The notes beneath the pieces are model-generated. The model ran no database searches. It was not told the origin of the DNA and saw only the letters and a program-made list of their open reading frames with translations. 32,000 nucleotides of DNA from Gemmata obscuriglobus (GTDB taxonomy: Bacteria; Planctomycetota; Planctomycetia; Gemmatales; Gemmataceae): the NCBI RefSeq assembly GCF_008065095.1, contig NZ_CP042911.1, positions 2,190,001 to 2,222,000 of the forward strand. The letters run 5' to 3'. Within the stretch, counting starts at the first letter, position 1. Every line of letters begins with the position of its first letter. The position numbers and the translations under genes are program-made. Shown here in pieces: positions 1-32,000 of the stretch.

Positions 1-915
1 AGCGCGCGCGAGCCCGTCACCGCCCTCAGCGGCATCCCGGCGTGGATGCACGTGCTGTTCACGCGCCTCAAGGAGGTGACCGGTAAGGGCACCATCGCCG
101 AGATCTGGCCCGACTTGCGCTTGATCGTCCACGGCGGTACGAAGTTCGACCCGTACCGCGAGCTGTTCAAGAAGGAGATCGGCAGCGATCTCGTGAAGTT
201 CTGCGAGGTGTACCCGTGCTCCGAGGGGTTCGTCGCGACCGAGGACCCGCGGCACCAGCACCTCCGCATCGTGCCGGATCACGGCATCTTCTTCGAGTTC
301 GTTCCCGTCGGCCAACTGGGGCAGGACCGGCCGACGCGGCACACGCTCGCGGACGTCGAGGTCGGCGTGCAGTACGCGGTGGTGCTGACCTCGTGCGCCG
401 GCGTGTGGTCGTACCTCGTGGGCGACACCGTGGCGTTCGAGCGCCGCGACCCGCCGCTCATCCGCTTCACCGGGCGGACGAAGTACTTCCTCTCGGCGTT
501 CGGCGAGCACCTCATCAGTGAAGAGGTCGAGGCGGCCGTCGCGCGGGCCGCGAGCGTGTGCGGGGCGGTGGCGGTGGACTTCCACGTGGGGCCGGTGTTC
601 CCGTCGGTGCCCGGAAAGGCGGGGCACCACCTGTACCTCGTCGAGTTCGCCGAGGGGCGGCCCGACCTGGCCCGGTTCGCGAAGGAGATCGACGACGAGC
701 TGAACCGCATCAACGAGGACTACGGGCCGCACCGCGTTGGCGACCTCGCGATGCTGATGCCCGAGGTGCGGGTGGTGAAGCCGGGCGGTTTTGCGGAATG
801 GATGAAGGCCCGCGGGAAGTACGGCGGGCAGAACAAAGTGCCGCGCATGGACAACAGCGGCGCCATGACGAAAGACATGGCTAACTGGTTCGAGAGCAAC
901 GGCTGGGCGGGTTGA
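1..915 (+). CDS. GH3 (auxin-responsive-promoter-like) family adenylate-forming enzyme, C-terminal part; 5' end lies upstream of the window
   Basis: Frame 1 is open from base 1, with no stop before the listed Met at 46; stop TGA at 913-915. The translation (..GIPAWMHVLFTRL.., ..IVHGGTKF.., ..GGQNKVPRM..) resembles bacterial GH3-family proteins as I remember them. Confidence 0.65.
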   Translation, partial: SAREPVTALSGIPAWMHVLFTRLKEVTGKGTIAEIWPDLRLIVHGGTKFDPYRELFKKEIGSDLVKFCEVYPCSEGFVATEDPRHQHLRIVPDHGIFFEFVPVGQLGQDRPTRHTLADVEVGVQYAVVLTSCAGVWSYLVGDTVAFERRDPPLIRFTGRTKYFLSAFGEHLISEEVEAAVARAASVCGAVAVDFHVGPVFPSVPGKAGHHLYLVEFAEGRPDLARFAKEIDDELNRINEDYGPHRVGDLAMLMPEVRVVKPGGFAEWMKARGKYGGQNKVPRMDNSGAMTKDMANWFESNGWAG

Positions 916-975
916 GTACGAATCCGAGCGGCCGGCGCGGCGCGGGCCGCCAACCTCACGACTGCACGAAATGCG

Positions 976-1881
976 ATGCGCGCACACACACCGTTCGTCG
1001 GATTGGTTCCCGCGGTCCTCACGCCGTTCGACGCGGGCGGCGCCCTCAACCTGTCCGCGGTGGGACCGCAGGCGGAGCGGCTCGCCCGCGACGGCGTCGC
1101 GGGGGTGTTCGTCGGCGGCACCACCGGGGAGTTCTCGTCGCTCACGCAGGGCGAGCGGCTCGCGCTGGCGGAGCGCTGGGCGGCGGTCGTGAAGGGGAGC
1201 CCGACGCGGCTGGTGGTTCACGTCGGGGCGAACTGCCTGGCGGACGCGAAGCAGCTCGCGGCGCAGGCGGACGCGCTCGGGGCCGACGCGATCTCGGCGG
1301 TCGCGCCCAGCTACTTCAAGCCGAAGTCGGTGGACGTGCTGGTTCAGTGGTGTGCGGAGCTGGCGGCGGCGGCGCCGAACACGCCGTTCTACTTCTACGA
1401 CATCCCGGTGCTCACCGGGGTCGCGCTCCCGATGGTCGATTTCCTCGATCAGGCCGCGGAGCGGGTCCCGACGCTCCGCGGGGTGAAGTTCACCAACCCC
1501 GACCTGATGACGTTCCAGCGGCTGCTGCGGGCGGGCGGCGGGCGGTTCGACGTGCTGTTCGGGATGGACGAGCAGTTGCTCACGGCGGTGGTGCTGGGCG
1601 CGCAGGGCGCGGTCGGCAGCGGGTACAACTTCGCGGCGCCGCTCTACAACCGGCTGCTGGCGGCCGCCCGCGCGAACGACTTCGCGACCGCCCGCGCGGA
1701 GCAGTACCGGGGCGTGGAAGTGGTCGCGGTGCTCATGCGCTACGGGTATCTGGCCGCCGCAAAGGAGCTGCTCCGCCTGCGCGGCCTCGACCTCGGCTCG
1801 GTCCGGTTGCCGCACGTCCCGCTGACGCCGGACCAGGCCGCGAGCCTGCGCCGCGACCTCGAATCGCTGAGCGCTCTGTAA
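976..1881 (+). CDS. Dihydrodipicolinate synthase / N-acetylneuraminate lyase (DapA/NanA) family class I aldolase
   Basis: 301-aa ORF. It has the family-typical GGTTGEF motif (VFVGGTTGEFSSLT) and a Schiff-base lysine context (LRGVKFT). Substrate cannot be assigned from sequence. Confidence 0.8.
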   Translation: MRAHTPFVGLVPAVLTPFDAGGALNLSAVGPQAERLARDGVAGVFVGGTTGEFSSLTQGERLALAERWAAVVKGSPTRLVVHVGANCLADAKQLAAQADALGADAISAVAPSYFKPKSVDVLVQWCAELAAAAPNTPFYFYDIPVLTGVALPMVDFLDQAAERVPTLRGVKFTNPDLMTFQRLLRAGGGRFDVLFGMDEQLLTAVVLGAQGAVGSGYNFAAPLYNRLLAAARANDFATARAEQYRGVEVVAVLMRYGYLAAAKELLRLRGLDLGSVRLPHVPLTPDQAASLRRDLESLSAL

Positions 1882-2022
1882 CGGCCGGGGCCGTGGGCGC
1901 CGCCGCGCGGCTCCAGAACGGGCAGTCGCCGCGGGTTCCGCTGTTTACCGGCGCGAATGTGTGAGCTATAGTTTACACTTAACACGGGCCACTAGCCCGG
2001 CCCGTTCTTACGGAAGTCTGGC

Positions 2023-2769
2023 GTGAAGGCGATCATCAGCGACATCCACGGCAACATGGAAGCCCTCCAGGCCGTGCTCGCGGACATCAAGGCCCAGGGC
2101 ATTCGCGAGGTGTACTGCCTCGGCGACGTGGTCGGCTACGGCCCGAACCCGCGCGAGTGCATCGACCTCGTGATGGACTGCAAGCTGGTGCTGCTGGGCA
2201 ACCACGACCAGGGCGCGATGTTCGACCCCGACGGGTTCAACCAGTCGGCCGAGCGCGCCATCTTCTGGACCCGCGGGCAACTGGAGTCGCCCGCCGAGCC
2301 CCGGCCGCTGCGCGAGAAGCGCTGGGAGTTCCTGTCGGAGCGGCCCCGGAGCCACCGCGAAAACGGGTACCTCTTCGTTCACGGCTCGGCCCGCAACCCG
2401 CTCAACGAGTACGTGTTCCCGGAAGACGTGTACAACCAGCGGAAGATGGAGCGCATCTTCGCCCTCGTCGACCGGTACTGTTTTCAGGGCCACACGCACG
2501 TTCCGGGCATTTTCACCGAGAGCATGCAGTTCCTCAGCCCGGAAGAGGTCGAGTTCGCGCACAAGCTCGACGGCCGCAAGACGCTCTGCAACGTCGGGTC
2601 GGTGGGTCAGCCGCGCGACGGCAACTGGCGGGCGTGCTACGTGGTGCTCGACGGCGACGTGATCCGGTTCCGCCGGGTCGAGTACGACTGGCAGAAGACC
2701 CGCGACAAGATCTACGACATCCCGGACCTCGACAACTTCCTCGGCGACCGGCTCGGGGAAGGGCGGTAG
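2023..2769 (+). CDS. Metallophosphoesterase (calcineurin-like phosphoesterase family)
   Basis: GTG start. Metal-binding motifs appear in the canonical order: SDIHGN, GDVVGYG, GNHD, then later HGS and GHTH. Confidence 0.85.
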
Positions 2770-2839
2770 CGGCCCTGGCGCGGGTGGCGGTAGCGCCACC
2801 CGCGGGCGAAAGTTCCGCCCCGCGCCGGCGAATCACACT

Positions 2840-2881
2840 GCAGCCCACGGACGGCCGCCGTCCGTGGGCTGCTCCGTTTCG
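2840..2881 (+). terminator. Intrinsic terminator-like hairpin after the metallophosphoesterase gene
   Basis: Perfect 15-bp stem GCAGCCCACGGACGG (2840-2854) / CCGTCCGTGGGCTGC (2858-2872) with a 3-nt loop, followed by TCCGTTTCG. A second perfect 11-bp hairpin (2779-2789 / 2794-2804) lies just upstream. Confidence 0.6.
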
Positions 2882-2925
2882 TAAGATACTCTCCTGATCG
2901 GCCACCGCCCCGGTATCTGGCACTC

Positions 2926-5463
2926 ATGCGCAAGAACGTCTTAAACGTCATCGTCTTCCTGTTCCTCGCGGCGGGCCTGTTCTTCCTGTGGCGTTACGCC
3001 GAGGAGAACTTGATGCCCAAGCCCGTTCCGCAGAAGGACCCGGCCGAGAAAATGGCCGAAAATCTGCAAAAGCAGGCCGAGGAACAGGCCAAGCGGCAGG
3101 CCGAGGAGGAAGAGAAACGCAAGCTCCTCGCCGCGACCGGCGGCGGCCTCGCGGTCGGCACCGAGCTGCCGAAGCCGAAGCCGCCCGAGCCGCCGAAGGC
3201 CCCGCCGCTGACGGTCGCGGGCGTCGAACCGCGGGCCATCCACAACGCGATCGTCGCGGGCATATTCGACGCGGCGAGCCGGCCGACGCTGATCGCGCTC
3301 GGCGACGACACGTTCTACAACCAAGTGCTGCTCACCACCCGCGGCGGCGGCGTGCAGCAGGTGCTGCTCCCGAAGTTCGGTCAGGCCGACCGGCTCGGTC
3401 GTGAGGTCAAGGCCCGGGACAAGGACGGGAACCCCACGGCTGCGTCTCTACCGCTCCACCTGATCCCGGGCACCTACCACCCCCGCGCGAAGCACCTCCG
3501 CGAGGACTACCAGCCGCCGGACCTGGTCGCCGGCCCGGTTGCGAACCCGGCGGCGCTGGCCGAGCCGTGTTTCACCGTGTTCCACTACCCGACCCCGGAC
3601 GACAACAACCCGGACCCGTTGCTGGGCGAGACCAACTGGACCGTGGTGTCCGAAAAGCGGCCCGCCGACGGCCCGCACGAAGTCGTGTTCGAGAAGGAGT
3701 TGGGCGAGCCGTACTTCGTGAAGATCCGCAAGACGTACACGCTCGCGCGCACGGACTACCACATCGGGCTGCACGTCGGGATCGAGAAGCTGAAGGTGCC
3801 CGGCGCGGCGAAGGGCAAGGGGCAACTGAAGTACCAGCTCTCCGGCCCGCGCGGGCTGCCGATCGAGGGCGAGTGGTACACCAGCACGTACCGCGTGGCG
3901 ATCGTCGGCTGGCGCGAGCGCAACGGCACGCTCCGGCGCCAGTACGAGGACGCGGCGTCGATCGGGAGCAAGCGCGGCGGCGAGAAGGCCCGGCGCGAGG
4001 ACAACACGTTCCACTACATGGCGGTCGCGAACCAGTTCTTCGCCTCCGCCGTCGCCATCGATTACTCGGCGGACGAGGCGAAGAAGACGCACCCGTGGTC
4101 CTACGTGCGGGCCACCACCGAGCTGCCGCTCGACAAAAAGCAAGACCCGCAGATGCCCAACTTCGACGACATCACGGTGCGGGCCGCGTCCGAGACGATC
4201 GACCTCGAGCCGGGCCAGTCCACCGCCCACCGCTACTTCATTTACAACGGGCCGGCGAAGGTCGGGCTGCTCAAGCTCCTGCCGAAGGTCGAGGTTAATG
4301 GGCAGAAGGTGCCGGCCGTCCGCGAGGAGCTGGTGGACCAGTACAAGGACACGATGATGATGTCCTCGATCACCGATTTCCGGTCGGACACGGCGATCGG
4401 GCGGTTCGCGAGCTTCATCTTCTGGACCGACCTCGTCATCGCGATGACGAACCTGATGCACATCCTGCTCGCGGCCATTCACTCCGTACTGGGGCACTGG
4501 GCGCTGTCCATCGTCATGCTCACGGTGTGCGTGCGGCTGGTGCTGATGTACCCGAGCCGCAAGCAGACCGCGATGAGCATGAAGATGATGGAGGTGCAGA
4601 AGCGGCTCCAGCCGGAGTTCGAGAAGCTCCAGGAGAAGTACAAGGACGACTTCAACACCTACAACCGCGAGAAGACGCGGCTGATGATGGCGAACGGTGC
4701 CAACCCGTTCGCGATGGCCGGCGGGTGCCTGCTCCTGTTCGCGCAGATGCCGGTGATGATGGGGCTGTACTTCTGCCTCCAGGAGAGCATCTTCTTCCGG
4801 CTCGACTCGTTCCTGTGGATCGACAACCTGGCCGCCCCGGACATGCTCAAGTGGTGGACGGAGCAGATCCCGTATGTCAGCACCCCGGACGACATCGGCA
4901 GCTTCATCTACCTGGGGCCGTACTTCAACCTGCTGCCGCTGCTGGCGGTCGGGCTGATGCTGTTCCAGCAGTCCAAGATGATGCCGCCCGCGACCGACCC
5001 GCAGGCCGAGCAGCAGCGGATGATGATGAAGCTGATGATGATCATGATGGCCGTCTTCTTCTACAAGGTGGCGGCGGGGCTGGCCCTGTACTTCATCGTC
5101 AGCACCGCGTGGGCGATCATCGAGCGCCAGTTGATCCCCAAGCCGGTGATCGACACGTCGAGCCCGGCGCCGGCGACCGGAGCCAAAGTCGCCGCTCCCA
5201 CCGGCACCGCGGGCGGCGGTAAGATGACGACCGAGGAGGCGCTGGCCGCCGCCAAGGCGAAGAACAAGGGGTTCCTGACGCGGCTGCGGGAAGCCCTTCA
5301 GGCGAAGATGGAAGAGATGCAGCGCCAGGCCGACGAGCAGGCCAAGCGGCAGATCCGCAACGGCCGACCCGGTGATGGGCCGAACCCGCCGCCAGGGACC
5401 GGGACCGACGGCCCGCAGCCCGACGGTCGCCGCGACAAGAAGAACCGCCGGCGCAAGAAGTGA
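2926..5463 (+). CDS. yidC: Membrane protein insertase YidC (long form, 845 aa)
   Basis: N-terminal TM helix, a large periplasmic-type domain, then a multi-TM YidC/Oxa1 core (..[24 protein letters not shown].., ..[18 protein letters not shown]..) and a highly basic C-terminal tail ([11 protein letters not shown]). Confidence 0.9.
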
Positions 5464-5488
5464 TTGCCATAGCCGCTTTCGTCACCCC

Positions 5489-5519
5489 GGGGGCGGGTGG
5501 GCTCGTCCCACCCGCCCCC
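5489..5519 (+). terminator. GC-rich hairpin between yidC and the PfpI-family gene (terminator or attenuating structure)
   Basis: Perfect 13-bp stem GGGGGCGGGTGGG / CCCACCCGCCCCC with loop CTCGT. It starts 26 nt after the yidC stop and ends 19 nt before the next ATG. There is no U tract. Confidence 0.4.
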
Positions 5520-5537
5520 GAACACACTGAGCCGGTC

Positions 5538-6116
<579 letters not shown>

Positions 6117-6122
6117 ACGAAC

Positions 6123-6151
6123 GATGCGGCGGGCATGCGCCCCGCCGCATC
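6123..6151. terminator. Bidirectional hairpin between convergent genes (PfpI-family gene on +, barrel gene on -)
   Basis: Perfect 11-bp stem GATGCGGCGGG / CCCGCCGCATC with a 7-nt loop, centred in the 83-nt convergent spacer. Confidence 0.5.
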
Positions 6152-6199
6152 ACGATTCACACTTTCGGAATGCACACCTCGGCCGTCACACCACTCCGA

Positions 6200-7258
6200 T
6201 CAATAGCGGCCGATCAGTTCGACCGTGAGCCGCTGGTTGATGATGTCGTTGCGGCTCGTCAGCGGGAACTCGAGCGCGAAGCCGACCGTGTACTTGTTGG
6301 TGAGCACCGCCTTGGCACCGAGCGCGGCGGTCACGAGGTGCGCCCCGGCCTGCCCGCGGGTACCCAGGTTCAGCAGCCCGTCGCCCTCGCCGAACACCGG
6401 GGGCAGACGGTTGCCGCCGCTCGTGTACCAGAACCAGTTCAGCTCCGCCAGCGGGTAGAACCAGCCGAACAGTTGCTTGTCCACGTGGAAGCTGTTCCAG
6501 ATGTAGCTCGAGCCCTGCGAGCTCTTCAGCGGGAAATAGTACCCGGTGGTTTGCAGGTAGTGCCACTTGTTGCCGAACTCTTTGCCGTAGGTGACGAACG
6601 GGGCGAACGAGCCCGACCCCTGGTTCTGCTGCACCTTCGCCTCGCCGCTGGGGATCTCGTATAGGAACCCGAACGCGGCCAGGGTCTGGTTCTCCACGTC
6701 GCGGTAGAAGGTGTACTTGAGCCCGGCCGCCAAGTTCAGGAACCCGGTCGTCGAGGGGCCGTTGCGGGGCGAGATGTGCGCGAGCCCGTCCTTGTCGGCG
6801 ATGATGCTGAGCCGCTCGGTGACGGCGAGGTTCATTTGCAGCGCGTACGCCTGAATGTTGCCGTCGAGCGGGTGACCGCCCGGGACGTTGTTGTTGATGA
6901 ACAGTATTCGCGCGTGCGAGTTCGACCGCGGGTCCTTGTTCAGGATGGGGTTGGACACCGGGCCGACGAAGTCGTCGAACTCGTGGTCGCTCTGGAACAG
7001 CCGGCGCACCGGCTTGGTGCATTCGTCGGACAGTGCCGGGACTGTGCCGACCGGGGGGGGGTAGCCGGGGGCGGCGTATCCCGGCCCCGGGGGTGGGGCA
7101 GCTACCGCGGTTCCGGAGTAGCCCTGCGCGGGCGGAGCCGCGTCTGCGTACCCCGAGATCGGGAGCGTCTGGTAGCCCTGCGCGGGCGGTTGTTGGTAGG
7201 CCGGGTCGGCGCCGACCGAACCGGCGGCGAGCAGGGCGCTGAGCGCGAGGGTGTTCAT
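6200..7258 (-). CDS. Putative outer-membrane beta-barrel protein with Pro/Gly/Tyr-rich N-terminal linker
   Basis: Start set at MNTLALSALLAAGSVGA (signal-peptide-like; CAT at 7256-7258 on +). A low-complexity PAQGY/PGYPPP region follows. After that come alternating amphipathic Tyr/Gly-rich strands and a C-terminal aromatic residue (..VELIGRY), as in barrel proteins. The family is not identified. Confidence 0.6.
   Translation of the reverse strand: MNTLALSALLAAGSVGADPAYQQPPAQGYQTLPISGYADAAPPAQGYSGTAVAAPPPGPGYAAPGYPPPVGTVPALSDECTKPVRRLFQSDHEFDDFVGPVSNPILNKDPRSNSHARILFINNNVPGGHPLDGNIQAYALQMNLAVTERLSIIADKDGLAHISPRNGPSTTGFLNLAAGLKYTFYRDVENQTLAAFGFLYEIPSGEAKVQQNQGSGSFAPFVTYGKEFGNKWHYLQTTGYYFPLKSSQGSSYIWNSFHVDKQLFGWFYPLAELNWFWYTSGGNRLPPVFGEGDGLLNLGTRGQAGAHLVTAALGAKAVLTNKYTVGFALEFPLTSRNDIINQRLTVELIGRY
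7053..7061 (-). repeat. Homopolymeric G9 (C9 on the coding strand) inside the barrel-protein ORF
   Basis: Read directly as ccGGGGGGGGGt. It encodes the PPP of ..GYPPPVG... Confidence 0.95.
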
Positions 7259-7444
7259 CCGTGAGTTCCGATTGGAGTAACCGTCAGGCGACCGTGCGCG
7301 ACGGCAGCGGGGCGAGTCCGTGCCCCGTGTAAGGAATATCGGAGCTGCTTGTCGGGAAGTGAGGGGGGAAACGCGTTGTGGCAGATCGAAGACGTGTGCC
7401 GTGAATCGGCTGTACGGGCTGTGAGGCCGGTGATGATTTGGCAC

Positions 7445-7503
7445 AGTGCCGCATACGGCGATTGCTGTGCGGATCTGGCACAGCAATCGCCGTGTGCGGC
7501 ACT
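7445..7503 (-). terminator. Long hairpin immediately downstream of metG
   Basis: 26-nt arms (7445-7470 / 7478-7503) with one non-Watson-Crick position and a 7-nt loop GGATCTG. It begins 6 nt after the metG stop. There is no clear U tract on the minus strand. Confidence 0.55.
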
Positions 7504-7508
7504 CCCAC

Positions 7509-9068
7509 TCAGCCGATGCGCGGGAACAGCGGCTTCAGCTTACCGTCGATCAGTTCGGCAGTGATGCGCAGGTCGTCAGCCTGGGCCTTTAATTCGGCAG
7601 CATCGGCGTATTTCACCTCCGCCCACGGCGTCGGGAAGTTGAAACTCGTGTAGATCGCCTCCGCACTCTTGGGGATGAACGGCTTCAACAGGATGCTGGC
7701 GATGCGGAGCGACTGCACCGCGTTGAACAGCACCTTCTTGGCCGCGTCCTTGTCGGTCTTCACGAGCTTCCAGGGGGCGTTGGCTTCGAGGTACTGGTTC
7801 GTCGGCGTGAGGAAGTCCTGAACGATCTTCTGAAGCGCCAGGTTGTACCGGCACGCCTCGACGTGCTCCCGCACCTCGCCCACGAACAACTTCAGGTCGA
7901 GACCCGGAACCACGGGATCGGGCGTCACCCCCGCGGTCCCGGTGAACACCCCCTCGAAGTTTTTGAAGGTGATCGTGAGCTCGCGCGACAGCATGTTCCC
8001 GAGGTTGTTCGCCAACTCGGAGTTGTAGACCTCTTCGTACCGCTGCCCGCTGTAGTCGCCGTCGGACGGGAACGGGCACTCGCGCATGAAGTAGTAGCGG
8101 TACGCGTCCGCGTTCGACTTCGCGATGATCTCCATCGGGTCAACAATGTTGCCGAGGGTTTTGCCCATCTTCTGGCCGTTGTTGTTCACGAACCCGTGGG
8201 AGAACACCTTGCGCGGCGCTTCCTCGCCCGCGGCCCAGAGCATCGCGGGCCAGATGTGCGTGTGGAACCGCGTGATGTCCTTGCCGATGAAGTGAACGTC
8301 CGCGGGCCAGTGCTTGCGGAACGTCGCCTCGTCGTCGCCGTAGCCGATGCCGGTGATGTACGTCAGCAGCGCGTCGAACCAGACGTAGATGGTGAACTCC
8401 GGGTCGAACGGGAGCTTGATGCCCCACTCCTCGCCGTGCCGCGAGATGTTGAGGTCTTGCAGCCCTTCGGCCTCAATGAACCCGATCATCTCGTTTCGCC
8501 GGCTCTCCGGCTGCACGAACTCGGGGTTACCCTTCAGGTGCTCCAGCAGCCGATCTTTGAACGCCGACAGCTTGAAGAACCAGCACGGCTCGGACCGGCG
8601 CACGAGCGGGCGCTTGTGGTTCGGGCACAGCCCGCCGCTCTCCGCGTGGACCTTGTCGCTCTTGAACTCCTCGCACCCGGGGCAATACCAGCCCTCGTAG
8701 CTGCCCTTGTAAATGTAGCCGTTGTCGTACACCTTCTGGACGAACTTGCGGCAGCACTGCTTGTGCCGCTCGTGGCTCGTCTGGACGAAGGTATCGTAGC
8801 TGATGTCGAGGGCGTCCCACACCTCGCGGAACTGACGGGCCATGTCGTCGCAGTACGCCTGCGGCTCCTGCCCGAGCGACTTGGCGCGGTCGGCGACCTT
8901 GAGGGTGTTCTCGTCGTTGCCCATCAGGAAGAAGACGTCGTACCCCTCCATCCGCCGGTACCGGGCCTGCACGTCCGCGCCGAGCTTCTCGAACGCGGTG
9001 CCGATGTGCGGCCGGCTGTTCGGGTAGTCGATGGCGGTGGTCTGGAACCAGCGGGGCTTGTCGGTCAC
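7509..9068 (-). CDS. metG: Methionine--tRNA ligase
   Basis: GTG start preceded by GGGAGA. The HIGH-type motif is present (NSRPHIGTAF), as is the KMSKS-type motif (QKMGKTLGN) and a Cys knuckle (CPGCEEF...CPNH). Overall similarity is to class I MetRS. Confidence 0.9.
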   Translation of the reverse strand: MTDKPRWFQTTAIDYPNSRPHIGTAFEKLGADVQARYRRMEGYDVFFLMGNDENTLKVADRAKSLGQEPQAYCDDMARQFREVWDALDISYDTFVQTSHERHKQCCRKFVQKVYDNGYIYKGSYEGWYCPGCEEFKSDKVHAESGGLCPNHKRPLVRRSEPCWFFKLSAFKDRLLEHLKGNPEFVQPESRRNEMIGFIEAEGLQDLNISRHGEEWGIKLPFDPEFTIYVWFDALLTYITGIGYGDDEATFRKHWPADVHFIGKDITRFHTHIWPAMLWAAGEEAPRKVFSHGFVNNNGQKMGKTLGNIVDPMEIIAKSNADAYRYYFMRECPFPSDGDYSGQRYEEVYNSELANNLGNMLSRELTITFKNFEGVFTGTAGVTPDPVVPGLDLKLFVGEVREHVEACRYNLALQKIVQDFLTPTNQYLEANAPWKLVKTDKDAAKKVLFNAVQSLRIASILLKPFIPKSAEAIYTSFNFPTPWAEVKYADAAELKAQADDLRITAELIDGKLKPLFPRIG

Positions 9069-9143
9069 GGCTCGTCTCCCTGCGTCGCAATCTAGCTGTT
9101 CTACAGACGCGATCGGGGCGGAGCAGGTTCAGAAGGGGGCGGA

Positions 9144-9677
9144 TCAGGGCGGGAAGAACAGGCCCGGGCCGCCGAGGTTCCACTGCTGGCCTTCGAGATG
9201 CAGTTGCCCGGCGTTGGCGAGCAACAGGTGCAACCCGATGAGCACGAAGTACCCGCTGTAAGCCTGGGCCGGGGCCTGGAGCACCTTCGCCACCATCGTC
9301 AGCGGGCCGGACGTGGCCCCCGTGTGCCGGTCCCGCAGTTGCACGTCGAACTCGGCCAGCCGGCACGGGATGTCGATGTTCGCGAACGGATCGCGCCACG
9401 TCAGGAATCGGGTCGCCGGTTCCGCGGGGATCGGCCGGCCGTGCTGGACGCGGGGCACCGGGTTGGGGACGGCGATCGGCCGGAGCGCGGCCCCGATTCC
9501 GATCGCGACCGCCTGGCTGACGACGGACACCGGCGCGCCGGTGTCGAGAAAGGTGTACGGTTGCAGGCCCCGCGCGCCCGCGAGTTCGACCCGCAAGGTC
9601 GGTCGGGTGGCGACGAGCGGACCCCACGAAACCGTCTGGTACTCGATAACGTCCGGCTGAAGGGCGAACCACGGCAT
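9144..9677 (-). CDS. Retropepsin-like (clan AA) aspartic protease domain protein
   Basis: Start set at MPWFALQPDV (CAT at 9675-9677). The catalytic signature is hydrophobic-hydrophobic-D-T-G-A (YTFLDTGAPVSVV), and a later VLIGLHLL segment resembles the retropepsin ILGxDxL element. The 96 codons upstream in the listed ORF are Arg/Gly/Pro-rich and overlap the next gene. Confidence 0.65.
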   Translation of the reverse strand: MPWFALQPDVIEYQTVSWGPLVATRPTLRVELAGARGLQPYTFLDTGAPVSVVSQAVAIGIGAALRPIAVPNPVPRVQHGRPIPAEPATRFLTWRDPFANIDIPCRLAEFDVQLRDRHTGATSGPLTMVAKVLQAPAQAYSGYFVLIGLHLLLANAGQLHLEGQQWNLGGPGLFFPP

Positions 9678-9682
9678 CGGCG

Positions 9683-9940
9683 CTACCACCCGATCCAGGT
9701 GCGGGATTCCATCGTGGCGACCGCGCAGACGACGACGACATCGAGCGCCACGCCCAACCGCTCCGCGCCCGTACGCCGAACGGCCTCCGGGTCCTGGCCG
9801 TGGGCGATCACCTCGCCCTGAAACCGGCCGTTGTGTTGGCGGGCGACCGCGACGACCCAGTTCCCGCCGTAGCGGCCCGCCACATCGGGGTCGTACTGTG
9901 CCCAATCCGCGCCGGCGACTGTCAGGTTGTGTTCGGCCAT
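9683..9940 (-). CDS. Small (85 aa) hypothetical protein, possibly DUF5678-like, co-transcribed with the protease gene
   Basis: Start at MAEHNLTV (CAT at 9938-9940). The stop TAG lies 5 nt before the protease ATG. The segment RYGGNWVVAV..GEVIAHGQDPEAV recalls the 'GKWVAI..G.VV..G.D..E' pattern of DUF5678 (from memory, not verified). Confidence 0.5.
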   Translation of the reverse strand: MAEHNLTVAGADWAQYDPDVAGRYGGNWVVAVARQHNGRFQGEVIAHGQDPEAVRRTGAERLGVALDVVVVCAVATMESRTWIGW

Positions 9941-10611
9941 GGTCCTGCCTCGACCGGGGCGGCAACGTGTTGGAAACAGTAAGTACACTGGCTCACAAAC
10001 TCAAGCAGAAACGTGAAGAGTTTCATGAAGAATGTGTGATCCCCATACGGATTATATCGGCTTGAGTCTAGAATGCTACCTATCGTTTTTCGCACCTTCT
10101 GCGGCGCGGTGGCGGCTGGAATCGGTTCCTGTCCGAAAAGACGGAGCCATGAGCCAAATCGGATGTTGCCGCAATCGCCTCTGAAATAATCAGTCGTGGC
10201 ACGAACGCCGAACGGAACTCGAACCACGCGCTGTTCGCGCGGGGCGTTGTGCCGGTTCGTGTGTGCAATTCGTCGGTAGCGAGCCACACATCAAATAGCT
10301 CGCGAGCCGCCCGGGGCCACCGATCGCGCGGAGCAGGGCGGCTTCTTTGTCCGTTGTCCCTGCACCACTTACCGCCTGTTGCGGTTGCCCCGCGCGACTT
10401 TTTCGCCTGCACTCGAACATTCACGCGGGAGCGTAACGTTGAGATTCCTTTACCGTGTTCACAGCTATTTACGCTTTCGTTCCCTGCTATTGCGCGTGGC
10501 ATGAACTACGGTCCGAGCAGATTCGGGTGAGCGCCTGACGCCCCAATTTCCAGGGTTGCCGTCGCTGAGTAGTTTCAGCGGTCGGCGTCATCTCCAAACG
10601 CGATCAACAAC

Positions 10612-13600
10612 ATGAACTGGATCGACTCTCTCCGCTCCCGCCTCCGACTCGCGATCCGCCCCAACCGAAATGTCCTCCCGGCGCTCCGCCCACGCCTCGC
10701 ACTGACCTGCCTCGAAGACCGTGTGGTGCCCGCGACCCGCGTCTGGGACGGCGGCGGCAGCGCCGACAGCCTCTGGTCGACCGCCGCAAACTGGTCGACC
10801 GATGTCGCTCCCGTCGATAACGATGACCTGACATTCCCCACCAACGGCGTCAGATACAATCCGTTCAATGACTTCACGAACGCGACGTTCGGGACGATCG
10901 TGTTCGGCGACTACGGCTACAGCGTCGCAGGCAACCCGCTCAACCTGACGGGCGGGATCACGACCACTTATAGCGGAGCCGTGCCCTCGTCGCTCAACAC
11001 GGACATCACGCTACTCGCCGACGTGACCATGAGCATCAGCGGCGGCGGTTTCGGCCTCGGCGGGGCCGTCAGCGATGGCGCGGGGACGTTCGGCCTGACG
11101 AAGACCGGCGCCGGGACGCTGACCCTGTCCGGGACCAACACCTACGACGGCAGCACCACGATCAACGCGGGCGTGCTGCAGGTGGACGGGACGATCTCGA
11201 GCGCGGTGGTTCTTGCGGGGGGCACGCTGAGCGGTTCGGGCACGCTCAACGGTTCCGGGATCACGGCCTCGTCGGGCGCCGTCGATCCGGGAACAGTCGG
11301 CGGGACCGGGATCTTGACGTACGCGAACGCGACCGGGCTCGCCCTTGCGTCTGGCACGACGCTCCACATCGACCTCAACGGGTCGACCGTCGGAACGGGT
11401 TACGATCGACTGGCGCTCACCAACAGCTCCGCCCTCTTCAACCCGAACGGCGCGACCCTGGACGTTAGCCTCGGTTACCTGCCGACGGTGGGCACCAGCT
11501 TCCAGATCGTCTCGCAGACGTATGCGTCCCCGATTACCGGGCGGTTCAACGGCCTCAGCCAGTTTGCCAGCTTCACCTCCGGCCCGGTAACGTTTAGTAT
11601 CGGCTACTTCAATTCGGGCGTGGTCCTGACGGTCACGAACGTCACGATCCCGACCTTCACCTGGGACGGCGGCGACGCCGACGACAGCCTGTGGTCGTCG
11701 CCCGACAACTGGGTCGGCGACGTTGCGCCTTCGCAGCCCAGCCATCTTGTTTTCCCGACTGGCGCCCTGAGGCTCACGAACACCAACGACCTCGCCGCCG
11801 GTTCTCAGTTCTCTTCGCTGACCGTCGGGGATGCGGGTTACGCCCTGAGCGGCAACGCGATCAACCTGCTCGGTGGGCTGCAAACCACTTACGCTTCAGG
11901 GAACTCGACGGTCTCGCTGCCGCTCGCGTTGCAATCGTCGAGCACGTTTAACGTTGCCACCGGCGGCGCGCTCGACCTGTCCGGGGCAATCTCCGGAACC
12001 GGCTTCGGCGTCACCAAGACCGGCGGCGGTACGCTCCGCTATTCGGGCGCCGGCGCGAACACCTACACGGGCGCGACCACCGTCAACGACGGCCTGCTCG
12101 AGCTCAACAAGACGGCCGGCGTGAACGCGTTCGCGGGGGATCTGGTCGTCGGTGACAGTTCCGGCCCCGACGCCGTCACGCTCCTGGCATCGGACCAGAT
12201 CCCCGACGCCGCTTCTGTGACTCTGGCCACGGGTGCGACGCTCAACCTGAGCAACTTCGATGACGCCATCGGCGCCCTGAATCTCACCGGAGCCACGGTC
12301 GCCACCGGCACCGGGACCCTCACCCTGGGCGGGAACGTCACCACCAACTCCGACACGGTCACCTCCGTCATCTCGGGCAACCTGGACCTGGGCGGGGCGA
12401 CCCGCACCTTCACGGTGGCCAACAACGCCCAACTCGACCCCGACCTGAGCATCACGGCCAACATCAGCGGGACCGGCGCGGGGCTCATTAAGGCTGGTGC
12501 CAACAGTCAACTCCTGCTATCGGGGAACAACACCTACGACGGCATCACCACGATCACCGCGGGGGCCATCGAGATCGCCAGCGACAACGCTCTGGGCGCG
12601 GCGTCGGCCGGGACGGTCGTCAACAGCGGGTTCTCGCTGGCCCTGCTGGGCGGCATCACGGTGCCCGAGCCGATCACCATCAACGGGGTGGGGTTCGGCG
12701 GCCTGGGGGCGGTCTTCAACGGGAACGGCAACAACACCATCTCCGGCGCGCTCACGCTCGGGGCCAACAGCACCATCGGCTCCCTGAGCGGCACCCTGAC
12801 GTTCAGCGGCGCGATCAGCGACGGCGCCAGCAGCTACGCCCTCACCAAGGTCCAGTCGGGCACGGTGGCCTTCTCCAGTGCGAACACCTACGACGGCGGC
12901 ACGACCATCAGCGGCGGCGTGATCGCGATCAGCAACGGCGCGGCACTCGGCACGGGCCTGGTAACGGTCGGCAACACCGGGTCGCTGGACCTGAGTGGCG
13001 GGATCACGCTGACCAACGCCATCACTCTCAACGGCGTGCCTGTCACCAACCGGAGCAAGATCAACAGCGTCTCGGGAAACAACATCATTCAGGGCAACGT
13101 CGGGATCACCGGGGGCAACAACGTTGCCTTCGATGTGGCCGGCGGCACCGCGCTGACGGTCTCGGGGGCCATCAGCGGCTCCCCCGATTTCGACAAGAAC
13201 AGCACCGGGACGCTGGTCCTCACGGGCACGAGCACCCACACGGGCAACGTGAACGTCAACGACGGCACGCTGATCGTCAACGGTTCGCTCGCCACCAGCA
13301 ACGTGGTCTTCGTCGACGGCACCCTCGGGGGCACGGGCACGCTCCCCGCCGTGACGGTCTCAAGCATCGGTACGCTGGCGCCCGGCAACTCACCGGGCGC
13401 CCTGAATACGGGGGACCTCGCCTTCCAGAGCAGCGGCTCGACCTACGCCGTCGAACTCAATGGGTCGATCGCCGGCACCCAGTATGACCAGACCAACGTC
13501 ACCGGCACGGTGACCCTGGCCGGCGCGACACTCAGTCTGTCCATTGGTTACGCGCCCACCGTCGGGACCACGTTCGCCCTGATTAATAACGACGGCTCCG

Positions 13601-15834
13601 ACGCGGTCAGCGGCACGTTCGCCGGGTTGGCCGAGGGCGCCACGATCACCTCCGGTTCCGCGACTTACGCGATCAGCTACGTCGGGGGGGATGGCAACGA
13701 TGTGGTCCTGACTCTGGTGAGTCGGACCGGTACCTGGACCGGATTGGGTGGGGACGGCAACTGGTCCACCGCCGGGAACTGGGCCGGCGGGGTCGCCCCG
13801 GTCGCGGGCGACGACCTCGTGTTCCCCGCCGGGGCCGCCCGGACGACCAGCGTCAACGACTTCGTCGCCGGGACTAATTTTAAGTCGATCACGATCGACG
13901 GGGCCGGGTTCTCCTTCACCGGCAACGCGATTCAACTCGACAGCGGGGTGACCACGAGCTACGCGTCCGGCACCTCGACGATCGCCCTCGCCACGAACCT
14001 GACGGGTAACCAGACGTTCGACGTGGCCGCGGGCGGGACGCTGGCACTCTCGGGCGTGATTTCAGGCACGGCCGCCGTCACCAAGACCGGCGCCGGGGCG
14101 CTCCAACTCGGCGGGGCGAACACCTACAACGGTCCAACGATTGTCGCCGGCGGCGCCCTGCTCGTTGACGGGAGCATCGCCACGAGCGGCGCGGTGACGC
14201 TCGTCGTCGGAGCTACTCTGGGTGGCTCGGGCGCGCTCCCCGCGTTCTTGCTCGTCGGTGGGGGCACGGTCGCTCCCGGAAACCCGTCGGGCGCCCTTGC
14301 CTCGGGCAACGCCACGTTCGCCATCGGCTCGACCTTCGCTGTCGAACTCAACGGCACGACCGCGGGCGCCCAGTACGACCAGCTCAACGTCGCCGGCACG
14401 GTGAACCTGACCGGGGCGACGCTCGCGACCACGCTCGGCTTCACCCCGGCGGGCGGCGACACGTTCGTGCTCATCAGCAACGACAGCTCCGACGCGGTCG
14501 TCGGCACGTTCGCCGGGTTGAGCGAGGGCGGGACCTTCCTCCTTGGCGGCACCACGTTCCGGATCTCGTACGCCGGCGGCGACGGTAACGACGTGACCCT
14601 GACCGCCGTCCCCCTGCCGGTGCTGTCGGTCACCGGCGCGTCGGTGGCCGAGGGGAACAGCGGGACCACCGCGCTCACCTTCACCGTGACCCTGTCCGCG
14701 CCGAGCCTTCAAACCGTTACCGTCGCGTACGCCACGGCCGACGGCACGGCGACCGCAGGCACCGACTACACGGCCGCTTCCGGGACGCTAACGTTCGCGC
14801 CAGGGGAAACGACCAAAACCGTCACCGTTCTGGTGACCGGCGACACCGCGGCGGAAGCGGACGAGACGTTCCGCCTGGTGCTGTCGTCTCCTGTCGCCGC
14901 CGTAATCGCGGGCAACGGCACCGGGACCATCACCAACGACGACACCGCGACCCGGATCGTCCTCGGGCCGGTGGGCGGTATGGTGCAACAGCTCGACCCC
15001 GTGACCGGACAGCCGGGGGCGTCGGTGCCGGCCTACACCGGGTTCGCGGGCGAGGTCCGGGTCTCGTCCGGTGACGTGGACGGCGACGGCGTCGCCGACC
15101 TGATCACCGGTGCCGGGGCCGGCTCGATGGGCGGGCACGTCAAGGTGTTCGACGGGGCCACCGGCGCCCAGCGGTTCAGCTTCCTGTCGTTCGACGGCTT
15201 CGCTGGCGGCGTGTTCGTGGCGACGGGCGACGTGAACGGGGACGGGGTCGCCGACATCGTGGTGTCCGCCGACGCGGGCGCGGCCCCGCACGTCAAGGTG
15301 TTCAGCGGCGCGGACGGCTCGTTGTTGCGGAGCTTCCTCGCTTACGACGCCGGGTTCCGCGGCGGGGTGCGGGTGGCGGTCGGGGACGTGGACGGGGACG
15401 GGTTCGCCGACATCGTCACCGGCAACGGCGCGGGGGCCGCGGCCAACGTCAAGGTGTTCAGCGGCAAGGACGGGGCGCTGCTGAAGAGCTTCCTGGCTTA
15501 CGACGCCGGGTTCCGGGGCGGGATATATGTCGGGGCCGGGGACGTGACCGGGGACGGGTTGGCCGATGTCATCACCGGCAGCGGGGCCGGGGCGCCGGGC
15601 GGTCACGTGAAGGTGTTCAGCGGGCAGGGCTTCGCGCTCGAAAGGAGCTTCTTCGCGTTCGATCCGGGCTTCGTGGGCGGGGTGCGCGTGGGCACCGCGG
15701 TGGTGAACGGTGAAACGGTGGTCCTCGTGGGCTCCGGTCCGGGCACGCGGGGGCACTTCAAGGCCATCGGCGCCAACGAACTGCTCAGCATGTTCGCGGC
15801 CGGGTCCGATCTGGGCGGCGTGTACGTTGCGTGA
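10612..15834 (+). CDS. Giant secreted/surface protein (1740 aa) with autotransporter-associated beta-strand (PATR) repeats, one Calx-beta domain and C-terminal FG-GAP/VCBS repeats
   Basis: There are many copies of the G.L.K.G.GTL.LSG.NTY.G.T.I..G.L motif (e.g. GLTKTGAGTLTLSGTNTYDGSTTINAGVLQV). The Calx-beta-like segment is VSVTGASVAEGNSG...TVAYATADGTATAGTDYTAASGTLTFAPGETTKTVTV. Four clear GDV.GDG.AD repeats have about 50-aa spacing. Confidence 0.9.
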   Translation: MNWIDSLRSRLRLAIRPNRNVLPALRPRLALTCLEDRVVPATRVWDGGGSADSLWSTAANWSTDVAPVDNDDLTFPTNGVRYNPFNDFTNATFGTIVFGDYGYSVAGNPLNLTGGITTTYSGAVPSSLNTDITLLADVTMSISGGGFGLGGAVSDGAGTFGLTKTGAGTLTLSGTNTYDGSTTINAGVLQVDGTISSAVVLAGGTLSGSGTLNGSGITASSGAVDPGTVGGTGILTYANATGLALASGTTLHIDLNGSTVGTGYDRLALTNSSALFNPNGATLDVSLGYLPTVGTSFQIVSQTYASPITGRFNGLSQFASFTSGPVTFSIGYFNSGVVLTVTNVTIPTFTWDGGDADDSLWSSPDNWVGDVAPSQPSHLVFPTGALRLTNTNDLAAGSQFSSLTVGDAGYALSGNAINLLGGLQTTYASGNSTVSLPLALQSSSTFNVATGGALDLSGAISGTGFGVTKTGGGTLRYSGAGANTYTGATTVNDGLLELNKTAGVNAFAGDLVVGDSSGPDAVTLLASDQIPDAASVTLATGATLNLSNFDDAIGALNLTGATVATGTGTLTLGGNVTTNSDTVTSVISGNLDLGGATRTFTVANNAQLDPDLSITANISGTGAGLIKAGANSQLLLSGNNTYDGITTITAGAIEIASDNALGAASAGTVVNSGFSLALLGGITVPEPITINGVGFGGLGAVFNGNGNNTISGALTLGANSTIGSLSGTLTFSGAISDGASSYALTKVQSGTVAFSSANTYDGGTTISGGVIAISNGAALGTGLVTVGNTGSLDLSGGITLTNAITLNGVPVTNRSKINSVSGNNIIQGNVGITGGNNVAFDVAGGTALTVSGAISGSPDFDKNSTGTLVLTGTSTHTGNVNVNDGTLIVNGSLATSNVVFVDGTLGGTGTLPAVTVSSIGTLAPGNSPGALNTGDLAFQSSGSTYAVELNGSIAGTQYDQTNVTGTVTLAGATLSLSIGYAPTVGTTFALINNDGSDAVSGTFAGLAEGATITSGSATYAISYVGGDGNDVVLTLVSRTGTWTGLGGDGNWSTAGNWAGGVAPVAGDDLVFPAGAARTTSVNDFVAGTNFKSITIDGAGFSFTGNAIQLDSGVTTSYASGTSTIALATNLTGNQTFDVAAGGTLALSGVISGTAAVTKTGAGALQLGGANTYNGPTIVAGGALLVDGSIATSGAVTLVVGATLGGSGALPAFLLVGGGTVAPGNPSGALASGNATFAIGSTFAVELNGTTAGAQYDQLNVAGTVNLTGATLATTLGFTPAGGDTFVLISNDSSDAVVGTFAGLSEGGTFLLGGTTFRISYAGGDGNDVTLTAVPLPVLSVTGASVAEGNSGTTALTFTVTLSAPSLQTVTVAYATADGTATAGTDYTAASGTLTFAPGETTKTVTVLVTGDTAAEADETFRLVLSSPVAAVIAGNGTGTITNDDTATRIVLGPVGGMVQQLDPVTGQPGASVPAYTGFAGEVRVSSGDVDGDGVADLITGAGAGSMGGHVKVFDGATGAQRFSFLSFDGFAGGVFVATGDVNGDGVADIVVSADAGAAPHVKVFSGADGSLLRSFLAYDAGFRGGVRVAVGDVDGDGFADIVTGNGAGAAANVKVFSGKDGALLKSFLAYDAGFRGGIYVGAGDVTGDGLADVITGSGAGAPGGHVKVFSGQGFALERSFFAFDPGFVGGVRVGTAVVNGETVVLVGSGPGTRGHFKAIGANELLSMFAAGSDLGGVYVA
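10744..14610 (+). repeat. Three in-frame super-repeats inside the giant ORF (about 10744-11634, 11662-13719, 13735-14610)
   Basis: Each super-repeat opens with W(D/T)G.G.(D).(L)WS...NW...VAP...(L)(V/T)FP. Each closes with (Q)YD.(L/T).(V/L)....L.GATL...LG(Y/F).P..G..F.(L/I)(I/V)....(V/I).G.F.GL.........(F/Y).I.Y.....(V)(V/T)LT.V. Confidence 0.8.
15049..15831 (+). repeat. FG-GAP/VCBS-type repeat array (beta-propeller-like) at the C-terminus of the giant ORF
   Basis: The repeated unit is HVKVFSG.DG...SF.A.D.GF.GG..V..GDV.GDG.AD...G.GAGA. There are four strong copies plus degenerate flanking copies. Confidence 0.75.
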
Positions 15835-15840
15835 TACCGG

Positions 15841-15872
15841 GCGGCACAGAACTGGCGTCGCGGCGCGGGCGC
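15841..15872 (+). terminator. Intrinsic terminator candidate after the giant ORF
   Basis: 7-bp stem ACTGGCG / CGCCAGT (15841-15847 / 15860-15866) with a 12-nt loop, followed by GCTTTTC. It starts 7 nt after the stop. Confidence 0.45.
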
Positions 15873-15879
15873 CAGTGCT

Positions 15880-15902
15880 TTTCAGGGTGGGCCGCTCACG
15901 CC
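15880..15902. repeat. Palindromic element GGCCGCTCAC-GCC-GTGAGCGGCC (copy 1)
   Basis: Perfect 10-bp arms with a 3-nt spacer. It shares the core CCGCTCAC-N3-GTGAGCGG with 16008-16026. Confidence 0.8.
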
Positions 15903-16007
15903 GTGAGCGGCCGCTTCGCACATCGGATCGGATCCGCGGGCGGGTGGGTCCCACACCGCTTTGAACCGCCAGGACCTCACGCGAAGCCGGTCTGGCGTGC
16001 AGACCGA

Positions 16008-16026
16008 CCGCTCACGGAGTGAGCGG
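16008..16026. repeat. Palindromic element CCGCTCAC-GGA-GTGAGCGG (copy 2); possible terminator of the minus-strand oxidoreductase gene
   Basis: Perfect 8-bp arms with a 3-nt spacer. It lies about 35 nt downstream (minus strand) of the stop at 16062. Confidence 0.7.
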
Positions 16027-16061
16027 ACCACCCTCAACAACACACGCATTCCGCCCCGTTT

Positions 16062-17195
16062 TCACCACTTCGGGATCTCGACCCGGGTGCCGCCGGCCAT
16101 CGCGCTCTCGTGGGCGCAGATGCCGACCAGCGTCCAGTTCGCGCTGGTGGGGGCGTCCGGGAACGCGGGCTGGTTCCCGAGCACGGCCATCAGGAAGTTG
16201 TGGACCAGGTGCGGGTGGCTGCCGCCGTGCCCGCCGCCCTGCACGAAGCTCAGGTGCGTGGCGTCGTGGATCGCGCCGGTGAACTTGCGGATCGGGTCCG
16301 GGAGCCGGCCCGCGAAGTCGGGCACCTTCACCCGCCGCGGGATCTGGTGCTCGGGCAGTCCGCGCATGTGCAGCACCGGGTCCTCGCCCTCGACCTGCTG
16401 CCACTCGAAGCTGACGTTGCTGGCGGTCACGTCGAAGCTCTCGCGGTACTGGCGGGCGGTGTCGTACAGGCTCCGCGTCACCTCCGCGACCACGTCCGTG
16501 CCGCCGATCTTGAACGTCGCGCTCTCGACCGCGAACGGGGACCCGTAGATGGGGATGAACTCCTCGCGGATGCGGCCCGAGCCGTGGCACACCACGCTCT
16601 CGGCCAGCGCGACCTTGCCCTTCGCCGGGTCCGAGAGGATCGCAAGGCACGGGCTCACGCAGTGGGTGGCGTAGTGCATCGGCGGGAGGCCCGGCCAGTA
16701 GCCCGGCCAGCCGTCCATGTCCTGCTGGTGGCTGCCGCGGAGGAACTGGATGCGGCCCAGCACGCCGCGGTCGTACAGGTCCTTCGCGAACAGGTACTCG
16801 CGGGCGTACACCACCGTCTCCATCATCGTGTAGACCTTCTTGGTCTCACGCTGCAGCTCGATGATTTGCTTGATCTCGTCCTTCTTGGTCGCCATCGGCA
16901 CCGTGCAGGCGACGTGCTTGCCGGCCTTCAGCGCCGCGATGCTCTGCGCCCCGTGCTCCGGGATCGGGCTGTTGATGTGGACCGCGTCCACGTTCGGGTC
17001 CTTGAGCAGGTCCTCGTAGCTGGTGTAGCGGCGCTCCTTGGGGATGCCGAACTTGTCCCCGCAGGCGTCGAGTTCCGCGCGGTTGCGGCGGCAGATGGCG
17101 TACATCTCCGCGTCCGGGTGGGCCTGGTAGATGGGAATGAACTCGGACCCGAACCCGAGACCCACGATCGCGACGCGAACCTTCTTCTGGCTCAT
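16062..17195 (-). CDS. Gfo/Idh/MocA family NAD(P)-dependent oxidoreductase
   Basis: Start set at MSQKKVRVAIVGLGFGSEF (CAT at 17193-17195). An N-terminal Rossmann GxGxxG-type motif is followed by the family-typical ..VHINSPIPEH.. segment. Confidence 0.85.
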   Translation of the reverse strand: MSQKKVRVAIVGLGFGSEFIPIYQAHPDAEMYAICRRNRAELDACGDKFGIPKERRYTSYEDLLKDPNVDAVHINSPIPEHGAQSIAALKAGKHVACTVPMATKKDEIKQIIELQRETKKVYTMMETVVYAREYLFAKDLYDRGVLGRIQFLRGSHQQDMDGWPGYWPGLPPMHYATHCVSPCLAILSDPAKGKVALAESVVCHGSGRIREEFIPIYGSPFAVESATFKIGGTDVVAEVTRSLYDTARQYRESFDVTASNVSFEWQQVEGEDPVLHMRGLPEHQIPRRVKVPDFAGRLPDPIRKFTGAIHDATHLSFVQGGGHGGSHPHLVHNFLMAVLGNQPAFPDAPTSANWTLVGICAHESAMAGGTRVEIPKW

Positions 17196-17330
17196 GGAAG
17201 CCGTCCGACGAGTTAGAGGTGAAACTGCTTGCTTTAGAGGTTTACGATTGCGGGCGCGGACGGGCAATCGCGAAAGGGCCGCCAACGGGCGCCGCGGGCC
17301 GGCGTTGTTGTTCTACCCAGGAGGTCCCCG

Positions 17331-18155
17331 ATGACCCGACCCGCACTGCCGGCCGCGCTGGTCCTGCTCACCGTGTGGGGAGCGCCGGCATTCGGCGCCG
17401 CCGACACGAAACGGCTCGACCCGGAACCGGGCGAATTCTCGTGGAGCCACCTGAACCCGCCCGAGTTACAGTACGGGTGCGTTGGCAGCCTCGACGAGAA
17501 GGAAGAGGGGCTGGCGAAGGTACTCGAAAAGGGCGACGCCGACGAGCAACTGGCCGCCGCCCGCGCGCTGTGGAAGGGGCGGAGCCGGCGCCACGCCGCC
17601 GCGGTGCTGAAGTACCTGGCCGGACCGCCTCCCGGAGGCGCCGCGTTCCGCGCGTTCCGGGGTGCGGTCGAAGACGCGCTCCAACCGGCGGCGATCCTGC
17701 GCGAACTGCAGAAGGGCGATTATCTCTGGGGCACGTGGCTGGCGTTCCTGCGCCCGCACAAAGACCTCGTGCCGGTGTTGCTTCAGGGGCTCAAGGCGCA
17801 CCCCGACGAGCGCGCGGAAACGATGCTGGCTCTGGGGAGTTCCGGCGATCCGCGGGCGCTGGCCCCGCTGCTAGAATTGCTCGCTGGCAAGGACTACCGG
17901 GCGGCCGGCGAGGCCGCCCGGGCACTGGGCTACCTGGGCCTGGACGCCGCAGAACCGAAGCTCATTGAGGCACTCGCGGGCGGGAACCCCTGGCGGCAGG
18001 TGAACGCGAGCAACGCGCTCGCAACGCTGGGCAGCCGGAAGGCGCTACCCGCGCTGAAGAAGCTCGCCGAAAGTGATGACGACACGGGTGCGTTGAACGT
18101 CCGCGGGTGTGCCGCCCGGGCGGTCAAGAGGATCGAGCGCCGCACCCGGCCGTGA
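17331..18155 (+). CDS. Secreted HEAT-repeat (PBS-lyase HEAT-like) protein
   Basis: AGGAGG lies 6 nt upstream of the ATG. The N-terminus is signal-peptide-like (ALVLLTVWGAPAFGA). There are repeated ..A..ALG..GD.RA...L..L.. helical units. Confidence 0.6.
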   Translation: MTRPALPAALVLLTVWGAPAFGAADTKRLDPEPGEFSWSHLNPPELQYGCVGSLDEKEEGLAKVLEKGDADEQLAAARALWKGRSRRHAAAVLKYLAGPPPGGAAFRAFRGAVEDALQPAAILRELQKGDYLWGTWLAFLRPHKDLVPVLLQGLKAHPDERAETMLALGSSGDPRALAPLLELLAGKDYRAAGEAARALGYLGLDAAEPKLIEALAGGNPWRQVNASNALATLGSRKALPALKKLAESDDDTGALNVRGCAARAVKRIERRTRP

Positions 18156-18236
18156 ACCGCAACGGCCGCCGGGTGTAAAGCGCGGCAGATGCGACGAGTA
18201 TCTCCTTGCGTCGCCCGCCGCGTACGGAACACGCCC

Positions 18237-18950
18237 ATGTCGCTCCAGCGCTTCCCGCACGTCCCGGGATTGCTGTTCGATCCCACCTATTTTGCTCCCC
18301 CGGAATGCGCCGGCCTGCTGGCGCACTCGCTCCGCCTGTACGAGCGGCTTGAAGTCGCGGTTGGGGAGGGCGGCGCGTCCGAGCAGGCGCACATCCCGCA
18401 ACCCGCCTACGTCCGCAGTGCAGACCACAACCTCGCGAGCGAAGAACGCTTCGTGCGCGTGGCCCTTAGCGAAGCCCAGGGGCGCACGATCCGGGCCGAG
18501 TACTTTCCGCGGTACGGTGAAGACGGTCACTCGCTGGGGTACTTCCAGCGGGATGCGAACCTTCCCGATTTCGTTCGCGATGAATTGGTGCCGGGCGTTC
18601 ACGGGCTCGTGGCGTCCGAAGGGCTCGTGACCCCCGAGCAAGAGCTGACGTGGAAGCTCACCGCCAACTTCTACCGCCGCGCGAACGGCCGGGTCGCGGG
18701 GTTCCCGTTCCACGTCGACATCCCGTCGAACGGCGTGGTGACGATGATCTTGAACGTTCAGCGGGAGGCGCTGTTCCAGATCGCGAAGGGCGGCGCGGTG
18801 ACCGACATCATGCTGCCGGTCGGGGCGCTGCTCTTGCTGAGCGGTGAGAGCCGGTACGAGTGGAAACACCGGGTTCTGCCGTCCGAAGCCCCCTCCGGTC
18901 GCGCGGGACATCCGGTGGAACGGGTGTCGCTGGTGCTCGGGTATCAGTAG
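18237..18950 (+). CDS. 2OG-Fe(II) oxygenase, AlkB-like
   Basis: Start set at MSLQRFPHVPGLLF. The HxD iron ligands are present (FPFHVDIPSNG), followed by LLLLSGESRYEWKHRV (distal His plus Arg), as in AlkB-family dioxygenases. Confidence 0.6.
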   Translation: MSLQRFPHVPGLLFDPTYFAPPECAGLLAHSLRLYERLEVAVGEGGASEQAHIPQPAYVRSADHNLASEERFVRVALSEAQGRTIRAEYFPRYGEDGHSLGYFQRDANLPDFVRDELVPGVHGLVASEGLVTPEQELTWKLTANFYRRANGRVAGFPFHVDIPSNGVVTMILNVQREALFQIAKGGAVTDIMLPVGALLLLSGESRYEWKHRVLPSEAPSGRAGHPVERVSLVLGYQ

Positions 18951-18951
18951 A

Positions 18952-18970
18952 GCCGCGCCCGCGGCGCGGT
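18952..18970 (+). terminator. Short GC hairpin after the AlkB-like gene
   Basis: 8-bp stem (GCCGCGCC / GGCGCGGT, including one G-U pair) with a 3-nt loop, followed by CGCGTTTGGG. It starts 2 nt after the stop. Confidence 0.35.
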
Positions 18971-19061
18971 CGCGTTTGGGCCGGGAAGGCGTCCGGCGCG
19001 AACGTGTGTGGGTGATCGGCGGTCCGTGCCACTGGTGGCTGGCACAGGGCGAGAGCCGGTA

Positions 19062-19253
19062 TCACCCGCTCGCGGCGGGCGGTTCCTCGTCCGGCGCGTC
19101 GAGCTTGATCCCGCGCTTCGCGAGCGCCTGGCGCAGGATGAACTCGATCTGCCCGTTCAGGCTGCGCAGGTCCTCTTCGGCCCACCGCTGGACGGCGGCG
19201 TGGACCTTCGGATCGAGCCGCAGCAGGAACGGCTTCACTTCCTTCTTGGCCAT
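19062..19253 (-). CDS. Arc-like ribbon-helix-helix DNA-binding protein (63 aa)
   Basis: Start set at MAKKEVKPFLLRLDPKVHAAVQRWAEEDLRSLNGQIEFILRQAL (CAT at 19251-19253). The pattern 'LRLP..L...L...A....RS.N.EI...L' is the Arc/Mnt-type RHH signature. Confidence 0.75.
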   Translation of the reverse strand: MAKKEVKPFLLRLDPKVHAAVQRWAEEDLRSLNGQIEFILRQALAKRGIKLDAPDEEPPAASG

Positions 19254-19335
19254 GACGTGCCGAAGGACGACCGCGCGGGCGACGCAGCCGGCTGCGTCGC
19301 CCTTCGCCCCGCCCTTCGTCCTCACGAGAGGGGAG

Positions 19336-20271
19336 TTAGTTGTACAGCGTGCCGGTGTTCAGCACCGGTTGCGGCACCGCGTGCCCGCACAGCACCACCA
19401 GGAGGTTGCTCACCATCGCGGCCCGGCGCTCCGGGTCCAGTTCGACCACGTTCCGCTCTTTCAGCAGGTCCAGCGCGCTCTCGACCATCCCGACCGCGCC
19501 GGCCACGATCTGCGACCGGGCCGCGACGATCGCCCCGGCCTGCTGGCGCTGGAGCATCGCCGCCGCGATCTCGCGGGCGTAGGCCAGGTAGCTGATCCGC
19601 GCCTCGAGCACCTCCACGCCGGCCAACTGCATCCGCGTGTGCAGCTCGTGCTTCAGTTGCGTGGCCACTTCCTCGATGTGCCCGCGGAGCGAGTGCGCGT
19701 CGCTGTCGGGCGCGTCGTAGCTGTACCGGCTCGTGAGGCTGCGGAGCGCGGCGTCGGCCTGGAGCTTCACGAACTCCTCGTAGTCGTCCACCTGGAAAAC
19801 CGCCTCCGTCGGGTTCACCACCTTCCACAGCACCACCGCGGAGATCTCGATCGGGGTGCCGTCCTTGTCGTTCACCTTGATCGGCTCGCGGTGGGTGCTC
19901 GCCGGCACCAGCACCGTCCCCGCGGCGTCCTTCTTCTCCTCGGTCTTGTTCATGCCGGTCTCGAACGTCCGCACCCGCAAACTCACCCGGGTGCGCCAGT
20001 ACAGCGGGTTGCCGTAGAAGAAGCCGGTCCGCCGCACCGTGCCGACGTACTTGCCGAACAGTTGCACCACCCGCGCCTGGTTCGGCCCGTTCACGATGAA
20101 CCCGGCCCACGCGAACAGCCACAGCAGCGACAGCGGCACGATGGCCCACACGAGCCGGGGCTCGTGCCACTGTGCGGAGTAGGTGATCAGTGCGATCACC
20201 GCGCCCAGCCACACGAGCATCCCGAACAGCGCCAGCCAGCCGGAATTCAGTTTCAGCTCACGGTCTTCCAT
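19336..20271 (-). CDS. SPFH/Band 7 (stomatin/slipin-like) membrane protein
   Basis: Two N-terminal hydrophobic helices are followed by an SPFH core (..QARVVQLFGKYVGTVRRTGFF.., ..ISAVVLWKVVNPTEAVFQV.., ..LAGVEVLEARISYLAYAREIAAAM..). Confidence 0.85.
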   Translation of the reverse strand: MEDRELKLNSGWLALFGMLVWLGAVIALITYSAQWHEPRLVWAIVPLSLLWLFAWAGFIVNGPNQARVVQLFGKYVGTVRRTGFFYGNPLYWRTRVSLRVRTFETGMNKTEEKKDAAGTVLVPASTHREPIKVNDKDGTPIEISAVVLWKVVNPTEAVFQVDDYEEFVKLQADAALRSLTSRYSYDAPDSDAHSLRGHIEEVATQLKHELHTRMQLAGVEVLEARISYLAYAREIAAAMLQRQQAGAIVAARSQIVAGAVGMVESALDLLKERNVVELDPERRAAMVSNLLVVLCGHAVPQPVLNTGTLYN

Positions 20272-20293
20272 GGCAGGAGTCTCCGATACTGTT

Positions 20294-20303
20294 GTGATAT
20301 CAC
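20294..20303. promoter_or_regulatory. Perfect 10-bp palindrome GTGATATCAC upstream of the SPFH gene (candidate operator)
   Basis: Read directly. It lies 23 nt upstream (minus-strand sense) of the SPFH start at 20271, in the 128-nt divergent spacer shared with the lipoate ligase-family gene. Confidence 0.35.
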
Positions 20304-20399
20304 TTTGAAATCGTACTCTCTGCCTGAGTGTTCGCCAAGCGCGGCGGTCGATTTCGGCCGATCACCGCGAAATCGCGGGGGCGGGGATAAAATGCCGGT

Positions 20400-21137
20400 A
20401 TGAGCCAAACCATCCGCCTGTTACCGTTTGCCGGCGCCGACGGCGCCACGAACATGTCCGCCGACGAAGCGCTTTTGGAATCGGCGTCCAGCGGCGTCGC
20501 GTCGCTGCGGTTCTACACCTGGAGCGAGCCCACGCTGTCGCTCGGTTACTTCCAGCGGGCCAACGAACGCGCCGCCGACGCGAACCTCGCGCGGCTGGCG
20601 TGGGTCCGTCGCTCGACCGGCGGCGCGGCCATCGTTCACCACCACGAACTGACCTACGCCCTCGCGTTGCCGCCGGGAAAGGAGTGGGCGTCCGCCGAGC
20701 ACTGGATTTGCCTGATGCACCACATCGTCCAGCGCGTCCTGCGCGCACACGGGGTGGAGACGCACGCGGTGGTGTGCGGCGAGGAGCAGAAGCTCGGCCC
20801 GGTGGTCTGCTTCCTGCACCAGACGCCGGGCGACTTGCTGCTGAACGGGTCGAAGGTGGCCGGGAGCGCGCAGCGAAAGATGAAGGGCGCGCTCCTTCAA
20901 CACGGCAGCATCTTGTTGCGCCGCAGCGAGTTCGCCCCCGCACTCGGTGGGATCTGTGACGCGGACGGGGCGCCCGTGTTCGACCCCGAATCGCTCGCGA
21001 AGCTGATCGCGGAGGCGTTTGCGGCGGACACCGGTTGGACGTTGACGCCCAGGGACTGGACCGTCACGGAGCAGGAGCGCACGGCGGCGATTCGGGCCGA
21101 GAAATACGCCCACCCGGACTGGAACGAGAAACGGTAG
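20400..21137 (+). CDS. Lipoate-protein ligase / octanoyltransferase family protein (BPL/LPL catalytic domain)
   Basis: ..RFYTWSEPTLSLGYFQ.., ..VRRSTGGAAIVHHHELTY.. and the conserved lysine context KVAGSAQRKMKGALLQHGSILL are typical of LplA/LipM-type enzymes. Ligase versus transferase cannot be decided by eye. Confidence 0.75.
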   Translation: MSQTIRLLPFAGADGATNMSADEALLESASSGVASLRFYTWSEPTLSLGYFQRANERAADANLARLAWVRRSTGGAAIVHHHELTYALALPPGKEWASAEHWICLMHHIVQRVLRAHGVETHAVVCGEEQKLGPVVCFLHQTPGDLLLNGSKVAGSAQRKMKGALLQHGSILLRRSEFAPALGGICDADGAPVFDPESLAKLIAEAFAADTGWTLTPRDWTVTEQERTAAIRAEKYAHPDWNEKR

Positions 21138-21193
21138 ACCGGCCGGTCGTGGATTCGTTTCGGCCCACGCGGGCCTCGTGTTTATGAAGGCAG

Positions 21194-21274
21194 ATTTTGA
21201 CAGGATCGACAGGATAAACAGGATTTTAAATTGATCGGTCTTCATCCTGTTTATCCTGTCGATCCTGTCAAAAT
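21194..21274. repeat. AT-rich perfect inverted repeat (31-bp arms, 19-nt loop) with 9-nt internal periodicity
   Basis: The left arm is ATTTTGACAGGATCGACAGGATAAACAGGAT (21194-21224) and the right arm is its exact reverse complement (21244-21274). Each arm contains ACAGGAT three times at 9-nt spacing. It lies 57 nt after the ligase-family stop and 100 nt before the next start. Confidence 0.95.
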
Positions 21275-21374
21275 TGCCTTGGCGCCTTCGTGCCACATTG
21301 CCCGCGGCTGGCCGCGCCCCGTGCGTGGGCGCACTCCGCCCCGCGTTCTCAACGACTTCTCCGATGTGGGGCGT

Positions 21375-22463
21375 ATGAGCGAGTCGCGTTACACCGTTCG
21401 GCAGTTGGGTTGGTATCAGCCGCCGCACGGCGACCCGTACACGCGGCGCGTGCCCACGGCGGTGCCGGTCGCGGGGTTCGACACGTTCGACGCCGCGGAA
21501 GAACACCGACGAGAACTCGAAGCGGGCGCCCGCGTGGGCGAGAACCCGTTCCGGTTCGGCGGGTGCTCGGTCTTCTTTCAGTCGTCGCTCGACGGGATGC
21601 GGCTCCACGACTGGCTCATGGACGAGGGCATCGACCCGCCCGCCAGCGAGCTGCGTCACGGCGACTGGCACGAGTGGTGGGCCGCGTTCGCGCACACCTG
21701 GACCGAAGGCCAGCTCCACCACGCCTGGAGCGCGTTCGACAAGGTCCGGTTCTTCGACGTGATCGAGGAGCCGCAGAGCGTCGCGCACGCGGTGATCGAA
21801 ATTGTGTGGGGCCTGCTGGAGCGCGACTGGAACGCGATGACCGCCGGCACGGAGGGCGGCCGGCTGATGGGCGTGTACCGGCGAACGGCGCGGGCCGAAC
21901 GGTTCCGGGCCGAACTGAGCCGCGACCGCAACGCGGGCGGCGGGCGCTACCGGTACGACCGGCGCGCCGGGTACTCGGCCGACCCGCACAACCCGATCCC
22001 GGCTCGTCAGGCGACGTTTTACGAAGCGCTGGCGGTGCCGTCGGACGTGCCGCCGTTCGCGGGCGTCGGGTACCTGGTGCAGCGCCGCGCCGTGATTGAC
22101 ACCTTTGCGGGGACGGTGTGGCGGACCCGCCCGCCGGCCGACGCGCGCGTTCCGGTGGCGCTGTACGCGTCGCGGTCGGACGCGATCGAGCACCGCGACC
22201 GGCTCGCCGCGGAGAGCCGGCAGGTGTTGAACCCGTTCGTCTTCGCCGACCCGGCCCACGGCGCGGCGACGGAAGGCGCCCGGGAGGAGCTGGCCGCCCT
22301 CGAACTCCCGCTGCCGGTCCCGTCCGGGGACCGCCGCCGCGACTGGATCGAGTGGTGGGACCTGTGCCAGGAGGACGTGTCCGACGAGCAGCGCGCGGCG
22401 GTGTGGCGGGCGTGCGACCAGCCGATGTTCGAGGTGCTGCGCGTGGAGGTGGCCGATGAGTGA
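21375..22463 (+). CDS. Hypothetical protein P1 (362 aa), module architecture A-B-A; family unknown
   Basis: Start set at MSESRYTVRQLGW. The listed ORF start at 21231 lies inside the palindrome loop. The N-terminal half is paralogous to P2 and the C-terminal third to P3 (see findings). Confidence 0.7.
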   Translation: MSESRYTVRQLGWYQPPHGDPYTRRVPTAVPVAGFDTFDAAEEHRRELEAGARVGENPFRFGGCSVFFQSSLDGMRLHDWLMDEGIDPPASELRHGDWHEWWAAFAHTWTEGQLHHAWSAFDKVRFFDVIEEPQSVAHAVIEIVWGLLERDWNAMTAGTEGGRLMGVYRRTARAERFRAELSRDRNAGGGRYRYDRRAGYSADPHNPIPARQATFYEALAVPSDVPPFAGVGYLVQRRAVIDTFAGTVWRTRPPADARVPVALYASRSDAIEHRDRLAAESRQVLNPFVFADPAHGAATEGAREELAALELPLPVPSGDRRRDWIEWWDLCQEDVSDEQRAAVWRACDQPMFEVLRVEVADE

Positions 22464-23148
22464 CCCCGACCGGTTCGTGGTTCGGCGGATCGATTGGGCG
22501 CGATCCGAGTACGGCGAACCGTACGCGCGTCGAACCCCGCGAACCGAGCGCGTGGCAGCGTTCGACACGTTCGACGCTGCCGAGGACGATCGCGCGGCGC
22601 GCGAGGCCGCCGAGCGGGCGCGTGCGAACCCCTTCTGGTACGGCGGGGAGTCGCTGTTCTACCAAACGTCGCTCGACGCCCCGCGCCTACACGATTGGCT
22701 GATGGATGTGGGCATCGACCCGCCGGCCGCACCCCAGGCGCACGCCGGGTGGGCCGCGTGGTGGGATACGGCTGCGCCGACGTGGAGCGCGGAGCAGTTG
22801 GCACACGCGTGGAAGGCGTTCGACAAAATACAGTTCTTCGAGGTGTCGGAGCGGCGGTCGGGACCGAAGGGGTACGTCATCGTGGAACTGCATTGGAAGT
22901 GGGAGGACGAATCGACACTCGAAGCTGACTATGAGGGCGGGCTCGCCGTCCGTGCCTTCCGCTCGCGAGAGCGGGCCGAGGCCGAGTGCGCCCGATTGAA
23001 CCTTGAGCGCCAAAGTCGGCCCGATCACAACGGGTACAGTTCGTTCACCCGCTCCACCCGTTACGGAGGCGAGACCGAAGGGCCACGCGGCATGGCCGAC
23101 ACCCTGTTCTTCGAGGTCGTGGAGATCGACCTGGGGGACGATGCGTGA
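22456..23148 (+). CDS. Hypothetical protein P2 (230 aa), architecture A-B; paralog of P1
   Basis: The ATG overlaps the P1 stop (ATGAGTGA, 22456-22463), with GGAGGTGG 4 nt upstream. It aligns with the P1 N-half through FDTFDAAE, NPF, RLHDWLMD.GIDPP, W..WW and AW.AFDK..FFEV. Confidence 0.75.
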   Translation: MSDPDRFVVRRIDWARSEYGEPYARRTPRTERVAAFDTFDAAEDDRAAREAAERARANPFWYGGESLFYQTSLDAPRLHDWLMDVGIDPPAAPQAHAGWAAWWDTAAPTWSAEQLAHAWKAFDKIQFFEVSERRSGPKGYVIVELHWKWEDESTLEADYEGGLAVRAFRSRERAEAECARLNLERQSRPDHNGYSSFTRSTRYGGETEGPRGMADTLFFEVVEIDLGDDA

Positions 23149-23534
23149 GCGGCACCGCGTTCCTGGTGGTGCGCCGGGCGCTGACCGCGGGCGGCGCCGG
23201 CTGCGGGGACCAGTTCGTGTCCGACACCGGCTCGCGCGTCCCGCTGCGGTTGTTCGTGACCCGCGTCGCAGCCGAGGCACACGCTTCGGCGTTGGGTACG
23301 GCCGCGCGATCGACCGTGAGCCCGTTCACACATGTCACTGTGAGTGACTCGCTCGCTGCGAGCTTGCGCGCGCTCGGGTTTCCTGTTGAGTGTCCGGACG
23401 ATCCGTGGGACGAAGAGTGGCGGGTGTGGTGGGACCTGTGCCAGGATTTGATCACGGTTGAGCAGCGGGCCGCGGTGTGGGAATTGTTCGCAGAAATGCC
23501 ACTGTTCGAGGTGCTGGAAGTCGAGTTGGAGTGA
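23145..23534 (+). CDS. Hypothetical protein P3 (129 aa), single module A; paralog of the P1 C-terminus
   Basis: The GTG start overlaps the P2 stop (GTGA, 23145-23148). The C-terminal ..EEWRVWWDLCQDLITVEQRAAVWELFAEMPLFEVLEVELE mirrors P1 ..DWIEWWDLCQEDVSDEQRAAVWRACDQPMFEVLRVEVADE. Confidence 0.7.
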   Translation: MSGTAFLVVRRALTAGGAGCGDQFVSDTGSRVPLRLFVTRVAAEAHASALGTAARSTVSPFTHVTVSDSLAASLRALGFPVECPDDPWDEEWRVWWDLCQDLITVEQRAAVWELFAEMPLFEVLEVELE

Positions 23535-23987
23535 CCCCGTGCCAGACTTCACCAAGTCGGGAACCCGGAACTGGGGCGCGGTGCCATCTGGTGAGTATGG
23601 GGCTTGGCCGGGCGCGCGGTGCGAACCGGATGACCGAAGCCATCCAGGTGGCGCGAACGGGAAAAGCTCGCGCGCGTTGTAACGGGGGTTACAGTGCGAC
23701 ACACGCAGCCGGCTCAGTGGGGTTCCGACGGGTCATTCGCTGCCGTTGAGCTACCAAGTCGCTACCTGATTGCTGGTCGGTCGCTACCACGGAATCGCGC
23801 CCGCAAAACCCGGATAATGCTCCCGGACGAACGGAACGCCGCTTCGGTATGGAATGGGATTTGCGCTGCAACATGTGATTGCGGAACAGGTTGCAGCGTG
23901 TGTGATTTGATACGCGGTTCCGCCTTCTCGGGCGGGAGCCGGCGCCGGTGGCCGCGACAGAGCCGTGAAATCGGCCGCGAACTGGTA

Positions 23988-25265
23988 TCAGCCGTTGTTC
24001 AGCCGGAACAGTTTGCGGAGGGCGTCGCGCAAGCTGCCGCTGTGCCCCTCGCGGCTCGCTTCGCTCAGCGCCGCGATCGGGCCGTGCAGCAGTTTGTTCT
24101 GGAACAGCCGGAAGGTCCCTTCGATCAGCGACTTATCTGCGGCGGTGAGTTTGCCGTTCAGTTTGCCCAGCATCGGCTCGAGCAGCGCGGCGCGAAGCTT
24201 GTCGATCTCGGCGGTGAGTTGCCCGATCACCGGGCCGTTCGCACGCCGGTTCCAGTCCTCCACGAACTTCGACACCTCGGTGTCGATGATCTGCTCGGCC
24301 GCCGGCAGGTGCCGCCGCCGCTCGCCCAGACAGCGGTCGGCTTCGCGGGCGAGGTCGTCCACGTTGAACACGCTCACGGCGTCGCCGTCGTGGATGGCCG
24401 GGTCGAAGTCGCGCGGCACCGCCATGTCGAAAACCACCAGGGGCCGCCCCGCGCGGCTCCGCCGCACCTTCTCGTCGAACCGCCGGGCCGGCATGATCGG
24501 CTCCGGCGCGCCGGTGGTGCTGAGCACGATGTCGGCACGGACCAGTGCGTCGTCCAGTTGCGCCCACGGCACCACCGTACCGCCGCAATCGGCGGCGACC
24601 GCCGCGGCCTTGTCGGCGTTGCGGTTGGTCACCAGGATCGCCGCCGGGTGCTCCTCGGCGAGGTGCTTGAGCGTGAGCCGCCCCATCTTCCCCGCGCCGA
24701 TGACGAGAACGGTTTTGTCGGTGAACGTGTCGAACACCTGGCGGACGAAGTCCACCGCGGCGCTGGAAACGGACACGTGGCCCTGCCCGATGCCCGTCTC
24801 GGTGCGCACCCGCTTGGACACCCGCAGGGCGCTGGGGAACAGCGCGTTCAGCAGCGGGCCGGTGGCGGTGGCCTTGTGCGCGGACTCGTAGGCGTCTTTC
24901 ACCTGCCCGGCGATCTGCCCCTCGCCCAGCACCACGCTGTCGAGCCCGGCGGCGACGCGGAACAGGTGCTTCGCGGCGTCGGCGTCGGCGTGCTCGTACA
25001 GGTGCGGCAGGATCGCGTCCGCGGGCACGCCGTGAACCTCCGAGAGGAACTCGGCCATGAGCGGGGCGTGCAGCGCCGCGACAGTGTCCTGACGCGCGAC
25101 GTAGATCTCGACCCGGTTGCACGTCCCGACGACGACGGCTTCGGCGTCGAACCGCGCGTTGAGTTCGGTGAGCGCTCGCCGAGCTTTCTCGTCGTTGAAC
25201 GCGAGCTTCTCGCGCAACTCGACGCTGGCGGACGCGACGTTACAGCCGATGGCGCGGAGGTTCAC
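23988..25265 (-). CDS. hemA: Glutamyl-tRNA reductase
   Basis: The GTG start (CAC at 25263-25265) gives (M)NLRAIGCNVASASVELREKLAF. The catalytic Cys motif is GTCNRVEIY and the NADPH-binding motif is VLVIGAGKMG. The 48 upstream codons in the listed ORF overlap the preceding gene. Confidence 0.9.
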   Translation of the reverse strand: MNLRAIGCNVASASVELREKLAFNDEKARRALTELNARFDAEAVVVGTCNRVEIYVARQDTVAALHAPLMAEFLSEVHGVPADAILPHLYEHADADAAKHLFRVAAGLDSVVLGEGQIAGQVKDAYESAHKATATGPLLNALFPSALRVSKRVRTETGIGQGHVSVSSAAVDFVRQVFDTFTDKTVLVIGAGKMGRLTLKHLAEEHPAAILVTNRNADKAAAVAADCGGTVVPWAQLDDALVRADIVLSTTGAPEPIMPARRFDEKVRRSRAGRPLVVFDMAVPRDFDPAIHDGDAVSVFNVDDLAREADRCLGERRRHLPAAEQIIDTEVSKFVEDWNRRANGPVIGQLTAEIDKLRAALLEPMLGKLNGKLTAADKSLIEGTFRLFQNKLLHGPIAALSEASREGHSGSLRDALRKLFRLNNG

Positions 25266-26095
25266 TTGCCACCCCCGATCGCGAACGGGTGCGCCGCGCC
25301 CAGCGCCACGAGCAGGAGCGCAAACGCCGCGATGGAGAAGAGCGCCAGCCGCCGCGCGGGGAGGTGTACCGCGTACCGCAGGTACAGCAGAACGAGAAAC
25401 AGCACCCACAGCCCGGCCGACGACAGCACCTTGACCGAGAACCAGTTCTCGCCGAGCGCGTGGGTGCTCTCCAGCAGCAGGGTGCCGACGAGCAACCCGA
25501 CGGTGAGCATCGGGAACGCGATGTTGATCGCCCGCCGGTTCATGTGTTCGAGCCGCTCCAGGCTGAGCATCGGCACCACCGCCCGCGGGCTCACCTTGTT
25601 CCGCAGCCGCCGCGACTGAATCAAATACATGACGCTGGCCAGGAAGCTTACGCTCACGCCCACGGATGCACAGAGGATCAGCACCCCGTGAACGCCGCCC
25701 CAGAACCGCTCACCGGAGGTCCACTGCGCCAGATCGACCGCGGCGTACTCCGGCTCGACGGTGAGCAGCACGCGCGAGGCGGCCACGAGGCCGATCACGA
25801 CCGGCAGCACGAACACGGCCCACGCCTGTTTCGCGTGGTGAACGGTGCCGTAGAAGTAGAACAGCGCGAGCACCCAGGCGAGCAGCAGCACGGACCCGAA
25901 CGGCACCGCGGGCGACGGCTGGTTCACGAGCAGGTACGCGGAGTGCGCGAACAGCCCGGCGGCGCCGAACGCCAGACCCGTGAGGCGCCACCCGGCCGCG
26001 GGCCACAGCAGCCGGCCCGTTTCCAGTAGGAACGCGCACAGGTAGCTGAGCCCGATGCAGTAGTGGTGAATGTTCTGTACGAGTGAGCCGGTCAT
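25262..26095 (-). CDS. CcsA/HemX-like integral membrane protein (cytochrome c assembly protein family)
   Basis: Start set at MTGSLVQNIHHYCIGLSYL (CAT at 26093-26095). It has about 8 hydrophobic segments. Its position directly upstream of hemA, with a 4-nt overlap, matches the hemA-associated CcsA-like genes known from other bacteria. Confidence 0.55.
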   Translation of the reverse strand: MTGSLVQNIHHYCIGLSYLCAFLLETGRLLWPAAGWRLTGLAFGAAGLFAHSAYLLVNQPSPAVPFGSVLLLAWVLALFYFYGTVHHAKQAWAVFVLPVVIGLVAASRVLLTVEPEYAAVDLAQWTSGERFWGGVHGVLILCASVGVSVSFLASVMYLIQSRRLRNKVSPRAVVPMLSLERLEHMNRRAINIAFPMLTVGLLVGTLLLESTHALGENWFSVKVLSSAGLWVLFLVLLYLRYAVHLPARRLALFSIAAFALLLVALGAAHPFAIGGGK

Positions 26096-26445
26096 GGCGC
26101 GCGGCTTGAACCTCGCAGTTTCGGGAAGGTAGCCCACATTATACGGCTTCCGTCGCGGCCCGCTCCGGAACCGGTACGGGTCGAACGCCGGCCGGCCCAA
26201 GTGGGGTGCGGTACCGGAACCGACCAAGGCCCCTGCTCGGGGTGGGGGACACCCGGGAGCGCGCGGGCGTTCAGAAAGTGGTTGGCGAGGAAGGTGTTAC
26301 GGCTGCAAGGTGCGGCGCGCTCTCTTGCTACAGCGGATGGGCTTAATCGGCTCCGGCCGCGCCCGTGGCCGTCCGGTTCCGTTTGGCGATCGTCGGCGAT
26401 GTGAAAAAATCGCGAAATCGACCCATTTGAGCCGCCGCGGGCGGA

Positions 26446-29400
26446 ATGAGTATTGTGAAGACCCGATCGAGGCATTCGATGTCGACCCGCGTTCGGCCCG
26501 CGTTGTCCGAAATGATCCGCCAGTTCGCAGGCGGGTTGCGGCAGGACCACGCGCGCGACGCCGATTTGCTCTCGGCTTTCGCTCACCAACAGGACGACCA
26601 GGCGTTCGCCGATCTTGTCGCCCGGCACGGGCCGCTGGTGTGGGGCGTTTGCAGCCGCGGGTTGATCGATCCCAACGACGCCGAGGACGCGTTCCAGGCG
26701 ACGTTTCTCGCGCTAGCGCGTCAGGCCGGTGCGCTCGCGGAGCGTGCCCGCACGCACGAGACCCTGGCGGGGTGGCTCTACCTGACGGCCCAGCGGATCG
26801 CACACAACCTGCGGCGGTCGCAAGCCCGGCGGTGCGAACACGAGCAGAAAGCGGCCGCCGACTGGAGCGAGCGGGCGACGGCACCCGCTTCGCCTGCCTT
26901 TGAGCTGGGCGGGGTGCTGGACGAGGAACTGGGGCAACTCCCCGCTCGGTTCCGCGAGCCTCTTGTGCTTTGCTACTTCCAGGGCAAGACGCACGCCGAC
27001 GCGGCCCGACAGTTGGGGTGCCCGGTCGGGACCGTGTCGGGGCGGCTGGCCCGGGCGTGTGAACTTCTTCGCGATCGCCTCGCCCGCCGCGGTGTTGCTC
27101 TTGCCGTCGGTCAAGTCGCTGTGGTTCTCGCGGCCGCCGGTTCGACGGCTCGCGCAGCGGTCGCACCTGTACCGGCCCGGCTGGCGGACGCTACCGCAGC
27201 CGCGGCCCGGCCGTTTGTGACGGGCGACGGCGCGGGCACCGCGGCGGGGCAACTCGCCCTCGGTGTGCCCCCGGTTCGCGCCGGCGTGAACATCAAATTT
27301 GTGGGCGTGCTGGCCGTCGCGTTCCTCGGCGTGACGGTCGCCGCGGCGGTGGGGTTGGGGCCGGCGCCGACCCCGCCGGCCGACGTGCGCTCCGCCTCCC
27401 CTCCAGAGGTTCGCGACGGCGGCCATGCGTTCGGTGATCCGTTGCCGACAGGGGCGATCGCCCGCCTGGGGACGCTTCGCTTCCGGACCGGGCGGATGGG
27501 TTTCACGTCGAGCGTCGCTTTCGGACCGGGGGCCAAATCGCTGCTGTCGGCGCACGGCGACGACGTTGTCCACGTTTGGGACCCGGTTACCGGCCGCGAA
27601 AGGCCGCGCCTGGACGCCCCGCGGCTTTGCACCGCGGTCAGTGCAACCCCGGACGGGCGGCGCCTGGTTGGCGTTGGGGCTTCTGAGGTTTGGGCGTGGG
27701 ATCTTGCGGCCAACCCGCCGGCCGTGCTTTGGAAGACACAACAGCCCCGGATCGTGCGCGGGAGCATCGCAATTTCGCCGAACGGGCGCCTGGTCGCCCA
27801 CGGTTCGGTGAAGGGAACGGTCGTGCTGCTGGACGCGGCCACGGGCGACGAACTGCGCACGTTTCCTGCGGTCGGTTCCGGCTTGACCTTCGCGCCGGAT
27901 TCGATGCGCCTCGCGGCCTGGTCTCACGAGTCGGCCGTGAACGCGAGCGTCGCGGTGACGGACGTGTCGGTCTGGAACGTTGCGGATGGGGCGCACGAGT
28001 ACACCCTGCAGGTCGCTCCGAAGGGCGGAGCGGTTTCGGCCGTTGCGTTCTCTCCGGACGGTACGACCGTGGCCACGGCTGCGGGTGATCGCCGCTTGCG
28101 GCTCTGGAACGCGGCTGACGGAACGTGGCGGGCCGATCTGACCGCAGACGCTGACCCCCTCGCCTACGTCGGGTTCCAGCCCGACGGCACATTGATCGAG
28201 GCGGGCGGTGGTCGCGTCCGGTTCTGGGATACGGTGCGGGGGGCGCAGTCGAGGCCGCCGGTCCGGGCCGAGGACACCGCGGACGCGTACCTCCTCTCGG
28301 GAGACGGAACCCTCCTGGCTCGGGCCGGGCTGTTCGGCGCCGGGATGCGCGAGGTCGCGACCGGCCGCGAGATCGGCGCGGGCGCGGGGATGCCGGACGG
28401 GTTGGTTCATGCCGTCGCGTTCGCCCCGGACGGCCGGTCCGTCGTGACGGCGGCGTACAGCGAGTCGGCCGGGGGCTCGTTGTACCTCTGGGATGCGACT
28501 GACGGCAAACTCCGGGGGCAGGCCGGTACTGGAACGGGACACATTATCTGGGGCCTCGACATCGCTCCGGACGGGGCGGTGTCGGTGGCGAGCGTGCCGC
28601 TGTACCGAAACCCCGCGCCGCGGACTCGCGTCATGACGTGGGCGGAGGGGCTCGGTCGTCCGCCGGCCAGCTACCCGCTGCCGGCCGGGACCCGGTGCGG
28701 GGCGTCATCGCCGGACCGCCGTTACGTAGCCGCCGCGACCGGCGACCGCGTTGTGTTCTGTGATCGCGCGACCGGTCAAGAGGTGCGAGCACTCCCAATC
28801 AAGTGTCAGGCGAACAGCCTCGCGTTTTCGGCCGACGGGAGCTGCGTCGGGGTGCTGGACGTCTCCGCGCGGCGGGTGACCGTTTGCTCGCTGGTGGACG
28901 GCCGCCAGACGGCCTGGCCGCGGGACGACGGCGCGGCCGTTCAATTCTCGCTGTCGCCGCTGGCTCTATCGCCGGACGGGCGGTTGTTCGCGGTGTGCGT
29001 TGCCGGACGCGACGGCCGGCTGCGGGTGATCGAAACTGCGACCGGGGCGGAACTGTGGCAGGCGGACGCGCGGCTGAGCGGGCTACCCGCGCCCGAGTTT
29101 GTTTTCTCCCCGGACGGGCGCACCCTCGCGGCGGCCGGCCGGGACGGGACGGTGCGGGTGTGGGAGGTGGCAACCGGCGAGGAGCGGTACCGCTTCTCCG
29201 GGCACCGCGCCGGGGTGTTCTCGGTGGCGTACAGCCCCGACTCGCGGCGTGTGGCGTCGGCGAGTTACGACTGTACCGCGCTGGTGTGGGACGTCGGGAC
29301 GCTCCCAGCCGTGCCGAAGAATCGGGCGGCTCCCGAGGAACTCTGGGCCGCCCTGACGGGGCACGAGGCGGCACCGGCCTACCGCGCGATTGCGGCGCTG

Positions 29401-29823
29401 GTCGATTCGCCCGGTGTTGCGGTTCCGCTGCTCCGCTCCAAACTTGCCCCGCCCGCCGCACCGCCCGCGCGCGTGCGGGAATGGCTGGCGGACCTGGGGA
29501 GCAACCAGTTCGCGACCCGCGAGGCCGCGAGCCGCGAACTGGCGCGGCGGGGCGATCAGGTTTTCCCGGAACTCAAACAGGCGCTCGCCGCCGCCGGCTC
29601 GCCGGAGGTGCGTGCCCGGCTCCGGCGGTTGCTGGAGCGGCTCGGATCTCTGTCGCCGGACAGCCGGGCGGTTGTACGGGGTGTCGAAGTTCTGGAACGG
29701 TTGGGAGCGGACCCGGCCGCCCGGGAACTCTTACGAGAACTCGCGGGCGCGCCGACCGAGAGCTTGCTCGGGCGTGAGTCACGGGCGGCATACCGGCGGC
29801 TGGTGTCGGCCACTGCGCAGTGA
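26446..29823 (+). CDS. ECF sigma factor fused to a transmembrane segment and a large WD40/beta-propeller extension (1125 aa)
   Basis: Sigma-70 region 2 is present (FADLVARHGPLVWGVCSRGL.DPNDAEDAFQATFL), as is region 4 (LPARFREPLVLCYFQGKTHADAARQLGCPVGTVSGRL). A hydrophobic helix (NIKFVGVLAVAFLGVTVAAAVGL, about 27289-27357) follows. After it come many repeats of the type 'V.AVAFSPDG..VATA..D..LRLW...G'. The C-terminal helical segment is (..LGSNQFATREAASRELARRGDQVFPELKQAL..SPEVRARLRRLLERL). Confidence 0.85.
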   Translation: MSIVKTRSRHSMSTRVRPALSEMIRQFAGGLRQDHARDADLLSAFAHQQDDQAFADLVARHGPLVWGVCSRGLIDPNDAEDAFQATFLALARQAGALAERARTHETLAGWLYLTAQRIAHNLRRSQARRCEHEQKAAADWSERATAPASPAFELGGVLDEELGQLPARFREPLVLCYFQGKTHADAARQLGCPVGTVSGRLARACELLRDRLARRGVALAVGQVAVVLAAAGSTARAAVAPVPARLADATAAAARPFVTGDGAGTAAGQLALGVPPVRAGVNIKFVGVLAVAFLGVTVAAAVGLGPAPTPPADVRSASPPEVRDGGHAFGDPLPTGAIARLGTLRFRTGRMGFTSSVAFGPGAKSLLSAHGDDVVHVWDPVTGRERPRLDAPRLCTAVSATPDGRRLVGVGASEVWAWDLAANPPAVLWKTQQPRIVRGSIAISPNGRLVAHGSVKGTVVLLDAATGDELRTFPAVGSGLTFAPDSMRLAAWSHESAVNASVAVTDVSVWNVADGAHEYTLQVAPKGGAVSAVAFSPDGTTVATAAGDRRLRLWNAADGTWRADLTADADPLAYVGFQPDGTLIEAGGGRVRFWDTVRGAQSRPPVRAEDTADAYLLSGDGTLLARAGLFGAGMREVATGREIGAGAGMPDGLVHAVAFAPDGRSVVTAAYSESAGGSLYLWDATDGKLRGQAGTGTGHIIWGLDIAPDGAVSVASVPLYRNPAPRTRVMTWAEGLGRPPASYPLPAGTRCGASSPDRRYVAAATGDRVVFCDRATGQEVRALPIKCQANSLAFSADGSCVGVLDVSARRVTVCSLVDGRQTAWPRDDGAAVQFSLSPLALSPDGRLFAVCVAGRDGRLRVIETATGAELWQADARLSGLPAPEFVFSPDGRTLAAAGRDGTVRVWEVATGEERYRFSGHRAGVFSVAYSPDSRRVASASYDCTALVWDVGTLPAVPKNRAAPEELWAALTGHEAAPAYRAIAALVDSPGVAVPLLRSKLAPPAAPPARVREWLADLGSNQFATREAASRELARRGDQVFPELKQALAAAGSPEVRARLRRLLERLGSLSPDSRAVVRGVEVLERLGADPAARELLRELAGAPTESLLGRESRAAYRRLVSATAQ

Positions 29824-29892
29824 AAACCGGGGCGACCGAACGGGCGTTACCAAAGGCTTGATTTCTCCAACCGGCGCCGGGATTGGGCGCTG

Positions 29893-29924
29893 GGCCGAAC
29901 CGCTCTCTCTCCTGCGGTTCGGCC
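29893..29924 (+). terminator. Hairpin between the ECF-WD40 gene and the DUF1559 gene
   Basis: Perfect 11-bp stem GGCCGAACCGC / GCGGTTCGGCC with the pyrimidine loop TCTCTCTCCT. It starts 70 nt after the stop at 29823. There is no U tract. Confidence 0.45.
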
Positions 29925-29980
29925 GGTTCGTCGAAACGATACCGGTCCACGTTATCTCTTTCATTTGGAGGGGGGAGTTT

Positions 29981-30946
29981 ATGACTCGGGGTACGCGACG
30001 TTCGGCGTTCACGCTGATCGAGCTGCTGGTGGTGATCGCGATTATTGCCATACTCATCGGCCTCCTGCTGCCGGCCGTTCAGAAGGTCCGGGAGGCGGCG
30101 GCCCGGATGAAGTGCAGCAACCACCTCAAGCAGATAAGCTTGGCCGCGCACAACTACCACGACGCTAACCAGAGCTTTCCGCAAACGACTCTCACGGGCA
30201 CTACCGTGGCCTCCGGGTACTCGACCTGCTTCGTGGCCCTGCTCCCGTATCTGGAGCAGTCCGCCCTGTACGACGCGCTACGCGCCAAGGCGGTTGCGGC
30301 GAACCGGAAGTACGTGGGCGGGGTGGGCGACGGCGGGGCGAACTCGCTCGACGCCACACCGATCCCGCTACTCGTTTGCCCGTCCGACAAGATGCCTAAC
30401 CCGGCGGTCGGCCAGGAACCCGGCAGCAACTTCTACCACGGCCTTACCAGCTACCACCCGGTTGCCACCGGCCTGGACAAGTCGAACAGCAAGTGGGGCA
30501 CTGATGGCGCGATCCCGAACGCGCGAACGGTCAAGATCCTCGACATTACCGACGGCACGTCGAACACGCTGCTGTTCGGGGAGTGGACGAATTTCGATCC
30601 CAACTTTGTGAGCTGGGCGCCGTTCGTGGGCAGCGACTCGCGGTACGAGCTGTGGATCTTCGCGGGCGTCTGGGATTCGAGCAGTTCGGGCTGCCTGGCC
30701 ACGGGCGGCCTGCCGTTCAACTACCGGCTGCCCGCGGCGCCGTCCGGGACCACTTTGACCACCGCGCTGAACACGATCCAGCTCCGCGCGCAGGCGTTCG
30801 GCAGCAGCCACAGCGGCGGGGCGAACGTGTCCTTTGCGGACGGGTCCGTCCGGTTCATTTCGAACAACATCAACAGCTCCCCGCTGGTTCTGCCGGCGCT
30901 CTGTTCGCGGGCCGGTGGCGAGCCCATCGACGCCACGGCGTACTGA
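29981..30946 (+). CDS. DUF1559 domain protein with prepilin-type N-terminal cleavage/methylation leader (H-X9-DG protein)
   Basis: GGAGGGGGGAG lies upstream of the ATG. The N-terminus RRSAFTLIELLVVIAIIAILIGLLLPAVQKVREAAARMKCSNHLKQ is the classic planctomycete pseudopilin-like leader. The C-terminal H-X9-DG motif is HSGGANVSFADGS. The listed ORF start at 29390 overlaps the previous gene. Confidence 0.9.
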   Translation: MTRGTRRSAFTLIELLVVIAIIAILIGLLLPAVQKVREAAARMKCSNHLKQISLAAHNYHDANQSFPQTTLTGTTVASGYSTCFVALLPYLEQSALYDALRAKAVAANRKYVGGVGDGGANSLDATPIPLLVCPSDKMPNPAVGQEPGSNFYHGLTSYHPVATGLDKSNSKWGTDGAIPNARTVKILDITDGTSNTLLFGEWTNFDPNFVSWAPFVGSDSRYELWIFAGVWDSSSSGCLATGGLPFNYRLPAAPSGTTLTTALNTIQLRAQAFGSSHSGGANVSFADGSVRFISNNINSSPLVLPALCSRAGGEPIDATAY

Positions 30947-30978
30947 CCGCACCGCCGCACCCGAGGAGGCATTGAATC

Positions 30979-31464
30979 GTGCGTCGCTATTATTTTGCTC
31001 CGCTCCTGTTCGCCGCCCTGGCCTGCGGGTGCGAGCGCCAACCGGAGTTCGCACCGGTCGAAGGGACGGTCACCCGAGCCGGGCGGCCGGTCGCCAACAT
31101 CGAAGTCGCTTTTTACGCCGACGAGCCGACACGCGGGCCGCGGTCGACGGCGCTCACCGACGCCAACGGCCGGTACCGGCTGCAAGCCGACACCGGGGCG
31201 GACGGGGCCGTGGTCGGCGCCCACCGGGTGTGCCTGTACGACCGCGATCCCGCGTTCATCATGTCCCTGAACATGGGCACGATCGCCGCGTTCGATAAGG
31301 GGCGGTTACCGCCGGAGCTGGCGGGCAAGCTGCCGACTGGAGCGATCATGCCCGGTAAGGCGCCGGTCTCGCGCGTGCCGGACAAGTACATGCAGCCGTG
31401 GGAATCGCCGTTGCGGGTGGAGGTGAAGTCCGGCCCACAAACCCACGACTTTCAAATCCCATGA
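30979..31464 (+). CDS. Small lipoprotein-like protein with carboxypeptidase-regulatory-like (Ig-like beta-sandwich) domain
   Basis: GTG start with GAGGAGG 9 nt upstream. The signal is followed by Cys (LLFAALACGC). The motif VEGTVTRAGRPVANIEVAFY...TDANGRYRL is typical of the small proteins that follow DUF1559 genes in planctomycetes (from memory). Confidence 0.65.
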   Translation: MRRYYFAPLLFAALACGCERQPEFAPVEGTVTRAGRPVANIEVAFYADEPTRGPRSTALTDANGRYRLQADTGADGAVVGAHRVCLYDRDPAFIMSLNMGTIAAFDKGRLPPELAGKLPTGAIMPGKAPVSRVPDKYMQPWESPLRVEVKSGPQTHDFQIP

Positions 31465-32000
31465 CCGCTTTGACCCGTGGGGGCCGCCCCGCCGTGACCC
31501 GGCGCCGGGCGGCCGTGCTCGCCGTCGTTTGTGGGGCCGGCGTGCTGGCTGCGTGGCTGGCATGGCCGGCGCCGGACGGCGGGATCGTGTACGCGGCGCC
31601 GGGCGGAACGCCGCTGACCCTGGAGATCGACTACCCGGCGGGACCGGGGCCGCACCCGGTCGTTCTGTTCGCACCGCACCGCGGCGACTGGGACGGCTCG
31701 TTCAAGCGAGAGGATCGTTGCCGCATTCTGGTGAAGGCCCTCACACGCGCCGGCTACGCGGTCGCGACCATCCACTACCGACTCATCGGCGCGCACCCGT
31801 TCCCGGCCCAGATCAAGGACGGCAAGGCCGCCGTCCGGTGGTTGCGGGCGAACGCCGGGCGCCTGGGGCTGGCGGCCGACCGGGTCGGCGCGATTGGAGT
31901 GTCTGCCGGGGGCTATGGGGTGTGCATGCTCGGCACAACCGGCCCGAACGACGGGTTCGACGACCCCGGCGAGGAGCCGGTTGCTGGCCGTGTACAGGCG
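31461..32000 (+). CDS. Alpha/beta hydrolase (esterase/lipase fold-3-like), N-terminal part; continues beyond the window
   Basis: This ORF is not in the track because it has no stop in the window. The ATG overlaps the preceding stop (ATGA, 31461-31464) and the frame is open to base 32000. My translation contains ..HPVVLFAPHRGDW.., ..IHYRL...HPFPAQIKDGKAAVRWLRANA.. and the nucleophile elbow GVSAGG. Confidence 0.7.
   Translation, partial: MTALTRGGRPAVTRRRAAVLAVVCGAGVLAAWLAWPAPDGGIVYAAPGGTPLTLEIDYPAGPGPHPVVLFAPHRGDWDGSFKREDRCRILVKALTRAGYAVATIHYRLIGAHPFPAQIKDGKAAVRWLRANAGRLGLAADRVGAIGVSAGGYGVCMLGTTGPNDGFDDPGEEPVAGRVQA

Follow-up and report, generated by a model that had tools for sequence, protein, structure and literature searches.

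Analysis of a 32,000-nt stretch of Gemmata obscuriglobus DNA (the window) revealed that three coupled genes, P1, P2 and P3, form two tandem N-B-C units, the first fused in P1 and the second split at the B/C linker into P2 and P3. The encoded proteins belong to an undescribed and sizeable family of 555 clusters at 50% identity, which is restricted to the Gemmataceae. Directly upstream of the first family gene, on the same strand, lies a gene for a transferase of the lipoate-protein-ligase fold, an arrangement found in 17 loci including the window. A functional tie of any kind between the P1 family and this transferase is a tentative but serious possibility, which makes P1 a concrete candidate acceptor, carrier or adaptor in protein lipoylation, with a new fold. 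The features of the locus are listed in Table 1.

Table 1. Features of the P1-P2-P3 locus and its flanks, numbered from the first nucleotide of the window.
Feature	Position	Strand	Description
LplA-fold catalytic domain, LipM-like, stand-alone (transferase)	20400-21137	+	245 aa; Pfam match
Terminator-like stem with T-rich tail, weak	21162-21175	+	just past the transferase stop; consensus scan
Palindrome (giant hairpin)	21194-21274		between transferase and P1; perfect 31-nt arms
P1	21375-22463	+	362 aa; fused N-B-C unit
P1 modules	N 21375-21773; B 21780-22052; C 22053-22460	+	
K123 codon AAG	21741-21743	+	sole P1 lysine, motif AFDKVRFF
P2	22456-23148	+	230 aa; N-B half of the second unit
P2 modules	N 22468-22854; B 22873-23127	+	
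P3	23145-23534	+	129 aa; C module of the second unit; GTG start
Spacer, P3 to convergent hemA	23535-23987	.	453 nt; not part of the system

The ORF coordinates agree with the three same-strand frames and the lengths given by the first-pass annotation. The P1 stop and the P2 start overlap by 8 nt (ATGAGTGA at 22456-22463), and the P2 stop and the P3 start share the 4 nt GTGA at 23145-23148, both as described before. The SD-like patches reported ahead of the two downstream genes were also found, as GGAGGTG for P2 and GGGGGA for P3, 6-7 nt before the start codons. These patches double as codons for conserved C-terminal strand residues. The three frames have GC3 values of 0.81-0.92 and are therefore coding; the antisense ORFs overlapping P1-P3 were rejected as spurious, as coding-type GC3 is confined to the frames of P1, P2 and P3. 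No hydrophobic segment is present (maximum KD19 below 1.0), in line with the reported lack of a signal peptide or TM helix, and P3 is 100% identical to G. obscuriglobus GobsT_19120. P1, P2 and P3 are real, cytoplasmic, acidic and non-enzyme-like proteins.

Alignment of P1 residues 1-221 with P2 gave an E-value of 6e-45, and alignment of P1 residues 228-359 with P3 gave 1e-21, confirming the suggested paralogy of the P1 N-terminal half with P2 and the mirroring of the P1 C-terminal third by P3. Cross-module matches were found as well (P1-N against P3, E=4e-7; P2 against P3, E=1e-7). The N and C modules are homologous with an HHalign probability of 97.8% (E=1.2e-12) and both adopt a beta-beta-alpha-(three Trp-rich helices)-beta arrangement. 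The shorter unit B was correctly recognised, since the P1/P2 alignment runs through it and the B profile matches both proteins. B looks like a bare module core without the helical insert. That B is a degenerate A core is suggestive only, the HHalign alignment being in the same register at a non-significant probability of 8-12%. The A-B-A / A-B / A architecture proposed earlier is replaced by two tandem N-B-C units with the second one split, which fits better; by the module alignments, P2 and P3 combined correspond to one P1. Other loci of the family contain 1-3 units each, with the array in L030 reaching 6 genes; fused and split forms of the unit both occur among them, and the -8/-4/-1 stop/start overlaps recur. 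Translational coupling of paralogs built from a repeated module is thus supported, and a multi-subunit assembly, also suggested before, is plausible because the overlaps are conserved across loci and P2 plus P3 equal one P1. The locus illustrates cleanly how a gene unit can be duplicated and one copy then divided into two halves that stay translationally coupled.

In the AF2 models each module is alpha/beta and contains 4 helices; the P1 model has a pLDDT of 82.6 and a pTM of 0.75, and the P3 model a pLDDT of 92.7. The overlaps together with the pTM of the three-module P1 support a defined assembly. Foldseek searches of the PDB with the models of whole P1 and the single-module P3 gave nothing below E=0.9, and a fold search of BFVD returned only uncharacterised phage proteins (best E=1.6e-4, TM 0.54). 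Conservation in the N module is highest in two loops, residues 14-24 and 62-74, whose pLDDT values are below 50, as would be expected for a partner interface.

The genes had been called orphans, but 78 close homologs were found, and an exhaustive profile search gave the 555 clusters. All named members are from the Gemmataceae; a scan of genome contigs with a single protein recovered 2 loci, and a metagenome scan 18. The statement that no named family applies still stands, as Pfam, NCBIfam, PADLOC and PHROGs searches with P1, P2 and P3 gave only noise, and a PDB sequence profile search gave 0 matches at E<=10. Among 50 diverse members the weak Pfam matches (SPOR, Ish1, Cauli_VI) were all sub-threshold. 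Longer family members were considered as fusions to known domains and turned out to carry extra modules or miscalled N-termini instead. The idea that the N module contains a metal or catalytic site was also rejected, since the conserved His residues of P1 orthologs are lost in distant members. P1 has clean 1:1 orthologs in a housekeeping neighbourhood, and its dN/dS of 0.05 against G. algarum indicates strong purifying selection. Neither the locus tags nor lipoylation in Gemmata yielded anything in a literature search. Gemmata already attracts interest for its unusual cell biology, and even if the transferase link is false, a sizeable undescribed family is defined here, with a confident model and no fold match in the PDB.

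The array had been thought to have no enzyme partner next to it, which the directly upstream, same-strand transferase gene contradicts. Its product matches Pfam LplA-B_cat (4.5e-19, residues 14-173) and BPL_LplA_LipB (2.7e-14), and contains neither a C-terminal accessory domain nor any further domain beyond LplA-B_cat. In the PDB, the sequence is matched best by lipoate-protein ligases, among them the bipartite LplA of Thermoplasma acidophilum, and these matches end at the catalytic domain. Residues C137 and K152, 15 residues apart, are invariant in 11 orthologs. A sequence that we take to be B. subtilis LipM aligns with the transferase from end to end (E=5e-27, a lead only), and its presumed C150 and K165 are in register with C137 and K152; the alignment with LplA gave 1.4e-4. 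Sources label the homologs as 'lipoate--protein ligase family', 'lipoyl(octanoyl) transferase' or 'lipM', and NCBIfam gave only sub-threshold matches to LplA_large, lipoyltrans and LplAB (38 bits; cutoff 480). With 5758 matches, the transferase subfamily is far more widespread than the P1 family. Members of this transferase family are known for one type of reaction only, in which an acyl group is passed to a single lysine on an acceptor protein (PMC7253636, PMC10332631).

Across the 17 transferase-adjacent loci (the window, L001, L002/3, L004, L006, L007, L008, L009, L012, L013, L014, L016, L017, L019, L020, L026 and L029), P1 is between 98% and as little as 33% identical. Many further contigs, matched by length, are shared between the family matches and the transferase matches. 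The gap between transferase and P1 is 17-38 nt in six loci, and the two genes overlap in L026. The other neighbours, Band_7 and hemA, are retained less often than the transferase. No transferase lies near the P1 orthologs of L010 and L011, or near the distant members of L021, L027, L030, L031 and the contigs of P0091 and P0095. Within the window, the consensus scan that marked the terminator-like stem gave 4 sites against 2.6 expected, which is not significant alone. The large palindrome seen earlier upstream of the array was verified; each arm contains three ACAGGAT repeats at 9-nt spacing, and its folding energy is -60.7 kcal/mol (z -12.1). A giant hairpin separates transferase and P1 in the window and at least 7 other loci, and hairpins of different sequence occupy the same position in L006, L008, L017, L019, L020 and L029. 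Rfam searches of the flanks gave only chance miRNA-like matches, on the palindrome. The spacer downstream of P3, described before as unusually structured, folds no better than shuffled sequences (z = -0.85), has no Rfam match and is not conserved, the corresponding gap in L006 being 10 nt.

P1 contains 1 Lys and 41 Arg, and its orthologs a median of 2 Lys and 40 Arg, while K/(K+R) of the other genes in the window is 0.10-0.55. The single lysine K123 is kept in 61/61 P1 orthologs and is the sole lysine in 22 of the 61; D122 and V124 are present in at least 90%. Outside K123, lysine occurs 0.27 times per 100 aa in the P1 clade, compared with 1.5-1.75 in the rest of the family. The first copies adjacent to a transferase all carry Lys at this site (16/16), other copies carry Lys or Arg, and paralogs away from the transferase often have Arg. 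Since Lys and Arg replace each other here in paralogs, a positive charge is often enough at this position. In the AF2 models K123 is located between a helix and the last strand of the N module, in the motif (A/G)(F/L)DKV followed by aromatic and acidic residues. A DK[AV] core is common to natural lipoyl sites and the LplA acceptor peptides LAP and LAP2 (PMC8248378). The DKV likeness is a three-residue match only.

We propose that the N-B-C unit and the product of the gene directly upstream, the LipM/LplA-like octanoyl/lipoyl transferase, may function jointly. In the favoured mechanism, the N module of P1 would offer K123, which lies in the DKV turn ahead of its last strand, as a substrate; the transferase would octanoylate or lipoylate this lysine, making P1 an acyl-lysine acceptor or carrier. 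To our knowledge, the natural substrates of LplA, LipB, LipM and BPL are all lipoyl/biotinyl beta-barrel domains or GcvH. That the N module is a natural acceptor or carrier outside the lipoyl domains is, taken by itself, unlikely. Alternatively, P1 might dock on the transferase as a specificity adaptor; a role as adaptor or regulator is, in our estimate, likewise unlikely. P2 and P3 would assemble into a P1-like heterodimer, a split paralogous carrier, which would explain the conserved overlaps as enforcing equal stoichiometry. The transferase adjacency in 17 loci, down to 33% P1 identity, argues for a link, as do the sole invariant lysine, the lysine avoidance in the P1 clade, the Lys kept in all 16 adjacent copies, the DKV motif and the low pLDDT of the two most conserved N-module loops. 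In addition, many bacteria with LipM/LipA have no LipL, implying unknown relay components (PMC10332631). If the acceptor or carrier reading is true, the Gemmataceae would have either a protein newly recognised as lipoylated or acylated, or a lipoyl relay that does without GcvH, and P1 could be the missing component in LipM/LipA bacteria lacking LipL.

Several observations stand against the link. Co-transcription is no more than putative in the window and the at least 7 other loci where a giant hairpin intervenes, joined in the window by the weak terminator-like site; some P1 orthologs and distant members have no transferase nearby; the transferase subfamily works elsewhere without the P1 family; the fold bears no resemblance to that of a lipoyl domain, GcvH, ACP or LplB; Arg often replaces the lysine in paralogs, and the DKV match is short; and the adjacency all comes from one bacterial family, so gene order may have been inherited. 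In that case the family would be a non-catalytic module specific to the Gemmataceae, for protein binding or scaffolding and with a function unrelated to the transferase, which we consider somewhat unlikely. The restriction of all named members to the Gemmataceae, the many members in unrelated contexts, the hairpin or terminator-like elements between the two genes in many loci, the wide occurrence of the transferase without the family and the failure to find a fold or sequence link to lipoylation components are all consistent with inherited synteny. However, the transferase adjacency outlasts both other neighbours down to the lowest P1 identity, the short gaps and the stop/start overlap in one locus are less easily accommodated, and the invariant lysine with its clade-specific lysine avoidance would need a separate explanation.

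An array of immunity-like or anti-phage/anti-defence binders diversifying by tandem duplication is improbable. The copy number of 1-3 units, with 6 genes in L030, and the coexistence of fused and split forms would suit such a conflict system, as would the G. algarum DNA, which is 95% identical up to the P1 stop codon and diverges right after. In addition, DUF6915 (phrog_8143, E=2e-44) lies beside the arrays in L019, L022, L027/28 and L030, a large serine recombinase adjoins the L030 array, and the sole fold matches are uncharacterised phage proteins. Yet the low dN/dS, the 1:1 orthology and the housekeeping neighbourhood of P1 point the other way; no toxin, nuclease or defence domain is nearby, PADLOC gave no match, and a pattern scan of viral contigs did not find family members. 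The immunity/antitoxin idea raised by the first-pass annotation is therefore a poor fit for P1, there being no toxin domain in the window.

P1 could also replace LplB without being homologous to it, giving a bipartite ligase with the transferase. The transferase lacks the C-terminal domain, a single-sequence search ranks the bipartite LplA of T. acidophilum first among its solved relatives, it matches NCBIfam LplA_large weakly, and in bipartite ligases the accessory gene clusters with the catalytic gene (PMC10332631). This is nevertheless a very remote prospect, since a putative LipM/LipL-type Cys precedes the catalytic Lys of the transferase by 15 residues, an accessory domain is not required by transferases of the LipM type (PMC10332631), and P1 and P3 resemble neither LplB nor the C-terminal domain of LplA in sequence or fold. 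The alignment with the presumed LipM sequence is also far better than that with LplA. Finally, that P1-P3 are unexpressed high-GC ORF artefacts, as the GC-rich genome with long spurious ORFs on every strand might suggest and as absent homologs and absent purifying selection would have indicated to the first-pass annotation, can safely be dismissed in view of the GC3 restricted to their frames, the P1 dN/dS, the hundreds of homologs with invariant residues and the confident AF2 models of P1 and P3.

Comparison with known systems places P1 beside several of them in part. Like SPOR or RNase H1 N-terminal-like units, the modules have a beta-beta-alpha core and a 'V..F.....A' strand-helix motif; unlike them, they show only far sub-threshold matches (Pfam SPOR in 4/50 members, best E 0.036; Cauli_VI in 1/50), no signal peptide or periplasmic context and no Foldseek support. 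Polyimmunity arrays, such as the SUKH/Imm loci of polymorphic toxin systems, consist of tandem small alpha/beta domains. The family resembles these arrays in its tandem diverging paralogs, its fused or split multi-domain forms and its variable copy number, but differs in having no toxin partner and no immunity-family match, and in a lead copy, P1, that is under strong purifying selection and syntenic with housekeeping genes.

As in the bipartite LplA-LplB of T. acidophilum (PMC10332631 ref. 10), a catalytic domain without accessory domain has a small partner gene beside it, and P1 adjoins such a stand-alone LplA catalytic-domain gene in 17 loci. However, P1 is non-homologous to LplB and has another fold, and the transferase looks LipM-type. 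The accessory domain Lip_prot_lig_C gave no Pfam or NCBIfam match at E<=1 for P1, P2 or P3 and no Pfam match among 50 diverse members, and no ligase chain appeared in the Foldseek searches of P1 and P3 against the PDB, where LplA and LplA-LplB structures are deposited. From the engineered acceptor peptides LAP and LAP2 (DEVLVEIETDKAVLEVPGGEEE, GFEIDKVWYDLDA) it is clear that a lysine need not sit in a lipoyl domain to be acylated by LplA-fold enzymes (PMC8248378). They share with P1 AFDKVRFFDVIEE the order D-K-(A/V), then hydrophobic or aromatic, then acidic residues; unlike P1, both are artificial and were selected for E. coli LplA, and the short resemblance may be due to chance.

In the LipM-GcvH-LipL relay of Bacillus subtilis, LipM loads octanoate onto one GcvH lysine. 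GcvH is a small dedicated carrier, whereas P1 is a Gemmataceae-restricted three-module alpha/beta protein of ~40 kDa that resembles neither GcvH nor lipoyl domains in sequence or fold. The Pfam profiles Biotin_lipoyl and GCV_H matched neither P1, P2 and P3 nor 50 diverse members, and the flattened beta-barrel with a hairpin-tip lysine is not seen in the AF2 models. Similar to the relay, the upstream transferase consists of an LplA-fold domain on its own, in which C137 and K152 are a candidate LipM-like Cys/Lys pair, and P1 carries one invariant lysine in a DK[AV]-type motif, the type of site expected of an acceptor.

The genes P1, P2 and P3 of the Trp-rich module family have the coordinates and lengths reported in the first-pass annotation, which was largely right, and both of its stop/start overlaps, ATGAGTGA (P1/P2) and GTGA (P2/P3), were found in the sequence. 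GC3 in their own frames is 0.92, 0.81 and 0.82, respectively, and the codon-position profile is wrong for the long overlapping ORFs of other frames and of the opposite strand. P1 has a dN/dS of 0.05 against G. algarum (95% DNA identity) versus 0.21 for the neighbouring enzyme, indicating tighter constraint on P1. In-frame GC3, the selection on P1 and hundreds of homologs exclude artefact ORFs. P3 is 100% identical to G. obscuriglobus GobsT_19120. All three proteins are acidic (pI 4.5-5.3) with about 4% Trp, and hydropathy revealed no hydrophobic segment in any of them, as previously noted.

Features of the array and of related loci
Feature	Locus	Position	Strand	Description
Transferase	window	20400-21137	+	245 aa; Pfam LplA-B_cat and BPL_LplA_LipB
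Giant hairpin	window	21194-21274		between transferase and P1; 31-nt perfect arms, dG -60.7, z -12
P1	window	21375-22463	+	362 aa ORF
K123 codon AAG	window	21741-21743	+	motif AFDKVRFF
P2	window	22456-23148	+	230 aa ORF
P3	window	23145-23534	+	129 aa ORF
Giant hairpin	L006	3403-3514		between transferase and P1
Giant hairpin	L008	5886-5993		between transferase and P1
Giant hairpin	L017	4655-4765		between transferase and P1
Giant hairpin	L019	2432-2514		between transferase and P1
Giant hairpin	L020	1078-1217		between transferase and P1
Giant hairpin	L029	8685-8898		between transferase and P1
DUF6915	L019	6094-6438		beside/inside array
DUF6915	L022	1160-1504		beside/inside array
DUF6915	L027	7027-7371		beside/inside array
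DUF6915	L028	1976-2320		beside/inside array
DUF6915	L030	5849-6193		beside/inside array

The genes had been called orphans. However, close homologs of P1, 78 in number and each annotated 'hypothetical', occur in genomes and MAGs of Gemmata and Gemmataceae (identity down to 42%). An exhaustive HMMER search with an ortholog profile gave 555 clusters (50% identity) at E<=1e-3, of which 305 reach E<=1e-10; the named distant members, Fimbriiglobus and Urbifossiella, are likewise Gemmataceae. The array is an undescribed family, novel also in fold. Pfam, NCBIfam, PADLOC and PHROGs gave no meaningful match for P1, P2 or P3, a scan of 50 diverse members gave only sub-threshold SPOR and Cauli_VI matches on the strand-helix core, and a PDB sequence-profile search gave none at E<=10. 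Foldseek searches of the PDB with the confident AF2 models of P1 (pLDDT 82.6, pTM 0.75) and P3 (pLDDT 92.7) yielded nothing below E=0.9, bearing out the earlier remark that the module fits no named family. BFVD returned one weak match, to a phage protein that has no name (E=1.6e-4, TM about 0.5); several further phage proteins, small and uncharacterised, span the beta-beta-alpha-beta core. In the AF2 model, the full module runs from beta-beta-alpha through three Trp-rich helices to a closing strand; module B keeps the strands and helix without the helical insert, and its register matches the core, the homology falling short of significance.

The paralogy of the three proteins was upheld by BLASTP, with P1(1-221) matching P2 (E=6e-45, 40% identity), P1(228-359) matching P3 (E=1e-21), P1-N matching P3 (E=4e-7) and P2 matching P3 (E=1e-7), and by profile-profile comparison of the N and C modules (probability 97.8%, E=1.2e-12). 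Mapping of N, B and C profiles onto 31 loci showed that all arrays are (N-B-C)n, replacing the A-B-A / A-B / A architecture proposed before. L001, L002, L012 and L013 have a single unit; the window, L006 and L019 have two; L008 and L009 have three. B has been lost by deletion in the short P1 clade (L009, L010, L011, L029). In the mapped loci the first unit is without exception one fused gene, and later units are two genes cut between B and C. By these alignments, P2 and P3 together amount to one P1 divided within the 'PSDVPPFAGVG' linker. In the window, L006, L008, L009 and L015, the gene junctions repeatedly show overlaps of -8, -4 or -1 nt, which argues for coupled translation and probably an assembly of fixed stoichiometry. 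Copy number turns over rapidly: G. algarum JC673 (L004) shares 95% DNA identity over window 20368-22487 and diverges directly after the P1 stop codon (L004 2094-2400 versus window 22463 onward), where its sequence holds an N-type remnant that is truncated and different, as well as a hairpin and, on the opposite strand, what looks like a tRNA gene. Therefore, the P2/P3 slot varies among close relatives.

The best lead to the function of the array is the adjacent lipoyl/octanoyl transferase, overlooked when P1 was said to lack an enzyme partner. In the window and 16 further distinct loci it directly precedes, on the same strand, the first gene of the family, across P1 identities from 98% down to 33%, with gaps of 17-38 nt in six loci and the transferase stop overlapping the P1 start in L026. 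Other neighbours, Band_7 (upstream, opposite strand) and hemA (downstream, convergent), are retained less often. We tentatively propose that the family is functionally tied to this transferase. Counting against the tie, the P1 orthologs of L010 and L011 and many distant members have no transferase nearby, the transferase family is far broader than P1, a weak terminator-like site follows the transferase stop codon in the window, and large hairpins separate the two genes in several loci. A weaker though serious alternative is that the gene order was simply inherited and that the family has a binding role unrelated to the transferase. The palindrome reported upstream of P1 was recovered as one of these hairpins, which have stems of about 26-36 bp (dG -59 to -90 kcal/mol, z -7 to -14) and arms differing in sequence among loci, sharing an ACAG(G/A)AT-like motif with a period of roughly 9 nt; they are missing where gaps are 17-38 nt. 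They could be terminators/attenuators, mRNA-processing elements or REP-like elements. Long hairpins between genes seem to be common throughout this genome: at gene ends, the window has inverted repeats at 15875-16043 (69-nt arms, 3' of a 1740-aa ORF) and 7445-7503 (26-nt arms, separating two genes of the minus strand), and a perfect 16-nt palindrome at 2840-2872. The downstream spacer (453 nt), once described as structured, is not unusually so (fold z of -0.85), and it has no Rfam match and no conservation.

A conflict or immunity-like array is improbable. Copy number varies, four loci have a phage-family DUF6915/phrog_8143 gene next to their arrays, and in Urbifossiella a serine recombinase adjoins a six-gene array; however, P1 is under purifying selection, the array matches nothing in PADLOC, a pattern scan of viral contigs gave no member, and the context is housekeeping. 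The rest of the window is core chromosome (DHDPS, YidC, DJ-1, MetRS, a 1740-aa adhesin-like protein, Band_7, hemA, a cytochrome c assembly gene, an ECF-sigma/WD40 protein and DUF1559). A 519-aa ORF at 18844-20403 (+) was rejected as spurious; the real gene is Band_7/SPFH at 19336-20271 (-) (Pfam 2.6e-22, GC3 0.95), whose antisense mirror produced the tblastn 'conservation' of the ORF. The DUF6915 protein (115 aa, 73-83% identity over four independent loci, phrog_8143 E=2e-44) is not present in the window. The Urbifossiella limnaea CP036273 array (L030 4218-8844) has six same-strand genes, one of them encoding a four-module protein of 545 aa and another consisting of B alone (69 aa); a methyltransferase, DUF2924 and the large serine recombinase follow 3', so a mobile-element context may apply.

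The transferase consists of a catalytic domain alone. Among solved structures, its best relatives are lipoate-protein ligases, including the bipartite T. acidophilum LplA. NCBIfam matches lie far under cutoffs, and homologs are named 'lipoate--protein ligase family protein', 'lipoyl(octanoyl) transferase' or 'lipM'. C137 and K152 (in GSKVAGSAQ) are invariant and exactly 15 residues apart in 11 orthologs. B. subtilis LipM, in a sequence not drawn from a database and taken as a lead only, aligns end to end (E=5e-27), its presumed C150 and K165 in register with C137 and K152. In LipL the equivalent C150 is the acyl-enzyme residue (bioRxiv 10.1101/419234). LipM-type enzymes are LplA domains after loss of LplB (PMC10332631). 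A role of the family as a non-homologous LplB substitute is very unlikely. A 227-aa transferase form (P0325, P0327, P0329, P0331, P0336) is found together with the short P1 clade that lacks B (P0033-P0038, 320-332 aa), P0327 and P0034 sharing one contig; lineage or differing start calls may account for this. In one MAG (L029 1-3652), glycine-cleavage P-protein genes (GDC-P, GcvP2_C) lie a few kb upstream of transferase-P1 on the same strand. In L010, where P1 is away from the transferase, the genes convergent with it (7134-10959) are presumably fabF, acpP, fabD and plsX, judging from N-termini read by eye; their products are the source of octanoyl-ACP.

P1 contains 41 Arg and a sole Lys, K123. 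Its 61 orthologs have a median of 2 Lys versus 40 Arg, and all keep K123, which is the only Lys in 22; K/(K+R) of other window genes is 0.10-0.55. Outside this site, the P1 clade has 0.27 Lys per 100 aa, versus 1.5-1.75 for P2-like and distant members. Lys occupies the site in each of the 16 first copies next to a transferase gene, versus 9 Lys and 12 Arg in downstream or dispersed copies, these counts being phylogenetically non-independent. Retention of AAG in a GC-rich, Arg-preferring gene whose paralogs drift to Arg points to a requirement for the epsilon-amine itself. In addition, loops 14-24 and 62-74 of the N module, the most conserved and sole low-confidence parts of the model, are typical of a partner interface and may form one. 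For the proposed tie, we infer that P1 and the transferase would co-function and interact physically, with K123 as the acyl-lysine acceptor/carrier site modified by the enzyme; alternatively, P1 would be its adaptor. That a LipM-family enzyme has in P1 a natural acyl-lysine acceptor of a new kind is rather unlikely. Around K123, P1 shares with natural lipoyl sites and with the LplA acceptor peptides LAP and LAP2 a DK[AV] core that hydrophobic and acidic residues follow (PMC8248378).
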